Origin: Myxococcales bacterium
GTDB taxonomy: Bacteria; Myxococcota; Myxococcia; Myxococcales; 40CM-4-68-19
Assembly (NCBI GenBank): GCA_038231075.1
Contig: JBBRMA010000001.1
Span: 278,420 to 342,419 of the forward strand
DNA: 64,000 nucleotides
Direction of reading: 5' to 3'
Below are positions 1-64,000 of this stretch, piece by piece. The stretch's first letter is position 1; each line of letters starts with the position of its first letter. Made by a program: the position numbers and the translations under genes. A model generated the notes under the pieces. That model was given only the letters and a program-made list of their open reading frames with translations. It did not search any database and had not been told where the DNA came from.

Positions 1-2682
1 CCGCGGAAGCGACTCGGTCAACTGCTCCTCGAGCTGAAGGCGGTCGACGAACACCAGCTCCAGAGCGCGCTCGGCCACCAGAAGCAATGGGGCGGCAAGC
101 TCGGGACCATCCTGGTGCAGAAGGGCTTCATCCGCGAGGAGGAGATGGTGCGGGTGCTCAGCCAGCACGTGGGCATGCCGTCGGTGAAGCTCGGCGACGC
201 CAAGGTGGACGCGCGCGCCGTGAAGATGGTCTCCAAGCAGCTGGCGGAGAAGCTGCAGGTCTTCGCCTTCGACGTCAGCGGGGCCGGGCGCAGCGAGATC
301 GTGACGGTGGCGATGAGCGATCCGACCGATCTGGCCGCGGTCGATCAGCTCGCCTTCCACACCGGCAAGCGGATCAAGGCCGTGCTCTCGGGAGCCACCG
401 AGATCGTCGCCGCCATCCATCGGCACTACGACGGGCGCGTGGTCACCGCGGCGCCCGGAGCGGCCAAGGGACCGACGGCGGCGCCTCCGACGGCCACCCC
501 GAGCGGGTCGCAGATCCAGCCGGTGGCGCCCGCGTCGCACGGGTTTGGCCGGGTCTCGCCCATTCCGCCGGGTCGGGGTGCGCTGCAAACGCCGCACACC
601 GGGACCACGCTCCGCGACTTCAATCCGCTCGACGCTTTCGCGCCGCCAGCGCAGCGAAGGCCCGACCCGCCGCGGGCGCCGCCGCCGACGCTGGCGCCGG
701 CGATGAGCGCCTCGCAGCCGGTGCGGCCCGCGTCGTACGTGCCGCCGCCGCAGCCGCTCGCGCAGCAGATTCCGCGGCAGCCCGTTCCGCCGCCCGCGCC
801 GCTGCCGCTGCAGCCGCTCGAGGAGATCGATCCGCAGCCCGAGTTTCGCGGCACCGACTTCGACGCCGCCGCGCTCGCCGAGGTGGCTCCGCTGCCGCCC
901 ACCGACAACAGCGGCGAACAGATCGAGGGGCTCGAGTCCATCGCCTCCTCGACCATCGACGAGGGGCCCGTCTATCTGCAGGCGGGCGCGTCGGGCCTCG
1001 AGCTCGACGACCCGACGCCGCTGCCTCTGGCAGAGCCCGAGCCGGAGCAGACCTGGCCGCCGCCCGCTGCGCCCGCAGTCGCGCACGCCGCTCCCTGGCA
1101 GGACGAGGCGGCCCGACCAGCGCAGCCTCAATGGCAGGCTGCGCCGCCCGGGCCGGCCGCGGCTCACGAGGAGCCGACCGATTGGGACAACGCGGTCACC
1201 GCGCCCCGGCCCGAGGCCGTCCCGGCCAACTGGGCCGACGAGCCCGCCGAGGCGGAATCGCAGCCGCACGAGCCGGCGCCGAGCGAGTGGGCGGCCGCCG
1301 CGCCAGCGCCCGCCGCGCCCAGCCCCTGGCCAGCACCCGAGGAACCGGCCGCGCACGCGGCGGCTCCGGCCGCCGAATCGTGGCCCGCGGCAGCGGCGAC
1401 CGAAGCGCCGTTGCCTGCGGCCTGGGAGGAGCCGGCGGCTGCAGCATCCGCACCGGCCGCGGCGCCCGCCCGCGACGACGCGTTTGGCGAGGCGCCGGCA
1501 GACTGGAGCGCCAGCGAGCCCGCGGCCGAAGAGTGGCCCAAGCCGGACCACACGCCTGGGGCGGAAGCGGCCGCTGCCGAGGAGACCTGGCCGCCGCCCG
1601 CTGCAGACGCCTCGGCTCCTGCGTGGGATGGACCCGCGAGCGCTCCTTCTGGGTCTCTGCCCGGCGAGTGGGAAGCCCAGCCCGCGAGCCCGCCTGCGTG
1701 GAGCGAGCCCGCGCAAAACGGCGAGCTTCCGGCGGACGCGATCATGGGAGAGGCGCCGATCGCCGCTGCAGAAGCCTTGCCCCCTGAGATGGCGACGCAC
1801 GAGTCGGCTCCGCTTCCGCAGCCCGTTGCGGAGCCCGTGCAGGCGGCGGCACCGGAGGCACAAGCCCTGGCCGCGGTTCCGCCTCCGCCTCCGCCCGAAG
1901 AGCCTGAGGAGGCCGTCGCGCCGCTCGAGGTCGCCGCCCAGCACGAGCAGGAGCACGGCGAGGCCGAGGCGCCCGCGGCCTGGGGTGCGGTCGAGGACCC
2001 TCTTGGCCACCACGTCCCCGAGGTGCCACCTCCGCCGCCCGAGGAGCCCGCGGCCGAGATGGTCGGTCCGGCTGGTTGGGAGGACATGCAGCTCGGAGCG
2101 AACCTCGCCCCGCCTGACGAGGGATCGCACTCGCCGGACGCATTGGCCGCGGCGGAGGCGCCCGCGGCCGCAGAGCATGCGCCGGAGCTGCCGCCCGCGA
2201 ACGAGCATCAAGCGCCCGAGGCCCCCGCGGAGGACGCGGCCGCCGAGCAGGCCGCGCCCGCGGACGAGGCCCTCGAGGAGCTGACTTTTTCCGACGACGA
2301 GCTGCGTGAGCCAGAGGTTGCCCCGGGCGCCGAAGGCTCCGCGGAGCCGGCGCCGAACGGCGAAGCCGAGCCGCTGCAAGGCTGGGTCCCGCCGCCGGCC
2401 GAAGAGCCTGCGAGCGGCGCCGGATGGCTCGGCGAGGCGCTCGCCGCCACCAGCCCGCTCTCGGCGGGAGAGTCGGGCACGCTGGCCGCGGCGGGCATCG
2501 ACCCGAACGACGGCGCGGGCGCGCTCCGCCTGCTCGCGGCGCTCTTGCGCGTGCTCCACCGGCGCCAGCTGATCGACCTCGACGAGCTGGCGGCGGAGGT
2601 TCGCCTGGCGCAGCCCGAGGCCGCCTCGGCCCAGGCCGAGCCGACCGCGAGCGCAGAGGCCGCGCCCACGCACACCGAGTAG
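1..2682 (+). CDS. T2SS-E N-terminal (MshEN-type) domain protein with ~700-aa Pro/Ala/Glu/Trp-rich low-complexity region; 5' end lies outside the window
   Basis: Frame 1 is open from nt 1 (PRKRLGQLLLELKAVDEHQLQSALGHQKQWGGKLGTILVQKGFIREEEMVRVLSQH...), so the listed ATG at 115 is internal. The N-terminus has the GspE/MshE N-domain pattern. The ORF ends at 2682. Confidence 0.8.
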   Translation, partial: PRKRLGQLLLELKAVDEHQLQSALGHQKQWGGKLGTILVQKGFIREEEMVRVLSQHVGMPSVKLGDAKVDARAVKMVSKQLAEKLQVFAFDVSGAGRSEIVTVAMSDPTDLAAVDQLAFHTGKRIKAVLSGATEIVAAIHRHYDGRVVTAAPGAAKGPTAAPPTATPSGSQIQPVAPASHGFGRVSPIPPGRGALQTPHTGTTLRDFNPLDAFAPPAQRRPDPPRAPPPTLAPAMSASQPVRPASYVPPPQPLAQQIPRQPVPPPAPLPLQPLEEIDPQPEFRGTDFDAAALAEVAPLPPTDNSGEQIEGLESIASSTIDEGPVYLQAGASGLELDDPTPLPLAEPEPEQTWPPPAAPAVAHAAPWQDEAARPAQPQWQAAPPGPAAAHEEPTDWDNAVTAPRPEAVPANWADEPAEAESQPHEPAPSEWAAAAPAPAAPSPWPAPEEPAAHAAAPAAESWPAAAATEAPLPAAWEEPAAAASAPAAAPARDDAFGEAPADWSASEPAAEEWPKPDHTPGAEAAAAEETWPPPAADASAPAWDGPASAPSGSLPGEWEAQPASPPAWSEPAQNGELPADAIMGEAPIAAAEALPPEMATHESAPLPQPVAEPVQAAAPEAQALAAVPPPPPPEEPEEAVAPLEVAAQHEQEHGEAEAPAAWGAVEDPLGHHVPEVPPPPPEEPAAEMVGPAGWEDMQLGANLAPPDEGSHSPDALAAAEAPAAAEHAPELPPANEHQAPEAPAEDAAAEQAAPADEALEELTFSDDELREPEVAPGAEGSAEPAPNGEAEPLQGWVPPPAEEPASGAGWLGEALAATSPLSAGESGTLAAAGIDPNDGAGALRLLAALLRVLHRRQLIDLDELAAEVRLAQPEAASAQAEPTASAEAAPTHTE

Positions 2683-2861
2683 GCGCGTTCGCAAATTGAC
2701 ACGCTCGCGCCGGCGGCGATCGGCCGCAGCCGGGTCGTGCGCCGAGCCGCGAGCCGGTTGACGGGCGCGACCGCCTCACCTGCAGCGCCTTGCGGATCAC
2801 CCGCGGGGCCTCCCTAGAGTGGGCCGCGAGCAGGCGCTCGGGTGGGGCAGGAGGGCACGCG

Positions 2862-3842
2862 ATGGAGTTGCAGATGTCTGGCACGGTCCTCACGCGGGAC
2901 CTGGTCGCGGCCGAGGGATCGGTCGTCGCCAGCCGCGGGGACGTCGTGGACCTGGTGCTGCTGCGCGACGTCGCCGCGGGCGCGCCGAAGAGTCTTTCGC
3001 ACGTCGCCCTCCACCAGACCCGGCTCGCGGTCGAGGTGCTGGCCGCGCTCGACAGCCCCGCGCTCGAGCACATCTGCGGCGACGCGACGACCAAGGGCCG
3101 GCTGGCCGACGCGCTCAGCGAAGTGCGCTTCCCCCTGCCCGTCTGGATGGAGCTCGAGGCGCTGCGGCGCGAGGACGAGCTGCGCTGCCAGCACGCCATC
3201 TGGAGCGCGCTGGTGGCGGCTCGGATGTTCGGCGCCGCGCTCGGCGAGGCCCCGGGCCTCTTGCGGCTGGTGGGCGGCGCGCTGGTTCACGACATCGGCA
3301 TGCGCCACTCGGCGGCGCGGCTGCGCTGGAAGCGCGAGCACCTGACCCGCTCGGAGGCCGTGGCGCTCGAAGACCACCCGATGCTGGGCGCGCTCCTGCT
3401 GGCGCGCTGGCTCGGCGACGTTCCCGCCGTGCACTTCGCGCTGCTCCACCACACGCGCGCGGGGCAGGGCTACCCGAAGATTCCGGGCGCGCAGCCCCTG
3501 CGCGGCCTCGACGTGGTCACCGTCGCCAGCGCCTTCGCCGCGATGATCGCCCCGCGGCCTTTCCGGCCGACGCCCTTCAACGCGCGCGGCGCCGCCGACC
3601 AGCTCATCGAGGAGGCCCGGCTCGGCCACTTCGACGCGCGCGCGGTGCGGCTGCTCGTGCACTGCCTGCGCGGGGGCCGCGATCCCATCGCCGAGCTGGA
3701 GATGGGCAACCGCGCCAGCGGCTTCAAGCCGCCCGACAACCACTACGGCCTGCAAGCCCAGCCAGGGCGCGCGGGCGAGCGGCAGGACCTGGCGCAGGCC
3801 GGCGCGCGAATCGTCGCGCCAAGCGGGCTCAAAGCGGGCTGA
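2862..3842 (+). CDS. HD-GYP-type phosphohydrolase (putative c-di-GMP phosphodiesterase) with a diverged signature
   Basis: ALVHDIGM (HD) and HHTRAGQGYP (HHExxDGxGYP-like) motifs. ATG 2862 is preceded by GGAGGG at 2850-2855. The ORF-track start at 2790 looks too early. Confidence 0.75.
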   Translation: MELQMSGTVLTRDLVAAEGSVVASRGDVVDLVLLRDVAAGAPKSLSHVALHQTRLAVEVLAALDSPALEHICGDATTKGRLADALSEVRFPLPVWMELEALRREDELRCQHAIWSALVAARMFGAALGEAPGLLRLVGGALVHDIGMRHSAARLRWKREHLTRSEAVALEDHPMLGALLLARWLGDVPAVHFALLHHTRAGQGYPKIPGAQPLRGLDVVTVASAFAAMIAPRPFRPTPFNARGAADQLIEEARLGHFDARAVRLLVHCLRGGRDPIAELEMGNRASGFKPPDNHYGLQAQPGRAGERQDLAQAGARIVAPSGLKAG

Positions 3843-3894
3843 CGCTGCACCGCCCGGCTTGCTGGTGTAGATCAGCAGTGCGCACCGCGCGTTG

Positions 3895-4533
3895 ATGGAA
3901 GCCGAACGGACCGACGAGGAGCTGCTCGCCCAATTCCAGGCGGGCGACGCACAGGCCTTCGAGCGCCTGCTGCGCCGCCATCGCAGTCCCCTCTTCACGT
4001 TCCTACTGCGCATGGTGGGCGACCGCACCCGAGCTGAAGATCTGACCCAGGAGGCCTTCCTGCGCGTGGTGCGCGCGGCCGCCCGCTGGGAGGCGCGCGC
4101 GCGCTTCCAGACCTGGCTGTACACGGTGGCGCGGAACCTCTGCGTCGACCAATCGCGGCGCGATCGATTTCGCCGCACCGACAGCCTGGACGCGCAGGTG
4201 CCCTCGAGCGATGGCGAGGGGCCGCCCTTGGTTGAGTCGATCCCCGGCGACGGCGCGCTGCCGGATCGCGCGGCCGACAGCGCGCTCGTGCGTCCGGCGC
4301 TCGAGCGCGCGCTCGCTGCGCTGCCCGGTGAGCAGCGCGAGGTCTTCCTCTTGCGCGAGCAGGCCGGGCTTCCTTTCAAGGAGATCGCCGAGCTGGTCGG
4401 CTGCAACGAGAACACGGTGAAGAGCCGCATGCGCTACGCGCTCGAGGGGCTGCGGCGAAACCTGACAGCGCTGGGCATCACCGAAGAGACTGCGGAGGCG
4501 GGGCAGCCGATGCCGGGCCTCGGGAGAGCGTGA
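3895..4533 (+). CDS. ECF-type RNA polymerase sigma factor (sigma-70 family)
   Basis: Region 2-like DLTQEAFLRVV...WLYTVARNLCVD and region 4-like LPGEQREVFLLREQAGLPFKEIAELVGCNENTVKSRMRYAL. ATG at 3895 (TTG 3892 is an alternative). Confidence 0.9.
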   Translation: MEAERTDEELLAQFQAGDAQAFERLLRRHRSPLFTFLLRMVGDRTRAEDLTQEAFLRVVRAAARWEARARFQTWLYTVARNLCVDQSRRDRFRRTDSLDAQVPSSDGEGPPLVESIPGDGALPDRAADSALVRPALERALAALPGEQREVFLLREQAGLPFKEIAELVGCNENTVKSRMRYALEGLRRNLTALGITEETAEAGQPMPGLGRA

Positions 4534-6173
4534 GCGTCGTGACCTGCGTGGAGTGCCAGGATCTGCTGCTCGACCTCGCGTACGGCGAGCTCGACCCGGT
4601 GCGCGCCGCCGAGGTCGAGGCGCACGTGGCGGGCTGCGAGTCGTGCGCAAGGGAGCGCCGGCAGATCGCCTCGACGCGGATGCTGTTCGCGCCGCTGCTC
4701 CGCCGCGAGGACCCTTCCGCCGCGATGGACGAGACCATCTTGAAGGCCGCGCGCGACGAGGCCACGCGGCTCGGAGCGGCGGCCGCTGCTGCGCAGCCCA
4801 GGCAATCGGCGGCGGCGGGGCCGCGCGTGGTGGAGGTGGCCGGCTCGATCGGCATGCCCGAGGCCGCGGCTCCCTTCGACGTGCGCGCGCCCGTGCGGGT
4901 GGCCCCGGCTGCCAAAGCGGCGAGGCCGCGCTGGGCGCTGCGCTTCGCGCTCGGCGGCTCGGTCGCGGCGGCGGCGGCGCTGGTCCTGGTGGCCACCAAT
5001 CTGACTCGCCCGCTCGAGGCGCCGGGCGGCGCGCAGGAGTCCAAGGTGCGCGCCATCAACATCCGCGCCCCCGAGCCGGAAGGCGCTCCCCCGACCAGCC
5101 CCGCTCCGGCCGCAGCGGCGCCGAGCACCAACACGCTGGCCAAGGATTCCGGCGCGACGCGCGAGGCTGGCAAGTCCATCGACAGGACGGTTGCCGCGGC
5201 GCGCGAGACGGCCGAGCGCCGCCCCGAGCAGCAGGGCGAGAAGACGAAGGCCGCGGCGAAGCCGTCTGCCGCGGTGCACAAGAAGGCCGCTCTCGATCTG
5301 CGGGAGGGGAGCGCCGCGCACGTCGACTTCGCCGACGATTCGCTGCGGATGGCGCCGGCCGCTCCGCCCCCGCGCGCCGCTGCCGCTGCTGCGCCAACTC
5401 CCGCCGCGGCCCCGCCGGCGCCCAAAGAGGCCGAGCCGCCGCAGCAAGCCGTCGCCCAGGCCGAGCGGGCCGAGCGCGACGCGCCGGGGCTCGCCGCGGC
5501 CGCGCCAGGAGCTCCGGCCCGGCGCGACCGATCGCAACCTGCGCCGCCCCCAGAGCCGCTCGGCGCGCTCGGCTCGTCCGCGGGGGGCGCCGTGGGCGCG
5601 GGCCAGGCTGGCGGCCTGAACGCGAGCGAGAGCGTGGGTGTCTCGCGCGGAGGAGGCAATGGGCAAGAGGCGGCCAACATCGCCGCCCAGCTCGAATCGC
5701 GCGCGCGCACGCTGCGCCTGGGCGGTAGCTACTCAGAGGCTGCCACGCTCTACAAGCAGGCGGCCTCGCTCCACCAGCGCGCGGCGGAAGGCGGCGCGCC
5801 GCCCGTCCCGGTGACGAACCAAGCGCCCGCGGACGGCGCGTCGCAAGTGCGCCGCGATGCGCAGAGCCAGGCCGCGGGGCCCGCCAAGGGGCTCTCGGGC
5901 AGCGATCTGAAGTCAGGCTCGGCGGCTGCGCTGGCCGCGGCGTGGGACCTGGCGCACGCCATTGAATGTCTCGCCGCCGACGCCCGCATCGACGAGGCAC
6001 GCGCCGTCTACGACGATCTGCTGACGAGCTATCCGGGCGCCACCGGACCGCACAGCGCCGCCCAGCGCGCGCTGCGCACCGCGTTGCCGAGGCCGGCGAT
6101 GAAGCTCGAGGTGCCAGCAGTCGACCAGCCTCGCGCCGCGCCCGCCGCGCCCGACCCGGCGGTAGGCAAATAG
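4530..6173 (+). CDS. Anti-sigma factor, zf-HC2 type, single transmembrane helix, long Ala/Pro-rich extracytoplasmic part
   Basis: N-terminal CVECQDLL...HVAGCESC zinc-finger pattern. GTG 4530 overlaps the sigma-factor stop (GTGA). Predicted TM segment WALRFALGGSVAAAAALVLVATNL. Confidence 0.8.
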   Translation: MSVVTCVECQDLLLDLAYGELDPVRAAEVEAHVAGCESCARERRQIASTRMLFAPLLRREDPSAAMDETILKAARDEATRLGAAAAAAQPRQSAAAGPRVVEVAGSIGMPEAAAPFDVRAPVRVAPAAKAARPRWALRFALGGSVAAAAALVLVATNLTRPLEAPGGAQESKVRAINIRAPEPEGAPPTSPAPAAAAPSTNTLAKDSGATREAGKSIDRTVAAARETAERRPEQQGEKTKAAAKPSAAVHKKAALDLREGSAAHVDFADDSLRMAPAAPPPRAAAAAAPTPAAAPPAPKEAEPPQQAVAQAERAERDAPGLAAAAPGAPARRDRSQPAPPPEPLGALGSSAGGAVGAGQAGGLNASESVGVSRGGGNGQEAANIAAQLESRARTLRLGGSYSEAATLYKQAASLHQRAAEGGAPPVPVTNQAPADGASQVRRDAQSQAAGPAKGLSGSDLKSGSAAALAAAWDLAHAIECLAADARIDEARAVYDDLLTSYPGATGPHSAAQRALRTALPRPAMKLEVPAVDQPRAAPAAPDPAVGK

Positions 6174-6266
6174 CGCCTCGGGCGATCGGCGGTTTGCCTC
6201 GCTCCGCCCTCGTCCCGTAGCATCCACCCCTCGCTCGGGCAGGTCGCCCTGCTTCGGAGGCCCTCA

Positions 6267-7109
6267 GTGCTGTCCGGGAAGAACCCGCTCCTCATCGCCC
6301 TCGGCCTCGGCCTCGTCGCCGGCCTCGTCGCCTACTCCGCCATCAAGGCCAAGGAGCGCGAGGTGAAAAAGGGCTGGGAGACGGTCAAGATCCTGGCCGC
6401 CAACGTCGACATCCCCGAGGGCACCGAGCTCGATCAAGAGATGGTGGCCGTCAAGGACATGCCGATCCGCTTCGTCACCGACAGCTTCATCCGCATCGAG
6501 GAGGACAACAGCTCCAAGCAGGAGCTGCCCTTCGGCCAGCGCGTGCTGGTGCCGCTCAAGACCGGCGACCCCATTTTGGTCAGCCACTTCGAGTCCAGCC
6601 GCGAGGCCGAGTTCTCGACGATGATCAACCAGAAGGGCCGCGCGGTGACCATCGATGTGCAGGAGAAGACCGCGGTCGGCCTCTGGGTGCGGCCGAACGA
6701 CCACGTCGATGTCGTCGGGACGTTTCGCGACCCCGAATCGCACGAGCTGAAGACGGTGACGATGCTGCAGAACGTGGTCGTCCTGGCCACGGGGCGCCTG
6801 AACGCCAACACGACCTATGTTCCCGAGGACCAGAAGCGCTACCAGAGCGTGACCTTGTTGGTGCTGCCGGAAGAGGCCGAGATCCTCACGCTGGCGCAGG
6901 AGAGCGGCACGCTGACCCTCTTGCTGCGCAACCCGGCCGACCTCGACTATCAAGAGAAGCGCACCATCTTGGATGCGAAGACGCTGCTCGCCGGCGACCG
7001 CACCGGTGAGCTGCAGGCCAAGCGCTACAAGACCATCCAGATCATCCGCGGCAACAAGTCCTCGTCGCACGAGACCAGCGGCGTGGCCGCGACCGCCAAG
7101 CCCGAGTAA
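6267..7109 (+). CDS. cpaB: Flp/Tad pilus assembly protein CpaB (RcpC family)
   Basis: N-terminal TM (LLIALGLGLVAGLVAY), a SAF-like segment (VKILAANVDIPEGTELDQEMV) and an RcpC-like C-terminus (VTIDV...VRPNDHVDVVGTF...VTMLQNVVVLATG). GGAGG at 6254-6258 lies upstream of the GTG start. Confidence 0.85.
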   Translation: MLSGKNPLLIALGLGLVAGLVAYSAIKAKEREVKKGWETVKILAANVDIPEGTELDQEMVAVKDMPIRFVTDSFIRIEEDNSSKQELPFGQRVLVPLKTGDPILVSHFESSREAEFSTMINQKGRAVTIDVQEKTAVGLWVRPNDHVDVVGTFRDPESHELKTVTMLQNVVVLATGRLNANTTYVPEDQKRYQSVTLLVLPEEAEILTLAQESGTLTLLLRNPADLDYQEKRTILDAKTLLAGDRTGELQAKRYKTIQIIRGNKSSSHETSGVAATAKPE

Positions 7110-7112
7110 GCG

Positions 7113-7958
7113 ATGCCGGCCGCATTCACCTTCTTATTGACCGCGGGCTCGGTCTTCTTCTTCGCCCTCCTGGTGCTGGGCGTGCTGCAGCGCGCCTTCG
7201 AGCAGTATCGCGAGCGCTACGTCGTCAAGTCGATGAACGACCTGAGCGACATGTTCCTCTTCGTCGAGCCCTCGCAGATCCTGCTGCTCAACATCGCGGC
7301 GCTGGTGATCTTCGCCGGCCTCGGGTTCGTCGTCGGCGGGCCGTTCTTCGCGGCGCTGGCGGGCGTGGCGGGCTTCTTCGCGCCAATCGTCGCCGTGCGC
7401 TACTACCGCGGCCGGCGCATCGACCGCTTCAACACCCAGCTCGTCGAGGCGCTGCAGCAGATGGCCAACGCCCTGCGCGCGGGCCTCACGTTCACGCAGG
7501 CGCTCGACCAGATCGGCCGCGAGTCGGGCGCGCCCTTGCGGCAGGAGTTCGGCCTCTTCACCAAGGAGGTCAAGCTCGGCGTGCCCATCGAGGAGGCGCT
7601 GATGAACATGGCGCGCCGCGTGGGCAGCGAAGATCTCGAATTGGTCGCGACCTCGACCAACATCGCGCGGCAGCTCGGCGGCAACATGGCCGAGATGTTC
7701 GAGGTCATCAGCGGGACGATCAGGGAGCGCTTCCGGCTCGAGGGCAAGATCAAGGCGCTCACCAGCCAGGGCAAGATGCAGGGCTGGATCGTCGCCTCGC
7801 TGCCGCTCTGGATCGGCCTCTTCTTCAACTGGTACCGGCCGGATCTGATGGAGCCGATGTTCGAGCGCGCCTTCGGCTACGTGCTCGTCTGCGCCATCAT
7901 CCTCCTCGAGGCGACCGGGTTCGTCCTCATCCGCAAGATCGTCAACATCGACGTCTGA
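7113..7958 (+). CDS. tadB: Tad/type II secretion F-family inner-membrane platform protein TadB
   Basis: GspF-like core (QLVEALQQMANALRAGLTFTQALDQI...PIEEALMNMARRVGSEDLELVATSTNIARQLGGNMAEMFE) flanked by TM helices. Starts 3 nt after the cpaB stop. Confidence 0.85.
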   Translation: MPAAFTFLLTAGSVFFFALLVLGVLQRAFEQYRERYVVKSMNDLSDMFLFVEPSQILLLNIAALVIFAGLGFVVGGPFFAALAGVAGFFAPIVAVRYYRGRRIDRFNTQLVEALQQMANALRAGLTFTQALDQIGRESGAPLRQEFGLFTKEVKLGVPIEEALMNMARRVGSEDLELVATSTNIARQLGGNMAEMFEVISGTIRERFRLEGKIKALTSQGKMQGWIVASLPLWIGLFFNWYRPDLMEPMFERAFGYVLVCAIILLEATGFVLIRKIVNIDV

Positions 7959-7965
7959 GGCCATC

Positions 7966-8880
7966 GTGACCGAGCTGCTCGCCATCCTTGCGCTGCTCGC
8001 GACCGCCGCCGGGACGGCCGCGCTCGTGCTCGGCTCGATCGAGGCAGTCAAGCAGCTCTCGCGCCGGCTCATCACCACCTCTGAAGAAGGCGCGCAGCTC
8101 AGCCTCGCCCCCGAGCTCGACACGGCCGGCAGCTCGATGCACGCGCTGCGCAAGACGCTGATCGCTTTTCTCGCCGTGCTCAACAAGGGCTGGGTCCCCA
8201 AGCGCCACCTCGACCGGCTGTCGGCGCAGCTGCGGCGCGCGGGCCACCCGGCCGAGCTGCGCGCCGAGGAAGTCGTCGCCTTCATGGAAGTGGGCGCCTT
8301 CTTCTTCCTCGTGCTCGGCGTCGCGCTCTCGCTCTGGGCCGGCCTCTCGCCCTGGACCTGGCTGATCTCGCTCGCCATCGGCGCCGTCTATCCGCTCATC
8401 TGGCTGCGCGACAAGGTGAAGATCCGCCACCACCAGATCACCCGCGCGCTGCCCTACAACCTCGACTTGCTCACGCTCTCGGTCGAGGCGGGCCTCGACT
8501 TTGCGGCCGCGCTCGGCAAGGTGGTCGAGAAGGGGCGCAAGGGGCCGCTCTGCGACGAGCTGAACACGACGCTCAAAGAGCTCAAGCTCGGCAAGACCCG
8601 TGAAGAGGCGCTGAAGAACCTGGCGGCGCGGGTCGAGCTGCAGTCGCTCTCGAGCTTCGTCGCGGCGCTGGTGCAAGCCGACAAGATGGGCACGAGCCTC
8701 GGCAAGGTGCTGCGCATCCTCTCGACGCAGATGCGCATCGAGCGCACGCAGCGGGCCGAGAAGCTCGCCAACGAGGCGCCGGTCAAGCTCTTGCTGCCGC
8801 TCATCGGCTGCATCTTCCCGACCATCTTCATCATGCTGTTCGGGCCGATCGCGTTTCAGATCTTCTTTGGAGACTTCTAG
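7966..8880 (+). CDS. tadC: Tad/type II secretion F-family platform protein TadC
   Basis: LPYNLDLLTLSVEAGLDFAAALGKVV...TREEALKNLAARVELQSLSSFVAALVQADKMGTSLGKVLRILSTQMR plus a C-terminal TM. GTG start 7 nt after tadB. Confidence 0.85.
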   Translation: MTELLAILALLATAAGTAALVLGSIEAVKQLSRRLITTSEEGAQLSLAPELDTAGSSMHALRKTLIAFLAVLNKGWVPKRHLDRLSAQLRRAGHPAELRAEEVVAFMEVGAFFFLVLGVALSLWAGLSPWTWLISLAIGAVYPLIWLRDKVKIRHHQITRALPYNLDLLTLSVEAGLDFAAALGKVVEKGRKGPLCDELNTTLKELKLGKTREEALKNLAARVELQSLSSFVAALVQADKMGTSLGKVLRILSTQMRIERTQRAEKLANEAPVKLLLPLIGCIFPTIFIMLFGPIAFQIFFGDF

Positions 8881-8965
8881 AAAATGAAAGTGCCTGGGCT
8901 TCCGGTTTTCGACTTCCCGCTACCGGCTCAAGCCTGGCTGCGAACGCTTTGCCCTTCCGGAAGCC

Positions 8966-10291
8966 ATGCCGTTTGACCTCACCATCGCCGAGGGCAAAGG
9001 GCGCGGGCAGCGCTTCTCGTTCGACGCGCCCGACGTCACCATCGGCCGCGGCGCCGAGAACGACGTGGTGCTCTACGACCCCGGCGTCTCGCGCACGCAC
9101 GCGCGCATCCAGCTCCAGGGCGCGGACTATTTCCTCCTCGACAACGGGTCGGCCAACGGGACCGACCTGAACGGCGCCATCATCCAGGGCGCGACCCTGC
9201 TGCACGAGGGCGATCGCATCCGCCTCGGACCCATCCTCTTTCGCTTCGACGCGCGCAAGGCGGCCGCGGCTCCCTCGGACTCGACGCGCATCACCAGCGC
9301 GCCCATCGCGCCAAAGCCACCCGCTGCCGCCGAGCCGCGCCGGGAGGAGACGCGCGTCACCGCCATGCCGGCCGAGCAGGCGCGGCCGGTTGCGCCGAGG
9401 GCTGGCGGGACGCTCGCGGCCGAGAGCTCACCCCTGGCGCAGAAGATCCTGGCGCTGCCCAAGCCCACGCTCCTGGCCGCAGCGGGCGGGCTGGCGCTGC
9501 TGGTCGGCCTCGGCGCGCTGACCCTGGCGCGCTCGAGCAAGCCCCGCGGCACCGAGTGCCCCGAGGTGGTGGCCATCGACGACCACGTGGCCGCGCTCTC
9601 CTTCGGCCGCGGCGAGGTGGACGTTGACTGCGGCAGCAAGGCGGCCTTTGGCTTCACCGCGCCGCCCCGGACCCGCGCGCTCTTCCACTACCTCGGCACG
9701 CGGGTGCAGAAGCCCGACGAGGTCGAGGTCAAGCTCAACGGCAAGCACCTCGGCTGGGTCCCGCCCGCTGCCGGCCGCGGCGAGGAGCAGGTGCTCACGC
9801 TGCCCGACGAGCAGCTCGCCGCCGACGGCCGCAACGTGGTGCAGTTCACCCAGGGCACGCGCGGCAAGGAGTGGTCGATCGCCAAGGTGCGCGTCGAGCA
9901 GCTCGCCATCACGCCGGGCGATCTGGGCCGCGCGCGGCAGGCCTATGACCTCGGACGGCGCAAGCTGGAAGAGCGCCGCGTGGCGCCGCGCAACCTCTAC
10001 GACGCGTGGAAGTATTTCGTCGAGGCGCGCCGCTATCTCGAGGGGCTTTCGCCCCGGCCGCCGCTCTACGGCGAGGTGGCGCAGCTGATCAAGGACGCCG
10101 AGCGCGACCTCGAGAAGGAGTGCGCGCGCATGCTCTTCACCTCGGCGCGCTTCGAGAAGTACGGCCAGGACGACAAGGCGCAGGTGAAGTACCGCGAGGC
10201 GCTGCTCCACTTCCCCGGCGACGACCCGAGCGGCTGCCGCAAGAAAGCCAAGGGCCATCTCGCGTCGCAGCCCGTGGCGGCGAGCGAGTAG
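8966..10291 (+). CDS. FHA-domain protein (N-terminal FHA, one TM, C-terminal extracytoplasmic domain)
   Basis: FHA signature VTIGRGAENDVVLYDPGVSRTHARIQLQGADYFLLDNGSANGTDLNG. Predicted TM LLAAAGGLALLVGLGALTLA. Confidence 0.85.
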   Translation: MPFDLTIAEGKGRGQRFSFDAPDVTIGRGAENDVVLYDPGVSRTHARIQLQGADYFLLDNGSANGTDLNGAIIQGATLLHEGDRIRLGPILFRFDARKAAAAPSDSTRITSAPIAPKPPAAAEPRREETRVTAMPAEQARPVAPRAGGTLAAESSPLAQKILALPKPTLLAAAGGLALLVGLGALTLARSSKPRGTECPEVVAIDDHVAALSFGRGEVDVDCGSKAAFGFTAPPRTRALFHYLGTRVQKPDEVEVKLNGKHLGWVPPAAGRGEEQVLTLPDEQLAADGRNVVQFTQGTRGKEWSIAKVRVEQLAITPGDLGRARQAYDLGRRKLEERRVAPRNLYDAWKYFVEARRYLEGLSPRPPLYGEVAQLIKDAERDLEKECARMLFTSARFEKYGQDDKAQVKYREALLHFPGDDPSGCRKKAKGHLASQPVAASE

Positions 10292-10295
10292 CGCG

Positions 10296-12266
10296 ATGCC
10301 TCCTCCGCCGAACAAGCGCCCGCCGCCGCCCGCCGGCAAGGAGCCCGCCAAGGAGCCGGTCGACGACACCGATCCGGGCGCGCCGATTGACATGCTCAAA
10401 ACGGGGCAGATGCGGGTCAAGCCGCCGCGCCGGCCCGCGCCGCAGCCATCTTCACTGCCGCCCTTGATCGACGACGAGCCGACGCCTCCGGCCGCGACGG
10501 GCGAGCGCACGCTCATCTACGACCAGAACAAGGGCCGCGCGGTGGGCTCGGGCGCCAAGCTCATCATCACCGCGGGGCCGCGCGCCGGGTCCGAGGTGCC
10601 GCTCTCCGACTCGCGCGAGACCAGCATCGGCCGCGGCTCGGAGAGCACCATCGTGGTGCCGGACATCTCGGTCTCGCGCCGGCACGCGGTGCTGCTCAAG
10701 GAGCCCAAGGGCTGGGTGGTGCTCGACCAGGGCTCGGGCAACGGCACGCGCGTCAACGGCCTCGTGATCGGCAAGCACGAGCTCTCCAGCGGCGACGTCA
10801 TCGATCTCGGCGACAGCTCGCTGCAGTTCGTCGAGGCCGGAGGGGTCGCGGTCAAGCCCCCCAAGCGCGCGCCCGGATCCACCTCCACTGGCGCCGCTCC
10901 CTCGTCCGCGGCGCCGTCAAAGCCTGCCGCCATCCGCGCGGGTGGACCTCGCCAAGAGTACTTCGCCGACTCCAAGCCCGAGCACACCAATCCCCGCGGC
11001 ACGGGCCTGCAGAAGCGAACGCCGCTCTACCTCGCGGTGGGCGCCGCGCTCTTGCTCGCCCTGGGCGCGGGCTTCTTGCAGAAGCGGGCCCGCGAGCGCA
11101 ACGAGACCGCCGCGGCGCAGAACACCGGCAGCAAGGCCGCCGGGCAGACCCAGTTCGCCGAGGCCGTCGAGCTGGTCAAGGCAGGCAAGTGGGTCGAGGC
11201 GCGCGACAAGCTCGCCGTGGCCGCCAGCCTGGACGAGAACGACCAAGAGATCCGCCGCTACCTCGCGCGCGCCAGGCTCGAGGCCCCGCGGGCGCAAGCG
11301 GTGACCGCCGCCCGCGAGTCGCTCTCGCGGCGCAACTACAAGGCGGCCCGAGACGCGCTCAGAGCGGTGCCGGAGGATTCGGCGCTCTACGACAAGGCGG
11401 GCGAGATCCTCCAGTCGGTGCGGCTGCAGATGGACCTCGCGATCCACGACGCCAAGGCCAAGGCGGAGTCGGGCGACACCTCGACCGCCGAGGCGCTGCT
11501 CGCGCCGGTGCTTGAAGCGGAGCCCGATCGCCGCGAGGCGCTGGCCGTGCGCGACCTGCTCGGCTCGGGTCGCCGCCGTGCCGCCGGGGTCGCGCGCCGC
11601 GAGGAGGCCGACGAGCGCGACGAGCCTGCTCCCGAGCCCAGGGCGGCGCCCGCCAAGGCGCTGCCCGCGCCGCAAGCTGCCTCGCTCGGGCCGGCCATCG
11701 ACACCTATCTCGCCGGCGACATCGGCTCGGCGATCACGCGCGCGGAGTCTCTCGGCGTCACCGACGCGAGCGCCGCACGGCTGGCCCGCGAGCTGCGCGA
11801 GCTCGACTCCGGCTATCGCGACGGGCTCGCCAAGGCCGACGCCAAGAAGCCGACCGAGGCGCTGCGCGCGCTGGAGGCCGCCGATCTGCTCGACAAGCGG
11901 CTCTCGCAAGGCCGGCCGAGCAAGCTCGGCAAGGAGCTGCGCAAGGTGCTCTCGCGCGTGCACTACCAGCTCGGCGCCGGCTCGATGGGCAGCGACGACG
12001 GCCTGCCGCGCGCCTCCGAGCACCTGCGCGCCGCGGTGCTCGCCGACCCGGGCAACGACCTCGCCAAGCAGCAGCTCGAGCAAGTGGTGGCCCGCGCCAA
12101 GGAGATCTACCTGCGCGGCTATGTCGCCAAGGAGAACGACTCCGAGGCGGCGCGGCAGGCCTTCAAGCTGGTGGTCGAGATCATGCCCGCGGGCGATGCC
12201 ACCAGCGAGAAGGCCAGGCGCTGGCTGGAGAAGCTCGACGGCAAGGGGCCCAAGGAAGACGGCTGA
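10296..12266 (+). CDS. FHA-domain protein with Pro-rich N-terminus, one TM and a TPR-like helical C-terminal region
   Basis: FHA signature TSIGRGSESTIVVPDISVSRRHAVLLKEPKGWVVLDQGSGNGTRVNG. TM LYLAVGAALLLALGAGFL. Starts 4 nt after the previous FHA gene. Confidence 0.85.
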   Translation: MPPPPNKRPPPPAGKEPAKEPVDDTDPGAPIDMLKTGQMRVKPPRRPAPQPSSLPPLIDDEPTPPAATGERTLIYDQNKGRAVGSGAKLIITAGPRAGSEVPLSDSRETSIGRGSESTIVVPDISVSRRHAVLLKEPKGWVVLDQGSGNGTRVNGLVIGKHELSSGDVIDLGDSSLQFVEAGGVAVKPPKRAPGSTSTGAAPSSAAPSKPAAIRAGGPRQEYFADSKPEHTNPRGTGLQKRTPLYLAVGAALLLALGAGFLQKRARERNETAAAQNTGSKAAGQTQFAEAVELVKAGKWVEARDKLAVAASLDENDQEIRRYLARARLEAPRAQAVTAARESLSRRNYKAARDALRAVPEDSALYDKAGEILQSVRLQMDLAIHDAKAKAESGDTSTAEALLAPVLEAEPDRREALAVRDLLGSGRRRAAGVARREEADERDEPAPEPRAAPAKALPAPQAASLGPAIDTYLAGDIGSAITRAESLGVTDASAARLARELRELDSGYRDGLAKADAKKPTEALRALEAADLLDKRLSQGRPSKLGKELRKVLSRVHYQLGAGSMGSDDGLPRASEHLRAAVLADPGNDLAKQQLEQVVARAKEIYLRGYVAKENDSEAARQAFKLVVEIMPAGDATSEKARRWLEKLDGKGPKEDG

Positions 12267-12297
12267 GCCGCGCAGAGGTCGGTTAGACTCGACCTCC

Positions 12298-13713
12298 ATG
12301 CCCGAGCGGCTTCCACCCAGGGGCGGCCCAGCGCCCGCTCCCTCCGCGCAGGTCGACCTGTTCGCGCGCCGCGCCGAGCCGCGCGTCTACTCGGTCACCG
12401 AGATCACCCGCGAGCTGAAGGCCGTGGTCGAGGGCAAGTTCGTGGGGCTCTTGGTCAAGGGCGAGGTCTCGAACCTGCGCCAGCCCTCGAGCGGCCACCT
12501 CTACTTCACGCTCAAGGACACCGAGGCCTGCATCGACGCCGTGCTCTTCCGCACCGAGGCGCGCCGCCTGCGCTTCGCCCTGCGCGCCGGTCTCTCGGTG
12601 CTGGTGCGCGGACGCCTGTCGGTCTTCGAGCAGCAGGGCCGCTACCAGATCATCTGCGATTCGGTCGAGCCGCTGGGCGCGGGCGCTCTGCAGGTCGCCT
12701 TCGAGCAGCTCAAGCAAAAGCTGATCGAAGAAGGCATCTTCGATCCAGCGCGCAAGCGCCCGCTGCCCTTCCTGCCGCGCCGGGTGGCGCTGGTGACGAG
12801 CCCCTCGGGCGCGGTGGTGCACGACTTCTTGCGCGTTCTGCACCGGCGCTTTCCCAACTTGCCGGTGCTGATCGTGCCGGCGCGGGTGCAGGGCGATGGC
12901 GCCGCGGCCGAGATCGCGCGGGCGATCGCGCGGGCGGGCCGGGCGCGCGACATCGACGTCGTCGTCGTGGCGCGAGGCGGCGGCAGCCTGGAAGATCTTT
13001 GGGCCTTTAATGAAGAGATCGTCGCGCGGGCGCTCGCGGCCTGTCCCGTGCCGACCGTGAGCGCGGTGGGCCACGAGACGGATGTGACCATCGCTGACTT
13101 CGCGGCCGACGTGCGCGCGCCCACGCCCACCGCGGCCGCCGAGCTCGTCGCCCGGGTGAAGGACGAGCTGCTGGCCGATCTGGCGGCGCGCAAGGCGAGG
13201 CTGCTCCGCGCCTGGCGCGCGCTGGCCGAGCGGCGCCGGTCCGCGCTGGAGGCTCGCCGGGCGCGCATCGCCGATCCGCGGCGGCTGATCGGCGAGCGGA
13301 AGCTCAAGCTCGACCGGCTCGAGCAGCGCCTGGTCCAGGGCGTGCGCTCTCCCATCGACGACGACAAGCGCGCGGTCGCGTTGCTGGCGGCGCGGCTCGA
13401 GCGGGCGCACCCGCGGGCGCAGCTCTTGCGGCTCGGCAAGCACGCGGCGCAGCTCGAGGAGCGCCTCTTGGCGGCGGCGCGCAAGCAGCTCGCGCAGCGG
13501 CACAAGCGGTTCGAGCAGCTCGCGGGCAAGCTCGACGCGCTCTCGCCGCTCAAGGTGCTCGCGCGAGGCTACGCGGTGGTGTTTGGCGAGGGCGGCCACG
13601 CGCTCCGCTCGGCGCAGGAAGTGTCGCCGGGCCAGGCCTTGCGCGTGCGCCTGCACGACGGCGAGCTCGACGCCGAGGTGAAGAGCGTGCGCAAGGGCGA
13701 CCCCGCGCAGTAG
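12298..13713 (+). CDS. xseA: Exodeoxyribonuclease VII large subunit
   Basis: YSVTEITRELKAVVEGKF...GEVSNLRQPSSGHLYFTLKD...VALVTSPSGAVVHDFL...RGGGSLEDLWAFNEE...VSAVGHETDVTIADFAADVRAPTPTAAAE. The internal ATG at 12298 was chosen because the upstream part of ORF 11512..13713 overlaps the FHA gene and is Arg/Pro-rich junk. Confidence 0.92.
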   Translation: MPERLPPRGGPAPAPSAQVDLFARRAEPRVYSVTEITRELKAVVEGKFVGLLVKGEVSNLRQPSSGHLYFTLKDTEACIDAVLFRTEARRLRFALRAGLSVLVRGRLSVFEQQGRYQIICDSVEPLGAGALQVAFEQLKQKLIEEGIFDPARKRPLPFLPRRVALVTSPSGAVVHDFLRVLHRRFPNLPVLIVPARVQGDGAAAEIARAIARAGRARDIDVVVVARGGGSLEDLWAFNEEIVARALAACPVPTVSAVGHETDVTIADFAADVRAPTPTAAAELVARVKDELLADLAARKARLLRAWRALAERRRSALEARRARIADPRRLIGERKLKLDRLEQRLVQGVRSPIDDDKRAVALLAARLERAHPRAQLLRLGKHAAQLEERLLAAARKQLAQRHKRFEQLAGKLDALSPLKVLARGYAVVFGEGGHALRSAQEVSPGQALRVRLHDGELDAEVKSVRKGDPAQ

Positions 13714-13759
13714 TCGCCCACCCATTGCGCTTTCCCCGCAACGTGGTAGTTGCGCGCTC

Positions 13760-14041
13760 GTGGCCGACCCGACTGGCACAGCGTCTCCTCTTGCGGCAAG
13801 CGCGGACACGGCGACGCCGGGCCGTTATGAAGAGATCGTCCAGCGGCTGGCCAAGGTGGTCGAGCGGCTGGAGGGCGGGGGCATCTCGCTCGAAGAGAGC
13901 ATCGCCGCGTTCGAGGAAGGCATCCGCCTTGCCCGGGCCGGCGCGCAAAAGCTGGAGGAGGCGGAGCGCAAGGTCGAGGTGCTGCTGGCCGATGATCGGG
14001 AAGCGCCATTCAACCCGGACGACGGCGCCCGCGGACGCTGA
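13760..14041 (+). CDS. xseB: Exodeoxyribonuclease VII small subunit
   Basis: [53 protein letters not shown] is the typical XseB helical hairpin. It sits next to xseA. Confidence 0.85.
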   Translation: MADPTGTASPLAASADTATPGRYEEIVQRLAKVVERLEGGGISLEESIAAFEEGIRLARAGAQKLEEAERKVEVLLADDREAPFNPDDGARGR

Positions 14042-14053
14042 GTCGGAAGGCCG

Positions 14054-14491
14054 ATGACGATGATGCCAGCGAAAAAAAAGAAGATCATCATCGTCGACGA
14101 CGACCGTGAGACGCGGGAGATGCTCAAGATGGCTCTCGAGCTCGAGGGCTACGAAGTGAGCCAGGCCGCCAACGGGCTCCGCCTGATCAGCACGCTGCAC
14201 GTCGATCGGCCGGACCTCATCCTGCTCGACGTGATGATGAGCTGGATCGACGGGTTCGAGCTGTGCCGCGCGGTGAAGAAGAACGAGGAGTTCAACTCCA
14301 TCCCGGTGATCTTCATCAGCGCCAAGAAGACGGCGAGCGACGTCCGCACCGGTCTGGCCGCCGGCGCCGCCGACTACTTCTCCAAGCCCATCGACATGGA
14401 GCGGCTGCTGGCGCGCATCGCGGCGCTGGTCGAGCCGCCGCCGACCGCAGCGCCCGTCGGCAGCCCGCCCGCCGAGCGGCCGCACTCCTAG
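14054..14491 (+). CDS. Single-domain response regulator (CheY-like receiver)
   Basis: [16 protein letters not shown]...[23 protein letters not shown]...PVIFISAK...DYFSKPID. Confidence 0.9.
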
Positions 14492-14677
14492 AGCACCGAT
14501 CGGTTTGGTGGACCGATTAGAACGGCCGAGTCGCAAGCAGCGCAAGGAACGACGAGGCGCCGTACTTTCTGTACTGCTGCAACGAGGAGAGACGCGGCGA
14601 TGCGCAGCGAATCGGCCGAGCGGGTTGCCCGCCAACCCGCGGTTCTCCGACGGGAACCAAACCGTTCGGTGCTCTAG
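14488..14677 (+). ncRNA. Candidate structured RNA (6S-like rod with an asymmetric internal bubble); the alternative is a TA-flanked miniature inverted-repeat element. Strand is uncertain.
   Basis: A 22-bp closing stem pairs 14488-14509 with 14656-14677 (one T/T mismatch at 14500/14665). A second 12-bp stem pairs 14523-14534 with 14607-14618 (one mismatch). A 3'-side hairpin GCGGGTTG/CAACCCGC lies at 14620-14640. The element fills the whole gap between the receiver stop and the tlyA GTG (14680) and is less GC-rich than its flanks. Confidence 0.4.
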
Positions 14678-14679
14678 CA

Positions 14680-15417
14680 GTGGCGCGCGTTCGCGCCGAT
14701 CTCCTCGTCCTCGCGCGCGGGCTCGCAGGCACGCGCAGCAGGGCGCAGGCGCTGATCCTCGCGGGGGAGGTGGTGGCCGGCGACCACCGCGTGGACAAAC
14801 CCGGACAGCTCCTCGACGAGGGCGCCGACCTGCGGCTCAAGTCGGACCCCACGGCGCTGCGCTACGTCTCGCGCGGCGGGCTCAAGCTCGAGCGCGCGCT
14901 CGACCACTTCGGGCTCGATCCGCGCGGCCGCATCGCTTGTGACCTGGGCGCCTCGACAGGCGGGTTCACCGACGTGCTGCTGCAGCGGGGCGCGCTGCGG
15001 GTCCACGCGGTGGACGTGGGCTACGGCCAGCTCCACGAGCGGCTGCGGGCCGACCCGCGCGTCGTCATCCACGAGCGGGTGAACGCCCGCTCGCTCAGCC
15101 GCGAGACGCTCGGCGAGGCCTGCTCGGCGGCGGTCGCCGACCTGTCGTTCATCTCGCTCAAGCTGGTCCTCCCTGCGCTCGTCTCGCTGCTCTCGCCCGG
15201 CGCGTTCTGCGCGGTGCTGGTCAAACCGCAGTTCGAGGCTGGGCGCGCCGAGGTGGGCAAGGGCGGGGTGGTCAAGGACCCCGCGGTCCACGTGCGCGTG
15301 GTCGCCGAGGTCGAGCAGGCGCTCGCTGGCCTGGGCGCGCGTGTGCTGGGCAACACTCCCTCGCCGTTGGTCGGGCCCGCCGGCAACCGCGAATTCCTCG
15401 TCGCGGCGGTCGTTTGA
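14680..15417 (+). CDS. tlyA: TlyA-family rRNA 2'-O-methyltransferase (hemolysin A family)
   Basis: VARVRADLLVLARGLAGTRSRAQALILAGEV (S4-like) followed by an FtsJ-like SAM motif CDLGASTGGFTDVLLQRGA..VHAVDVGYGQL. Confidence 0.9.
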   Translation: MARVRADLLVLARGLAGTRSRAQALILAGEVVAGDHRVDKPGQLLDEGADLRLKSDPTALRYVSRGGLKLERALDHFGLDPRGRIACDLGASTGGFTDVLLQRGALRVHAVDVGYGQLHERLRADPRVVIHERVNARSLSRETLGEACSAAVADLSFISLKLVLPALVSLLSPGAFCAVLVKPQFEAGRAEVGKGGVVKDPAVHVRVVAEVEQALAGLGARVLGNTPSPLVGPAGNREFLVAAVV

Positions 15418-15566
15418 CTGGCAGTGAGAATTTCCTTTTTGCCGACTTTTCCAGCAGATGTCACAGGAGGTGGGAATTTACCGAGTGGCGGAACGTTCCC
15501 TCTTGTGAGAAAATACAGCCCTACGGTGCGACTCAGGTCGGCCGGAGCCCAGGGGGGCGATGTTTC
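15418..15566 (+). promoter_or_regulatory. Unusually AT-rich intergenic region upstream of the histidine kinase, probably its promoter/operator region
   Basis: Clear local GC drop. Perfect 10-bp palindrome GGAACGTTCC at about 15492-15501. Repeated GAATTT(A)CC motifs. No confident -35/-10 or -24/-12 match. Confidence 0.25.
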
Positions 15567-16838
15567 ATGCGCGCGCAGTCCCAAAGCCGTGTGCAGGTCG
15601 TCGGCCGCGAAGAAGACGCAAGGCGGCTCGCGGCGCGACTGTCGCGCGCAGGCATCGCGGCCACGGTGGACGATGGCCGCTCGGGCGTCGAGCTCTTCGT
15701 CGCGCTCGAGGGTGAAGAGCTGCCGCCGCTGCGCGAGCGGGCGGAGCTGATCCTGGCCATCGGCTCGCCGGCCGGGCCGCTCTTCGCCGCCGGCGCCGAC
15801 GACGTGGTGCCCGCCGGCGAGCCCGAGCTGCTCTTCCGCCGCGTGGTGGCGCTGCTCGAGCACCGGGCGCTGCTGGCCCGCGCCCGCCGCAGCGACGAGC
15901 GGGCCAAGGCCTTCGAGGAAGCGATGGCCGAGGTCGCTCACGACGTGCGCAGCCCGCTGCACGGGGCGCTCGGCCACGCCGGCCTGCTCGCCAAGGACGA
16001 CACGCTCACCGAGGACCAGCGCACCAGCGCCGCCGCCATCGTCCGCCAGGCCGAGCGCGCGCTGCAGCTGGCCGAGCGCGTGCTCGCGAGCGCCGTCCGC
16101 TCCCAGCGGGTGCCGCTGCGCATCCGGCCCATCGACGTCGCAGAGATGCTCGAGACCGTCGAAGGTGCCGCCCGCGCCACGGCGAAAGAGCGCGGGGTCA
16201 AGCTCACCATCAGCCCTCCGCCCGAGCGGCTGCGCCTGCGCGCCGACGGCGAATTGCTCAGCCGGCTGCTCGACAACTTGATCGCCAACGCGCTCAAGCA
16301 CACTCCGCGCGGAGGCGAGATCGAGGTGGAAGCGCGCCGCGCCGGGCCGACCTCGCTGCGCCTGTCGGTGCGCGACAGCGGCGATGGGATCGCGCCCGAA
16401 GAGCTGCACAAGCTGACCGCGGGCCTCGGCGCTGGCCGCGGGCTGCGCATCTGCCGCGAGATCGCCGAGCGCCACGGCGGCGACCTCTGGGCCGAGAGCA
16501 AGCTGCACCGCGGGACCCGCTTCATCGTCGAGCTGCCGCTCTTGACGGTCAGCACCCGTCCGCGCGTGCTGCTCGTCTCCGATGATGGCCGCTGGACGCG
16601 CGATGTCGCGCTCGCCCTGCGCCACGCGTGCGACGTGCGGACCTCCACCACCGCCGACGCCTCGCTGGCCGGCCGGCGACCGGACCTCGTCATGGTCGAG
16701 TCGCCCGCGCCCGGTGAGGAGCGCAAGCTCGCGCACCTGCGCACCGAGGCCGAGGACGCCAAGGTCCCCGTGGTCGAGCTGCCGCAAGACGTCGCCGCGG
16801 CCAAGCTCGCCTCGGCCCTGGCGCGGCTGGCGAGCTGA
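15567..16838 (+). CDS. Histidine kinase (HisKA + HATPase_c) flanked by degenerate receiver-like domains
   Basis: H-box MAEVAHDVRSPLHGALG. N/G boxes LLDNLIANALKHTPRGG, VRDSGDGI, GLGAGRGLRICREIAERHGGDLW. ATG 15567 follows the purine-rich stretch AGGGGGGCG. The upstream part of ORF 15414 is low-GC with non-coding-like composition. Confidence 0.85.
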   Translation: MRAQSQSRVQVVGREEDARRLAARLSRAGIAATVDDGRSGVELFVALEGEELPPLRERAELILAIGSPAGPLFAAGADDVVPAGEPELLFRRVVALLEHRALLARARRSDERAKAFEEAMAEVAHDVRSPLHGALGHAGLLAKDDTLTEDQRTSAAAIVRQAERALQLAERVLASAVRSQRVPLRIRPIDVAEMLETVEGAARATAKERGVKLTISPPPERLRLRADGELLSRLLDNLIANALKHTPRGGEIEVEARRAGPTSLRLSVRDSGDGIAPEELHKLTAGLGAGRGLRICREIAERHGGDLWAESKLHRGTRFIVELPLLTVSTRPRVLLVSDDGRWTRDVALALRHACDVRTSTTADASLAGRRPDLVMVESPAPGEERKLAHLRTEAEDAKVPVVELPQDVAAAKLASALARLAS

Positions 16839-16878
16839 AAAAAAAGGCACGAGGCCCGCACAGCTCTGGCGTTCGTGC
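16838..16878 (-). terminator. Intrinsic-terminator-like hairpin with a U8 tail when read on the minus strand
   Basis: A8 run at 16838-16845 followed by the GCACGA...TCGTGC hairpin at 16847-16878. On the minus strand this reads as hairpin + TTTTTTTT. No annotated minus-strand gene lies immediately upstream. Confidence 0.3.
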
Positions 16879-16916
16879 TCCTGATAGGAGACCGCCGTCT
16901 GCGCTAGAGTGCCCCC

Positions 16917-18020
16917 ATGCGCACCGCCACGCTGGCTGCCCGCCTCTCGCTTGCCGCGATCCTGCTGCTCGCGGCCTCCGCACGCGCCGCTCCGGTCGAC
17001 GACCTGCCCGCGATCGGCGACCGCTGCGTCATCGACCAGGCGAACCTGCTCAACCAAACCCAGCAGCGGCAGCTGCTCGACCTGTGCAAGCAGCTCAATC
17101 GCGCCGGAGTTGCCCAGCTCGCGGTGGCGACGGTTCTGAACCTCGGCGACCGGCAGCGCTCCGACTTCGCCGCCGACCTGTTCAAGAAGTGGAAGCTCGG
17201 CCACGGCAAGAAGCGCTCCGACGGCCTGCTCATCCTCGTCGCCCCCTCGACCTCGCACCCGTGGGGCATGCGCGTCGAGGTGGGCTACGGCCTGGAGGGC
17301 ACGCTCCCCGACGGCAAGGTCGGCGCCATGCTCGACCAGTTCTGGGCCCCTCCCCGCGATCGGCAGGCGTATGGCGAAGGGATCGTCGCGGTCGCGCAGG
17401 CCCTGGCCGGCTCGCTCGTCAAGGACGCCGCTGCCGGCGGCGATGCGGCGCCCACCGACGAGTCGCGCGCCAGCGGCCAGCGCCGCGGCCCGAGCGGCGC
17501 GAGCGGTTCCAGCGCCAACCCCGCCGCCCTCGGCCTCGCCATCCTCGCCATGCTTGCCTTGCTCATCGCGCTCGCCGGCTCGGCCTTGCGCAAGCAGTTC
17601 CCCGGCAAGCTGCACGGCGCAGCGGCCATCGGCCTCACGGTGCTCACCATCGGCGGCCTGCTCTCGATGGCCTCGGCCGGCGGCGGCTGGATCGCCTTCT
17701 TCATCGGCTTGGTCGTCAACGGCCTGACCTACTTCAGCATCAAGAGCCACAAGTGTCCGAAGGACGGCTCGTGGATGACCATCGACGAGGAGATCGTCGA
17801 TCACCCGACCTACTTCTCCACCGGCCTCGCCGTCGTGCAGCAGCGTTGCACCAGCGCCGCCTGCGGCTACCACAACAGCTACGAGAAGATCCTCCCGCAA
17901 AAGCAGATCGTGGTCTCGAGCGGCGGCGGCGGGGGAGGCGGCGGCGATGGCCCCGGCGACAGCGACAGCTTCAGCGGCGGCGGCGGAGAGTCGGGCGGCG
18001 GCGGCGCCGATCGAGACTGA
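16917..18020 (+). CDS. TPM-domain (YgcG-like) secreted/membrane protein with a Gly-rich C-terminus
   Basis: Signal peptide LSLAAILLLAASARA. TPM pattern DQANLLNQTQQRQL...AQLAVATV...FKKWKLGHGKKRSDGLLILVA...VEVGYGLEGTLPDG. TM helices and a poly-Gly tail. Confidence 0.8.
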   Translation: MRTATLAARLSLAAILLLAASARAAPVDDLPAIGDRCVIDQANLLNQTQQRQLLDLCKQLNRAGVAQLAVATVLNLGDRQRSDFAADLFKKWKLGHGKKRSDGLLILVAPSTSHPWGMRVEVGYGLEGTLPDGKVGAMLDQFWAPPRDRQAYGEGIVAVAQALAGSLVKDAAAGGDAAPTDESRASGQRRGPSGASGSSANPAALGLAILAMLALLIALAGSALRKQFPGKLHGAAAIGLTVLTIGGLLSMASAGGGWIAFFIGLVVNGLTYFSIKSHKCPKDGSWMTIDEEIVDHPTYFSTGLAVVQQRCTSAACGYHNSYEKILPQKQIVVSSGGGGGGGGDGPGDSDSFSGGGGESGGGGADRD

Positions 18021-18037
18021 AGCAGCTGCAGCAGTCC

Positions 18038-19540
18038 TCAATCGCGCGGCGGCGGCTGGTAGTCGCGGGCGAGGTTTTCAAAGCGCGTGAACTCGTGCAG
18101 GAAGGCGATGTTGGCCGTGCCGATGGGCCCGTTGCGCTGCTTGCCGATGATGATCTCGGCGATGCCCTTCACGTCCTCTTTCTCTTTTTCGTAAACCTCT
18201 TCGCGATAGATGAACATGATGGTGTCGGCGTCTTGCTCGATGGCGCCCGATTCGCGCAGGTCGCTCATCATCGGCCGCTTGTCGGGGCGCTTTTCCAGAG
18301 AGCGGTTGAGCTGGGAGAGCGCCATCACCGGAATTCCCAGCTCTTTCGACAACGCCTTCAGGCCGCGCGAGATCTCGCTGATCTGCTGCTCGCGGCTGTC
18401 GATGCGCTCGTTGCCTTTCATCAATTGTAGATAGTCGATGACGATGAGCCCGAGCGGCGCCTCGGTTTGCGAACACTTTGCGGCCAGGCGGCGCGACTTG
18501 GCGCGCAGCTCGAGCGAGGTGAGCGCCGGTGAGTCGTCGATGTGGATGCTGGCCTCGGCCAATTCGCCGGCAGCCTTGGCGAGCTTGGCCCAGTCGCTGT
18601 CGATGAGCCGGCCGGTGCGCATGCGCTGCGAATCGACCCGCGCTTCGCTCGCCAGCATGCGCATGACGAGCTGCTCTTTGGGCATTTCCAGCGAGAAGAC
18701 GCCGACCGCGCAGCGCTTGCCGTTGTAGGTCGCGCGCAGGCCGACGTGGGTCGCGATGTTCAAGCAAAAGGCCGTCTTTCCCATCGAGGGGCGGGCCGCG
18801 AGGATGACGAGATCGCCAGGCTGGAAGCCGCTGGTGAGGCGGTCGAGATCGGCGAACCCGGTGGCGACGCCGGTGATCTCTTCCTGCCGCTCGTAGAGCG
18901 CCTCGATGGTCTTGAACGCGGTCTTGACGATCTCGCGCACGGGCGTGAACGCCGCCTGCGCTTTCTGCTCGGTGACGGCGAAGATCCGGCGCTCCGCCTC
19001 GTCGAGGAACTCGCCCACGCCGCCCGACTGCTCGTAGCCCTGGGTGGCGATGGCGTGCGCGGCCTCGATCAGCCGGCGCGAGAGCGCCTTGTCGTGGACG
19101 ATGGTGCCGTAATACATGAGATTGGCGGCGCTCGGCACGACGGTGTCGAGCAGGTCGATGAACGACTCGCCGCCGATGGCCTCGAGCGCGCCCTGCGCCT
19201 TCAAGATGTCCTTGAGCGTGACCCGGTCGATGGGCTCGCTCTTGGCGTAGAGCGCGCACATCGCCTCGTAGATCTTGCGGTGCGCCTCCCGATAGAAGTC
19301 CTCGGGCTTGAGCACCTCGAGCAGGTCGTTGATCGACCCGTTGTCGAGGAGGATGCCGCCGAGCACGCTGCGCTCGGCGTCGAGGTTGTGCGGCGGCACG
19401 CGGCCCGGCGGGACGGCCACCAGGGCGGCAGAGCGGTTGATCTCGGCGGATTGGCTCACGGCGCCCCAGGCTAGCGGAGTGGTCTGACAGACAGCCGGCG
19501 GACCATCCGCCTTCGCGCCTGTTGAGCGCAATGTTGGCAA
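18038..19540 (-). CDS. dnaB: Replicative DNA helicase DnaB
   Basis: PPHNLDAERSVLGGILLDN...FYREAHRKIYEAM, Walker A AARPSMGKTAF, and the RecA-like C-terminus LIVIDYLQLM...ALSQLNR. The start is uncertain: ATG 19540, or GTG 19459 which gives the usual N-terminal length. Confidence 0.93.
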   Translation of the reverse strand: MPTLRSTGAKADGPPAVCQTTPLAWGAVSQSAEINRSAALVAVPPGRVPPHNLDAERSVLGGILLDNGSINDLLEVLKPEDFYREAHRKIYEAMCALYAKSEPIDRVTLKDILKAQGALEAIGGESFIDLLDTVVPSAANLMYYGTIVHDKALSRRLIEAAHAIATQGYEQSGGVGEFLDEAERRIFAVTEQKAQAAFTPVREIVKTAFKTIEALYERQEEITGVATGFADLDRLTSGFQPGDLVILAARPSMGKTAFCLNIATHVGLRATYNGKRCAVGVFSLEMPKEQLVMRMLASEARVDSQRMRTGRLIDSDWAKLAKAAGELAEASIHIDDSPALTSLELRAKSRRLAAKCSQTEAPLGLIVIDYLQLMKGNERIDSREQQISEISRGLKALSKELGIPVMALSQLNRSLEKRPDKRPMMSDLRESGAIEQDADTIMFIYREEVYEKEKEDVKGIAEIIIGKQRNGPIGTANIAFLHEFTRFENLARDYQPPPRD

Positions 19541-19605
19541 CCTGTGGGCGGCGCGAATTTTCTGTGGACACCCTGTGCCCGGAGCACTTGGAGCAACAGC
19601 CGGGG

Positions 19606-20262
19606 CTACTGGCCCACGGCCCGATGGACCCAGTCGCGAATGCAGGCCGTCTCGCTCGCCGTCAGCGGGTCGAGGCCGAGGGGCATCTGGAAGTTGAAGG
19701 GCGGGTCGGTGGTGAGCTTGGTCAGCATCAAGCTCGAGTCCGGGTGCGCGGGGTCGATGATGAGGCCCGGTCCGCCGAAGCCGGCGAGGCCGACGAGGCG
19801 GCCCGGCATGCCGGGGCTCTCCAGGTCGAGGTGTCCCTGCTGCGTGTCGGCGCCGTGGCAGAGGCCGGTCGCGCAGGTCGGGCCAAAGAGCGCGACCACG
19901 GGATTGCAGCCCGCGTCGGGGATGCCGCCATCGTGCGTGCCGCCATCCGGGTGGCCCGCGTCGCCCGCGCCCGCGTCGCTCGCGCCAGCATCGGTGGCGC
20001 CTGCGTCGCTTGGGCCGGCATCGCCCGCGTCCGCTGTGCCCGCGTCGCTTTGGCCCCCATCGGCGCCGGCGTCGCGGCCGTCGCCGCCGTCATCGACCGC
20101 GCCGCCGTCGCTGAGCAGGTAGACGAAGCGGCCCGGATCGTCGAGCGGCCCGGCGCAAGCCGAGAGCCCGGCGAGGAGCAGCGCGGCCAGCGGCGCCCGC
20201 CAGCGCCCGGCGGCCGCGCTACAGCCGCAGGGCGAAGGCGAGATCGACCACGACATACTCAT
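19606..20262 (-). CDS. Lipoprotein with an Asp/Ala/Gly acidic linker and a PSCyt1-like (Planctomycete cytochrome c-like) C-terminal domain
   Basis: Lipobox LLLAGLSAC. DAG-rich linker. C-terminal FGPTCATGLCHGADTQQGHLDLES...GGPGLIIDPAHPDSSLMLTKL...MPLGLDPLTASETACIRDWV resembles the PSCyt1 pattern. The start (ATG 20262 or 20256) overlaps the upstream gene and is uncertain. Confidence 0.6.
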   Translation of the reverse strand: MSMSWSISPSPCGCSAAAGRWRAPLAALLLAGLSACAGPLDDPGRFVYLLSDGGAVDDGGDGRDAGADGGQSDAGTADAGDAGPSDAGATDAGASDAGAGDAGHPDGGTHDGGIPDAGCNPVVALFGPTCATGLCHGADTQQGHLDLESPGMPGRLVGLAGFGGPGLIIDPAHPDSSLMLTKLTTDPPFNFQMPLGLDPLTASETACIRDWVHRAVGQ

Positions 20263-20986
20263 CCAGGGCTCCGCCGGCGACGTAGGGGTCGCCCGGCAGT
20301 GGGTGCAGCGAATAGAAAATGCGGGTGTATTTTCCCTCGAGGCGCAGATCGAAGCGAGGGCCGAGCGCGACGTTGACGGCGCCCCCAAGCTCGACGCCGC
20401 CGTGCGAGGCGCGCGGGAAGGCGCGGCCGATGGCGTCCTGCATGACCAGCGCGAGGTAGCCGGCCGAGACGCTGAGCGCGACGGGGCCGATGGGCTGCCG
20501 CAGGTCGAGGCCCGGCCGCCAATATTGCAGCGTGCCCGAGGGCAGCAGCACTCCCGCGGGCGGCGCCCCGCTGAAGTCGTAGCGCAGGCTGCCGTAGCGG
20601 ATCGAGACCGAGCCGCGCTCCTCGCCGGCGAAGACGGCGCGATAGCGGCCGCCCAAGTCCCACGCGTGCCAGAGGTTGTCGTAGCCCGCGCCCGCGAGGC
20701 CCCCGGGCGTGTGCGCGCGCAGGGAGCGGCTCACCGAGCCGAAGACGCCGACGTCGCTGACCACGGGCAGGCCGGCGTTGCTGGTGGGAAAGACCTCGAG
20801 CGAGGCGCGGAGCAGACCGGCGGCGCCGCTCGAGAAGCTGCCGAGCGAGGAGGTGACGCGGTCGCGATAGGTGACGCGCCGGTAGCCGACCTCGGGCGCG
20901 ATCGAGGCGTTCACGGTCGGCTCTGGCGGGGGCGGCTCGGCGAAGGCGGGCAGCGCGAGCGCGCAGAAGAGCGGCAGGAGCCTCAT
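20219..20986 (-). CDS. Putative outer-membrane beta-barrel protein
   Basis: Signal peptide MRLLPLFCALALPAFA. Alternating hydrophobic/polar strands with many Gly/Tyr/Arg (YRRVTYRD, VSIRYGSLRYDF, FDLRLEGKYTRIFYSL). ATG 20986 overlaps the Rieske stop (ATGA). Confidence 0.6.
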   Translation of the reverse strand: MRLLPLFCALALPAFAEPPPPEPTVNASIAPEVGYRRVTYRDRVTSSLGSFSSGAAGLLRASLEVFPTSNAGLPVVSDVGVFGSVSRSLRAHTPGGLAGAGYDNLWHAWDLGGRYRAVFAGEERGSVSIRYGSLRYDFSGAPPAGVLLPSGTLQYWRPGLDLRQPIGPVALSVSAGYLALVMQDAIGRAFPRASHGGVELGGAVNVALGPRFDLRLEGKYTRIFYSLHPLPGDPYVAGGALDEYVVVDLAFALRL

Positions 20987-21822
20987 GCGAGCTTCACCAC
21001 CACCGTCGTGCCATCGAAGGTCGAGGCGAGGCGGCGGAGCGGCTTCTGCGCGGGCCCGAGCTTGACCGAGCCGTCGAGCGTGAAGAGCGACCCGTGGCAC
21101 TTGCAGATGAGCAGCTGCTGGGCGCCGTAGACCGCGCAGCCAAGGTGGGTGCAGCGGGCGTCGAACGCCTCGAGCGTGGTCGGGCCGGTGCGGATGACGA
21201 GCAGCGGATAGAGCACGCCGCGCGAGTAGCCGGTGGCGCTGCCCGCGGGCTTCTGCAGCGCCGGCACGTCCTGCACGGTGAAGGTGACGGTGCCGCCCTT
21301 GGCGTCGGGAAAGACGCCGCCCTGGCCACCGAGATCGACGCTGAGCGTCTGCGTCGGCCGCTGGATCTTGACCGGATAGGGCTGCAGGTTGTCCTGCGCG
21401 GGAGGGTGCAGCACGGTGCCGTCGGCCGCGAAGCGCGAGAGGTGGCAGGGGCAGACGACCTGCGTGTTCTTGTCGTCCCAGGCGACCTCGCAGCCCGCGT
21501 GCGGACAGTAGGCGTTGAACGCGAGCAGGCCCTGCGTGGTCGAGTTGGCCACCAGCAAGGCCGTCGGGCGGCCCTGGGCGTCGAGCGCGTCGGGCCGCAG
21601 GATCAAGCTGCCGCCGCTGGTGAGCAGCTCGGGCACGCGAGTGAGCGGCACCGAGACGATGTCATTCTGCGGCGCGGGCAGGTCCAGCGAGAGCGGGTCA
21701 TTGACGAACGGCGCGCAGCCGGCGAGCTGGGCGAGGGCCGGCGCGCAGGCGGCCGCGGCTCCGCAGCGCAAGAGGGCGCGGCGGCTGCAGCCCTGCTCCT
21801 GTTCCGCGGGCTCGTCGGCCAT
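20983..21822 (-). CDS. Tandem (double) Rieske [2Fe-2S] domain protein with a Tat-type signal and lipobox
   Basis: Two complete CxH-x16-CxxH sites: CPHAGCEVAWDDKNTQVVCPCH and CTHLGCAVYGAQQLLICKCH. Leader SRRALLRCGAAAACAPALAQLAGC. Only the last 279 codons of ORF 20983..23385 are used (ATG 21822). Confidence 0.8.
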   Translation of the reverse strand: MADEPAEQEQGCSRRALLRCGAAAACAPALAQLAGCAPFVNDPLSLDLPAPQNDIVSVPLTRVPELLTSGGSLILRPDALDAQGRPTALLVANSTTQGLLAFNAYCPHAGCEVAWDDKNTQVVCPCHLSRFAADGTVLHPPAQDNLQPYPVKIQRPTQTLSVDLGGQGGVFPDAKGGTVTFTVQDVPALQKPAGSATGYSRGVLYPLLVIRTGPTTLEAFDARCTHLGCAVYGAQQLLICKCHGSLFTLDGSVKLGPAQKPLRRLASTFDGTTVVVKLA

Positions 21823-21836
21823 CGGCACTCTCTCGC

Positions 21837-24800
21837 TCAAGGTGGCCCCTGGGGAAAGCGCACGAGCATGGGCTCCTGCGCGGCGGCCGTGCTGCCGAGC
21901 GCGGTCGCGCCTTTGTAGCTGACCGAGCCCGCGTAGGCGCCGCTCACCCAGGCCGAGCCGGCCGCGCCCGCGGTGACGCCGGTGACCAGCATCGGGCCGG
22001 TTGCGTTGATCGCCTCGACGGTGGGCGCGGTGAGCGCCGCGGGGAAGCGCGCGAGCCACGCGTTCTGCGCCTCGGTGGCCGAGCCGGCCAAGAGCGCCAC
22101 TCCGGCGAGCGAGGGCGTGCCTGAGTAGGCCCCCGCGGCGTAGACGTTGCCGGCGGCGTCGGTGTCGAGCGCCAACGCCTTGGACGAGCCCGCGCTGGCG
22201 ATGACCGCGAGCGGCGCCCCGCTCTGGGGGCCGACCAGCTGCGATCCGGCGCACGAGGCCCGCGCCAGGTACTTGACGACGAAGGCCGACGAGGCCGACG
22301 CGCCGCAAGCGACGGCCACGTTGTGCAGCTTGGGCGAGGCCTGGCAGAAGCCGGAGACGAAGATGGCGTCGGAGGCGCCCACCGCCACCGAGGTGACCTG
22401 ATCGTGCGCCTGGGCCGCCGCGTCGCGGAAGATCTCGTTGGCAAGACCGCCCGCAAAGCAGCCATTCTTGCCAGCGGCGTCGAAGGTCGCGAGGTAGGGC
22501 GCGGCCAGCGCGGTCAGGCCGCTCGAGTCGGCGGCGTTCCCGGCGGCCACCGTGCTGCCGAGCGAGTCGAGCGCCACCGCGGGGCCGAGCCTTGCCGTCG
22601 CGCTGGCAGGGTCTGCGCCCGCCGCGAGGTCGATCGCAAAGCCGCAGCCGCCGGCGGCCAGATCGAAGCGGGCCGCAAAGTCGCGGTGCGCGGAGGCGGC
22701 GGTGAGCGCGCAGGCGGCGGCGCCAAAATTCTCCGCTCCTCCGGCCGCGGCGCTGTAGACGCCGCCCGCCAGCACGGCGGTGCCGCTGGTCGCGAGCGAG
22801 CCGATGGCGCCGGCGCCGAAGTGGCGGACCCAGACGATGGCGCCGGCGTTGGTCAGCCGCGCGAGGAACATCGATTCGACCGCGCCCACGCTGACCGCGC
22901 CGGCGCCGTCGCCGAAGTCGACGCTGCCGGTGAACGAGCCGCCGATGAGCGCGTCGCCCGAGGGGGCTACGGCGACCGCCCGCACCCGCGCCGAGCCGGC
23001 GTTCGGGACCGCGCTGGTCGCGGGGAAGAGGCGATCCCAGCTCGCGCTCGCGGGGGAGGCCAGCGCGCCGCGGGCGCCGTTCGGGTCCAGGCCGAGCGCG
23101 AATCCGCTGCCGGCGCTCGAGAAGGTCGAGCCGGCGCGCACGCCGTGGCCGAGGTCGGCGCTGCCGGTGAAGTTGCCGCCCGCGAACAGGTCGCCGCTGC
23201 TGTCTGCGCCCACCGCCAGCGCGCTGCCGGTCGCGCCCGGGAAGGCGACGAGCTCCAGCTGCTGCAGGCAGCGGATCTTGGCGGCGATGGGCCCTGCGAC
23301 CGCGCCGCCCGTGCATCCCGAGGCCGCCGACACCGTGCAGACCTGCGCCGGGCCCTTGGGCTGCGCGGTGACCGCGAGGGCGCACGAGCCGCCGCGCGGG
23401 ATGGGTTCGGCGAAGGCAAAGGTCGCGGCGCCGGAAGGGACGGCGAGGGCCTCGGTGTCATTGAAGGGCCCGGCCGCGAAGGCGAGCGTGTCCTGGAGCG
23501 CGAGGCCGCTCGAGGGCAACTGGCCCGCCGCACCCGCGGCCACCGAGGTGTCGAAGGTGCCGGCGACGGCGTAGCCGCAGATGACGCGCGGGCTGGTCAC
23601 GTCGGCTGTGCCCACCGTGCCGCTGCCGTTGCGCACGATGCAGGCGAGGCCGCTCGGCGGCGTCTGGACCGTCACGCTGTACGCGAGCCCCTGCCGCACC
23701 GGCGTCGCGAACTGGAAGGGGATGGCCGCGCCGGTGCTGCTCGCGGAGCCGCTCAGGACCAGCTGGTCGCCGCTGTTGTCCAAGAGCGCCATGGCCACGC
23801 TCGCGCCCGTGGCCAGGCCGATCACCTGGCCACCCACGCGCCACGCCGGCGTTCCGCACGAGATGGCGATGCTGCCGTCGTCGGCCTGGCCCATGGTGCC
23901 GCTGCCGTCGAAGTTGCCGCTGTTGCCTCCCGAGGCCACGCAGGCCTGCGCGGGCGCGCCGGGCTCTGCGCTGACGTTCACCCGATAGGCCGCGCCTTCG
24001 CCGATCTGCGTCGGGAAGGAGAAGGGCACCTCCGCGCCGGCGGCGGCCGGCACGGCCACGACATCGCCGCCGTTGGTGAGCACGAGGCCAGCGCCGACGA
24101 GGCCGCTGACCGTCCCGGAGAGCGTGTGCGAGGGCGCGCAGTCGATGATGGCGCTGGTCACGTTGCCAGATCCGACGAGGCCGATGTCGGTGCCGGCGCG
24201 CAGCGCGCAGACCTGGCCCGGCGGCTGCGACTTGACCGTCACGCGGTAGCTCTGGCCGCTCGGCAGCGGGGTGGCGAAGTTGAAGAACGGGTAGCGCGGC
24301 ATGGCCACCGAGACGTGCAGATCGTCGCCGCCGCTCTGCTGCAGCTGGACGCTGGTGCCGATGGCGAGGCCGTTGATGACGCCGCCGACGGTGAAGCGGC
24401 TGGTCGTGCAGGTGAGCGCGAGGTCGGTCACGTTGGCGCTCGGGTTGCCGGCGGCGGGACTGGGCGAGCCAGGGCTCTGCGCGCAGCTCTGCGACGGGTT
24501 GACCGGCTGCTGCCGCGCCGCGATGGCGTAGCCCTGCGCCTGCGAGACGGGCCGCTTGAAGCTGAAGGCGGTCTGGCCTTGCGCGATGGGCACGATCTCG
24601 CCGCTGGTCGCGTTGACGAGCTGCAAGCTGGCGCCCGAGTAGCCCGCGATGGTGCCGGCGATGGTGAAGCCCGGCGCGCACGCGACCTGGATGGTGTTGA
24701 TGTTGGCGGCGACGACGCTCCCGCTGCCGGCGCTGAGCGCGCAGGACACCGGCCCGGTCGAGGAGACGAGCGCGGCTGCGTAGGTCTGGCCTCCCGGAAG

Positions 24801-27800
24801 GGCGGTCACGAAGTTGAAGCCCACCGGCGTTGCGCCCGTTCCGCTGCCGTTCACGGTGCGGCTGTCGGCGCCGTTGTTCAAGAGAGTCACGCTGGCTCCC
24901 GCGGGCAGGCCGGTGACGGCGCCGCCGATCGAGAACGCGGTCGTGGCGCAGGTGACGACGAGGTTCGCGACGTTCGCGGCCGGATTGCCCGCGGGGAAGG
25001 CCGGCGAGGAGGGCAGCACCGCGCAGGCTTGCGACGGCACGGTGGGCTGCGCGGTGACTGCGAGCGCGTAGCCTTGCTTCTGCGTGAAGAGCTTGCTGAA
25101 GGCGAAGCTGGTCGCGCCCTGGGCGATGGCGACCGTCTCGCCGGTGGCGTTGTTCTTCAACGAGAGGCCCGCGCCCGCGTAGCCTGCGATGGTGCCCGCG
25201 AGGCTGAACGCGGGCGAGCAGGCGATGGCGACGTTGGCCACCGGCGCGGCGGCGATGGTGCCGCTGCCTCCGCTGGCGACGCTGCAGAGGACCGGGCCCG
25301 CCGAGGAAGAGACCGCGGCCGCGTAGCCCTGTCCGCTCTTGACCGCGGTGGCGAAGGCAAAGGCGATGGGTGCGCTGCCGTCAGAGGCGCCTCCCACCGT
25401 GAGCGGGTCTGCGCCGTTGTCGAGCAGCGTGACGCTCGCGCCCGCGGGCAGGCCGGCGACGGTACCGCCGACGCTGAAGCCGGTGGTGGCGCAGGTGACG
25501 GCGAGGTTCGAGACGTTGGCGGAGGGGCTGCCCGACGCGGGCAGGACGTTGCAGCTCTGCGTCGGCGCCGTGGGCTGCGCGGTGACCGAAAGCGAGAAGC
25601 CCTGCGCCTGCGTGACCAGCCTCGTGAACGCGAGCGTGGTGGCCCCCCCGGCGACGGTGAGCGTCTCGCCGGTGGTCGTGCTCGTGATCTGCAGCCCGGT
25701 GGCGGCGTAGCCAGCGACGGTGCCCGAGAGGCTGAAGGCCGGGGCGCAGGCGATCTGCACGTTGCCGACCGCGGCGCCGGCGACCGTGCCATTGCCTCCG
25801 CTCGCGACGCGGCACGAGACGGGACCAGCCTGGCTGCTGACCGACACTGAATATCCTTCGCCGCTCCCGACCAGCGCGGGGAAGGTGAAGGCGATGGGCG
25901 CCGCGCCGGTGCCAGAGCCTGTGACCACCTTGGTGTCGGCGCCGTTCTGCAAGGTGACCGTGGCCGTTGCCGGCAGGCCGTTCACCTGGCCGCCCACCAC
26001 GAACGAGCTGGTCGCGCAGAGCAACGCGAGCGTGGTGACGTCGGCCGCCGGGTTGCCGCTCGCGGGCTTTGGCGAGGCGCCGCTGACGCCGCACACCTGG
26101 GCCGGCGAGCTGGGCTGGGCGACGACGCTGACCGCGTAGCCTTGCGCCTGCGTCACCCGCTGCGTGAACGCGAAGGCCGTCTGGCCGGCGGCGATGGACA
26201 GCGTCTCGCCGGTGGGCCCGTTCTTGAGCACGAGGCCGCCGCCGGTGACGCTGCTGATCGCGCCCGAGATGGCGAAGGTCGGCACGCAGGCGATCTGCAC
26301 CGTGGAGACATTGGCCGCAGCGATGGTGCCGCTCCCGCCCGCGCTGACGCGGCAGGAGACGGGTCCGCTCGCGCTGACGACGGTGGCGGCGAACGTTGCC
26401 CCGCTCGGGACCGGGGCCGCGAAGGTGAAGGGCACCGCGGCTGCGCCCGTTCCGGCGCCGTTGACGGTGAGCGAATCGGCGCCGTTGTCGAGCAGCGTGA
26501 CAGAGGAGCCCGAAGGCAGTCCGGTGACGCTCCCGCCGACGGTGAAGCCGGTGGTCGCGCAGGTGAACGCCAGCGTCGTCACGTTGGCCGCGGGGTTGCC
26601 CGCTTGCGGGCTCGGCGTGCACGACTGGGTTGGCGCGGCGGGCTGGGAGGTGGCGCTGATCGAGTAGCCTTGCGCCTGCGTGACGGGCCTCGCGAAGGCA
26701 AACGTGGTCGCGGCCTTGGCGATGGCCAGCGCTTCGCCGGTGGTGGAGTTGGTCAAGACGAGGCCCGTCCCGGCGACCCCGGAGAGCGTCCCGCTGAGCG
26801 TGAACGCGGGCACGCAGGTGACCTGGATGGCGGTGAGGTTTCCGTTGGTCACCGCTCCATTCGCGCCCGCCGTCACCGAGCACGAGACGGGCCCGCTGGT
26901 CGCGGTCTGCACCGCCGCGTAGCTGCGCCCGCTCGCCACCGGCACGCCGAAGAGGAAGGCCACCGGCGCCGCGCCCGTGCCGCTGCCGGCGACCGTGCGC
27001 GCGTCGAACCCGTCGTTGAGCAGCGTGACCGAGGAGCCCGCGGGCAGGCCGGTGACGCTGCCGCCCACCGTGAACGCGCTGGTGGTGCAGACGACGGCGA
27101 CGCTGCCGATGGCGGAGCCGCCCATGGTCCCGGCGCGATTGGTCAGCGCGCACGACTGCACGGGGCCGCTCGGCTGGGTCTGCACGCTCACCGAGTACGG
27201 TCGGCTCGTCTGCACCGGCGTGGCGAAGGTGAAGGCGCCGTCCTGCGAGACGGCCAGCGCGTCCGCTCCGTTGTCGAGGAGCACGAGCCCGGCGCCGGTG
27301 AGGCCGGTGACGGTGCCGCCCACCGTGAAGGAGGGCGTGGTGACGCAGGTGAGCTGGATGTTGGTGACGTTCCTGGCCACGATGCCGCTGCCGTTGGTCA
27401 GTGTGCAGGTCTGGAACGGATTGGCCGGCTGCGACTTGATGGTGACCGAGTAGCTCTGACCCGCCTGGAGCAAGCCGGTGAAGATGAAGAGGCCATCGGC
27501 GGCAAGCGGCACATCGCCGCCGCCGTCTTCCTGGACGACGAGGCCCGCGCCGGCGACGCCGTGGGCGACTCCACCGATGAGGAAGAAGGGGCTGGTCTGG
27601 CAGCTGACGATGACGCCCGTGACATCGGCGCTGCCGACGGTGCCGCGGCCTCCGCTGACCGAGCAGATCTGCAGCGGCGAGCCCGGCTGGGTCGCGACCG
27701 ACACCGCGTAGGGTTGGCCGCCCTGGAGCTGCGTCGCGAAGGTGAAGCTGCCGTTCTGCACCAGGGGCAGCGGGTCCGCGCCGTTGTCGAGGAGAACCAG

Positions 27801-30275
27801 GCCCGCGCCGCCAAGCCCTGTGACCACGCCGGTCACGTTGAAGAAGGGATTGGTGCTGCAAGTGATGGGCACGACGACGTCGCTGCCGCCGATCGCTCCG
27901 GAGGCGCCGGCGCCGGCCGTGCACGTCTGGCGCGGGCCCGCGGGCTGCGCCTTGACGGTCACCGCGTAGGTTTGCCCGGCGGTCAGCTGGTCGGCGAACG
28001 CGTAGGTGCCGTCTGCGACCACCGGCAGATCGTCACTGCCGTCGTGCCGCAGGACGAGGCCCGCGCCGCTCAGGCCCGAGACCTGCGCCTTGACCGAGAA
28101 GAAGGGCGCGCTGCCGCAGCTGACGCCGATCGAGGTGATGTTGGCCGCGCCCACCATGCCCGCGCCGCCCGCGGTGACGGCGCAGATCTGGCCGGCCGGC
28201 TGGGCCGCGATCGAGGCGGCGAAGGCCTGCCCCTCTTGCAGCGCGGTCGCGAAGGTGAAGGTGCCTGCGGCCGAGAGGTGCAGGTCGTCGCCGCCGTTGT
28301 CGCGCAGGACCAGGCCCGGCGCGGCCAGGCCGACGACGCGGCCGCCGATGGTGAACGACGGGTTGTCGGCGCAGGTGACGCCGATCGAGCTCACGTCGGC
28401 GGTGCCGACCACGCCGCTGCCCTGCGAGATGGTGCAGGTCTGCAGCGGCGCGGCTGGCTGCGTGAGCACGGTGATGCGGAAGGGCACGTTTTCTTGAAGC
28501 TGCGTCGGGAAGGTGAAGCTGCCGTTGGCGGCGATGGGCAGGTCGTCGCCGCCGTCGTCGCGCAGGACCAGGCCCGAGCCGCGCAGGCCGAGAACGGTGC
28601 CGCCGATGGAGAGGAAGGGGCTGCCCTGGCAGGTGACGAGGATGGTGGCGACGTCGGCCGCGCCCACCGTGCCTTCGCCATCGCTGACGGTGCAGATCTG
28701 GTAGGGCCCGAAGGGCTGCGCCGCGACGCTCACCGAGAAGCTCTGCGTGCCTTGCAGCGTGGTCGGGAAGGCGAAGGCGCCGTTCTGCGAGATGGTCAGA
28801 TCATCGCCGCCGTTGTCGTGCAGCACCAGCCCCTGGCCGGCGAGGCCGCTCACCGTGCCGCCCACGGCGAAGTAGGGGTTCGCGGTGCAACTGACGGCGA
28901 TGGTCGTGATGTGGTCCTGGGCGACGACGCCGCTGCCCGCGTCCACCGTGCAGGTCTGGAGCGGGCCCGTGGGCTGGGACTTGACGGTGACCGAGTAGGG
29001 CAGGCCGCTCTGGACGCCGGTGTCGAAGGCGAAGTCGCCGTTGGCGGTGACGGGCAGGTCGTCGCCGAGCTCGTTTTGCAGGATCAGGCCGCTGCCCGCG
29101 AGGCCAGAGACCGTGCCGCCGATGTCGAAGAACGGGTCGGTCGTGCAGAGCACCGAGACAGAGCTGACGCCGCTCGGCCCGACGCTGCCGGTGTCCGCGC
29201 TCACGGTGCAGGTCTGGTTCGGCGCGGTCGGCTGGTGGCCGACGGTGATCGCGTAGGGCGCGCCGACGAAGAGCGCGCCGAGGAACTGGAACGAGCCCTC
29301 GGCGAGGACGGGCAGGGGGTCGCCGCCGTTGTCGAGCAGCACGAGGCCGCTGCCGCGCAGGCCCTGGACGGTTCCGCCGACCGGCACCGTGGGCGGGGTT
29401 CCGCAATCGACGGACAGGGAGACGGGTCCTGCGCCCATCACGCCCGAGCCGGCCTGCACGGCGCAGAACTGCCCCGCGGGCTGCGTCTTCACCGTCACCG
29501 AGTAACGCGCGCCCTGCTGCACCTTGCGCGAGAAGGTGAAGCTGGTCGCGCCCGGGTCGAGGTGCACGATGTCCTCGAGCAGGTCGGCGAGCGAAAGGCC
29601 TGCGCCCGTCAGGCCTGTCACCTTGCCGGAGACCGCGAACGAGGGGGCGTCGGCGCAGGTGATGGAGATGGGCTTGCCCGCGTCGCCCACCGCGCCGACC
29701 GCGTTGGCGATGGCGCAGATCTGCAGCGGGCTCGTCGGCTGGCGCTTGATGGTGACCTCGTAGGGCGCGCCCCTGGCGAGCTGGGTGGCGAAGTTGAAGC
29801 TGGTCGCGCCCGCGGGGAGCGGCAGGTCGTCGCCGCCGTTGTTTTGCAAGAGGAGCCCGACGCCCGCGAGGCCGCTGACGGCGCCGCTGACGGCCGTCGG
29901 CTCGCCGGTCAGGCAGCGCACCTGGATGTCGATGACGTCCACCAGCGCCACCGCGCCCTGCGCGCCCGAGATGGTGCAGGTCTGCACGGGACTTTTCGGC
30001 TGCTGGAAGACGGTGATCACGTAGGACGCGCCGGGCAAAAGCCGCGTCGAGAAGGTGAACGGCTGGTTGGCGCCGATGCGCAGATCGTCGCCGCCCGAGT
30101 TGCGCAGGATGAGGCCGCTGCCGACCAGCCCCTGCACCGTGCCGCCGACGGAGTGGCCCTGGGCGCCGCCGTCGAAGCGGCCGAGGTCGATGTTGGTCGT
30201 GCCTCCGCAGCCCGCGGCGAGGGCGGCCAGGGTCAGCGTGGCGAGCGTGCGGTGGTGGGTGCGGCGCTGCTTCAT
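21837..30275 (-). CDS. Giant (2812 aa) lipoprotein: about 26 tandem ~88-aa Cys-bracketed repeats plus a ~476-aa C-terminal beta-propeller-like (SBBP-like) region
   Basis: Lipobox LAALAAGCGG. Repeat consensus F.VGGTVSGL.G.GLVL.NNGGDDL.V.ANG.FTF.T.L..G..Y.VTV..QP..P.QTCTV..GSG.VG.A.V..I.V.C. The C-terminus has motifs like GDLFAGGNFTGSADLG, MFLARLTNAGAIVWVRHFG, AFVVKY, GNVYAAGAYSG and AWLARF. Uninterrupted ORF with strong GC3. Confidence 0.9.
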   Translation of the reverse strand: MKQRRTHHRTLATLTLAALAAGCGGTTNIDLGRFDGGAQGHSVGGTVQGLVGSGLILRNSGGDDLRIGANQPFTFSTRLLPGASYVITVFQQPKSPVQTCTISGAQGAVALVDVIDIQVRCLTGEPTAVSGAVSGLAGVGLLLQNNGGDDLPLPAGATSFNFATQLARGAPYEVTIKRQPTSPLQICAIANAVGAVGDAGKPISITCADAPSFAVSGKVTGLTGAGLSLADLLEDIVHLDPGATSFTFSRKVQQGARYSVTVKTQPAGQFCAVQAGSGVMGAGPVSLSVDCGTPPTVPVGGTVQGLRGSGLVLLDNGGDPLPVLAEGSFQFLGALFVGAPYAITVGHQPTAPNQTCTVSADTGSVGPSGVSSVSVLCTTDPFFDIGGTVSGLAGSGLILQNELGDDLPVTANGDFAFDTGVQSGLPYSVTVKSQPTGPLQTCTVDAGSGVVAQDHITTIAVSCTANPYFAVGGTVSGLAGQGLVLHDNGGDDLTISQNGAFAFPTTLQGTQSFSVSVAAQPFGPYQICTVSDGEGTVGAADVATILVTCQGSPFLSIGGTVLGLRGSGLVLRDDGGDDLPIAANGSFTFPTQLQENVPFRITVLTQPAAPLQTCTISQGSGVVGTADVSSIGVTCADNPSFTIGGRVVGLAAPGLVLRDNGGDDLHLSAAGTFTFATALQEGQAFAASIAAQPAGQICAVTAGGAGMVGAANITSIGVSCGSAPFFSVKAQVSGLSGAGLVLRHDGSDDLPVVADGTYAFADQLTAGQTYAVTVKAQPAGPRQTCTAGAGASGAIGGSDVVVPITCSTNPFFNVTGVVTGLGGAGLVLLDNGADPLPLVQNGSFTFATQLQGGQPYAVSVATQPGSPLQICSVSGGRGTVGSADVTGVIVSCQTSPFFLIGGVAHGVAGAGLVVQEDGGGDVPLAADGLFIFTGLLQAGQSYSVTIKSQPANPFQTCTLTNGSGIVARNVTNIQLTCVTTPSFTVGGTVTGLTGAGLVLLDNGADALAVSQDGAFTFATPVQTSRPYSVSVQTQPSGPVQSCALTNRAGTMGGSAIGSVAVVCTTSAFTVGGSVTGLPAGSSVTLLNDGFDARTVAGSGTGAAPVAFLFGVPVASGRSYAAVQTATSGPVSCSVTAGANGAVTNGNLTAIQVTCVPAFTLSGTLSGVAGTGLVLTNSTTGEALAIAKAATTFAFARPVTQAQGYSISATSQPAAPTQSCTPSPQAGNPAANVTTLAFTCATTGFTVGGSVTGLPSGSSVTLLDNGADSLTVNGAGTGAAAVPFTFAAPVPSGATFAATVVSASGPVSCRVSAGGSGTIAAANVSTVQIACVPTFAISGAISSVTGGGLVLKNGPTGETLSIAAGQTAFAFTQRVTQAQGYAVSVVAQPSSPAQVCGVSGASPKPASGNPAADVTTLALLCATSSFVVGGQVNGLPATATVTLQNGADTKVVTGSGTGAAPIAFTFPALVGSGEGYSVSVSSQAGPVSCRVASGGNGTVAGAAVGNVQIACAPAFSLSGTVAGYAATGLQITSTTTGETLTVAGGATTLAFTRLVTQAQGFSLSVTAQPTAPTQSCNVLPASGSPSANVSNLAVTCATTGFSVGGTVAGLPAGASVTLLDNGADPLTVGGASDGSAPIAFAFATAVKSGQGYAAAVSSSAGPVLCSVASGGSGTIAAAPVANVAIACSPAFSLAGTIAGYAGAGLSLKNNATGETVAIAQGATSFAFSKLFTQKQGYALAVTAQPTVPSQACAVLPSSPAFPAGNPAANVANLVVTCATTAFSIGGAVTGLPAGASVTLLNNGADSRTVNGSGTGATPVGFNFVTALPGGQTYAAALVSSTGPVSCALSAGSGSVVAANINTIQVACAPGFTIAGTIAGYSGASLQLVNATSGEIVPIAQGQTAFSFKRPVSQAQGYAIAARQQPVNPSQSCAQSPGSPSPAAGNPSANVTDLALTCTTSRFTVGGVINGLAIGTSVQLQQSGGDDLHVSVAMPRYPFFNFATPLPSGQSYRVTVKSQPPGQVCALRAGTDIGLVGSGNVTSAIIDCAPSHTLSGTVSGLVGAGLVLTNGGDVVAVPAAAGAEVPFSFPTQIGEGAAYRVNVSAEPGAPAQACVASGGNSGNFDGSGTMGQADDGSIAISCGTPAWRVGGQVIGLATGASVAMALLDNSGDQLVLSGSASSTGAAIPFQFATPVRQGLAYSVTVQTPPSGLACIVRNGSGTVGTADVTSPRVICGYAVAGTFDTSVAAGAAGQLPSSGLALQDTLAFAAGPFNDTEALAVPSGAATFAFAEPIPRGGSCALAVTAQPKGPAQVCTVSAASGCTGGAVAGPIAAKIRCLQQLELVAFPGATGSALAVGADSSGDLFAGGNFTGSADLGHGVRAGSTFSSAGSGFALGLDPNGARGALASPASASWDRLFPATSAVPNAGSARVRAVAVAPSGDALIGGSFTGSVDFGDGAGAVSVGAVESMFLARLTNAGAIVWVRHFGAGAIGSLATSGTAVLAGGVYSAAAGGAENFGAAACALTAASAHRDFAARFDLAAGGCGFAIDLAAGADPASATARLGPAVALDSLGSTVAAGNAADSSGLTALAAPYLATFDAAGKNGCFAGGLANEIFRDAAAQAHDQVTSVAVGASDAIFVSGFCQASPKLHNVAVACGASASSAFVVKYLARASCAGSQLVGPQSGAPLAVIASAGSSKALALDTDAAGNVYAAGAYSGTPSLAGVALLAGSATEAQNAWLARFPAALTAPTVEAINATGPMLVTGVTAGAAGSAWVSGAYAGSVSYKGATALGSTAAAQEPMLVRFPQGPP
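23268..30155 (-). repeat. In-frame coding tandem repeats of the giant lipoprotein: 12 single units (30155-27075), 5 A/B double units of ~536 nt (27074-24396), and 4 divergent units (24395-23268)
   Basis: Recurrent DNA blocks such as ggcgccgttgtcgagcagcgtgac...ggcaggccggtgac...gcgcaggtgac near 24875, 25411, 25936, 26478 and 27010 (spacing ~530-540 nt). Unit boundaries were read from the F-x-V/L-G/S-G motif. Confidence 0.85.
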
Positions 30276-30285
30276 CGTGCCCGGT

Positions 30286-31602
30286 TCACGAGGTCGCGAG
30301 CGCGCCGGTGACGACCGCGCCGCCGGAGATGTTCTGGTCGAGGACGGCCGGGTCCACGCCCGTCGCCACGCCGAGCGTCTTGCCCACCGCGGCCAGCGTC
30401 TGCGCGAAGCTGATGTCGCCCTTGTCGCCGGCCACTCCGGCGCCTGTGCGCGAGTCGATCGACTGGGCGCGGTAGTCGTTGTTCTTCGGCTCGACGCCGC
30501 CGACGACGGTGCCCTTGAACGGCTTGCCGATCAGCACCATGCAGTGGTGGTCGCCGTGGTGGTTCCGGCCGTTGTCCGAGTTGACCAGCGTCCTGCCAAA
30601 GACGTTGAGCGACATGAACGTCACGCGGTCCTGCATGCCGGTGGCCTGCAGCTGCGCCATGAGATTGGCGATGGTCTGTACGCCGGCGACGTGCTGCTTG
30701 GTCTCGTTGGCGAGCAGCGTGTCGGTGTGGTTGTCGCCGCCAAACGGGATGGTGATGCCGACCACCGGCGAGACGTTCATGCGGATGAGCGTCAGCGCCG
30801 CCGTCGCCTGCGAGTCGGGGCTGTTGTCCTTGATTGCAGAGAGGGTGCTGAGGAGGCTCGCCGAGACGTTGCGCGCCTGCGTTTGCGACGTGGCGTAGCG
30901 GTCGAGGAACGATCGCTGGGCGGCGGTCCCTTCGGCCTTGTAGAGCGCGTTGAGGCGATTGAGATCGGCGTCGCGCAGGGCCTGCAAGCGGCCCAGTGCT
31001 CCCTGCGGCGCGGCCAGGAGCGAGGCCAGCGCGGTCGGCGCCAGCACGGGCTGCGGGCGGCCGCCGTAGGTGAGCGTCGGTCCCATCGAGATGGGCTCGG
31101 ACTGCACCGTGCCCAGACAGCCCGCGAGGTTCTGCGCGAGCAGCGAGACCAGCATCTCCTGGTGCGAGACGGCGTTCTCGAGCCGCAGCACCTTGCCGAT
31201 GTCGGGATGCACGACGGTATAGGTGCCGTGGTGGAAGAAGCAGGTCCGGTCGAGCACGGTCTGGGGCAGCCCCTGCGCCCACGGCTTTGCCGCGGTGTAC
31301 GCCTGGCCCGAGAGGGTCATCGGCGTCGGCGCCATCAGCGGGTCCTGCGAGTGCGAGATGTCTGCGAACGCGAAGGTGCCCGGCACGTTGGCGTTGAGCG
31401 GATCGCCGTTCCCGGACGAGGTGAAGATGATGTACTGCGCCGCCGCGTTCGAGGCGCAGCCAGGGCCGCCGGCGGCCAGCGCCTTGCGCGGGTTGGCCAG
31501 CACCGCCATCGGGATGCCTGAGGCCAACGAGCGCAGCCCGAGCAGGCCCGCGCCGAAGAGCGACTTCATCAGCACGTCGCGCCGCGTGACCGGAAGCTTC
31601 AT
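30286..31602 (-). CDS. Tat-signal protein resembling the DUF1552 (HXXSHH) family
   Basis: MKLPVTRRDVLMKSLFGAGLLGL leader. FGGDNHTD and GRNHHGDHH (HxxDHH) motifs. ATG 31602 overlaps the upstream stop (ATGA). Family assignment is from memory of the Planctomycete/Myxobacterial DUF1552 pattern, not from a search. Confidence 0.65.
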   Translation of the reverse strand: MKLPVTRRDVLMKSLFGAGLLGLRSLASGIPMAVLANPRKALAAGGPGCASNAAAQYIIFTSSGNGDPLNANVPGTFAFADISHSQDPLMAPTPMTLSGQAYTAAKPWAQGLPQTVLDRTCFFHHGTYTVVHPDIGKVLRLENAVSHQEMLVSLLAQNLAGCLGTVQSEPISMGPTLTYGGRPQPVLAPTALASLLAAPQGALGRLQALRDADLNRLNALYKAEGTAAQRSFLDRYATSQTQARNVSASLLSTLSAIKDNSPDSQATAALTLIRMNVSPVVGITIPFGGDNHTDTLLANETKQHVAGVQTIANLMAQLQATGMQDRVTFMSLNVFGRTLVNSDNGRNHHGDHHCMVLIGKPFKGTVVGGVEPKNNDYRAQSIDSRTGAGVAGDKGDISFAQTLAAVGKTLGVATGVDPAVLDQNISGGAVVTGALATS

Positions 31603-33818
31603 TGTCCGACTCCCACGACCGACGGCGACAGGCAGGCGAGCACGAAGGTGGACTTGAGCGCGTCGCTCGCCGTCTCGCCGGCCGCCTTGGCGGAGCTGAA
31701 GTGGCCCGTGAGCAGGGCGATGCGCGAGGCGTCGCGGTCGCCGGTGATGCCCATCAGGGTGTGGACCATCTCGCCGATGGCCGCGTCGGGCGCGGTGCTC
31801 TGGTACTTGCCGCCGGTGTCGACGAACTGCTGCGCCAGCGCGGCGCAGATGTTCTCGGTGCCGGTGCGGAAGACGAGCGACGGGTCGTTGGCCAGGACCG
31901 CTCCCTCGGCGCCGCGGCTGTACTGGTCCGAAGGAAGCACGCTGGCGATGGTCTTGATGACGCGGAGGTTCGGCGGCAGGTTCGTGTTCACGTCCAGGCC
32001 GCAGATGTCGGCCTGGGGCAGGCGGCTCGAGAGCGCCGCGCACAAGTGGTCGCGCCGGGTGAGCGGGAAGGTCTGGCCGACCGTGTCAGCCGTCTGGCTC
32101 TCTTGCCGGTAGGTGACCAGCGGCGAGGAGAAGAGCTCGCGCACCAGCACACGCCACGAGTAGTTGCTGCTCTGGAAGGCGTTGGCGATGCGCTGGAACT
32201 CGGGGTCTGTCTGATCGCACACGGCCGAGGTCGCGTACGTGCAGAGCTTCTGCGTCCAGGCCGAGGTGAACATCGGATGGCCCGCGATGGCCGCGCCCAG
32301 GTCGAAGATCGACGACCACTGATCGCTGATGTCGTGGAAGGCGAACTGGGGCGGCAGGTTCATCTGCGCGGCCACCGTCTGCTGGTGGAAGTGCAGGCTG
32401 TACGTCTGGCGGAAGAACTGCCGCATCGGATCGAGCGACTGGTGGCACGCATAGCAAGCGGTGCCAGGCGCGGCGTGCTGCTGGTCGAGCGCGGCGAGGC
32501 TCATCGGCGCCGTCGTGTTGCTCGGGTCGATGGCCTTCCCCAGGCCGACGATCAGGGTCTGGTTCAGCGTCACGCGGGCGACGTTGCTCTGGTTGGTCTG
32601 CCAGGCGGCGAAGAAGGCGGGCGTCGTGAAGTAGCTCACGCGCGGGACGTTCAGGACCAGCTCGGTCGCGTTGCGCAGCGCGGGCAGGTCGTAGAACCTG
32701 GTCGGCGTCTCGGCGCCCACCGGCGGCCTGACATTGACCATCTGCCAGGTGGTAAAGTCGGTCGCGGCGAAGACGCTGGCGCTCCCGGGCGGAACGCAGG
32801 TGTGGTTGGTGCCGTCGGTGAGCTTGATGTTGAAGTTCTGCCCCTGCCCGCGCAGCGCCCCGAAGTAGAGCTGCGCCGAGGTGGCGCCTGCGTAGACGAT
32901 GTTGTCGGTGGGGCAGGCCGCGTCGTAGACCGGCGTCTTGGCCAGGTTCGGATTGTACCACTGCATGAACGTCGCGGCGTTGGTCGAGTCGAGCGACTGC
33001 GCCGGCGTCAGGACGGTCGACGACTCCATTGTGTAGCTGAAGGTCGGGTTGGCCTTCTGCCAGGTGTCGGTCAGCCGGTTGTTGTCGTCGATGAGCTGGG
33101 TGTCGACAAAGGCGTAGAGCGACATCAGGCGCGGCGTGAGCATGAAGCTGCGGGTGGTCAGCACGTCGGTGAAGGGCCGGCCCTGGGCAATGATGGCCTG
33201 CGCGGTGCGCGCGAAGCTCTCGCGCAGCGCCTGGAGCACGCGCGCGTCGTCGGCGTCGGCGCCCTGGTCGGCGAAGTCGTTGGCGGTCACCTGCGTCTGC
33301 TGGAAGGCGGTGGCGAAGAAGGAGCGCATCTTGGTGTCGTATTGGGGCAGGGCGACCCACTGGTCGACGAGCGTCTTGAGCGCGGCAGGGTTCGCCGCGA
33401 CCGCCGCGACTTCGTCGTTGCTTGGCGGCAGACCGACCAGCAGCGTCTTCACCTTGGCCACCGCGGCCGAGACGCCGATGGGCGTGAAGACAGGCCCGCC
33501 ATCGCCTCCGCCCGCGAGCACGCCGCCGTCGGCGCCAGCGTCAACGCCTGCGTCGGAGCCCTCGCCGGTGCCGGCGTCGCCGTCGTCGGTTCCGGCATCA
33601 GCGGCGCCTGCGTCGCTCACGGCGCCAGCGTCAGCGCCTGCGTCGGGGCTGCCTTGACCCGTGCCCGAATCGGCGGGGCCGGCGTCGGCGGCTCCCGCGT
33701 CGCCTCCCCTGGGCTGCGCAGCCGCGCTGCCGGTGTCGAGCTGGCCCGCACAGCCGCTCGCGAGCGCGACTGCGAGCGCGGCTCCCACCTGGATTGCACG
33801 GTGCGTGCGAGCTGGCAT
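31599..33818 (-). CDS. Lipoprotein with a DAG-rich linker and a DUF1585-1595 (PSD/PSCyt3-like) body carrying a CxxCH motif
   Basis: Lipobox VALASGCAG. Acidic DAGxDAG linker. CYACHQSLDPMRQFF (nt 32442-32456 encode CYACH). Its size and its pairing with a DUF1552-like gene downstream fit the known function-unknown gene pair. Confidence 0.65.
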   Translation of the reverse strand: MPARTHRAIQVGAALAVALASGCAGQLDTGSAAAQPRGGDAGAADAGPADSGTGQGSPDAGADAGAVSDAGAADAGTDDGDAGTGEGSDAGVDAGADGGVLAGGGDGGPVFTPIGVSAAVAKVKTLLVGLPPSNDEVAAVAANPAALKTLVDQWVALPQYDTKMRSFFATAFQQTQVTANDFADQGADADDARVLQALRESFARTAQAIIAQGRPFTDVLTTRSFMLTPRLMSLYAFVDTQLIDDNNRLTDTWQKANPTFSYTMESSTVLTPAQSLDSTNAATFMQWYNPNLAKTPVYDAACPTDNIVYAGATSAQLYFGALRGQGQNFNIKLTDGTNHTCVPPGSASVFAATDFTTWQMVNVRPPVGAETPTRFYDLPALRNATELVLNVPRVSYFTTPAFFAAWQTNQSNVARVTLNQTLIVGLGKAIDPSNTTAPMSLAALDQQHAAPGTACYACHQSLDPMRQFFRQTYSLHFHQQTVAAQMNLPPQFAFHDISDQWSSIFDLGAAIAGHPMFTSAWTQKLCTYATSAVCDQTDPEFQRIANAFQSSNYSWRVLVRELFSSPLVTYRQESQTADTVGQTFPLTRRDHLCAALSSRLPQADICGLDVNTNLPPNLRVIKTIASVLPSDQYSRGAEGAVLANDPSLVFRTGTENICAALAQQFVDTGGKYQSTAPDAAIGEMVHTLMGITGDRDASRIALLTGHFSSAKAAGETASDALKSTFVLACLSPSVVGVGQ

Positions 33819-34000
33819 GAGGGCCCCTCCGCGGGCCGCCGAGCCTGGACGAGGAGATCATCCCGATATCGGCAACACCGGGCGTACGATGCCCGTTCGG
33901 GGTCTGCAAGGGGGCAAAGGTGTGAGGGACCTTGGTCGGGAATCAGCGCTCGTGGAAGATTCCAGCAGGGGGCGAATCACGCGCCGCCGATGATTGGATT

Positions 34001-34029
34001 TTACAATCCGCTATTGGTAGTTTTAAAAT
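34001..34029 (+). promoter_or_regulatory. Candidate sigma-70-type promoter for the 34053 gene (TTACAA-N17-TAAAAT)
   Basis: -35-like TTACAA at 34001-34006 and -10-like TAAAAT at 34024-29, inside the most AT-rich stretch of the window. Flanked by the GGATT-N4-AATCC palindrome (33996-34009) and CTATTGG direct repeats (34011-17, 34034-40). Confidence 0.35.
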
Positions 34030-34052
34030 GATTCTATTGGGGTCCGCAGACA

Positions 34053-34577
34053 ATGCCTGACGACGACAAGCCGAAGCGCACCAAGAGCTGGCGCGAGATC
34101 GACAAGATGCGCAACAAGAGCGGCTCGTCGCAGAGAGGCGACCGCGAGGCCGAGCGCTTCCAGCAATCGACCAAGTACACGCAATACAAGACCAACCTCG
34201 ACCGGCTCTTCGGCAGCGGAGTGGCGCTGCCCGACGCGCTGGCCCAGAAGCTCGACCCGACCGGCGAGCAGGGCAAGCGCGACGAGGAGCGCAAGAAGCT
34301 CTTCGCCATCGAGGACACCAAGATCTTCAACGCCGCCGCCTCCGAGTTCCTGAAGACCAACGAGCTGCCCGACGACGCGCGGCTGCTCGACCGGCTGCTC
34401 GGCCATCCCGACGACGCCATTGTCGAGAGGGCACTCGGCCGCCTCGAGGCGCTGCACCAGGCCGGCTCGTTGAAGGCCCCGCCCGCGCTGATCAATCGGC
34501 TCGCGTCGGTGGAGATCGACACCGGCGATCGCTCGGTCCGCAATCGCGCTGCGGCTCTCCGGAACAAGCTGCGGTAG
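34053..34577 (+). CDS. Hypothetical cytoplasmic protein (Lys/Arg/Glu-rich N-terminus, helical C-terminus)
   Basis: The ORF has good GC3 and a plausible promoter. No family recognised. Confidence 0.55.
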   Translation: MPDDDKPKRTKSWREIDKMRNKSGSSQRGDREAERFQQSTKYTQYKTNLDRLFGSGVALPDALAQKLDPTGEQGKRDEERKKLFAIEDTKIFNAAASEFLKTNELPDDARLLDRLLGHPDDAIVERALGRLEALHQAGSLKAPPALINRLASVEIDTGDRSVRNRAAALRNKLR

Positions 34578-34601
34578 CGGTCTCTGGCCGCCGCACGCCG
34601 G

Positions 34602-34904
34602 TCAGGCCGGGTCGATCTTGATCCCGAGGAACCCCATCAGGTCGAACGGCTCCTCCACCGTCCGCGCGCCCGTCGGGTTGGACCCGCCCTTCCAGCTCCG
34701 CGAGCGCCCACAGCTGGCGCACCACATCAAGGAGCGCCCGCCCATGCCCTGGGTGTTGTGCAGCTGCCAGGACTCTTCCGCGTATTGAGTGCACTTCTCG
34801 CAGACCTGGACGGCGTCGTTGGGCTTGAAGCCGCGCTTCTTCAGCGCCCGCCGCACTTCCATCGCGTGCTCGACCCACGGAGGCATCTCTCGCTTAACGC
34901 CCAT
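34602..34904 (-). CDS. Small zinc-ribbon-like protein (CxxC...CxxC)
   Basis: MGVKREMPPWVEHAMEVRRALKKRGF...VCEKCTQYAEESW...WCASCGRSRSW. The upstream part of ORF 34602..35858 was rejected because it overlaps the next gene in another frame. ATG 34886 is an alternative start. Confidence 0.5.
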   Translation of the reverse strand: MGVKREMPPWVEHAMEVRRALKKRGFKPNDAVQVCEKCTQYAEESWQLHNTQGMGGRSLMWCASCGRSRSWKGGSNPTGARTVEEPFDLMGFLGIKIDPA

Positions 34905-34945
34905 GCCCGCCGTTTTACCACGCCTTGCGCGTCCCAGGACCCGCC

Positions 34946-36088
34946 CTAATTCTCGAGGTGCTCCTCGCGGGCGAGGAAGAACGCGCCCTTGCTGCGGTCG
35001 TAGGCGTAGGTGCTCAAGGTCGAGGACGAGCTGCCGTCCTCGTGGTCCTCGGGCTCGCGGATGCGGATGCGGCCCGGGTCGAGCTCGACGGTGGCGCGGA
35101 ACAGGTCGCGCTTGGCGAACAGATCGACCAGCTTGCCCGCGCGCACGGTCTTCAAGATCACCTCGTTGGCCGTGCGGGCGCAGCTGTCGCAGGTGAACTC
35201 GACCAGCACGTCGGGGGCGCCGTCGCCGGTGACGTCGTGGGTGTCGATGCGGAGCACGCGCTGCGGGTCCTCGTCGTCGTCGCCGCCGGTGATGCGGTCC
35301 CAGCCCATCCGCCAGCGGCGCTTGTGCTCGCCCGAGGCCTGGTCGAGCCGCCAGATGCCGACGTAGGTGCGCTGCGTGAGCCAGGCGGGTCCGGCCTCGC
35401 CGAGCGCTTCCTGGGCGGGGCTGAGGCTCGAGCCGTAGACCACCGCGAACGGGTTGCCGTCGAAGTCGAGCCGCCGCACCCAGCGCAGGTGAAAGCCCGG
35501 AAAAGGGCGCGGCTTGAGGCCAGCCAGGTCTCCGGACAGCGCCGGCGGCCGTCGCTCGAGGATGATGGCCACCACGCGCGAGGGCTGCGAGATGGGCGCG
35601 CTCGCCTCGACGATGGCGCGGTGGCCCGCGTCCTCCCACTCGAGGGTGAAGAACTTGTGCCCCTTGTCGCGCCGCAGCTGCTCGAGCGCCGGCGCGCCCC
35701 ACTTTTGCGAAAGCTGCCATTCCAGATCGGTCAGGGCCGGCGCGGTCGCGGGGTCGAACGAGAGCCGCAGCGCCACCAGATCGCCGCCCGGGTCGCGACC
35801 GACTTCCCAGGCCAGCTGGACGCGCGCCACATGATCGCCCTCGGGGCCGACGTCGCATTCGGCGTGCCCGCTCGGCGTGGAGAGCAGGGAGGCGCAGGGG
35901 GCGAACTCGGGATGCTTGGCGAGCTGGGCGAGCGATTCGTCGAGATCGAAGCGGCCGAAGCGGTGCGGTGAGCCCGGCGTCAGGGGACCGGGAGCGCGCG
36001 CAGCGGGCGCCGGCGCCCCAGCAGCCAGGCCCGCGAACGGGGCGGCCAAGGACAGCAGGACACAGAGGCGCAGCAGGCGAAAGCGCAT
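34946..36088 (-). CDS. Secreted hypothetical protein
   Basis: Signal peptide MRFRLLRLCVLLSLAAPFAGLAAG. FG-GAP-like DVTGDGAPDVLVEF segment. Consistent GC3. Confidence 0.6.
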   Translation of the reverse strand: MRFRLLRLCVLLSLAAPFAGLAAGAPAPAARAPGPLTPGSPHRFGRFDLDESLAQLAKHPEFAPCASLLSTPSGHAECDVGPEGDHVARVQLAWEVGRDPGGDLVALRLSFDPATAPALTDLEWQLSQKWGAPALEQLRRDKGHKFFTLEWEDAGHRAIVEASAPISQPSRVVAIILERRPPALSGDLAGLKPRPFPGFHLRWVRRLDFDGNPFAVVYGSSLSPAQEALGEAGPAWLTQRTYVGIWRLDQASGEHKRRWRMGWDRITGGDDDEDPQRVLRIDTHDVTGDGAPDVLVEFTCDSCARTANEVILKTVRAGKLVDLFAKRDLFRATVELDPGRIRIREPEDHEDGSSSSTLSTYAYDRSKGAFFLAREEHLEN

Positions 36089-36094
36089 AGAAGC

Positions 36095-36127
36095 GCGGGG
36101 CGGCGAGCGTGTTTGCCGCCGCCCCGC
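36095..36127 (-). terminator. GC-rich hairpin downstream of rplI (terminator/attenuator)
   Basis: Perfect 11-bp stem GCGGGGCGGCG (36095-36105) / CGCCGCCCCGC (36117-36127) with an 11-nt loop. On the minus strand it is followed by GCUUCUAUGCGCUU, a weak U tract. It lies between the rplI stop (36141) and the next ATG (36088). Confidence 0.5.
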
Positions 36128-36140
36128 TGCTCGGAGTGTA

Positions 36141-36584
36141 CTACTCCGGCGAGATGGTGACCTTCAGCTTCGAGGACACCTCGGAGTGCAGCTTGATCTC
36201 GACCTCGTGCGTGCCGATGGTCTTGAGCGGCTCGGGCATGTGGATCTGGCGGCGCTCCACTTCGTAGCCGAGCGCCGTCAGGCCCTCGTGCACGTCCTTG
36301 CTGGTGACCGAGCCGAAGAGCTTGTCCTGCTCGCCCACCTTGCGCTTGAGCTTGACCTCGACGTTGTTCAGCTTGTTCGCCATCGCGGTCATGCTGGCCT
36401 TCACCTTGGCGGCGCGCGCCAGGATGCCGGCCTTGTCGTGGTCGAGCTGGCGCACGTTCTTGGCCGTCGCCAGCATCGCCATCTCGTTGGGGATGAGATA
36501 ATTGCGACCGTAGCCGCGCTTGACCTCGACGAGCGATCCCGCCTTGCCGAGGTTGTCCATGTCCTTCGTCAGAATGACTTTCAT
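36141..36584 (-). CDS. rplI: 50S ribosomal protein L9
   Basis: MKVILTKDMDNLGKAGSLVEVKRGYGRNYLIPNEMA... Confidence 0.95.
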   Translation of the reverse strand: MKVILTKDMDNLGKAGSLVEVKRGYGRNYLIPNEMAMLATAKNVRQLDHDKAGILARAAKVKASMTAMANKLNNVEVKLKRKVGEQDKLFGSVTSKDVHEGLTALGYEVERRQIHMPEPLKTIGTHEVEIKLHSEVSSKLKVTISPE

Positions 36585-36593
36585 GGGCGGCTC

Positions 36594-36944
36594 CTACTGG
36601 TGCTGCATGACGGTGTACGGCAAGAGCGCCACGTTGCGGCCGCGCTTGATGGCGACTGCGACCTGCCGCTGGTGCCGCGCGCAGTTCCCGCTGATGCGAC
36701 GGGGAACGATCTTGCCGCGCTCGGTGATGAAGTACTTCAGCTCGCCGGGGTTCTTGTAGTCCACCTTGGACGCCGGGTCCGCGCAGTAGCGGCAGACCTT
36801 CTTGCGGCCAAAGCCACGGCCACCCGCGCGGTCATCGCCCGCGCCGCCGCGCCCGCCGCGGTCATCGCGCCCGCCGCCCCGATCATCCCGCCCGCCGCCC
36901 GGCTTGCCGCCGAAGGAGGGCCTGTCCGACTTGAGTCCGTTCAT
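36594..36944 (-). CDS. rpsR: 30S ribosomal protein S18 with a Gly/Arg/Asp-rich N-terminal extension
   Basis: [64 protein letters not shown]-terminal [32 protein letters not shown]. Confidence 0.93.
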
Positions 36945-36987
36945 TTGGAATCATCCTTATCGAAAGTTTGAAATCGATTGTCGAAAG

Positions 36988-37626
36988 CTACTCGACGACG
37001 GGGGACTCGTCGGCCGCTTCATCGGGAACGTCGGCCAGGGGACCGCGCGCTTCGCGATCGCCACCGCGGTCGCGGCCAAAGCCGCCCTCGCGATCGCCGC
37101 GGTCGCGGCCGAAGCCGCCGTCGCGGTCGCCGCCAAAGCCACCCTCTTCACGGGGCGGACGGTCGGGGACCTCGGGGTCGCCGGGCAGCTTGACGTCGTG
37201 CTCGACGAGGCGGCCGTTCGGGTCGATGTCCTCGGCCAGCTTGACCGACTGGTACTTCATCACGTCGTCGGTCATGCGCAGGTTGCGCTCGAACTCGGCG
37301 ACGATCTTGCTGTCGCCCAGGTAGAGGAAGTGGATGTAGATGGCGCGGAGGTTCTTCTTCACCTCGTACGCCGTCCGCTTCTTGCCCCAGTTCGACACGC
37401 GCAGGACCTTGCCGCTGCCCTTGTTGACGATGCCGCGCATGCGCTCGGCCAGCTTGTCGATCAGGTCCTCGGCCAGGTCTGGCTTGACGAGGAAGATGGT
37501 CTCGTACTCGCGCATGCGCGTGCCGGCCGCCATGGGCGGAGGCTGGACGACCGGCGCCTGGGGAACGACGGGCACCGGCACCGGCGCTGCTGCGGCCGGC
37601 GGGGTTGTGGGAGTGCTCTCGGACAT
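36988..37626 (-). CDS. rpsF: 30S ribosomal protein S6 with a Pro-rich N-terminal and a GGFGRDRGDRE-repeat C-terminal extension
   Basis: MREYETIFLVKPDLAEDLIDKLAERMRGIVNKGSGKVLRVSNWGKKRTAYEVKK core. The true start may be the internal MREYE methionine rather than 37626. Confidence 0.88.
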   Translation of the reverse strand: MSESTPTTPPAAAAPVPVPVVPQAPVVQPPPMAAGTRMREYETIFLVKPDLAEDLIDKLAERMRGIVNKGSGKVLRVSNWGKKRTAYEVKKNLRAIYIHFLYLGDSKIVAEFERNLRMTDDVMKYQSVKLAEDIDPNGRLVEHDVKLPGDPEVPDRPPREEGGFGGDRDGGFGRDRGDREGGFGRDRGGDREARGPLADVPDEAADESPVVE

Positions 37627-37675
37627 GCTTCGCCTCTCGGGTTGTAGCCGCCGGCGCTCTGCCGGCAGCGAGGTG

Positions 37676-38272
37676 TTACTGCGACTTTGCTGCCTTCACG
37701 TCCTTCTGCTTCTTGCGATTCCACTTGTTCATCGAGAACAGCGCGCCCTCGACCGCCGCATCGAGCGCGGCCTGCGCTGCCTCTGCGATCACGTCCTGTA
37801 GCAAGTCCTCCTCGGACGGCGTGAACTTCGAGAGCACGTAGTCGGCCGGGTCCCATCCTGGCGGCGGCCGGCCGACGCCCAATCTGATGCGGACGAAGTC
37901 GGGCGTTCCGAGGTGCGCGCGCACGCTCTTGAGCCCGTTGTGTCCGCCGTCGCCCCCTCCGACCTTTACTTGCAGCCTTCCTGCCTCGAGATCCATGTCG
38001 TCGTGGACCACCACCACTGTGGCCGGGTCGACTCTCCAGAAGCGAGCCGCGGGTCCGACCGATTCGCCGCTGACGTTCATGAACGTCTGCGGCAAGAGGA
38101 TCGCGACCTGCTCTCCGCCGCGCCGGCCCATGCCGAGCACCGCCGAGAACTTGCCCTGGTCGAGCGCCGCGTTGCAGGCGCGGGCCGCCTCCTCGGCGAC
38201 CCGGAAGCCCACGTTGTGTCGCGTGCGCTCGTACTTGCCGCCTGGGTTCCCCAGGCCCACCAGGAGACGCAC
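37676..38272 (-). CDS. pth: Peptidyl-tRNA hydrolase
   Basis: LLVGLGNPGGKYERTRHNVGF...PQTFMNVSGESV...VVHDDMDLEAGRLQVKVGGGDGGHNGLKS. Confidence 0.95.
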   Translation of the reverse strand: MRLLVGLGNPGGKYERTRHNVGFRVAEEAARACNAALDQGKFSAVLGMGRRGGEQVAILLPQTFMNVSGESVGPAARFWRVDPATVVVVHDDMDLEAGRLQVKVGGGDGGHNGLKSVRAHLGTPDFVRIRLGVGRPPPGWDPADYVLSKFTPSEEDLLQDVIAEAAQAALDAAVEGALFSMNKWNRKKQKDVKAAKSQ

Positions 38273-38275
38273 GGC

Positions 38276-39013
38276 CTACTTCTTGGCCGGGGCCTTGCCT
38301 GCGGCGGGGGCAGCGGCCTTGGCATCGCCGGCCTTCGCGTCGCCTGCGGCCGGAGCGGCAGCAGCAGCGCCGGTCCCAGCGCCAGGAGCGGCGGCGGCAC
38401 CCTCGACGGCGGCGGTCGGCTTGACCACCTCCTCGAGCTTCTCGGGGATGGCGACGACGGCCACGGTCTGCTTGGCGCCGGTGAGGAACTTGATGCCCGC
38501 GGGGCCCTTGATGTCGCTGACGTGCAGCGACTCGGCGACGCCGAGGGCCGAGATGTCGACCTCGATCTTCTCGGGGATCTGGCCGGGCTTGCAGCGCACC
38601 ATGATGGTGCGGAGGACCTGCTGCAAGATGCCGCCTTCAGCGGCGCCGGCCGGCTTGCCGATCAGCACCACCGGGACGCCGACGTCGACATCCTGGTCCA
38701 TGCGGACCTCGAGGAAGTCGGCGTGCAGCACCGAGCCGTCGACGGGGTCGCGGTCGAACGACTTGAAGAGCACCGTCTTGCTGGCGCCGCCGTCGATCTC
38801 GAGCTTGATGACGGTGTTGAGGCGGTGCGGGGTCGCGATCGCCTTCTTCAGCGCGTTCGGATCGATCGCGACGTGCACGGGCTTGTCGAACCGGCCGTAG
38901 CACACGGCGGGGACGAGCCCCTTCATGCGCAGGCGGCGGGCAAAGCCCTTGCCGGCGTCAGGGCGCAGGCTGGCCGTCAAGGAAGAGGATTCAGTCGCCA
39001 TCATGATCTCCAT
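38276..39013 (-). CDS. rplY: 50S ribosomal protein L25 / general stress protein Ctc
   Basis: GKGFARRLRMKGLVPAVCYG...DPVDGSVLHADFLEV...IEVDISALGVAESLHVSDI plus an Ala-rich tail. The start may be 3-4 codons downstream. Confidence 0.9.
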   Translation of the reverse strand: MEIMMATESSSLTASLRPDAGKGFARRLRMKGLVPAVCYGRFDKPVHVAIDPNALKKAIATPHRLNTVIKLEIDGGASKTVLFKSFDRDPVDGSVLHADFLEVRMDQDVDVGVPVVLIGKPAGAAEGGILQQVLRTIMVRCKPGQIPEKIEVDISALGVAESLHVSDIKGPAGIKFLTGAKQTVAVVAIPEKLEEVVKPTAAVEGAAAAPGAGTGAAAAAPAAGDAKAGDAKAAAPAAGKAPAKK

Positions 39014-39177
39014 CCGGCTCGTCGCCGCGGGGGGCAGCCGCAGCGTGGGTTTGGCGGGCCGGTCTTGTGTGCAACGCCCAGGGACTGCGAAAGGGCGGCG
39101 TACCTAGCACGGCCCAATCAGGCGCGCAAGCGGCGGGCGCTCGGCGTCGGTTGCGGAGACCGACACCGTGACCGGGT

Positions 39178-40134
39178 CTACACGAACAACGAGCTGAGCG
39201 AGTCTGCCGAGTAGATCCGCTTCACGGCCTCGCCGAAGATCTGCGCCACCGAGAGCTGGGTGATCTTCTTGCTGGCCCGCGCCGCCGGCGAGAGCGGGAT
39301 GGTGTTGGTCACCACCAATTCCTCGATGGGCGAATCGTGCAGCCGCTGCAGCGCCGGGCCCGACAGCACCGGGTGCACCGAGTAGGCGACCACCTTGCGC
39401 GCGCCGTTCTCCATCAGCGCAGTGGCGCCGGTGGTGAGCGTGCCCGCGGTGTCCACCATGTCGTCGAGCATGACCGCGGTCTTGCCGCGCACGTCGCCGA
39501 TCAGGTTCATCACCTCGGCCACGTTGGCCTTGGCGCGCCGCTTGTCGATGATGGCGAGCGCGCTGCCGAGCCGCTTGGCGAACGCGCGCGCCCGCTCGAC
39601 GCCGCCCGCGTCGGGGCTGATGATGACGACCTCTTCCGGGTCGGGGAAGCGCTTGCGCATGTGCTCGAGCAGCACGGGCGAGGCGTAGAGGTGGTCGGAC
39701 GGCATGTCGAAGAAGCCCTGGATCTGCCCCGCGTGCAGGTCCATCGAGACGAACCGGGTGGCGCCCGCCGCGGTGATCATGTCAGCGACCAGCCGCGCCG
39801 TGATGGGCACGCGAGGCGCGACCTTGCGGTCCTGCCGCGCGTAGCCGAAGTAGGGGACCACCGCGTTGATCGAGGCCGCGCTGGCGCGCTTGGAGGCGTC
39901 GATCATGATCAGCAGCTCCATCAAGTGGTCGTTGACCGGCGAGCAGGTGCTCTGCACCAGGAAGATGTCGCGGCCGCGGACATTCTCGCCGATCTCGCAC
40001 TGGATCTCGCCGTCGCTGAAGCGCGAGACCTCGCACTTGCCAATCGGGATGTCGAGGTAGTCGCACATCTGCTGCGCGAGGTGCCGGTTCGAGTTGCCGG
40101 CAAAGATGGTGAAGTCCCGCGCGGGCGCTTTCAT
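39178..40134 (-). CDS. prs: Ribose-phosphate pyrophosphokinase
   Basis: FAGNSNRHLAQQMCDYL...SRFSDGEIQCEIGENVRGRDIFLVQST...VPYFGYARQDRK...DLHAGQIQGFF...MLDDMVDTAGTL. ATG 40134 (MKAPARD) is preferred over 40185. Confidence 0.95.
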   Translation of the reverse strand: MKAPARDFTIFAGNSNRHLAQQMCDYLDIPIGKCEVSRFSDGEIQCEIGENVRGRDIFLVQSTCSPVNDHLMELLIMIDASKRASAASINAVVPYFGYARQDRKVAPRVPITARLVADMITAAGATRFVSMDLHAGQIQGFFDMPSDHLYASPVLLEHMRKRFPDPEEVVIISPDAGGVERARAFAKRLGSALAIIDKRRAKANVAEVMNLIGDVRGKTAVMLDDMVDTAGTLTTGATALMENGARKVVAYSVHPVLSGPALQRLHDSPIEELVVTNTIPLSPAARASKKITQLSVAQIFGEAVKRIYSADSLSSLFV

Positions 40135-40232
40135 CCAGGCTCCTTCCGGCCACGCCGTTGCGTTTGCCGCGGCGCCGTATACCAAGCGTGACGGTTGATC
40201 GCCAGCGGTGTGACCGACGGACGCGGCCCTCT

Positions 40233-40529
40233 TCAGCTGCCCGTGGCGGCCTCGGCGAGGGCGGGCTTGTCTGCGCGCGCCATCTCGCGCTCGTACTCGG
40301 CGAGGATGGTCTTCTCCATGCGATCGCGCGTCTCGCTGTTGAGCGGGTGCGCGATGTCCTTGAAGGTGCCGTCCTTGCGCCGCTTGGCCGGCATGGCCAC
40401 GAAGAGGCCGGTGTTGCCGTTGATGACCTTCAGGTCGCGGACCACGAAGCAGGCGTCGAGCGTGATGGTCACGTACGCTTTGAGCCGCTCCTCGTTGACA
40501 GGGAAGACGCGGACCTCGGTGATTTCCAT
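40233..40529 (-). CDS. spoVG: Septation protein SpoVG
   Basis: [64 protein letters not shown]. Confidence 0.93.
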
Positions 40530-40647
40530 GGAGAAGCCCCTGGCGCTCGCGACCGACCCTGGACGGTAACGCCCGCGCCTTCAGGCTGTCAAACGATTGA
40601 GCGGCCGCCCGGCAGCCGCGAATTTCGCGGCTGCGGACCAGGGAAAA

Positions 40648-41364
40648 CTAGGGGAGCGGCTGGCAGAACTTCTTGCCGCTGGCCGGGGTCGTCTGCGGCA
40701 AGCACGAGAGGCCCGGCGGGCAAGCGGAGGTGCCGCCGTCGGTCTGGTCGCACTCCCACTGGCAGGCGCTGGCGGTGCCGGTCGTGGCGATGCAAGTGGA
40801 GGCCGGTGCCGGTGCCGTGGGGCAGGTGTTGGTGGTGCAGGGCTGGGTGCAGACGCCGCGCGAGCTGGCGCCTTGGTACTGCACGCAGACGAGGCTGCCG
40901 GTGCAGGCCTGGACGCCGCCGTCGGCCACCGCGCAGCGGGCGCCATAGGAGCCGTCGGAGCTGACGCCCGCGAGGGTGAGCTGGAGCGCGGCCGGAGGCG
41001 TGGACGGGAAGGTGAGCGTGCCGCTGGTGACGGTGCCGTCGCCGACGATGTTGTCGTCCGGGTCGAAGGCCTGCACCTGGAGGGAGACGGTGTACGTGCC
41101 CTTCGAGGGCGCCGCGAACGAGAGGTCCACCGGCGCGCCGCCCGCGGTGCCAAATCTGGGGAAGTACTGCACGGCCGCGTCGCCGGCGCTGTCGGTGAGC
41201 GTGACCTCGGCGCGCACGGCGTTCGCGGGCAGCCCTTCGACGCGCAGGGTGAGGTCGGGCTTGGCGCCGTCGTACGAGCAGGCCGACGCGGCGGCCGCGA
41301 GCACGGCGACGAACAGGGCGCCGCGCGCGCAGTGGTTGAGCTTGGCAGTCATGGTCGTGTGCAT
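40648..41364 (-). CDS. Lipoprotein with a Cys-rich C-terminal region
   Basis: Lipobox VLAAAASAC. About 14 Cys in the last 100 aa. Starts 11 nt after the upstream gene stop. Confidence 0.6.
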   Translation of the reverse strand: MHTTMTAKLNHCARGALFVAVLAAAASACSYDGAKPDLTLRVEGLPANAVRAEVTLTDSAGDAAVQYFPRFGTAGGAPVDLSFAAPSKGTYTVSLQVQAFDPDDNIVGDGTVTSGTLTFPSTPPAALQLTLAGVSSDGSYGARCAVADGGVQACTGSLVCVQYQGASSRGVCTQPCTTNTCPTAPAPASTCIATTGTASACQWECDQTDGGTSACPPGLSCLPQTTPASGKKFCQPLP

Positions 41365-41375
41365 GGGCGCGGGCT

Positions 41376-42722
41376 CTAGAAGCGGAAGAGGACGGCCCCG
41401 TCGCCGCCGCTGCCGGCCGCGGGAGCAACGTCGTCGTGGTCGGGGAAGACGATGAGCATGACGATCGCGACCACCAGCGTCGAGGCGCCGATGATGGCGA
41501 AGGTCTTGGCGCGCTTGCCGTACTCGTTGGCGCGCTTCAGGAGCGAGGCGTCATCGCGACCCTCGTACTTGAAGGTGTGCTGGTAGTTCTCGTTGGCCTG
41601 CCAGGCCCCGTAGGACTCGCCGGCGGCAAAGGTCAACGACCCGAGCGAGGCGGCGAGCACGAAGTAGCCGGCCGCGCGCAGCGGGTTGGCCTTGAAAGGC
41701 GCGCTCTCGACCGCCCGGCGCCGCTTGCCGCCGAGGTCGACCACCTTGGGTGGAGGGGGCGGCTCGTCCTCGGCGCGGAGCAGGTACGGCACCTCGGGCC
41801 CGCCGGAGCGGCCGGGACCATTGCCGTACTGGTCGCTCGCCTCGAGGTAATATTCGATGTCCTTGCTGGTCTGCGAGGCCGGGATGGTCGCGGTGTAGTC
41901 GGCGCCGCCGATGTTGCCCATCGGCAGCGTCTTCCAGTCGGTGTCGCCGAGATGGCGGAACTTGACCACCGGGCCCGAGACCCCGGTCTCGCCCTTGAGC
42001 CGCGCGGCGATCTCGACCGACTTGCCCTTCAAGGTCTTGCCGATGGCCGAGTGGGTGATCGCGGGAGGCGCGCCCTTGGGACGGTTCGGCACGATGATCT
42101 TCTCGGGCGGCTTCTCGACGACGACGGGCTCGTCGATCTTGAGGGGCAGCGGCCGCTCGGGCGCGCCGGCGCGGGCCGGGCCATTGCCGAGGTTGTCGTA
42201 AGCCTCGATGTAGTACTCGAGGTTGGTGCTCATCAGCGCGGTCGGAACCTCGACCGAGTACTGGCCCGAGGCGATCTTGTCGGGGACGAACTTCATCGGC
42301 AGGTAGTCGCTCATGCCGGCCTTGCGGATCCAGAGCACCACCTGGAAGACGCCGGCCGGGTCGGTCACGTTGGTGTCGATGCGCAGCGCCTTGCTGCGGG
42401 GCGCGTGCGTGACCGGCGTGTGCGCGAGGGTCGGCGGGTCGTTGTCGACCGCGTCGGCGCCGGCAGGAGCCTCGGGCGCGATCGGAGGCCTCGTCACCAT
42501 CGGCGCCGGAGCGTCAGCAGGGGGAGGCGCGTCGGGCGCCTTGGCTTCGGGCGGCGCCGGTGCGTTTGCGGGAGGCACGTCAGGCGGAACGTCAGGGGGC
42601 GCGTCGTCGGCCTTGGCGTCCTGGGCAAAGGCCGTGGCCGTCGAAGAGTGCGCCGCAGAAGCGCCGCGCGCCGAGAGGAGCGCGGTCGCGAGCGCGGCTG
42701 CGTACAGCATGGTGACGTGCAT
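41376..42722 (-). CDS. Secreted, C-terminally membrane-anchored protein with an internally duplicated ~100-aa domain
   Basis: Signal MLYAAALATALLSARGASA. Duplicated motif ...EYYIEAYDNLGNGPARAG... / ...EYYLEASDQYGNGPGRSG... C-terminal TM FAIIGASTLVVAIVMLIVF. ATG 42722 (or 42710) was chosen within ORF 41376..43049. Confidence 0.65.
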   Translation of the reverse strand: MHVTMLYAAALATALLSARGASAAHSSTATAFAQDAKADDAPPDVPPDVPPANAPAPPEAKAPDAPPPADAPAPMVTRPPIAPEAPAGADAVDNDPPTLAHTPVTHAPRSKALRIDTNVTDPAGVFQVVLWIRKAGMSDYLPMKFVPDKIASGQYSVEVPTALMSTNLEYYIEAYDNLGNGPARAGAPERPLPLKIDEPVVVEKPPEKIIVPNRPKGAPPAITHSAIGKTLKGKSVEIAARLKGETGVSGPVVKFRHLGDTDWKTLPMGNIGGADYTATIPASQTSKDIEYYLEASDQYGNGPGRSGGPEVPYLLRAEDEPPPPPKVVDLGGKRRRAVESAPFKANPLRAAGYFVLAASLGSLTFAAGESYGAWQANENYQHTFKYEGRDDASLLKRANEYGKRAKTFAIIGASTLVVAIVMLIVFPDHDDVAPAAGSGGDGAVLFRF

Positions 42723-42916
42723 GCGGGCGGTCCCCTGATGAGGCGAGGTCGCGGCGACCATACTGGCGGTCGCCGGTCGGTGGCAACTCCGATCCGATTC
42801 CGACCGCGCGGTGCGCCAGCCAGGAGAGTGCGTCGTGGGGCCGGCTAGCCCTGTATCCGCGCGACGGTGCGCGCGGGATCGGGACAGCTCGCGTCGGCGA
42901 ATACGCCGAGGGCCTC

Positions 42917-43747
42917 CTAGAGCAGATCCTTGCGACGATGTTGAAGCGAGGGCAGGTCGCGGCGGATCTGGGCGAGGCGCGCGATGTCGATCGAGGCCAG
43001 CGCCATGCCTTCGCCATCGCCGCCCGCGTCGGCGAGCACCGTGCCCCATGGGTCGGCGACGAGCGCGTGGCCCCAGGCGATCCGGTTTTCTTCGGTCGGG
43101 CCGATGCGGCCCACTTGTGCCGGCGCGAACGCAAAGGCCTGGTTCTCGACGGCCCGCGCGCGCAGGAGGACCTCCCAGTGCGCCTTGCCGGTGAAGGCCG
43201 TGAAGGCGGCGGGAACCGCAATGAGATCGGCGCGCGCGTCGGCCAGGCGCCGGTAGAGCTCGGGGAAGCGCAGGTCGTAGCAGATCGACATCCCGAGCTT
43301 GACGCCGAGGCCGGCCAGCTCCACCACGGGCGGAACGGCCTCGCCCTTGGCCACGGCTTCCGACTCGCGGTAGCGGGCGCCGTCGGGGATGTCGACGTCG
43401 AACAGGTGCAGCTTGCGGTAGCTGGCCGCGATCTCGCCGCTCGGGCCGATGAGCGCGCTCGTGTTGTAGGTGCGGCCCTCGCTGGCCTGCTCGGAGATCG
43501 AGCCCGCCAGGAGCCAGACTCCCTTCTTGGCGGCCAGCGCCCGCAGCGGAGCCAGCTGGCGGCCCTCGAGCGGTCCCGCGAAGGCCCGCTTCTGCGCCGG
43601 CGGGCCGATGTGCTCCCAGACCTCCGGCAGGCCGATCAGGCGGGCGCCGCGATCGGCGGCCTGGTTGACGAGGGCGAGGGCGCGGGCCTCGTTGTCGGCG
43701 CGGTCAGGACCGCTCGACATCTGCAGGGCGGCGGCGAGGAAGGCCAT
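42917..43747 (-). CDS. Carbon-nitrogen hydrolase family protein (Nit/omega-amidase-like)
   Basis: Catalytic-triad context LPEVWEH (Glu), YRKLHLFD (Lys), GMSICYDLRFPE (Cys). ATG 43759 is an alternative start. Confidence 0.88.
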   Translation of the reverse strand: MAFLAAALQMSSGPDRADNEARALALVNQAADRGARLIGLPEVWEHIGPPAQKRAFAGPLEGRQLAPLRALAAKKGVWLLAGSISEQASEGRTYNTSALIGPSGEIAASYRKLHLFDVDIPDGARYRESEAVAKGEAVPPVVELAGLGVKLGMSICYDLRFPELYRRLADARADLIAVPAAFTAFTGKAHWEVLLRARAVENQAFAFAPAQVGRIGPTEENRIAWGHALVADPWGTVLADAGGDGEGMALASIDIARLAQIRRDLPSLQHRRKDLL

Positions 43748-43769
43748 GTGCGCAAGCATACCGCAGGTC

Positions 43770-43797
43770 TTGACGACCAGCAGCCCATCCTGATAAG
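43770..43797 (+). promoter_or_regulatory. Possible promoter of the rimP-nusA-infB operon (TTGACG-N16-GATAAG)
   Basis: TTGACG at 43770-43775 and GATAAG at 43792-43797. A T-rich stretch (ctttttttatttt, ~43865-43877) lies closer to the start and could hold the real -10 instead. Confidence 0.25.
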
Positions 43798-43893
43798 GGG
43801 CGGGCCATCATTTTCAACCCGGGGGCGAGAGCCTCCGCCGAGAAAGTGGGCGCAGTCGGCCCGCTTTTTTTATTTTCAGCACCCGAGGCGAGC

Positions 43894-44436
43894 GTGGGAC
43901 GGAAGGACGACATCCTCGAGAGAGTGCGAGCCATCGCCGAGCCGCTCGCGGCCGGTGAGGGGCTCGAGCTCGTCGATCTCGAGCTTGGCGGCAGCGGCGG
44001 CGGAGGCGGCACCACCTTGCGCCTCTACATCGACCGCGTCGCGGCGCCCGTCCCCACCGCTGCCGAGCTGGCTGCCCTGGCCGAGGGGCTGCCCCGCGTC
44101 GGCGTGTCGCTGGACGACTGCGCCAACCTCTCGCACGCCGTCTCGGCCGCGCTGGACGTGGAAGATCCGATCGCCGGCGGTTACGATCTCGAGGTGTCGA
44201 GCCCCGGCCTGGACCGGCCGCTCCGCACGCCCGAGCACTTCGAGCGCTTCAAGGGCAAGAGAGTACGCGTCAAGACCTACGGCCCGCTGGCCGAGTGCGG
44301 CGGGCGCAAGACCTTCATCGGCAAGCTCATCGGCTTCGCCGACAACAAGGTCGCAGTGGACGTGGACGGCACCATCTTCCAGGTGCCCCACGAGCAGATC
44401 GCCAAAGCCAACATCGAATACGAGTTCGATCAGTAA
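43894..44436 (+). CDS. rimP: Ribosome maturation factor RimP
   Basis: LERVRAIAEPLAAGEGLELVDLEL...LRLYIDR...VSLDDCANLSHAVSAALDVEDPIAGGYDLEVSSPGLDRPL. GTG 43894 follows GAGG. The ORF-track start at 43846 is possible. Confidence 0.88.
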   Translation: MGRKDDILERVRAIAEPLAAGEGLELVDLELGGSGGGGGTTLRLYIDRVAAPVPTAAELAALAEGLPRVGVSLDDCANLSHAVSAALDVEDPIAGGYDLEVSSPGLDRPLRTPEHFERFKGKRVRVKTYGPLAECGGRKTFIGKLIGFADNKVAVDVDGTIFQVPHEQIAKANIEYEFDQ

Positions 44437-44452
44437 CCCGAAGGAGAACCGA

Positions 44453-46186
44453 ATGGCTGCCCCGACTCCCGCTCCCCCCATCGTGAACCTGAACATGATC
44501 CTGGACCAGGTGGCCAAGGACAAGGGGATCGAGCGCTCTGTCCTGGTGAGCACCCTCGAGCAGGCGATCTCGCAGGCCGCCAAGAAGCACTTCGGCCAGG
44601 ACCGCGCCATCGAGGCCACCTACAATGAAGAGAAGGGCGTGGTCGAGGTCTTCCAGACGCTGACGGTCGTTCCCCGCGTCGAGGTCGAGGACCCGATCAA
44701 GTCGATCAACCAGATCTCGCTCGAGGACGCCGGCAAGAAGGGCATCGAGGCCGAGAACGGCGACGAGCTGCTCTTCCAGATCTTCTACCGCCCCGAGGAC
44801 AACGAAGAGGCGCGCGTGCAGGACGAGCGCTACGGCGACATCCTTCACCTCAAGACCTTCCGCAAGGAGTTCGGCCGCATCGCGGCGCAGACCGCCAAGC
44901 AGGTGATCATCCAGCGGACCCGCGACGCCGAGCGCGAGAACATCTTCAACGACTATAAGGACCGGAAGGGCGAGATCGTCTCCGGCATCGCCCTGCGCTT
45001 CGAGCGCGGCAACATCATCGTCAACCTCGGCCGCGCCGAGGCCGTGCTGCCCGTCCGCGAGCAGACCCCGCGCGAGAGCTACCGCGCAGGAGATCGCGTC
45101 CAGGCCTTCGTGCTCGACGTGCTCCGCGAGAGCAAGGGGCCGCAGATCATCTTGTCGCGCGCCTCGCCCGAGCTGGTGCGCAAGCTCTTCGAGATGGAAG
45201 TCCCGGAGATCGCCGAGGGCGTGGTCGTCATCGAGCAGTGCGCGCGCGAGCCCGGCGGGCGCACCAAGATCGCCGTCGCCAGCCGCGACAACGACGTGGA
45301 CCCGGTCGGCGCTTGCGTCGGCATGAAGGGCAGCCGCGTGCAGGCCGTGGTGCAGGAGCTTCGCGGCGAGAAGATCGACATCGTTCCCTGGGATGAGGAT
45401 CCGGCCCGCTTCGTCTGCAACGCGCTGCAGCCCGCGGAGGTGTCGCGCGTGCTGCTCGACGAGCAGAACAAGGCGATGGAGATCATCGTCCCCGACGACC
45501 AGCTCTCCCTGGCCATCGGCCGGCGCGGTCAAAATGTCCGCCTGGCGGCCCAGCTCACCGGCTGGAAGCTCGACATCAACAGCGAGAGCCGCGTGAAGGA
45601 GATGCGCGACTTCGCCACCAAGTCGCTGACGGCGATCGGCCTGCCCGAGGCCAGCGTCGAGCTGCTCTACGCGCACGGCTTCCGCAGCGCCAAGGACTTC
45701 GCCAACGCCTCGCAAGAGGTGCTCTTGCAGATGCCGGGCATCACCCCGGAGAACGTCGAGCGCTTCATGGAAGGCGCGCGCTCGCAGATCGGCAAGGACG
45801 AAGAGGAGATGGCAAGGCTCGAGCGCGAGCGCGAGGCGGCCCGCGCTGCAGAGGCGCGCCGGCACCCGAGCGAGCTGACCCAGGCCGAGCGTCTCCTGCG
45901 CGTGCGCGGCATCTCAGAGCGCAACATCGAGCAGATGGCCAACGCCGGGTACAAGACCGTCGAGGACATCCACAACGAGCCCGACGCGATGAAGTTCGGC
46001 GAGGGCTCGGGCCTGGGCGTCAAGAAGGGCAAGCAGGTCAAGGCCGCGGTCGAGCACTATCTCCAAGAGGAGGCGCGGCTCAAGGCCGACATGGACGCGC
46101 GCCGGGCAGCAGAGGGCAGGGCGGCAGAGAGCGCGCAGCCCCCGGTCGCGCAGGCTCCCGCGCAGCCGGCCGCTCCCGGAACGTAG
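44453..46186 (+). CDS. nusA: Transcription termination/antitermination factor NusA
   Basis: AAGGAG at 44441-46 upstream of ATG 44453. [24 protein letters not shown]1 and KH regions ([37 protein letters not shown]; [25 protein letters not shown]). The 505 upstream codons of ORF 42938 were rejected. Confidence 0.95.
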
Positions 46187-46190
46187 CGGC

Positions 46191-46487
46191 ATGGGCCGCG
46201 GGCGGAGGGCGGTGCACGCGAGGCCGCCCGCTCCCACGCGCCGCTGCCTCGCTTGTCGGAAGGCGAGGCCGCAAGCAGAGCTGCTGCGGCTCGCGCTGCA
46301 GGGCGGGCAGGTGGTGGTGGACGTGAAGAAGATCCTGCCGGGTCGCGGCTGCTCTCTCTGCCGCGACGAGAAGTGCGCGCGGGAGGCGGTGAAGGGGCGC
46401 AAGTTCGGGCGGGCGCTGCGCGGCAAGGCGCAGGAACCGGCGATCGACCGGGTGTTGCAGTGGCTGTTGCAGGGCCCCGTGGCTTGA
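46191..46487 (+). CDS. ylxR: YlxR/DUF448 family RNA-binding protein
   Basis: RRCLACRKARPQAELLRL...GRGCSLC pattern, and the canonical position between nusA and infB. Confidence 0.8.
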   Translation: MGRGRRAVHARPPAPTRRCLACRKARPQAELLRLALQGGQVVVDVKKILPGRGCSLCRDEKCAREAVKGRKFGRALRGKAQEPAIDRVLQWLLQGPVA

Positions 46488-46585
46488 CGCGGGCAGAGGC
46501 GCGGATTAGAGAGGCAGGCCCTTTCGCGGGGCGCCCCGCCGGGGCATTTCTGCGAGGGGCCGACGGAAGGGAAGACGACCGAACG

Positions 46586-49633
<3,048 letters not shown>

Positions 49634-49649
49634 AGAAAGGAGGCCGACA

Positions 49650-49964
49650 GTGGTCGTCGGCGTCCTCAGGCTCACGCTGCACATCCCGGCCGCTTCTTCG
49701 CTCAAGGAGAAGCGGCACGCGCTGCGCAAGATCGTCGACCGCGTGCGGGCGAAGTTCAACGTCAGCTGCAGCGAAGTCGGCGACGGCGACCTCTGGCAGC
49801 GCGCAGTGGTCGGCATCGCCTGCGTCTCGAACGACCACAGCTTCGTCAACGAGCAGCTCGACAAGGTCGTCTCCGAAGTCGAGCGCACGGCGGTCGCGGA
49901 CATCCTCGACCGCGAGATGGAAATCGAGACCTACTCCGAGATGCACCCAGGACTGTCCAGATGA
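49650..49964 (+). CDS. DUF503 (YlxP-like) protein
   Basis: VVGVLRLTLHIPAASSLKEKRHALRKIVDRVRAKFNVSCSEVGDGDLWQRAVVGIACVSND. AAGGAGG lies upstream of GTG 49650. Confidence 0.8.
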   Translation: MVVGVLRLTLHIPAASSLKEKRHALRKIVDRVRAKFNVSCSEVGDGDLWQRAVVGIACVSNDHSFVNEQLDKVVSEVERTAVADILDREMEIETYSEMHPGLSR

Positions 49965-50362
49965 GCGGAAATCGGCCAGCGCGCGTCGGCGCCCAGATCC
50001 AGAAGCTGCTCGCGGAGGTGCTCGCGCGCGGGCTGCGCGACCCGCGCCTTGGCATGGTGACCATCACTTCGGTGGACGTCACCGCCGACCTGCGCGACGC
50101 CCGCGTCTACTGGGCGAGCCACGGGACGCCCGCCGAGCTCAAGGCCACCGAGGCGGGGCTCGAGGCGGCGCGCGGCTTCTTGCGGCGCGCGGTGTCGCAG
50201 GACCTGGGACTGCGCGTCTCGCCTGAGCTGCGCTTCACCTACGACGTCGCCATCGATCGCGGCGCGCGGATCGAGAAGCTCTTGATGGAAGTGAAGCAGC
50301 AGGACAAGGCGCGCGCCGAGACGCCGCCCGCAGAGCCGGACGGCAGCGCGGAGAAGCCGTGA
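49961..50362 (+). CDS. rbfA: Ribosome-binding factor A
   Basis: RVGAQIQKLLAEVLARGLRDPRLGMVTITSVDVTADLRDARVYW...LRVSPELRFTYD. The start overlaps the DUF503 stop (ATGA). Confidence 0.92.
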   Translation: MSGNRPARVGAQIQKLLAEVLARGLRDPRLGMVTITSVDVTADLRDARVYWASHGTPAELKATEAGLEAARGFLRRAVSQDLGLRVSPELRFTYDVAIDRGARIEKLLMEVKQQDKARAETPPAEPDGSAEKP

Positions 50363-51387
50363 AGGCCGTCAATCAAGGCGTGGTGGGCGCGCGCGATTGG
50401 AAGCCGCAGGAGAACCTGCCGCGCGTGGTCGAGACCCTGCGCAAGGCGCGGCGCGTGCTCTTCACCATGCACCGCGGACCCGACGGCGACGCGCTCGGGA
50501 GCGCCCTGGCCCTGGCGTGCGCGCTGCGCGAGGCCGGCCGCGACGTCACCGTCTACACGCCCGACGAGCTGCCCTACAATTTCCGCTTCCTCTGCGGCGC
50601 GGACAGAGTCGTGCGCGCGCTGCCCGAGGGCGCTGCGTTCGACGCCACCGTGTGCACCGATTCGGGCGCGAAGGACCGCCTGCCGCCGCTCCCGGCAGAG
50701 ACCGGCGTGCTCTTGAACCTCGACCACCACATCACCACCGAGCCGTTCGGCGACATCAACTACGTCGATCCAGAGGCCGCCGCGGTCGGGGTGCTGGTTT
50801 ATAAAATTATCAAATCGCTCGGTTTGCAAATTTCGCAAAATGCCGCCGAGTGCATCTACGCCAGCATCCTCGCCGACACGGGCTGCTTTCGCTATTCGTC
50901 CACCGACCCCGAGTCGTTGCGCATCGCCGCCGAGATGCTCGAGGCTGGCGTTTCGCCCTGGGAGATGACGGTGCGCGTCTACGAGCAGCAGCCGGTCGCG
51001 CGCATGCACCTGCTCGCCGACGTGCTGAAGACGCTGGAGGTCGCGCCTTCGGGCAAGCTCGCGACCCTCATCGTCACCAACGACATGATCGCAAAGACCG
51101 GTACGCACCTCGACCTGACGGACGGCTTCATCAACTACGCGCGCTCGATCGACGGAGTGGAGGTCGCCGCCTGCCTGCGCGAGCCGCACGTTGCCAATGG
51201 CAAGCCGGCCGAGACCGCCTGGCGGGTCAGCTTCCGCTCGCGCGGCAACGTCGACGTCGCCGCCATCGCGCAGCGCTTTGGCGGCGGGGGGCACAAGAAC
51301 GCCGCCGGCTGCACCGTGCCGGGCGAGCTCGCAGAAGTGCGGGCGCGCATCGCGGCTGAGACCGAGCGCGAGCTTTCGCATGTCTGA
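50359..51387 (+). CDS. DHH-family phosphoesterase (NrnA-like oligoribonuclease/pAp phosphatase)
   Basis: HRGPDGDALGS, NLDHHITT, GGGGHKNAAG motifs. GTG overlaps the rbfA stop (GTGA). Confidence 0.85.
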   Translation: MKAVNQGVVGARDWKPQENLPRVVETLRKARRVLFTMHRGPDGDALGSALALACALREAGRDVTVYTPDELPYNFRFLCGADRVVRALPEGAAFDATVCTDSGAKDRLPPLPAETGVLLNLDHHITTEPFGDINYVDPEAAAVGVLVYKIIKSLGLQISQNAAECIYASILADTGCFRYSSTDPESLRIAAEMLEAGVSPWEMTVRVYEQQPVARMHLLADVLKTLEVAPSGKLATLIVTNDMIAKTGTHLDLTDGFINYARSIDGVEVAACLREPHVANGKPAETAWRVSFRSRGNVDVAAIAQRFGGGGHKNAAGCTVPGELAEVRARIAAETERELSHV

Positions 51388-52411
51388 CCTGGCCGGGGTG
51401 ATCGTCGTCAACAAGCCTTCGGGGCCCACTTCGTTCGACGTGGTCCGCCGCATCAAGGGGCTCTACAAGGTCAAGCGGGTCGGCCACACCGGCACGCTCG
51501 ACCCGACCGCGACCGGGGTCCTGCCCATCTGCCTCGGCGAGGCGACCAAGGTGGCCGGCTTTGTCGCCGATGGAGAAAAAGAGTACGAGGGCATCGTCAG
51601 GCTGGGCGAGGCCACCGACACGCAGGACGCCGCCGGACGGCTCCTGGCGCGCAAGTCCGTGGACGGCGTCACCGAGGCGCGCGTCGCCGACGAGCTGAAG
51701 AACTTCGTCGGGCTGGTCGAGCAGATCCCGCCCATGTACTCGGCGCGCAAAGTGGACGGCAAGCGGCTCTACGAGTCGGCGCGCGCGGGCGAAGAGGTGG
51801 AGCGCTCGGCGCGGCAGGTGACCATCGACGAGTGCCGCCTGGTGTCGTACGCCGAGGCTGGGTTGGCACCTGCAAAATTACACCCAGAGGGGGACGCGCC
51901 CGCGGGCCGCGCCATCGACGTCGGCGTCTTCGTGCGCTGCTCGAAGGGGACGTACCTGCGCACGCTCGCGCATGATCTCGGTGAGCGGCTCGGCTGCGGC
52001 GGACACCTGCGCGAGCTGAAGCGGCTGCGCGTGGGGCCGTTCGGCATCGACGAGTCGGTCGGCCTCGACGTCTTGATGGCGCTGGTCAAGGACGGCAAGC
52101 GCGAGGAGCTCGAGCGCTACGTCCTGCCGCTCGCGCGCGCGCTCGACGGCCTCGACGAGCTGCGCCTGGATGCCCAGCTCGCCCGCCGCGTCGGCCACGG
52201 CCACACGCCCGGCCCGGCCGACCTCTCGCGCCTGCGCGCCCCGCCCTACTCGCGCGGCCGCAAGGTGCGCCTCGTTGACCCGGAAGGCCGCGTGCTCGCC
52301 GTCGCCGAGAGCGACGGCGTGGGCACGCTCAAGCTGCTCCGCGTGCTGGCCCCGGGCGCGCCCGATCTCGCGCTCGAGCCGCGCCGCGACCCGTACGCCG
52401 ACCAAGAGTAG
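51380..52411 (+). CDS. truB: tRNA pseudouridine-55 synthase
   Basis: GVIVVNKPSGPTSFDVVRRIKGLYKVKRVGHTGTLDPTATGVLPICLGEATK...IPPMYSARKVDGKRLYE. ATG 51380 overlaps the previous gene by 8 nt. Confidence 0.94.
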   Translation: MSDLAGVIVVNKPSGPTSFDVVRRIKGLYKVKRVGHTGTLDPTATGVLPICLGEATKVAGFVADGEKEYEGIVRLGEATDTQDAAGRLLARKSVDGVTEARVADELKNFVGLVEQIPPMYSARKVDGKRLYESARAGEEVERSARQVTIDECRLVSYAEAGLAPAKLHPEGDAPAGRAIDVGVFVRCSKGTYLRTLAHDLGERLGCGGHLRELKRLRVGPFGIDESVGLDVLMALVKDGKREELERYVLPLARALDGLDELRLDAQLARRVGHGHTPGPADLSRLRAPPYSRGRKVRLVDPEGRVLAVAESDGVGTLKLLRVLAPGAPDLALEPRRDPYADQE

Positions 52412-52448
52412 CGGAGCACCCCTCCACTTGTCGCCGTATGCTGCGCGC

Positions 52449-53165
52449 GTGCTCCCGCCCTGGCCCCGCGCTGCTCCGCCCTCTCTGCCCTCGCCCGGTG
52501 AGGCGCTCGTGTTTGCCTTCACGCTCGCCCCGCCGGCCGAGCGGCTGAGCGAGCTGCGTGCGCTGCTCTCGCCGGAGGAGAGCGCGCGCGAGGCGCGGTT
52601 CGTCTTTCCCGATCTGCGCGACAAGTTCGCCGCGGGGCGCGGGCAGCTGCGCGAGCTGCTCGGGGCGGCGCTCGGCCAGGACCCGCGAGCGCTGGGCTTC
52701 CAATATGGCGAGAGCGGCAAACCCGCGCTGGTGGCGGGCGAGCTGCGTTTCAATCTCTCCCACTCGGGCGAGGTGGCGCTGCTGGCGCTGTCGCTTCACC
52801 GCGAGCTCGGCGTGGACGTCGAGGTCTTCAAGCAGCGCGCGTACCTCGAGGTGGGCACGCGCTTCTTCGCGCCGGCCGAGCGGGCGGAGCTGCTCGCGAC
52901 CAGGGCCGACGAGCAGCCCGCGAAGTTCTTCGACATCTGGACCGCCAAGGAGGCGTTCGTCAAAGCGACGGGGCAGGGCATCACCGTGCCGCTCGAGGAC
53001 TTCGAGCGCCGCTGGGACGCGCCCGGCGTCGGCCACATCGAGATCCTGCGCGGGCCGCACGCGGGGCGGCCGTTCTGGCTGCGCCGGCTGCAGTTGGGGC
53101 CTCTCGCCGCCGGCGCGCTGGTCTGCGAAGGCGGCCCGCTCGAGGTCACGACCGGCCTCTATTGA
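52449..53165 (+). CDS. 4'-phosphopantetheinyl transferase (Sfp type)
   Basis: GKPALVAGELRFNLSHSGEVALLAL...LGVDVE...FDIWTAKEAFVKATGQG. The start is uncertain: GTG 52449 is the first plausible in-frame start after the truB stop. Confidence 0.75.
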   Translation: MLPPWPRAAPPSLPSPGEALVFAFTLAPPAERLSELRALLSPEESAREARFVFPDLRDKFAAGRGQLRELLGAALGQDPRALGFQYGESGKPALVAGELRFNLSHSGEVALLALSLHRELGVDVEVFKQRAYLEVGTRFFAPAERAELLATRADEQPAKFFDIWTAKEAFVKATGQGITVPLEDFERRWDAPGVGHIEILRGPHAGRPFWLRRLQLGPLAAGALVCEGGPLEVTTGLY

Positions 53166-53199
53166 ATTTTGCACGGCGCCGACCTGCTAGCATGCGCCA

Positions 53200-55146
53200 A
53201 TGCAAAGCCTGATCGTCGCGCTGCTGCTCGCGGCTCCGCACGGCCTCTCGGTCGAGAGCACGGTGCCGGTCGCGGCCGTGCGCGGCCACGCGTCGCTGCT
53301 CGCGAGCGGCATCCCCGAGGTGCCAGCGGACCTGCGCCACCGCGTGCTGCAGTACCTCTACGCCCGCTCGGCCAGCCTCCTCGACGTCGCCGCCGACGGC
53401 AGCAGCGTTCTCATCGCCACCCGCTTCGGCGGCACCCGGCAGATGCACCTCGTCGACCACCCGCGCGGCGACCGCTACCAGCTTACTTTTGGCGAGGAGC
53501 CCGTCGCCAGCGCCCGCTTCATCCCCGGCGACGAGCACGGCGTCCTCTTCACCCAGGACGCCGGCGGCGGCGAGTTCTTCCAGATCCACCGCTTCGACCG
53601 CAGCACCGGTCGCTCCGTGCTGCTCAGCGACGGCAAGACCCGCCATGAGAGCGTGCGCCTCTCGCGCGACGGCAAGCGCATCGCCTTCGGCTCGTCCGCC
53701 CGCAACGGCAAGGACACCGACGTCTATGTCGCCGACCTGCCCGACGTGAAGAGCGCCCGCCGCCTCATCGAGGACGGCGGCACCTGGCACCCGCTGTCGT
53801 TCTCGCCCGACGGCCAATCCCTGCTCGCGAGCCGCCACCGCTCGGTGGCAGATTCAGACCTGTTCGTGGTCGATCTTGCCACGGGCAAGAAGCGCCAGAT
53901 CACCCCGCAAGGCCCCGCCAGCGTGCACCTCGCGACCTTCGCCGCCGATGGCAAGAGCGTGTATCTGGTCACCGATCGCTGGTCCGATTTCAATGAGCTC
54001 TATCGCCTCGATTTGAATGAAGCGCAGGCGGCGCCCAAGGCCCTGACCCGCGCGCTGCGCTGGAACGTCGAGCACGTCTCGGTCTCGCGCGACGGCGCGC
54101 GGGTGGCGATCGCCATCAATGAAGACGGCTATAGCAAGCTGTTCTTCCTCGACCCCGCGACCGACCAATTGACGCCCTTTGCATTGCCCCAGGGCGTGAT
54201 TGGCGAGTTGCACTTTCCCGCCCAGCGCAGCGACCTGCTCTTCCTCGAGATGCACTCGCCGCGCTCGGCGGCCGATGTCTGGCACGTCGATCTGAACAAG
54301 CACGAGCTGGTGCGCTGGACGCGGTCGGAGGTGGGCGGGCTCGACCTCGAGTCGTTCGCCATTCCCGAGCTGGTCCGCTATCCCTCGACGGGCGGCGTGG
54401 AGGTGCCCGCCTTGCTCTACCGGCCAAAGCTCGGCGCCGGCGCGCGCGCCCCCGTGGTCATCTTCTGGCACGGCGGGCCCGAGGGCCAGAGCCGCCCCGC
54501 CTTCGCCCCGTTCGTGCAGATGCTGGTCGCCGAGCTGGGCGTGGCGGTGCTGCTCCCCAACGTGCGGGGCTCGGATGGGTATGGAAAGACGTACCTGTCG
54601 ATGGACGACGGAATCAAGCGCGAGGACGCGCTGCAGGACATCGGCGCCACGCTCGACTACATCGCGCGGCAGCCGGACCTGGACGCCGCGCGCGTCGGCG
54701 TCTATGGCGGCAGCTATGGCGGCTATATGACGCTCGCGAGCGTGGCGTTCTATCCCAAGCGCATCCGCGCCGGAGTGGACGTGGTGGGGATCTCGTCTCT
54801 ACCGACCTTCTTGAGTACAACTCAAGGTTATCGCCGCGACTTGCGCCGCGCCGAATATGGCGACGAGCGCGACCCCAACGTCCGCGCCGTGCAGGAGCGG
54901 ATCTCGCCGCTCACCAAGGTCGAGGCGATCGAGGCGGCGCTCTTCGTCCAGCAGGGCAAGAACGACCCGCGCGTGCCTCAATCCGAGGCCGAGCAATTGG
55001 TCCGCGCCCTGCGCGCCCGGGGCCGCGACGTCTGGTACTTGTTGGCGCTCAACGAAGGCCACGGGTTCAAGAAGAAGGCGAACTCGGACTTCGCCGCCGT
55101 GGCCACGGTGATGTTCCTGCGCGCCAAGCTCCTGCCCGCGAAGTGA
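53200..55146 (+). CDS. S9-family serine peptidase (prolyl oligopeptidase/dipeptidyl aminopeptidase-like) with an N-terminal beta-propeller
   Basis: Signal-like N-terminus, propeller-like repeats (SRDGKRIAF, FSPDGQSLL, VSRDGARVA), nucleophile elbow GGSYGGYM, and C-terminal QGKNDPRVP...NEGHGF. Confidence 0.88.
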   Translation: MQSLIVALLLAAPHGLSVESTVPVAAVRGHASLLASGIPEVPADLRHRVLQYLYARSASLLDVAADGSSVLIATRFGGTRQMHLVDHPRGDRYQLTFGEEPVASARFIPGDEHGVLFTQDAGGGEFFQIHRFDRSTGRSVLLSDGKTRHESVRLSRDGKRIAFGSSARNGKDTDVYVADLPDVKSARRLIEDGGTWHPLSFSPDGQSLLASRHRSVADSDLFVVDLATGKKRQITPQGPASVHLATFAADGKSVYLVTDRWSDFNELYRLDLNEAQAAPKALTRALRWNVEHVSVSRDGARVAIAINEDGYSKLFFLDPATDQLTPFALPQGVIGELHFPAQRSDLLFLEMHSPRSAADVWHVDLNKHELVRWTRSEVGGLDLESFAIPELVRYPSTGGVEVPALLYRPKLGAGARAPVVIFWHGGPEGQSRPAFAPFVQMLVAELGVAVLLPNVRGSDGYGKTYLSMDDGIKREDALQDIGATLDYIARQPDLDAARVGVYGGSYGGYMTLASVAFYPKRIRAGVDVVGISSLPTFLSTTQGYRRDLRRAEYGDERDPNVRAVQERISPLTKVEAIEAALFVQQGKNDPRVPQSEAEQLVRALRARGRDVWYLLALNEGHGFKKKANSDFAAVATVMFLRAKLLPAK

Positions 55147-55449
55147 TCAGAGCTCTTCGAGCCTGGCCTCGGGCGACAGCGTCGTCAAGAGCGCGGCGAC
55201 GCGGCTGACGATCTGCTCGCGCTCTTGCCGCGTGCCCGAGTGGATCACCAGCACGACGCCTTTTGCGTCGAGGGCGAGATCGAAGTCCTGCGGCCAGTCC
55301 TTGCGCGCCGGCCGATCGGCGAAGCGCAAGGCGATGGCGCCTTCCGCGCGCGAGACCACGGCCCAGCCCTTTTGCGCCGCGAGCGAATCCAAGAGACCCG
55401 CGCCACGGGCCGGCAGAAGCGCGAGGGCGGCGCGATATTCGAACCCCAT
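55147..55449 (-). CDS. Small cytoplasmic hypothetical protein (possible immunity/partner of the upstream secreted protein)
   Basis: 100-aa ORF with no signal peptide. Its ATG (55449-55447) overlaps the upstream TAA by 1 nt (TAATG). Confidence 0.5.
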   Translation of the reverse strand: MGFEYRAALALLPARGAGLLDSLAAQKGWAVVSRAEGAIALRFADRPARKDWPQDFDLALDAKGVVLVIHSGTRQEREQIVSRVAALLTTLSPEARLEEL

Positions 55450-55916
55450 TACTGCGTCCCCGCGCCGTGCGGGCGGTTGCGCACCGCGGGCAGGTCTTTC
55501 GGATTCTTCGCCCCGATGTGCGTCTTCTTCGGATCGCTGCTGGCGTGGCCGTGATCGTCGAGCTGCTTGCCGCTCGGATCTTCCTTGTGGATGTGCGCGT
55601 TGTTCGCCGACTTGTAGGGCGCGGTCTGCTCGTTCCCGCGCGGGTGGAGCCTGACCTCGGACCCGTCGGCGTGCTTCCAGGTCTCGTTCTTGGCGGCGCT
55701 GTTGCTCACCTTGGTCTGCGTGAAGCCGTTCTTCTTCAGCGTCTTGCGCGCCTTGGGGACCGAGGAGCCCTTCATCTTCGGCAGATCGGCAGCGGCGCTG
55801 CCCTTGCTCTTCTTCGCGGCCTGCGGCGGATTGGCCAGCGCCGGCCCGGCGAGAAAGAGGAAGCCGCAGAGCAGCGAGAGCAAGGCAAGGAGCCTGCTTG
55901 GTCGAGTCGAACTCAT
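55449..55916 (-). CDS. Small secreted Lys/His-rich hypothetical protein
   Basis: Signal peptide MSSTRPSRLLALLSLLCGFLFLAGPALA. Mature part is Lys-rich with His clusters (LHPRGNEQ...NNAHIHKEDP...DDHGHASSDPKKTHI). Visibly lower GC than neighbours. Confidence 0.55.
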   Translation of the reverse strand: MSSTRPSRLLALLSLLCGFLFLAGPALANPPQAAKKSKGSAAADLPKMKGSSVPKARKTLKKNGFTQTKVSNSAAKNETWKHADGSEVRLHPRGNEQTAPYKSANNAHIHKEDPSGKQLDDHGHASSDPKKTHIGAKNPKDLPAVRNRPHGAGTQ

Positions 55917-55988
55917 TTGTGTACCCCCCAAAGGATTGCGAGCGGGCTCCACTCTAGAGGAGCCGCCCGCGCATTGCTGTGACGCCGG

Positions 55989-57905
55989 TCAAATCGCTTC
56001 CAGGAACTCCGCGTTGCTCGAGAACTCGTTGAGCGACTTCATCAGCCGCTCCATCGCCTCGGCGGGCTTCAACGAATAGAGAGCGCCGCGCAGCTTCTTC
56101 ACCTTCTCGCACTCGTGCTGCGAGAAGAGCTTCTCTTCCTTGCGCGTGCCGCTGGTCTGGATGTTGATGGCCGGGAAGACGCGCTTCTCGGCCAGCTGGC
56201 GGTCGAGGTTGATTTCGCTGTTTCCCGTGCCCTTGAACTCCTCGAAGATCACCTCGTCCATGCGCGAGCCGGTGTCGATGAGCGCGGTGGCGATGATGGT
56301 CAAAGAGCCGCCCTCCTCGGCGTTGCGGGCGGCGCCGAACAGGCGCTTGGGGCGCTCGAGCGCGCGTGAGTCCACGCCGCCCGAGAGGGTTCGGCCCGAG
56401 GACTCAACCTCTTTGTTATAGGCGCGCGAGAGGCGGGTGATTGAGTCCAGGAGGATCACCACGTCCTTGCCCGCTTCGACCAACCGCTTGCTGCGCTCGA
56501 GCACCATCTCGGCGACGTGCAGGTGCTCCTCGGTCGGCCGGTCCGACGAGCTGGCGAAGACCTCGGCCTTCACCGTGCGGCGGAAGTCGGTCACTTCCTC
56601 GGGACGCTCGTCCACCAAGAGGACGAACTGGATGACGTCGGGCTTGTTGATGGTGATGGCCGCGCAGATCTTCTGCAGCATGATCGTCTTGCCGGTCTTG
56701 GGCGGCGCGACGATCAGCATGCGCTGGCCCATGCCGATGGGCGCGACGATGTCGATGACGCGCGTGAGCAGCTCTTTGGGCGTCGTCTCCATGATCAGCC
56801 GGTCGTCGGGGTCCACGACCGTCAGGTTCTGGAAGGCGGTGCGGGCTGTGGCGAGGCGCGGGTCGATGCCCTCGACCAGCTCGACGCGCACCAGCTGCGG
56901 CTTGCCGTTGCGGCGCGCCGACTGGCCGACGATGAGGTGGCCGGGCCGCAGCTTCTCGCGCTCGATGAAGAACTTCGGCACCTCGACATCGTCAGGATTG
57001 CCGAGGTAGCTGCGCACCGGGTTCGGGCTGCGCAGCCGGCCGTTGCCGCGGTGATCGACGTCGAGCACGCCCTCGCACGGCGTGAGCGGCTCCTGCCGCG
57101 GCTGCTGCTGCTGCTTCTGCTGGTTCTGGCCTTGGTTCTGGTTCTGGCCTTGGTTCTGACCCTGGTTTTGGTTCTGGTTCTGGCCGCCCTGCTGCTGCTG
57201 GCCGTGGCGATTGTGCCGGTTGCGCCCGTGCTGGTTCCGCTGGTGGCCGTGCTGCTGCTGCTGGCCCCCCTGCTGCTGCTGCTGGCCTTGCTGCTGACCT
57301 TGCTGCTGGGGAGGCGGAGCGGCGCCATCCGTGGGCGCACTCTCGGCTGCGGGCGCCTCACCCGAGGGCTGCGCCGGTTGGGACGGAGCGCTCTCGGCCG
57401 CCATGGGCGCGGGCTGGCCGTCAGCGGAGGGCGCGGCCTCGGCCTTCGGCGCTTGCACCGGCGGCGGCTCGGTCACCTGCGTGTGCACGTCGGCGGCGGG
57501 CTGCGCTGAGGCCTGCTGCTGCGCGCGCTCAGGCTCCTGCGCGTCGGCGGCGGCGGCCGGGAGCGCCTGGTTGCCATCCACCCCCTCGTCGTCGCCATCG
57601 TCGGGCTGATCGTTCTCGACGTCGACGATGCGCCCCTGCGCGTCGAGCGGCGCCGCGACGGCCGGCTTGTCGCCTGCGCCCTTGCCTCGCCCGCGGCCCC
57701 TGCCTCCGCGCCGCTGCCGCCGGAAGCGCCGCCGGCCGGCGCCCTCTTGTCCTGGTGCCGGCTGCTGCGCGGGTGCGCCGTTCGGACCGGCGACGTTCCC
57801 GTTCGCCTCGTGCGCCTGCGCGCGCTGCTGGTGCGGGACCCTGGCATTGCCGGGCTCCGCCGCATCAGGACCGCTGCTCGGGGGACGCTGACCTTCCTGG
57901 CTCAT
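55989..57905 (-). CDS. rho: Transcription termination factor Rho with a ~270-aa disordered N-terminal region (RGG box plus Q/N/H-rich tract)
   Basis: C-terminal 365 aa is canonical Rho (VAPIGMGQRMLIVAPPKTGKT, LLVDERPEEVTDF, ILLDSITRLSRAYN, TALIDTGSRMDEVIFEEFKGTGNSEI). ATG 57905 (MSQEGQ) is preferred over 57956. Confidence 0.93.
   Translation of the reverse strand: MSQEGQRPPSSGPDAAEPGNARVPHQQRAQAHEANGNVAGPNGAPAQQPAPGQEGAGRRRFRRQRRGGRGRGRGKGAGDKPAVAAPLDAQGRIVDVENDQPDDGDDEGVDGNQALPAAAADAQEPERAQQQASAQPAADVHTQVTEPPPVQAPKAEAAPSADGQPAPMAAESAPSQPAQPSGEAPAAESAPTDGAAPPPQQQGQQQGQQQQQGGQQQQHGHQRNQHGRNRHNRHGQQQQGGQNQNQNQGQNQGQNQNQGQNQQKQQQQPRQEPLTPCEGVLDVDHRGNGRLRSPNPVRSYLGNPDDVEVPKFFIEREKLRPGHLIVGQSARRNGKPQLVRVELVEGIDPRLATARTAFQNLTVVDPDDRLIMETTPKELLTRVIDIVAPIGMGQRMLIVAPPKTGKTIMLQKICAAITINKPDVIQFVLLVDERPEEVTDFRRTVKAEVFASSSDRPTEEHLHVAEMVLERSKRLVEAGKDVVILLDSITRLSRAYNKEVESSGRTLSGGVDSRALERPKRLFGAARNAEEGGSLTIIATALIDTGSRMDEVIFEEFKGTGNSEINLDRQLAEKRVFPAINIQTSGTRKEEKLFSQHECEKVKKLRGALYSLKPAEAMERLMKSLNEFSSNAEFLEAI
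57100..57310 (-). repeat. Gln/Asn/Gly/His codon microsatellite-like tract inside rho
   Basis: Plus strand reads ctgctgctg / ctggttctggccttggttctgg repeats. It translates on the minus strand to QQQGQQQGQQQQQGGQQQQHGHQRNQHGRNRHNRHGQQQQGGQNQNQNQGQNQGQNQNQGQNQQKQQQQ. Confidence 0.85.
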
Positions 57906-57927
57906 CGATGTCTCCGTGGACACTGCT

Positions 57928-59811
57928 CTACCTTCCCTTGCCCTTGTTCTGTCCAAACAGCCGCGAGAGCATGCCGCCCTTGGCAGCGCGCGCCTCGTCG
58001 GTCTTGCGATTCATCCGGGCCAGCTCGCGCTGGGCCTCGGCGTGCTGCGGGTCGATCTCGAGCGACTGCGCGAAAAAGCGGCGCGCCTTGCCTTCTTCGC
58101 CGAGCGCTTCGTGGAGGACGCCCGCGAAGCAGAGCGCGCTCGCGCCCTTGGCGTCCATCCCCAGCGACTTCTCGACGTTGGCGAGCCCTTCGGCCGCCTT
58201 GCCGCGCCCGCGAAAGAGGGAGATGCCGAGGTACGCCCAGAACTCGGCCTCGGTGTGGTTCAGGGCGAGGGCCTCGCGGAAGCTGGCCTCCGCCTCTTCG
58301 TACTTGGCGTTGCGGTACTGCACCTCGCCGCGGAGGAAGATCTGCTCGGCGCGCAAGATGGCCGTGACGTCGGTCGGCAGCCCCTTCGCCTTGCGGTCCA
58401 GGAGCACGTCGTACTCAGCGCGCTTGCCCTGGTCGCTGAGCGTGGAGAAGGCCTCGGCGGCGCGGCGGAACAGATCTTCGGCGATGCGCCGGGCCGACCC
58501 GAGCTCGAGGCCCGAGAGCGAATCCGAGTGGTACTTCTTGGCCGCCGCGAAGTACGCCTGCTTGATGTCGGCCTGGCTGGCGCCGGGCGGCACGCCGAGC
58601 AGCGCGTAGTGATCGGCGTCCTTGAGCCGGTCGCGCTCGAGCATCAGGAGGCGGCGGGTGTCGGCCTCGCGGGGGCTGAAGACGCGGCCCTTGTCCTCCT
58701 CTTCGGGCCGCGCGACCTTTTCGCTCGCGAGCTGCAAGAGGCTGCTCTCGCAGAGCGCGTGCAAGAGCGGCAGCTCGGCGTCGCGCACCCGGGGCAGGAT
58801 CTCGTGCAGCGAGCGGCCCGATTGCGCCAGCGCGGTCACGCCCTCGCCCGGCCAGGTGGTGCGCATGGAGAACAGCTCGCGCTCGAGCTCGGGTCCGCGC
58901 GTCACGCGCTCGGGCGCGCGCACGGCCAGCCAGCTCCGTGCCTTTTCCAGATCGCCAAAGCGCCTGGCCCCCTCCGACACCAGCTGCACCACGCTCGTGC
59001 GCAGGTCGGGCAACGCGCTGATCTTGTCGGGGGTGAGCGGCTCGAAGCGGAAGGTGCCGTCGGTCCACGCCAGCGCGCCGAGCGAGGCCTCGAGCGTCTG
59101 CTGCCGCAGCGCGACCTTGAGCTGGTCGGGCGCGAGCACGCGCGAGGCCGCGAGCGCCTCGTGGAGCGGCACCTTGCGCTGCTTGGCGTCGGCCAAGGCG
59201 CGGTCGAACGCAGCTTGCTTGATCTGCCCGCTCGCCACTTGCGCGGCGCCCGCTGTCTCGGCCTTGACGTTTGACTGGGCGAAGCGCACCTGGCCGGACT
59301 GCAAGGTGAGCTTGCGGACGGTGGTGCCGCGGGTCAACGTCAGCGTCCCGTTCGCTTTCTGCTTGAGCAGATCGACCAGGAGCCCCGAGGGCGAGCGCGC
59401 CGAGAAGTCGCCCTCGGCCCCAGCCTCGCCGCCCTTGAGCACGCGCATCAGCGCCTCGCGCAGCTGCGCGGGCTCGAAGGGCTTGGGGAGGAACGCTGCG
59501 GGCTTCGCTTGCGCCATGAACTCCAGCGGGAGCTGTTTGTAGACGCCGCTCACGACGATGAGCGGCAGGTCCGAGCCCCAGGCCGTGCCGCGCACGGCGC
59601 GCGCCACCTGGAAGCCGTCGAGCTCGGACAGCACGACGTCGAGGATGACGCAGTCGAACGACCGCGCCTTGCCCGGCGCGGGCTCGAGCAGCTTGAGCGC
59701 CTCGGCCCCCGAGCGCGTCGAGCGCGCAGAGAGGCCAAGCTCGGCGCAGAGGCCTGCCAGCAGCCGGGCGGCGCTCTCCTCGTCTTCGACAATGAGCACG
59801 GCTTGGGACAT
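57928..59811 (-). CDS. Multidomain protein: receiver + DUF4388-like + J-domain (HSD variant) + TPR repeats
   Basis: VLIVEDEESAARLL...DCVILDVVLSELDGF...FLPKPFE (receiver). LLVDLLKQKANGTLTLTRGTTVRKLTLQSGQVRFAQSN (DUF4388-like). DHYALLGVPPGASQADIKQAYFAAAKKYHSDSL (J-domain). TPR-like C-terminus. ATG 59811 (TTG 59817 is listed). Confidence 0.85.
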   Translation of the reverse strand: MSQAVLIVEDEESAARLLAGLCAELGLSARSTRSGAEALKLLEPAPGKARSFDCVILDVVLSELDGFQVARAVRGTAWGSDLPLIVVSGVYKQLPLEFMAQAKPAAFLPKPFEPAQLREALMRVLKGGEAGAEGDFSARSPSGLLVDLLKQKANGTLTLTRGTTVRKLTLQSGQVRFAQSNVKAETAGAAQVASGQIKQAAFDRALADAKQRKVPLHEALAASRVLAPDQLKVALRQQTLEASLGALAWTDGTFRFEPLTPDKISALPDLRTSVVQLVSEGARRFGDLEKARSWLAVRAPERVTRGPELERELFSMRTTWPGEGVTALAQSGRSLHEILPRVRDAELPLLHALCESSLLQLASEKVARPEEEDKGRVFSPREADTRRLLMLERDRLKDADHYALLGVPPGASQADIKQAYFAAAKKYHSDSLSGLELGSARRIAEDLFRRAAEAFSTLSDQGKRAEYDVLLDRKAKGLPTDVTAILRAEQIFLRGEVQYRNAKYEEAEASFREALALNHTEAEFWAYLGISLFRGRGKAAEGLANVEKSLGMDAKGASALCFAGVLHEALGEEGKARRFFAQSLEIDPQHAEAQRELARMNRKTDEARAAKGGMLSRLFGQNKGKGR

Positions 59812-59893
59812 CGACAACCCGGGCCGCCACGGAGGCCGGCCAGCTTCTTTCTTCAGCCTCGGGCAGCGCCCGGGCAGGTTCGATGCGGCTTCA

Positions 59894-62458
59894 TCACCGC
59901 ACCTCGATCACGTAAGGCAGCACGGCCCGCACGGTGCCGGGCTCGCCGAGAAGCGACACTGCGCGCAGCGCTCGCACGGCCTCGCGCCTGGGCACTCCGC
60001 CGAGCGCCGCTCCGAAGAGCTGCGCCGGACCCACCGCGGCCGCCGCGAGCTGGCTGAGCTCGAGGGCCTCGGCGCGTCCGTGGTCATCCACTTCGAGCTC
60101 GTCACCCGCGTGCAGTCCGGCGCGGGCGGCGGCCGAGGCGATGGCGTCTTCCAGCCCGCCGAGCTTGTCGACGAGGCCCTGTTCCTGCGCCTGCTGCCCC
60201 GACCAGACGCGCCCGCGGCCAACCTTGTCCACCTGCTCGGGCGTCAGCTTCCGACCTTCGGCCACGCGGGCCACGAACTGCTCGTAGAACGAGTCGACCC
60301 ACGCCTGCAGCGTCTTGCGCTCGGCGTCCGTGCTCGGCCGCGTGGTGCCGAGCAGGTCCGCCGACTGGCCGCGCTTGACCGTCTCGAAGTGCAGGCCGAG
60401 CTTTTCGTACAGCTCGCTGGCGTCGATCTTGGCGGAGAAGACGCCGATCGAGCCCGTGATCGTCGAGGGCTCGGCGAAGATCTCGTCGCACCCTACGGCC
60501 ACGTAGTATCCGCCGCTGGCGGCGACATCTCCCATGCTGGCCACCACCGGCTTGTGCTTCTCCTTGCGCGCCCTCTGCAGCTCGCGCCAGATCAGGTCCG
60601 AGGCGTTCCCGTCGCCGCCGGGCGAGTCGATCCGCACCACGATGGCCCTCACGCGCGGGTCGTCGGCGGCGCGGCGGATCTGCTTGACCACCGAGTCGCT
60701 CCCGACGCTGGCCATGAGGCCGAGCACGTCGCCCTGGCTGGCGCCGGACGAGATCGTCCCCTCGACGCGGATGAGCGCGATGCGCGGCAGGGAGCCCCAG
60801 CGCACCTTTCGCTCGTTGCCACCCGGCAGCGAGACTTCCCTCAGCGGAACTTTCTTGCCCAGAGCTTTTGCGACCTCCTCCTCGAGCTCACCGGGATATC
60901 CGAGCGCGTCGAAGAGCCCACCGTTCACTGCCTCTTGCGGCCGCAGGATGCCGCGGTCCAAGAGCCCCTTCAGCTTCCCTTCCTCGAGGTGCCGCCGGCC
61001 CGCGACCTCGCGGACAAACCGGCCGTACACGTCGTCGAGCAGAGCGTTCTGCACCTCGCGCTGCTCGGCCGACATGTCCTGGCGGGTGAAGGTGTCGGGC
61101 GCGTTCTTGTATGCGCCGACGCGGACGAACTCCGCCTTCACGCCCAGCTTGTGCAGGCCTTCAGCAGCAAAGAGCGCCGTCGCCGAGAATCCGTTGATCG
61201 TCAAGCCCGCCTGTGGGGCGGTGAGGATTCGATCAGCAGCGGTAGCGACATAGTATTCGAGGTCGCCGCCACTTTCCAGAAAGAAGAGCACGTACTTGCC
61301 GGCCAGGCGCAATCCCTCGATTCCCTTGCGAAGTTCGTCGGCCTTGCCCATCCCGCCCGGCATCCCCGACGAGGTCAGGACCACCGCCGCCACCGAGTCG
61401 TCCATCGCCAGCTTGTGGAGCGCGGCCAGCGTCTCTGCGTGAGGGTCCCGTTGGGTGCCGCCGAGCACGAGCGACCAGAGGCTGCGGGGCGCGGGGTTCA
61501 GCGTCTCGTCGAGCTTGACCAGCGCTGCATGGCGCATCGAGGGGCTCGGCCAGGCCTCGCTCGACAGGCGCACGCGCAGGCTGCCTTGGGAGCCGGAGAG
61601 CGGGTTCACGGCTTGTGAATAGGCGACACCGAGGTGGCCGAGGTCGAAGGAGACGCCGACCTGGCCGCTCCAGCGGTCAAAGGTGGTGTCGCGGAAGACC
61701 TGGCCGAGGACGTGGACGGTCTTGCTGACCAGGACGTCGCCGGTGAAGCGCACGCCGAGCCCCGCGCCGCAGCGGGAGAAGCGGCTCGGGGGAAAGGTTG
61801 CCGCCTCGCCCTGGTCGCACTTGCTGGCGATGGCGTCGGCGCCGAGGGTGACCCGTTCGCCCAGCGGCCGCACGCCGACGCCGAGGACGAAGCGCGGGTT
61901 CAGGTCGGTGAGGCCCAGGCGCGGCGTGTCCACGCCGAGCACCGAGAAGGCGAAGGAGAGCGCGCGCAGCGGCCGGAACGTCAGGCCGAGGTCCCAAGCG
62001 GCGAAGCCGTCGTAGGAGGTGCCGGGCGTGGCCGACCAGGTGTGGCGCACCACTCCGACGCCGAGGTTTCCCAGGCGCAGCGCGGCTCCGTACCCCATGC
62101 GGTGCGTGCGCGAGTCGTTGCAGAACAGGGCAGGCGCGGCGCAGGGGAGGGACCCCATCCATTCAGTAGAGATGCCGAGCACCAGCGGGCCGGCGCCCGC
62201 GGAGACGAAGAGACCGTCGCCGCTCTGGCCCACGGCCGAGAAGGACTGCGCGCGCACGTACTCGAACTCCAGCGCCCGCGCGAAGGCGAGACCCCCGGGG
62301 GAGGACGAGAGCGCCGTGGCCTCGTCGTCGAGGGCGGACGAATCGACCACCAGCGGGATCCCCGCGCTGGGCGCGGTCGGGAAGCTCTGGGCCCAGGCGG
62401 CGCCGGCGAACAAGAGCGAGAGCGCGGCTGCCCGACTGGCGGCTCGATGACAGGTCAT
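59894..62458 (-). CDS. sppA: Signal peptide peptidase SppA (67K type, tandem S49 domains) with an extra ~300-aa N-terminal beta-rich domain
   Basis: RVRAIVVRIDSPGGDGNASD...VVASMGDVAASGGYYVAVGCDEIFAEPSTITGSIGV (catalytic Ser context) plus a degenerate first S49 domain. Signal peptide AAALSLLFAGAAWAQ. ATG 62458 was chosen within ORF 59894..63265. Confidence 0.85.
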   Translation of the reverse strand: MTCHRAASRAAALSLLFAGAAWAQSFPTAPSAGIPLVVDSSALDDEATALSSSPGGLAFARALEFEYVRAQSFSAVGQSGDGLFVSAGAGPLVLGISTEWMGSLPCAAPALFCNDSRTHRMGYGAALRLGNLGVGVVRHTWSATPGTSYDGFAAWDLGLTFRPLRALSFAFSVLGVDTPRLGLTDLNPRFVLGVGVRPLGERVTLGADAIASKCDQGEAATFPPSRFSRCGAGLGVRFTGDVLVSKTVHVLGQVFRDTTFDRWSGQVGVSFDLGHLGVAYSQAVNPLSGSQGSLRVRLSSEAWPSPSMRHAALVKLDETLNPAPRSLWSLVLGGTQRDPHAETLAALHKLAMDDSVAAVVLTSSGMPGGMGKADELRKGIEGLRLAGKYVLFFLESGGDLEYYVATAADRILTAPQAGLTINGFSATALFAAEGLHKLGVKAEFVRVGAYKNAPDTFTRQDMSAEQREVQNALLDDVYGRFVREVAGRRHLEEGKLKGLLDRGILRPQEAVNGGLFDALGYPGELEEEVAKALGKKVPLREVSLPGGNERKVRWGSLPRIALIRVEGTISSGASQGDVLGLMASVGSDSVVKQIRRAADDPRVRAIVVRIDSPGGDGNASDLIWRELQRARKEKHKPVVASMGDVAASGGYYVAVGCDEIFAEPSTITGSIGVFSAKIDASELYEKLGLHFETVKRGQSADLLGTTRPSTDAERKTLQAWVDSFYEQFVARVAEGRKLTPEQVDKVGRGRVWSGQQAQEQGLVDKLGGLEDAIASAAARAGLHAGDELEVDDHGRAEALELSQLAAAAVGPAQLFGAALGGVPRREAVRALRAVSLLGEPGTVRAVLPYVIEVR

Positions 62459-62539
62459 GTTGGGCTCCTGCACGGCGGGTTCTGATCGCGCTAATGTCCG
62501 GCCGCGGGCGCTCACATAGCGCAAGCGCATCCGGAGGGC

Positions 62540-64000
62540 ATGGAAATGATGGACGCCAAGCTGATCCGAAACGTTGCCGTCATCGCCCACGACGGCGCAG
62601 GCAAGACCGCCCTGACCGAGGCGCTGCTGCGCCACGACGCTCCTTCGCGCGCGAGCAAGGATGGCTCTACCAGCCACCTCGACGTCGACCCCGAAGAGGC
62701 CAAGCGCAACTTCACCGTGGCCACGCACGTGACCTACGCCGAGCACGAAGGCGTGCACATGAACCTGCTCGACGCGCCGGGGTTCTCCGATTTCCTCACC
62801 GACGCCGATCGGGCGCTCGCGGTCGCCGACGGCGGCCTCTTGATGGTGTCGGCCGTCAGCGGCGTGAAGCACCAGACCGAGGCCCACTGGGAGATGGCGG
62901 CCGAGCGCTCGCTGCCCCTGCTCGCCTGCGTCAACAAGCTCGACAAGGACCGGGCCAGCTTCTTGCGCGCGCTCGACGACATGGAGAAGACGCTGGGGGC
63001 CAAGCCCATCGCGCTCCAGCTGCCGATCGGCCTCGGCGACGGCTTCACCGGCGTCGTCGATCTCGTCACCATGCGCGCGCACATGTACGCGAGGCGCGCG
63101 GACGGAAAATTCGGCGGCTACGTGGACGAGCCGGTGCCCGACATCATCCAGGCCGAGGCCAGGCGGCTGCGCTCGCGGCTGGTGGAGGCCGTCTGCGAGA
63201 CCGACGACCTGCTCCTCGAGAAGTACCTCGACGGCATGGAGCCCGACGAGGAGCGGATGAAGCAAGCCATCGCCTCGGCGGTGCTGGGGCGCCGCTTCAT
63301 GCCCGTGGTCGCCTGCGCCGCGCGCGCGGGGGTCGGCGTGCGCGACGTGGCGAGCGCCATCGTCAGCTACCTGCCGTCGCCGCTCTCGCGCCAGGAGCTG
63401 GTCGGCACCGACGCCAAAGGCGGCTCACGAGTGGCGAAGTGCGGCCCCGACGCGCCCACCTTGATGATCGCCTTTCGCAACACCGTCGATCACTTCATCG
63501 GCCGCCTGACCGCGTTCCGCCTCTTCGCCGGCTCGATCAAGCACGGCACGCACCTCTTGAACCCGCGCACGGGCCACGTCGAGACGGTGCAGCACCTCTA
63601 CAGGCTGGACGGAAATCGACACCAGGAGCTGACCGCGGCCGGCGCCGGCGACATCATCGGGCTGATGAAGCTGAAGGACCAGATCCACGTCGGCGACACG
63701 CTCTGCGCCCCTGAGTCGCCGCTGCGGCTCTCGCTCATCGGCGAGCCCAAGCGGGTCATCGCCTACGCGCTCAAGATCGACCGCGACCAAGAGGAGAAGG
63801 CGGGCGTCGCGCTGCACAAGCTGCTCGAGGAGGACCCGTCGCTCGAGCTGGTGCGCGACCCGGAGACCGGCGAGACCCTGTTGAAGGGCATGGGCCAGGT
63901 GCACGTCGAGGTGGCGGTCGAGAAGCTCAAGCGCAAGTTCGACGTCGAGGTGCACCTCGAGCTGCCGCACCCGGCCTATCACGAGACCATCTCGCAGAGC
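62540..64000 (+). CDS. Elongation factor G-like translational GTPase (paralogue); 3' end lies outside the window
   Basis: GGAGGG at 62533-38 upstream of ATG 62540. MEMMDAKLIRNVAVIAHDGAGKTALTEALL (G1), LLDAPGFSDF (G3), VNKLD (G4), and domain II LMIAFRNTVDHFIGRLTAFRLFAGSIKHGT. The frame stays open to nt 64000. The ORF is missing from the ORF track because it has no stop in the window. Confidence 0.85.
   Translation, partial: MEMMDAKLIRNVAVIAHDGAGKTALTEALLRHDAPSRASKDGSTSHLDVDPEEAKRNFTVATHVTYAEHEGVHMNLLDAPGFSDFLTDADRALAVADGGLLMVSAVSGVKHQTEAHWEMAAERSLPLLACVNKLDKDRASFLRALDDMEKTLGAKPIALQLPIGLGDGFTGVVDLVTMRAHMYARRADGKFGGYVDEPVPDIIQAEARRLRSRLVEAVCETDDLLLEKYLDGMEPDEERMKQAIASAVLGRRFMPVVACAARAGVGVRDVASAIVSYLPSPLSRQELVGTDAKGGSRVAKCGPDAPTLMIAFRNTVDHFIGRLTAFRLFAGSIKHGTHLLNPRTGHVETVQHLYRLDGNRHQELTAAGAGDIIGLMKLKDQIHVGDTLCAPESPLRLSLIGEPKRVIAYALKIDRDQEEKAGVALHKLLEEDPSLELVRDPETGETLLKGMGQVHVEVAVEKLKRKFDVEVHLELPHPAYHETISQS

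Follow-up and report, generated by a model that had tools for sequence, protein, structure and literature searches.

The 190 nt segment at positions 14488-14677 of the window (the whole 64 000-nucleotide stretch of DNA analysed here) is very probably a non-autonomous MITE of the IS630/Tc1-mariner type, inserted at the TA of the TAG stop codon of a response-regulator receiver gene. This assignment is based on terminal inverted repeats with TA/CTAG flanks, an empty site in a related genome, dispersed near-identical copies, a full-length profile match and ends of the kind carried by IS630-family insertion sequences (ISs). The original prediction, made from the sequence alone, had offered a 6S-like RNA and an IS630/mariner-derived MITE as alternatives for the same segment; the latter was borne out on almost every point that had been named as a test.

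The features of the element and of the flanking genes are listed in Table 1. Every statement that had been made about its base pairing was confirmed. The terminal stem is formed by positions 14488-14509 (CTAGAGCACCGATCGGTTTGGT), which are the reverse complement of 14656-14677 over 22 bp with one T/T mismatch, so that TA-flanked terminal inverted repeats of 19-22 bp with one mismatch are present where 19 bp had been proposed. The inner pairing (14523-34 with 14607-18, 12 bp) also contains one mismatch, the hairpin at 14620-40 has 8 bp and a loop of 5 nt, and the apical GCAGC/GCTGC and GTAC/GTAC pairings are present in the minimum-free-energy fold. Most of this additional hairpin (GCGGGTTG-CCCGC-CAACCCGC) is supplied by the extra block at approximately 14606-14629. 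The folding energy of the 190 nt is -99.1 kcal/mol (+ strand) and -99.4 (- strand), compared with an average of about -70 ± 4 for dinucleotide shuffles (z = -7.0 and -7.3, respectively; 0 of 200 shuffles were as stable). The terminal 19-mer occurs at just these two sites in the 64 kb (0.01 expected). The GC content of the element (0.61-0.69) is below that of its flanks (0.72-0.80), as had been stated, and the only frames in the open-reading-frame list that cross it are non-gene frames, all of which also overlap the flanking genes. With 184 nt plus the TA flanks and no transposase gene, the element is of the short (less than about 300 bp), non-autonomous kind by which MITEs are recognized.

Table 1. 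Coordinates of the predicted MITE, its parts and the adjoining genes in the window
Feature	Positions	Strand	Description	Basis
Response-regulator receiver gene	14054-14491	+	TAG stop at 14489-14491, made of the left TA and the first base (G) of the element	Pfam Response_reg, E = 1e-29
Left TA target copy	14489-14490	.	CTAG with C14488 and G14491	Sequence; empty site in L046; family flanks
Predicted MITE body	14491-14674	+	184 nt, GAGCACC...GGTGCTC; 'f' orientation (GGACCGA beside the left end)	Profile match, blastn, alignment A1
Left terminal inverted repeat GAGCACCGATCGGTTTGGT	14491-14509	+	First 11-13 nt are those of the ends of Microvirga IS630-family ISs
Left subterminal motif GGACCGA	14510-14516	+	Unpaired; similar to the ACGGAC of the Microvirga IS left end	Family-conserved, at least 90% in columns 20-27 of alignment A1
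Extra block of about 24 nt	14606-14629	+	Not in the 157 nt subfamily	Gap columns 119-142 of A1 and fold; boundaries dependent on the alignment
Right subterminal motif CGACGGGAA	14648-14656	+	Family-conserved CGACGGGAG; reverse complement CTCCCG also in the Microvirga IS, at its right end	Columns 160-169 of A1
Right terminal inverted repeat ACCAAACCGTTCGGTGCTC	14656-14674	+		Sequence
Right TA target copy	14675-14676	.	CTAG with C14674 and G14677	Sequence
tlyA-like rRNA 2'-O-methyltransferase gene	14680-15417	+	GTG start, 3 nt past the right TA	Pfam FtsJ, E = 3e-41, and S4

The element occupies the whole gap between receiver and tlyA, as had been claimed, apart from the two nucleotides 'ca'. In the window, xseA lies upstream of the receiver gene and a histidine kinase gene downstream of tlyA. 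The open reading frame at 13725-14057, between xseA and receiver, gave no Pfam match from its longest start; the window xseB is probably the shorter frame at 13760-14041, relatives having Exonuc_VII_S (xseB) at that position. The window TlyA is 100% identical to a database protein (P0001), the nearest named relatives of which are annotated as Myxococcales bacterium, and homologues 76-82% identical to it were obtained from MAGs of Myxococcales and from metagenomes. Gene order was constant across the retrieved loci (xseA, xseB, receiver, tlyA, histidine kinase, TPM-domain gene). The claim that the element interrupts a common xseAB...tlyA neighbourhood thus holds in part: the relatives also have a receiver gene between xseB and tlyA, and what the element splits is the receiver-tlyA junction.

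The element was absent from the orthologous receiver-tlyA junction in five relatives. In the closest of these (L046, TlyA 82% identical) the junction reads ...tcgTAGccATG with a gap of 2 nt, in L172, L173 and L174 stop and start overlap (TGATG), and in L175 the junction is TGAcTTG. When the element is taken out of the window sequence together with one TA, tccTAGcaGTG is left; this corresponds to the arrangement in L046, the target being CTAG, and the L046 sequence TAGccATG is the predicted empty site. On the basis of these sequences the element is a lineage-specific insertion that splits a tightly coupled receiver-tlyA junction. The receiver protein is predicted to be unchanged because the element begins with G and TA plus G, which had originally been noted to supply the TAG stop, rebuilds it. 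At the same junction in L045 (GCA_043781235.1, 2874-3000) a 124 nt spacer begins at the receiver TAG stop and has a 19 bp inverted repeat of its own (GTGCAGCGCCGTCGAGATG...CATCTCGACGGCGATGCAC). It was considered as a diverged copy of the MITE and rejected as unrelated, since the MITE profile gave no match; a separate insertion of a small palindrome at this stop codon may have given rise to it.

Metagenome contigs were scanned with a two-arm pattern, which matched at least 120 contigs, and chance pairs were removed before elements were counted. The matches listed contained 101 clear elements, which represented 93 distinct flank pairs and both orientations (48:48); the flanks were CTA...TAG in 70 of the 101. 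The dominant size class among these matches was 156-157 nt (35 distinct loci, median pairwise identity 93%), and many pairs of 157 nt copies at different loci were 98-99% identical. Single metagenome samples contained copies at 4-6 different loci each, and one contig (L119) carried two copies 6.4 kb apart. One 157 nt copy lies next to a gene whose product is shared at 100% identity with a Polyangia bacterium MAG, which places the host of this copy in the same broad lineage as the window.

An nhmmer profile was built from 54 metagenomic copies (150-160 nt) with the window copy left out. Model positions 1-157 matched the window at 14491-14674 over the full length (E = 3.4e-24). This was the one full-length match within the 64 kb window; the other two were sub-significant self-matches of the terminal repeats (E = 0.06 and 0.64). 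With blastn, element positions 1-67 were 75-79% and positions 140-184 about 82% identical to the family. The first 17 nt of the terminal repeat are near-invariant in the 55 aligned copies of alignment A1. Repeats of other kinds were also observed in the window. Positions 22880-30200 contain long arrays of diverged direct repeats (periods of about 258 and 528-540 nt, 60-78% identity), which look like a gene for a very large repeat-domain protein, and positions 57070-57310 contain low-complexity CTG/GTT-rich repeats with an 18 nt period (TGGTTCTGG..., GCTGCTGCTG) that are probably coding.

Contigs of species-representative genomes were scanned with one terminal-repeat arm, giving 44 loci; the source genome was not represented among them. 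About 40 of these were chance or coding matches (the HAMP-domain sequence 'TKPIGAL' in L026, L030 and L031; the end of an open reading frame in L044). The real relatives were L001, L016 and L034, with elements of 168-204 nt and both CTAGAGCACCGA-N-CGG arms, together with a short hairpin in L013. The latter (positions 3142-3170; MAG Proteobacteria bacterium Chersky.38_30) reads TCTAGAGCACC-GAACGGTTT-GGTGCTCTA followed by ATTTT; it has the terminal sequence of the MITE without its interior and could represent a footprint, a copy that has collapsed or a coincidental likeness. Variants of 197-202 nt were observed in L049 (2109-2310), L086 (2677-2873), L094 (2353-2553) and L116 (660-859). They correspond to the 157 nt copies with a common apical GC-rich block of about 44 nt (GGGCGCGC..GCGCGGTGGAGGCAGGG..GGTCCCTC) and form a sub-lineage marked by a nested insertion, much as the window copy has approximately 24 extra nucleotides. 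Viral contigs gave a single match, which was coding and due to chance.

The window contains 14 CTAG sites, about 12-fold fewer than the 171 that its base composition predicts; the element is flanked by two of them. CTAGAG accounts for six of the 14, and no second element was found at the CTAG sites at 42845 and 42917. A copy was counted as sharing a stop codon when the junction TA plus G (or its complement) formed the TAG of a neighbouring open reading frame with high GC3. This was the case for 37 of the 101 listed copies, compared with 62 of 440 other CTAG sites at the same loci (Fisher p = 1e-6). Among the matches listed, 40 copies lay downstream of a gene, ten between convergent genes and two between divergent genes. 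The stop-codon pattern fits a TA/CTAG-specific transposase combined with the loss of disruptive insertions.

A link to IS630 was provided by the ends of the element. When the left-end 36 nt were used as a query against the PLSDB plasmids, weak matches were obtained, two of which lay exactly at one end of an IS of Microvirga sp. VF16 that is annotated as IS630-family; the match that led to it was weak on its own (E = 4). This IS (NZ_CP069358.1, 206134-207184; locus L168, 2004-3054; 1051 bp) encodes a 318-amino-acid transposase with Pfam DDE_3 and HTH_Tnp_IS630 domains. Its two copies, at different sites, both have the form cTA-GAGCACCGGACGG...-TAg or, written out further, cTA-GAGCACCGGACGGTTAAACGGAC...GTCCG(A/G)TGCTC-TAg. 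The IS ends, TA-GAGCACCGGACGGTT..., agree with the TA-GAGCACCGAACGGTT... of the MITE at 16 of 19 nt, and the IS likewise sits in CTAG. The subterminal sequences of the MITE differ between left (ACGGACC) and right (reverse complement CTCCCGTCG), and this asymmetry (ACGGAC versus CTCCCG) mirrors that between the left and right ends of the IS. In contrast, the IS comes from an alphaproteobacterium, encodes a transposase and shows no relationship to the MITE in its interior or further inside the terminal repeat. An element of Oleomonas with a transposase 63% identical to that of Microvirga has the form cTA-GAGCATC...GATGCTC-TAg. From these sequences, the Microvirga and Oleomonas elements would define an IS630 clade that ends in TA-GAGCA(C/T)C...G(G/A)TGCTC-TA inside CTAG, as does the MITE. 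A MITE-like sequence of about 195 nt (TAGAGCAGCGAACGGTTTGTCGGACC...GACTGTTCGGTGCC) was observed in a plasmid of Microvirga lotononidis (NZ_CP141050.1; L169, 2003 to approximately 2197). It resembles a degenerate family member and suggests that the family or its parent spans phyla. Among the other plasmid searches, the whole element gave only a chance 34 nt match in Rhodococcus Mu-transposase genes, and the best of nine matches of a right-end query (H13) was coding, the other eight being shorter and weaker.

In Myxococcota genomes, no autonomous IS ending exactly in GAGCACCGAACGG was found. Among the retrieved loci there was no autonomous partner with identical ends, no pair of terminal repeats 0.4-4 kb apart and, by tblastn over 1.16 Mb, no IS630 transposase. 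A protein search with the Microvirga transposase likewise yielded no Myxococcota partner among the best 120 matches, the named ones being almost all from Alphaproteobacteria, with one from a Gammaproteobacteria MAG. Against the IS630-type MITE assignment it can be held that the closest IS ends match at just 16 of 19 nt and come from Alphaproteobacteria, that the 64 kb window holds a lone copy, and that compensatory changes, conserved loops and an orientation bias are not obviously predicted for a purely selfish cut-and-paste element.

Mobilization by a transposase of another family, for example IS5, with a 4 bp duplication of CTAG rather than of TA, was considered. The IS5, IS427 and IS1031 groups of the IS5 family have 'GAG/GA' ends and YTAR or TNA targets in the ISfinder classification, the flanks of the element can equally be read as [CTAG]AGCACC...GGTGCT[CTAG], and a partner transposase was not found in the host lineage. 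However, the sole ISs found with such termini and CTAG flanks carry DDE_3/HTH_Tnp_IS630 transposases. In some copies the TA is intact next to other outer bases (ATA...TAG in L118, GTA...TAG in L110 and CTA...TAT in L127), which fits a 2 bp TA duplication in an NTAN target better, and the empty site in L046 is GTAG and not CTAG; an IS5-type origin is very unlikely. A dedicated gene for a 6S-like or other trans-acting small RNA, in which a bubbled rod would sequester RNA polymerase by imitating an open promoter, is less probable still, to the point of being hardly tenable. The length of about 185-190 nt, the long closing stem, the asymmetric internal loop and the very stable fold do resemble 6S RNA (RF00013 and related families), and the rod is backed by covariation. 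On the other hand, 6S RNA is conserved at its locus and this element belongs to a multi-copy, apparently mobile family, with homologous copies at about 93 distinct loci among those listed, and the window copy folds equally well on both strands. A cmscan of the whole window with Rfam 15 gave nothing at gathering thresholds. The recommended comparison with the 6S model and the full library found no match within the element even at E <= 10, the sole match at that level in 14350-14800 being a chance one to Streptomyces-metK (11.9 bits) inside the receiver gene. Neither promoter-like nor terminator-like sites were detected by a consensus scan of the element and its immediate surroundings. Many copies elsewhere in the genome and absence from the same gap in relatives had been named in advance as observations that would speak against a dedicated RNA gene; copies at many loci of metagenome contigs and absence from the gap in the five relatives are what was found, and the 6S-like alternative was abandoned.

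The element could also be a MITE by origin that has since been exapted, its transcribed rod acting in cis on the operon and RNA-level selection accounting for the conserved structure. In alignment A1 (55 distinct copies) 97.1% of the cells at paired positions are paired and double changes occur in 24 of 49 pairs, compared with 8-14 pairs and 29-37% pairing in slid controls, and none of 500 shuffles reached the observed values. The motifs GGACCGAG, CGACGGGAG and AGCAACG are unpaired and conserved in the family. The consensus folds better on the f strand (-67) than on the reverse strand (-53.6), and G:U cells exceed A:C cells by 91 to 13, although this excess rests on two columns and becomes 14 versus 10 when counted by column. 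Among the matches listed, the f strand is co-directional with the stop-sharing gene in a ratio of 25:9 (p = 0.009), which weakens to 26:14 (p = 0.08) under a broader definition; the test was post hoc and the ORF calls were crude. The enrichment at stop codons and the scarcity of copies between divergent genes point the same way, but the former is expected for any TA/CTAG-targeting element under purifying selection against intragenic insertions. Complementary arms are moreover common in bacterial MITEs and can be produced by subfamily birth or arm-to-arm conversion. Taken as a whole, exaptation is unlikely, and little weight can be given to the roles suggested for such a rod (a processing site for RNase III or RNase E, a stabilizer of the upstream mRNA 3' end, or an attenuator uncoupling receiver and tlyA). 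It is similarly doubtful whether Polyangia genomes have spread and retained the family, the receiver-tlyA pair included, as a mobile RNA module of 3'-UTRs or intercistronic regions that modulates mRNA stability, processing or operon coupling. Selection on the RNA could underlie the structure and orientation signals, as could the demands of transposition or the birth of palindromic subfamilies; simple selfish transposition leaves the covariation of the rod, the conservation of its loops and the sense-orientation bias unexplained.

For the IS630-type MITE, the following course of events may be proposed. An IS630-family DDE transposase encoded elsewhere would have bound the 17-19 bp terminal inverted repeats (GAGCACCGA-N-CGGTTTG), excised the element from its donor site and inserted it at the TA of the CTAG containing the receiver TAG stop. 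The TA would have been duplicated on insertion and the receiver TAG restored at the left junction by TA plus G. The outcome would be 186 bases of strongly self-complementary sequence between two genes formerly 2 nt apart, the likeliest consequence being a stable stem-loop that is now transcribed inside the operon. Both the mobilizing transposase and any effect on the expression of receiver or tlyA are matters that we infer from the sequences.

IS630 elements use CTAG as a target and duplicate TA. The RUP element of Streptococcus pneumoniae is an IS630-derived MITE, probably mobilized by an IS630 element. The Correia elements (CREE/NEMIS) of Neisseria are about 100-160 nt long, have terminal inverted repeats and a TA duplication and are present in hundreds of copies; they often lie next to or between genes and are co-transcribed as stable hairpins, and promoters, IHF sites and RNase III processing have been documented for them. 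The present MITE is like the Correia elements in size, inverted repeats and TA duplication and differs in sequence and in phylum, and no promoter-like site was found in it. With MITEs of the IS630/Tc1-mariner type (in vitro work on ISY100 is described in PMC2170065) it shares the small non-coding size, the terminal inverted repeats, the TA duplication, the predominant CTAG context, the dispersal as a multi-copy family in both orientations and termini that match those of genuine IS630-family ISs. It differs from the known ones in its seemingly undescribed sequence family and its Polyangia/Myxococcales hosts. The terminal-repeat 13-mer did not occur in the literature searched, and the literature search found no paper on MITEs in Myxococcota; the sequence family thus appears to be undescribed, whereas the kind of element is well known.

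For annotation, the assignment keeps a transposon copy from being taken for a 6S-like regulatory RNA gene, and it accounts for the split of a normally coupled receiver-tlyA pair in this genome. It also delimits a MITE family, apparently undescribed, with abundant copies in Polyangia of soil and peat; the termini and CTAG context of the family tie it to a clade of IS630 elements. The family could serve as a strain marker. It illustrates a probable route to persistence in a genome of 70% GC, where TA/CTAG targets are rare and mostly coincide with TAG stop codons, which the initial G of the element rebuilds. If the orientation and covariation signals hold, the family would offer a case study of MITE structure under selection.

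What the first reader, a model, noticed from the sequence alone, without database searches (positions are those of the whole stretch)
57086..57905. Rho factor lacking a recognisable N-terminal helix bundle and carrying an RGG box plus a prion-like Q/N/H tract
The canonical Rho sequence begins only at about ...TPCEGVLDVDHRGNGRLR (the cold-shock-like RNA-binding domain). The preceding ~270 aa are low complexity. They comprise an arginine/glycine box (GRRRFRRQRRGGRGRGRGKG, ~57680-57740), an acidic and Pro/Ala-rich stretch, and a ~70-aa Gln/Asn/Gly/His tract (57100-57310) encoded by ctg/gtt-type short repeats. I cannot find the usual Rho_N SAP-like helix pattern.

Q/N-rich inserts in Rho of some bacteria have been reported to behave as prion-forming or phase-separating domains. 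The repetitive codons could also make the tract length-variable.
Basis: partly seen in the sequence, partly recalled or inferred. Interest (0 to 1): 0.55.

Follow-up and report, generated by a model that had tools for sequence, protein, structure and literature searches.

The report
Rho factor with disordered arginine-rich N-terminus
This is the disordered front end of a real Rho transcription-termination factor from an uncultured soil myxobacterial lineage; it has lost the usual N-terminal helix bundle and the usual RNA-recognition residues, carries a strictly conserved arginine-rich motif instead, and belongs to a class of atypical Rho already catalogued.

Summary
Window 57086-57905 (- strand) encodes residues 1-273 of a 638-aa Rho (CDS 55989-57905). 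This part has no detectable Rho_N helix bundle. It holds an Arg/Gly box at 57678-57743, acidic and Pro/Ala stretches, and a Gln/Asn/Gly/His tract at 57093-57311 built partly from 18-bp repeats.

The extension is not just low complexity. Relatives share invariant short motifs: MxxEGQRPP, PEPGNAR, RR[RK]FRRxRRGGRGR and PLDAQGRIxDVEN[DE]. These also confirm the start codon.

The cold-shock-like domain is retained, but all four aromatic RNA-contact residues of E. coli Rho (F62, F64, Y80, Y110) are replaced throughout the clade. 70 of 71 other Rho loci keep all four. The ATPase motor is intact.

About 30 uncultured Myxococcales or Deltaproteobacteria MAG species carry this form.

Most likely the arginine-rich motif in the disordered region has taken over RNA capture. 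The Q/N tract is most likely a fast-evolving flexible linker, possibly promoting condensates. Prion behaviour is weakly supported: the tract has no aromatic residues and 17% basic residues.

Moreira et al. 2024 already define this architecture as "Type 2d". I rate it a new variant of a known kind, of moderate interest.

The parts
55989..57905 (-). rho coding sequence, 638 aa plus stop
   Evidence: ORF. NCBIfam PRK09376 'transcription termination factor Rho' scores 486.5 bits (cut-off 315), aligning residues 264-637 to profile positions 38-412. PDB Rho chains match at E~1e-107.
57912..57915 (-). GGAG ribosome-binding site, 7-10 nt upstream of the ATG
   Evidence: Upstream sequence ...CACGGAGACATCG|ATG. 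The upstream gene's stop codon ends at 57928.
57879..57905 (-). Conserved N-terminal cap MSQEGQRPP (clade consensus MNGEGQRPP)
   Evidence: M1 is invariant and Q6, R7, P8 are >=90% conserved in 64 sequences. In about 30 MAG loci conservation starts exactly at this Met, and the sequence upstream of it is unrelated.
57834..57863 (-). Conserved motif AAEPGNARVP (clade consensus DAPEPGNARYP)
   Evidence: A15, P16, E17, P18, G19, N20, R22 and P24 are >=90% conserved.
57678..57743 (-). Arginine-rich motif GAGRRRFRRQRRGGRGRGRGKG (11 K/R, no acidic residue)
   Evidence: R59, F61, R62, R63, R65, R66, G67, G68, R69, G70 and R71 are invariant in 64 sequences. In 32 loci the amino acids are invariant while the Arg and Gly codons vary synonymously (CGG/CGC/CGT/AGG/CGA).
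57609..57650 (-). Conserved motif PLDAQGRIVDVEND
   Evidence: P86, D88, G91 and R92 are invariant; L87, A89, Q90, I93, D95, V96, E97 and N98 are >=90% conserved. It is the only part of the extension with raised AF2 confidence (block means 57-58, against 33-50 for the other blocks), with a beta-bridge between L87 and I93. The degenerate DNA pattern for this motif occurs in 29 stretches of the GTDB species representatives, all uncultured Myxococcales or Deltaproteobacteria MAGs.
57570..57611 (-). Acidic patch DQPDDGDDEGVDGN (7 D/E in 14 residues)
57312..57569 (-). Hypervariable Pro/Ala/Gln/Glu linker (residues 113-198)
   Evidence: Composition. Across relatives the distance from the PLD motif to the cold-shock-like domain ranges from 66 to 260 aa (SD 27.9), while the core length is fixed at 358-360 aa.
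57093..57311 (-). Gln/Asn/Gly/His/Arg tract (residues 199-271) abutting the cold-shock-like domain
   Evidence: 48 Q/N in the best 80-aa window. 6 K/R and 5 H, with no acidic, aromatic or aliphatic residue. At 78 aa by a sliding-window measure it is the longest among 115 clade proteins (median 30).
57120..57185 (-). 18-bp tandem repeat (+ strand unit CTGGTTCTGGCCTTGGTT, 3.7 copies, 79% matches) encoding (GQNQNQ/GQNQ)n
   Evidence: Tandem Repeats Finder.
56859..57074 (-). Cold-shock-like (OB) RNA-binding domain with its aromatic primary-binding-site residues replaced
   Evidence: Pfam Rho_RNA_bind scores 30.6 bits (cut-off 27) over residues 278-349. AF2 pLDDT is about 90. Replacements relative to EcRho: L58->D284, F62->N288, F64->R290, Y80->E308, E108->K335, R109->P336, Y110 deleted. 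R66 and D78 are kept.
56151..56762 (-). RecA-type ATPase motor domain
   Evidence: Pfam ATP-synt_ab, E=4.3e-25, residues 382-585. K181, K184, T185, E211, R212, D265, R269 and R366 of EcRho are all conserved. The Q-loop reads SSGRTLSGGVD and the R-loop DTGSR.

Best explanation
The region encodes the ~275-residue intrinsically disordered N-terminal extension of a real, motor-competent Rho termination factor. Its architecture is the one Moreira et al. 2024 call Type 2d: an extra region in front of the RNA-binding domain, with no recognisable N-terminal helix bundle.

In this lineage of uncultured soil Myxococcota the whole RNA-capture end of Rho has been remodelled. The helix bundle is gone. The OB-fold is kept, but its four aromatic base-stacking residues are replaced by polar or charged ones.

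A strictly conserved arginine-rich motif (RR[RK]FRRxRRGGRGR) sits in the disordered region, followed by a conserved beta-hairpin-like PLDAQGRIxDVEN[DE] motif and an acidic patch.

The most likely mechanism (inferred, not shown): six flexible arginine-rich arms per hexamer provide the first, largely sequence-independent grip on nascent, GC-rich, structured RNA and pass it to the unchanged central motor. The arginine-rich disordered insertion of M. tuberculosis Rho has been shown to work this way.

The Gln/Asn/His/Arg tract next to the OB-fold is a weakly basic, flexible linker that changes length quickly. Together with the alternating basic and acidic blocks it could also give multivalency for RNA-dependent condensates. 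It is unlikely to be a true prion domain.
For: Identity as Rho, shown:
- NCBIfam Rho scores 486.5 bits, and PDB Rho chains match at E~1e-107.
- All catalytic, Walker, Q-loop and R-loop residues are kept.
- The core is ~82% identical across 29 MAG loci, while the neighbouring gene is only ~52% identical. This points to strong purifying selection.

No helix bundle, shown:
- Pfam gives no hit at E<=10, and none in 64 members at E<=1.
- The custom helix-bundle HMM hits 0 of 121 clade proteins and 67 of 71 controls.
- AF2 pLDDT is mostly below 50 with no helix across the extension, in two models.

Aromatic RNA-contact residues lost, shown:
- Window residues at EcRho positions 58/62/64/66/78/80/108/109/110 read DNRRDEKP-, against LFFRDYERY in EcRho.
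- The same pattern holds in all 120 homologues and in the clade loci. 70 of 71 Rho loci from other phyla keep all four aromatics.
- Y80C alone abolishes primary RNA binding and termination in E. coli (PMC1950744).

The motifs are selected at the protein level, shown:
- Columns are invariant, while the codons vary synonymously.
- A profile of the arginine-rich motif plus PLD motif finds only this Rho clade among 1.84 billion representative proteins: 11 hits at E<=3e-10.
- The PLD motif and the altered RNP1 (DHRGNG[RK]LR) occur in almost the same ~30 MAGs.

Mechanism, by analogy:
- The Arg/Gly-rich disordered insertion of MtbRho is needed for RNA binding and for using structured Rut sites: 1759 sites with it, 47 without. 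It stays disordered on the RNA (PMC13650167).
- Arginine-rich 'RxR' motifs are proposed to be RNA-binding in atypical Rho (PMC11347177).
- The window is 70.8% G+C.
Against: - No biochemical data exist for any member of this clade. RNA binding by the arginine-rich motif is inferred from composition and analogy only.
- R66 and D78 equivalents, plus several Arg residues, remain in the OB cleft. A non-stacking mode of RNA binding by the OB-fold cannot be excluded.
- I could not test whether the same genomes also carry a canonical Rho. If they do, that copy could supply the missing functions in mixed hexamers.
- The AF2 models are weak overall (mean pLDDT 56-58, shallow alignments of close relatives). 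They support disorder only loosely.
- The role of the PLDAQGRIVDVEND motif is unknown.
Confidence: 0.55

Rival explanations
1. The Q/N/H tract is a prion-forming domain. It switches Rho into a self-propagating amyloid state, lowers termination genome-wide and produces heritable phenotypic variation, as reported for Clostridium botulinum Rho.
For: - 48 Q/N in an 80-aa window. By my recollection this exceeds the classical threshold of 30 per 80.
- The tract lies directly in front of the RNA-binding domain, as in Cb-Rho (PMC4703818).
- Prion-like regions are predicted in 14% of windows of Type 2d regions (PMC11347177).
Against: - The tract has no aromatic or aliphatic residue. The Cb-Rho amyloid core NNNNSNFNNNSNNNSSFNNSN relies on Asn/Ser plus two Phe.
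- 11 of its 65 residues are K/R/H, and Gly interrupts every Q/N run; the longest Q run is 5.
- The best 41-aa mean prion propensity is -0.018, against +0.165 for the Cb-Rho core. This uses an approximate Toombs scale recalled from memory.
- Asn-richness is species-specific. The clade tract averages 2% N, 15% P and 12% R/K, a composition that disfavours amyloid.
- B. fragilis Rho has a QN motif but did not aggregate (PMC11347177).
Confidence: 0.08
2. The main role of the extension is liquid-liquid phase separation. Alternating basic (arginine-rich motif, Q/H/R tract) and acidic blocks, plus RNA, drive Rho condensates that raise termination activity under stress, as shown for Bacteroides thetaiotaomicron Rho. 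This does not exclude the RNA-tether model.
For: - Block charge pattern: arginine-rich motif +11; PLD motif and acidic patch about -10; linker -9 net; tract +6 plus 5 His.
- Disorder is predicted throughout.
- Additional regions of atypical Rho are generally predicted to promote droplets. BtRho phase separation is cited in PMC11347177 and PMC12360218.
Against: - No droplet predictor or experiment was run here.
- The strictly invariant spacing and sequence of the arginine-rich and PLD motifs suggests specific binding rather than generic stickers.
- Linker length varies 4-fold within the clade, so no particular valency is conserved.
Confidence: 0.25
3. This gene is a second, specialised rho paralogue (the 'Group B' of the literature). 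It coexists with a canonical Rho in the same genome and works alone on special targets or in mixed hexamers, so losing the helix bundle and the RNA-contact residues costs little.
For: - Second Rho copies usually lack the N-terminal domain and include subtype 2d (PMC11347177).
- The core is about equally distant (~53-57% identity) from another Myxococcales Rho (L067) and from Rho of other phyla.
- L067 shows that some Myxococcales bins carry a canonical helix bundle and the GYGF motif.
Against: - The protein scores higher on the canonical Rho model (486.5 bits) than on NCBIfam's 'paralog_Rho2 short form' model (422 bits, cut-off 628 not reached).
- The locus SppA / response-regulator-DnaJ-TPR / rho is syntenic in 29 MAGs, and the core is much more conserved than its neighbours.
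- Two-rho genomes are mainly Actinomycetota and the PVC group.
- No second rho lies in the 64-kb window, but that is weak evidence.
Confidence: 0.2
4. The Q/N tract and the Pro/Ala linker have no function of their own. They are neutral low-complexity sequence that grows and shrinks by replication slippage in a tolerant spacer, and only the short conserved motifs matter.
For: - Among protein pairs whose 358-aa core is >=99% identical, 72% differ in extension length; the core never varies in length.
- Imperfect 18-bp repeats lie in the tract.
- Two contigs of one MAG differ by a 21-residue poly-Q run.
- The tract ranges from 0 to 78 aa by my measure.
Against: - A Q-rich, basic, Pro-containing segment ending in ...QQQPRxEP lies before the OB-fold in most members. 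Composition and position are therefore maintained even though length is not.
- No member examined lacks the linker entirely; the minimum distance from the PLD motif to the OB-fold is 66 aa.
Confidence: 0.3
5. The start codon is wrong, and the low-complexity region is untranslated leader.
For: None beyond the unusual composition.
Against: - The conserved N-terminal cap MxxEGQRPP begins exactly at the Met in ~30 loci.
- Protein-level conservation with synonymous codon variation is seen in the arginine-rich motif.
- GC3 is 0.82-0.90 in this frame across the extension.
- A GGAG lies 7-10 nt upstream, and the upstream gene ends 22 nt before the ATG.
- No start codon lies between the tract and the first strand of the OB-fold.
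Confidence: 0.01

Closest known systems
Rho 'Type 2d' of Moreira, Chyou, Wade & Brown 2024 (NAR 52:8979; PMC11347177)
   Same: An extra region of more than 25 aa lies in front of the RNA-binding domain, with no recognisable N-terminal domain. It is predicted disordered and carries APA-like, QN-like and RxR-like compositional motifs. The genome is high in G+C.
   Different: - Type 2d was described mainly in Actinomycetota, the PVC group and Spirochaetota.
- That paper covers 12 Myxococcota species and does not describe this lineage in the main text.
- That survey found no alignable conservation between distant species. Here four short motifs are invariant across the clade.
- All four aromatic primary-binding-site residues are lost without the basic 'RNP3 insertion' the paper associates with RNP1 loss.
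Mycobacterium tuberculosis / Micrococcus luteus Rho with an Arg/Gly-rich N-terminal insertion domain (PMC13650167, PMC8828861)
   Same: - A disordered Arg/Gly-rich segment lies upstream of the OB-fold in a high-GC organism.
- The motif resembles the actinobacterial one: Streptomyces L011 has RRGRRGRYRDRRGRRG followed by an acidic DDDV. By my recollection M. tuberculosis has RRGRRFRDRRRRG followed by EDDV.
- This is the best experimental model for RNA capture by a disordered arm.
   Different: - Actinobacterial Rho keeps the helix bundle and the aromatic residues at positions 62, 64, 80 and 110.
- Its arginine-rich motif sits right next to the OB-fold, not ~190 residues away.
- The profile of the myxobacterial motif did not retrieve actinobacterial Rho, so the likeness may be convergent.
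Clostridium botulinum Rho prion-forming domain (Pallares et al. 2016, PMC4703818; Yuan & Hochschild 2017)
   Same: A Q/N-rich disordered segment immediately N-terminal to the RNA-binding domain of Rho.
   Different: - Cb-Rho keeps the helix bundle (architecture as described in PMC11347177), so its segment is an insertion.
- Its segment is Asn/Ser-rich with Phe, whereas this one is Gln/Gly/Asn with Arg/His and no aromatic residue.
- The approximate prion-propensity score here is negative.
Bacteroides thetaiotaomicron Rho disordered region (Krypotou et al. 2023, cited in PMC11347177 and PMC12360218)
   Same: A large disordered region in the N-terminal part of Rho. Phase separation is a plausible shared property.
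   Different: - BtRho is Type 2b: helix bundle present, with the region inserted after it.
- There is no sequence similarity.
- Condensation is untested here.
Rho 'Type 4' / 'Group B' / NCBIfam paralog_Rho2 short form (NF041509)
   Same: Lacks the N-terminal helix bundle.
   Different: - Those forms are short, with no long extension.
- The window protein scores 422 bits against a cut-off of 628 and scores better on the canonical Rho model.

Membership tests
Transcription termination factor Rho | RecA-type ATPase domain with Walker A/B, catalytic Glu, Arg valve and Arg finger, Q-loop and R-loop | tested here: met
   K181, K184, T185, E211, R212, D265, R269 and R366 equivalents are all present. 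The Q-loop reads SSGRTLSGGVD and the R-loop DTGSR. The C-terminal domain is 59% identical to EcRho. Pfam ATP-synt_ab E=4.3e-25.
Transcription termination factor Rho | Curated whole-protein model score above cut-off | tested here: met
   NF006886/PRK09376 scores 486.5 bits against a cut-off of 315. TIGR00767 scores 481.5 bits, below its stricter cut-off of 509.45, because profile positions 1-39 are unmatched.
Transcription termination factor Rho | Cold-shock-like (OB) RNA-binding domain | tested here: met
   PF07497 scores 30.6 bits, just above the cut-off of 27. All 64 clade members match, but weakly; the best E-value is 2.3e-8. AF2 pLDDT is ~90 with an OB-like strand pattern.
Canonical (E. 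coli-type, Type 1) Rho | N-terminal three-helix bundle (Rho_N, PF07498) | tested here: not met
   No Pfam hit at E<=10. The custom helix-bundle HMM with filters off gives 0 of 121, against 67 of 71 controls. AF2 predicts no helix in the extension.
Canonical (E. coli-type, Type 1) Rho | Primary binding site with aromatic residues F62, F64 (RNP1), Y80 and Y110 | tested here: not met
   These become N288, R290, E308 and a deletion. The same holds in all 120 homologues, while 70 of 71 other Rho loci keep all four.
Rho Type 2d (Moreira et al. 2024) | Extra region of more than 25 aa before the RNA-binding domain, with no recognisable N-terminal domain, in a protein holding the RNA-binding and ATPase domains | tested here: met
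   277 residues precede the RNA-binding domain, with no N-terminal domain. The definition is in PMC11347177.
Rho with an N-terminal insertion domain (Types 2b/2c; D'Heygere et al.) | Insertion located between the helix bundle and the RNA-binding domain | tested here: not met
   There is no helix bundle on the N-terminal side of the extra region.
NCBIfam paralog_Rho2 (short-form second Rho) | Score above the model's cut-off of 628 bits | tested here: not met
   422 bits.
Second ('Group B') Rho copy | Coexists with a canonical Rho in the same genome | not testable with these tools
   Only 64 kb of this genome is available, and the collection scans cannot be restricted to one MAG.
Prion-forming domain (Cb-Rho-like) | Q/N-rich disordered segment | tested here: met
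   48 Q/N in 80 residues. AF2 pLDDT is below 50.
Prion-forming domain (Cb-Rho-like) | Positive prion-propensity score, or an amyloid core with a few hydrophobic or aromatic residues | tested here: not met
   No aromatic or aliphatic residue in residues 199-271. The approximate best 41-aa propensity is -0.018 against +0.165 for the Cb core. The scale was recalled from memory; PLAAC and PAPA themselves were not run.
Prion-forming domain (Cb-Rho-like) | Self-propagating aggregated state | not testable with these tools
   Needs experiment.
Phase-separating Rho (BtRho-like) | Disordered region that forms condensates in vitro and in vivo | not testable with these tools
   Only predicted disorder and block charge pattern are available.
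RGG box (eukaryotic sense: clustered RGG repeats) | Two or three closely spaced RGG triplets | tested here: not met
   RRGGRGRGRGKG holds one RGG and three further RG. It is better described as an arginine-rich or RG motif. The RGG definition is recalled from the literature.

The most novel reading that the evidence does not exclude
This clade's only Rho has given up both structured RNA-recognition elements: the helix bundle and the pyrimidine-stacking primary binding site. It loads onto transcripts purely through six disordered arginine-rich arms, or through a protein partner bound by the conserved PLDAQGRIVDVEND hairpin. If so, 'Rut site' recognition in these high-GC soil Myxococcota would follow rules different from the YC-dinucleotide model. 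It would be a natural experiment showing that the primary binding site of Rho is dispensable.
Probability: 0.3. Interest if true: 0.65.

Novelty: new variant of a known kind. Interest (0 to 1): 0.45.

Why it matters
Rho is the general transcription terminator of bacteria. How it chooses its RNA targets is still poorly defined outside E. coli, especially in GC-rich genomes. Atypical Rho with disordered additions are common, but only a few have been studied.

This lineage is an extreme case. The helix bundle and all aromatic RNA-contact residues are gone, while the motor is under strong selection and a short arginine-rich motif is invariant.

If this is the cell's only Rho, it gives a clean system to ask two questions. 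Can a disordered arm fully replace the structured RNA-binding crown? How does target choice change when it does?

It also shows that domain-model surveys can under-call Rho in such lineages, because the RNA-binding domain barely passes Pfam. The prion idea that made the finding attractive is the least supported part.

Tried and rejected
- The first genome-collection scan with the whole protein was swamped by low-complexity peptide patterns. It returned only distant Rho (47-57% identity), which I used later as controls.
Degenerate DNA patterns for specific motifs worked instead.
- An exact look-up of the window protein in the assembly collection found nothing. An exact 48-mer search in the GTDB representatives also found nothing. 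The organism is therefore not identified beyond its similarity to Myxococcales MAGs.
- Rfam on the whole window gave no family, so there is no known leader or riboswitch at rho.
- I looked for a C>G skew in the mRNA of the tract, as a possible autoregulatory Rut site. Nothing stood out: C/G was 0.97-1.26.
- Foldseek of the AF2 model returned only Rho structures at low TM-score, because the model is poor. It added nothing.
- Synteny of another Myxococcales rho (L067) was compared to settle orthology against paralogy. The neighbourhood is unrelated, so this was uninformative.
- The supplements of Moreira et al. are not held, so I could not look up the Rho types of their 12 Myxococcota. The Krypotou 2023 paper is not held either.
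- Weak profile hits to proteins with 'IDAQGRIVAVG' repeats are beta-propeller-type repeats. A weak hit to P0135 reflects generic RRGGRGRGR tails. Neither is a relative.
- Wrong start codon, and a spurious ORF on the opposite strand: rejected on conservation and codon-position GC.


Full report
**What is there**

The finding lies inside one long ORF on the - strand. The ORF lister extends it to a TTG at 57956. However, the upstream gene (a response-regulator/DUF4388/DnaJ/TPR protein, 57928-59817) stops at 57928, and an ATG at 57905 is preceded by GGAG at -10 to -7. From that ATG the product is 638 aa (55989-57905).

Pfam finds Rho_RNA_bind at residues 278-349, weakly: 30.6 bits against a cut-off of 27. 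It finds the ATPase domain at 382-585, and no Rho_N even at E<=10. NCBIfam's Rho model scores 486.5 bits and aligns residues 264-637 to profile positions 38-412, so about the first 37 positions of canonical Rho have no counterpart.

- The Arg/Gly box is at 57678-57743.
- The acidic patch is at 57570-57611.
- The Pro/Ala-rich linker runs to about 57312.
- The Q/N/G/H tract is at 57093-57311.

The tract has 48 Q/N in its best 80-residue window and an entropy of 2.11 bits/residue, against at least 3.6 anywhere in the core. On the + strand it is built from CTG/GTT-type units, including an imperfect 18-bp repeat of 3.7 copies at 57120-57185.

**The extension is translated and is not merely low complexity**

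A search of 5.8 billion proteins returned more than 100 relatives that are 80-85% identical in the core. They are 470-690 aa long, none has PF07498, and all named ones are 'Myxococcales' or 'Deltaproteobacteria' MAGs. Their N-terminal parts share a fixed order of short motifs:
- MxxEGQRPP at the very start
- DAPEPGNARYP
- a G/Q-rich spacer
- EGGGRR[RK]FRRxRRGGRGR
- a spacer of roughly 12-20 residues, then PLDAQGRIxDVEN[DE]
- an acidic patch
- a hypervariable P/A/Q linker
- a basic Q-rich tract ending ...QQQPRxEP
- the OB-fold

In 64 aligned sequences R59, F61, R62, R63, R65, R66, G67, G68, R69, G70, R71, P86, D88, G91 and R92 are invariant.

In about 30 MAG loci, conservation begins exactly at the Met, and the sequence upstream of it is unrelated. 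The invariant Arg and Gly residues of the arginine-rich motif are encoded by freely varying synonymous codons. GC3 is 0.82-0.90 in this frame through the extension.

**The helix bundle is really absent**

I built an HMM from 60 helix bundles taken from diverse Rho loci and ran it with all filters off. It detects the bundle in 67 of 71 control Rho ORFs, including six not used for training. In actinobacterial controls it finds the bundle 100-350 residues upstream of the OB-fold. It detects none in 121 clade proteins; the best E-value is 5.

I made two AF2 models: the window protein with 64 sequences, and a short-linker relative with 121. Both predict no helix before the OB-fold, and pLDDT is mostly below 50 across the extension. 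The highest block means of the extension, 52-58, fall at the PLD motif, where a single beta-bridge pairs L87 and I93. The OB-fold itself is confident, with pLDDT around 90. The models are weak overall and support disorder only loosely.

I aligned the OB-fold to E. coli Rho, using the HMMER alignment to PDB chains and a Smith-Waterman mapping. The primary-binding-site residues are replaced as follows:

| EcRho residue | Window residue |
|---|---|
| L58 | D284 |
| F62 | N288 |
| F64 | R290 |
| Y80 | E308 |
| E108 | K335 |
| R109 | P336 |
| Y110 | deleted |
| R66 | R292 (kept) |
| D78 | D306 (kept) |

The motif DHRGNG(R/K)LR is invariant or nearly so in the clade. All 120 homologues and all clade loci lack aromatics at the four positions. 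In contrast, 70 of 71 Rho loci from Planctomycetota, Actinomycetota, Acidobacteriota, Spirochaetota, Proteobacteria and others keep all four.

In E. coli, Y80C alone abolishes primary RNA binding and termination (PMC1950744).

The motor is untouched. The Walker A and B residues, E211, R212, R269 and R366 are present, the Q-loop reads SSGRTLSGGVD and the R-loop DTGSR.

Another Myxococcales MAG (L067, 53% identical) has a normal helix bundle and DGYGFLR, so the remodelling is specific to this clade.

**Distribution**

A profile of the arginine-rich motif plus the PLD motif was searched against 1.84 billion representative proteins. It found 11 strong hits, all this Rho or N-terminal fragments of it. 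The weak hits were beta-propeller-type repeats ('IDAQGRIVAVG') and an unrelated protein with RRGGRGRGR tails.

I also scanned 185,579 GTDB species genomes with degenerate DNA patterns. The PLD motif gave 29 stretches and DHRGNG[RK]LR gave 27. Both sets come from essentially the same ~30 uncultured Myxococcales or Deltaproteobacteria MAGs, many with soil-catalogue (SMAG) isolate names.

The gene order SppA / response-regulator-DnaJ-TPR / rho is conserved. The upstream gene is found in 29 loci and SppA in 22. The rho core is ~82% identical to the window's, against ~52% for the neighbouring gene, so this Rho is under strong purifying selection.

The window's own genome and protein are not in the collections.

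**Length instability**

The core is 358 aa in almost all members and 360 in the window. Other distances vary widely:
- From the N-terminus to the arginine-rich motif: 20-78 aa.
- From the PLD motif to the OB-fold: 66-260 aa.

Among pairs with at least 99% identical cores, 72% differ in extension length. Two contigs of one MAG differ by a 21-residue poly-Q run.

The window has the longest pre-OB tract of 115 proteins, 78 aa against a median of 30. It is unusually Asn-rich, 13% against a clade mean of 2%, owing to its 18-bp repeats.

The repeats are imperfect and in frame, so this is drift in length and not an on/off switch.

**Mechanism**

Shown:
- It is a motor-competent Rho.
- Its N-terminus is predicted to be disordered.
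- It lacks the helix bundle and the aromatic primary binding site.
- It has invariant arginine-rich and PLD motifs.

Inferred: the arginine-rich motif supplies primary RNA capture.

The best experimental parallel is M. tuberculosis Rho. Its Arg/Gly-rich insertion is disordered, stays disordered on RNA, and is needed for RNA binding and for using structured Rut sites: 1759 sites with it, 47 without (PMC13650167). Arginine-rich 'RxR' motifs are proposed to be RNA-binding in atypical Rho (PMC11347177). The window is 70.8% G+C.

The actinobacterial motif resembles the myxobacterial one. Streptomyces has RRGRRGRYRDRRGRRG followed by an acidic DDDV. However, actinobacterial Rho keeps the bundle and the aromatics. 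The profile also did not retrieve actinobacterial Rho, so the likeness may be convergent.

The alternating charge blocks are: arginine-rich motif +11, acidic patch -7, linker net negative, tract +6 plus 5 His. This pattern makes RNA-dependent condensation plausible but untested.

The PLD motif may form a small hairpin that docks on the OB-fold or on a partner. This is speculation.

**Prion reading**

By Q/N count the tract qualifies. Several points count against it:
- It has no aromatic or aliphatic residue.
- 11 of its 65 residues are K/R/H.
- Gly interrupts every Q/N run.
- An approximate prion-propensity score is negative: -0.018 against +0.165 for the C. botulinum core NNNNSNFNNNSNNNSSFNNSN. 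The scale was recalled from memory.
- In relatives the tract is Pro- and Arg-rich.

I give the prion reading about 0.08.

**Comparison with what is known**

Moreira et al. 2024 classify Rho into types. [quoted passage not shown] This type makes up 7.8% of Rho sequences and is mostly found in the PVC group, Spirochaetota and Actinomycetota. [quoted passage not shown]

They also note RNP1 loss in some Actinomycetota and PVC Rho that carry a basic RNP3 insertion. Second Rho copies often lack the N-terminal domain.

The window protein meets the Type 2d definition. It does not meet the definitions of a classic insertion-domain Rho or of NCBIfam's short-form Rho2.

I found no paper describing this myxobacterial lineage, its invariant motifs, or the complete loss of aromatic binding-site residues. 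The searchable library is incomplete, however, and the supplements of the key survey are not held.

The main open question is whether these genomes also hold a canonical Rho. I could not test this.

**Verdict**

This is a new variant of a known kind (Type 2d atypical Rho). The headline prion idea is weak. A more interesting feature sits underneath it: a strongly conserved Rho that lacks both structured RNA-recognition elements. Interest 0.45.

Noticed in passing
window 56859-57074 (-): The OB-fold of this Rho has lost all four aromatic primary-binding-site residues (F62N, F64R, Y80E, Y110 deleted). L58 has become Asp. This holds across the whole clade, whereas 70 of 71 Rho loci from other phyla keep all four.
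   Followed up: yes
L081 1956-2270 and L082 2379-2714 (two contigs of MAG SMAG_U9411): Two versions of the same rho N-terminus occur in one bin. One has a run of 21 Gln between PEPGNARYPQ and the arginine-rich motif; the other has QQQPPQQPQQQQ. This is probably strain-level tract-length variation that also broke the assembly, since L081 ends inside the gene.
   Followed up: partly
window 57928-59817 (-) and 59894-62500 (-): The gene upstream of rho encodes a response-regulator receiver + DUF4388 + DnaJ + TPR protein, preceded by a two-domain SppA (peptidase S49). The upstream gene lies next to rho in 29 MAG loci and SppA is found in 22. Only 22 nt separate its stop codon from the rho start, so rho is probably co-transcribed with it and has no leader of its own.
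   Followed up: partly
P0132, P0134 (hits): The motif LDAQGRIVDV resembles the 'IDAQGRIVAVG' strand-turn-strand of a repeated beta-propeller-type unit found in unrelated secreted proteins. This hints that the Rho motif forms a small beta-hairpin. AF2 places a beta-bridge between L87 and I93.
   Followed up: partly
P0135 (hit): An unrelated 755-aa protein carries three copies of RR..RRGGRGRGR-type tails. This kind of arginine/glycine motif therefore recurs in other bacterial disordered regions and is not unique to Rho.
   Followed up: no
literature (PMC11347177): The survey lists Haliangium ochraceum as a myxobacterium 'lacking functional Rho'. The RNA-binding domain of the present clade barely passes Pfam (30.6 bits against 27), and several clade members have no precomputed PF07497 hit. 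Such calls could therefore be detection failures and not true losses.
   Followed up: no
window 56970-57030 (-), residues 293-304: The window protein has two extra residues and a different loop (SPNPVRSYLGNP) where the clade consensus has xAKxNFLPQQ. Its closest relatives are only ~83% identical in the core. It is therefore an outlying member of the clade, with the longest Q/N tract.
   Followed up: partly
window 1-64000: No Rfam family reaches its gathering score anywhere in the 64-kb window.
   Followed up: no
window 55449-55952 (-): The small ORF downstream of rho (167 aa, with a signal-peptide-like N-terminus) has no Pfam match and no counterpart in the 29 syntenic MAG loci.
   Followed up: partly
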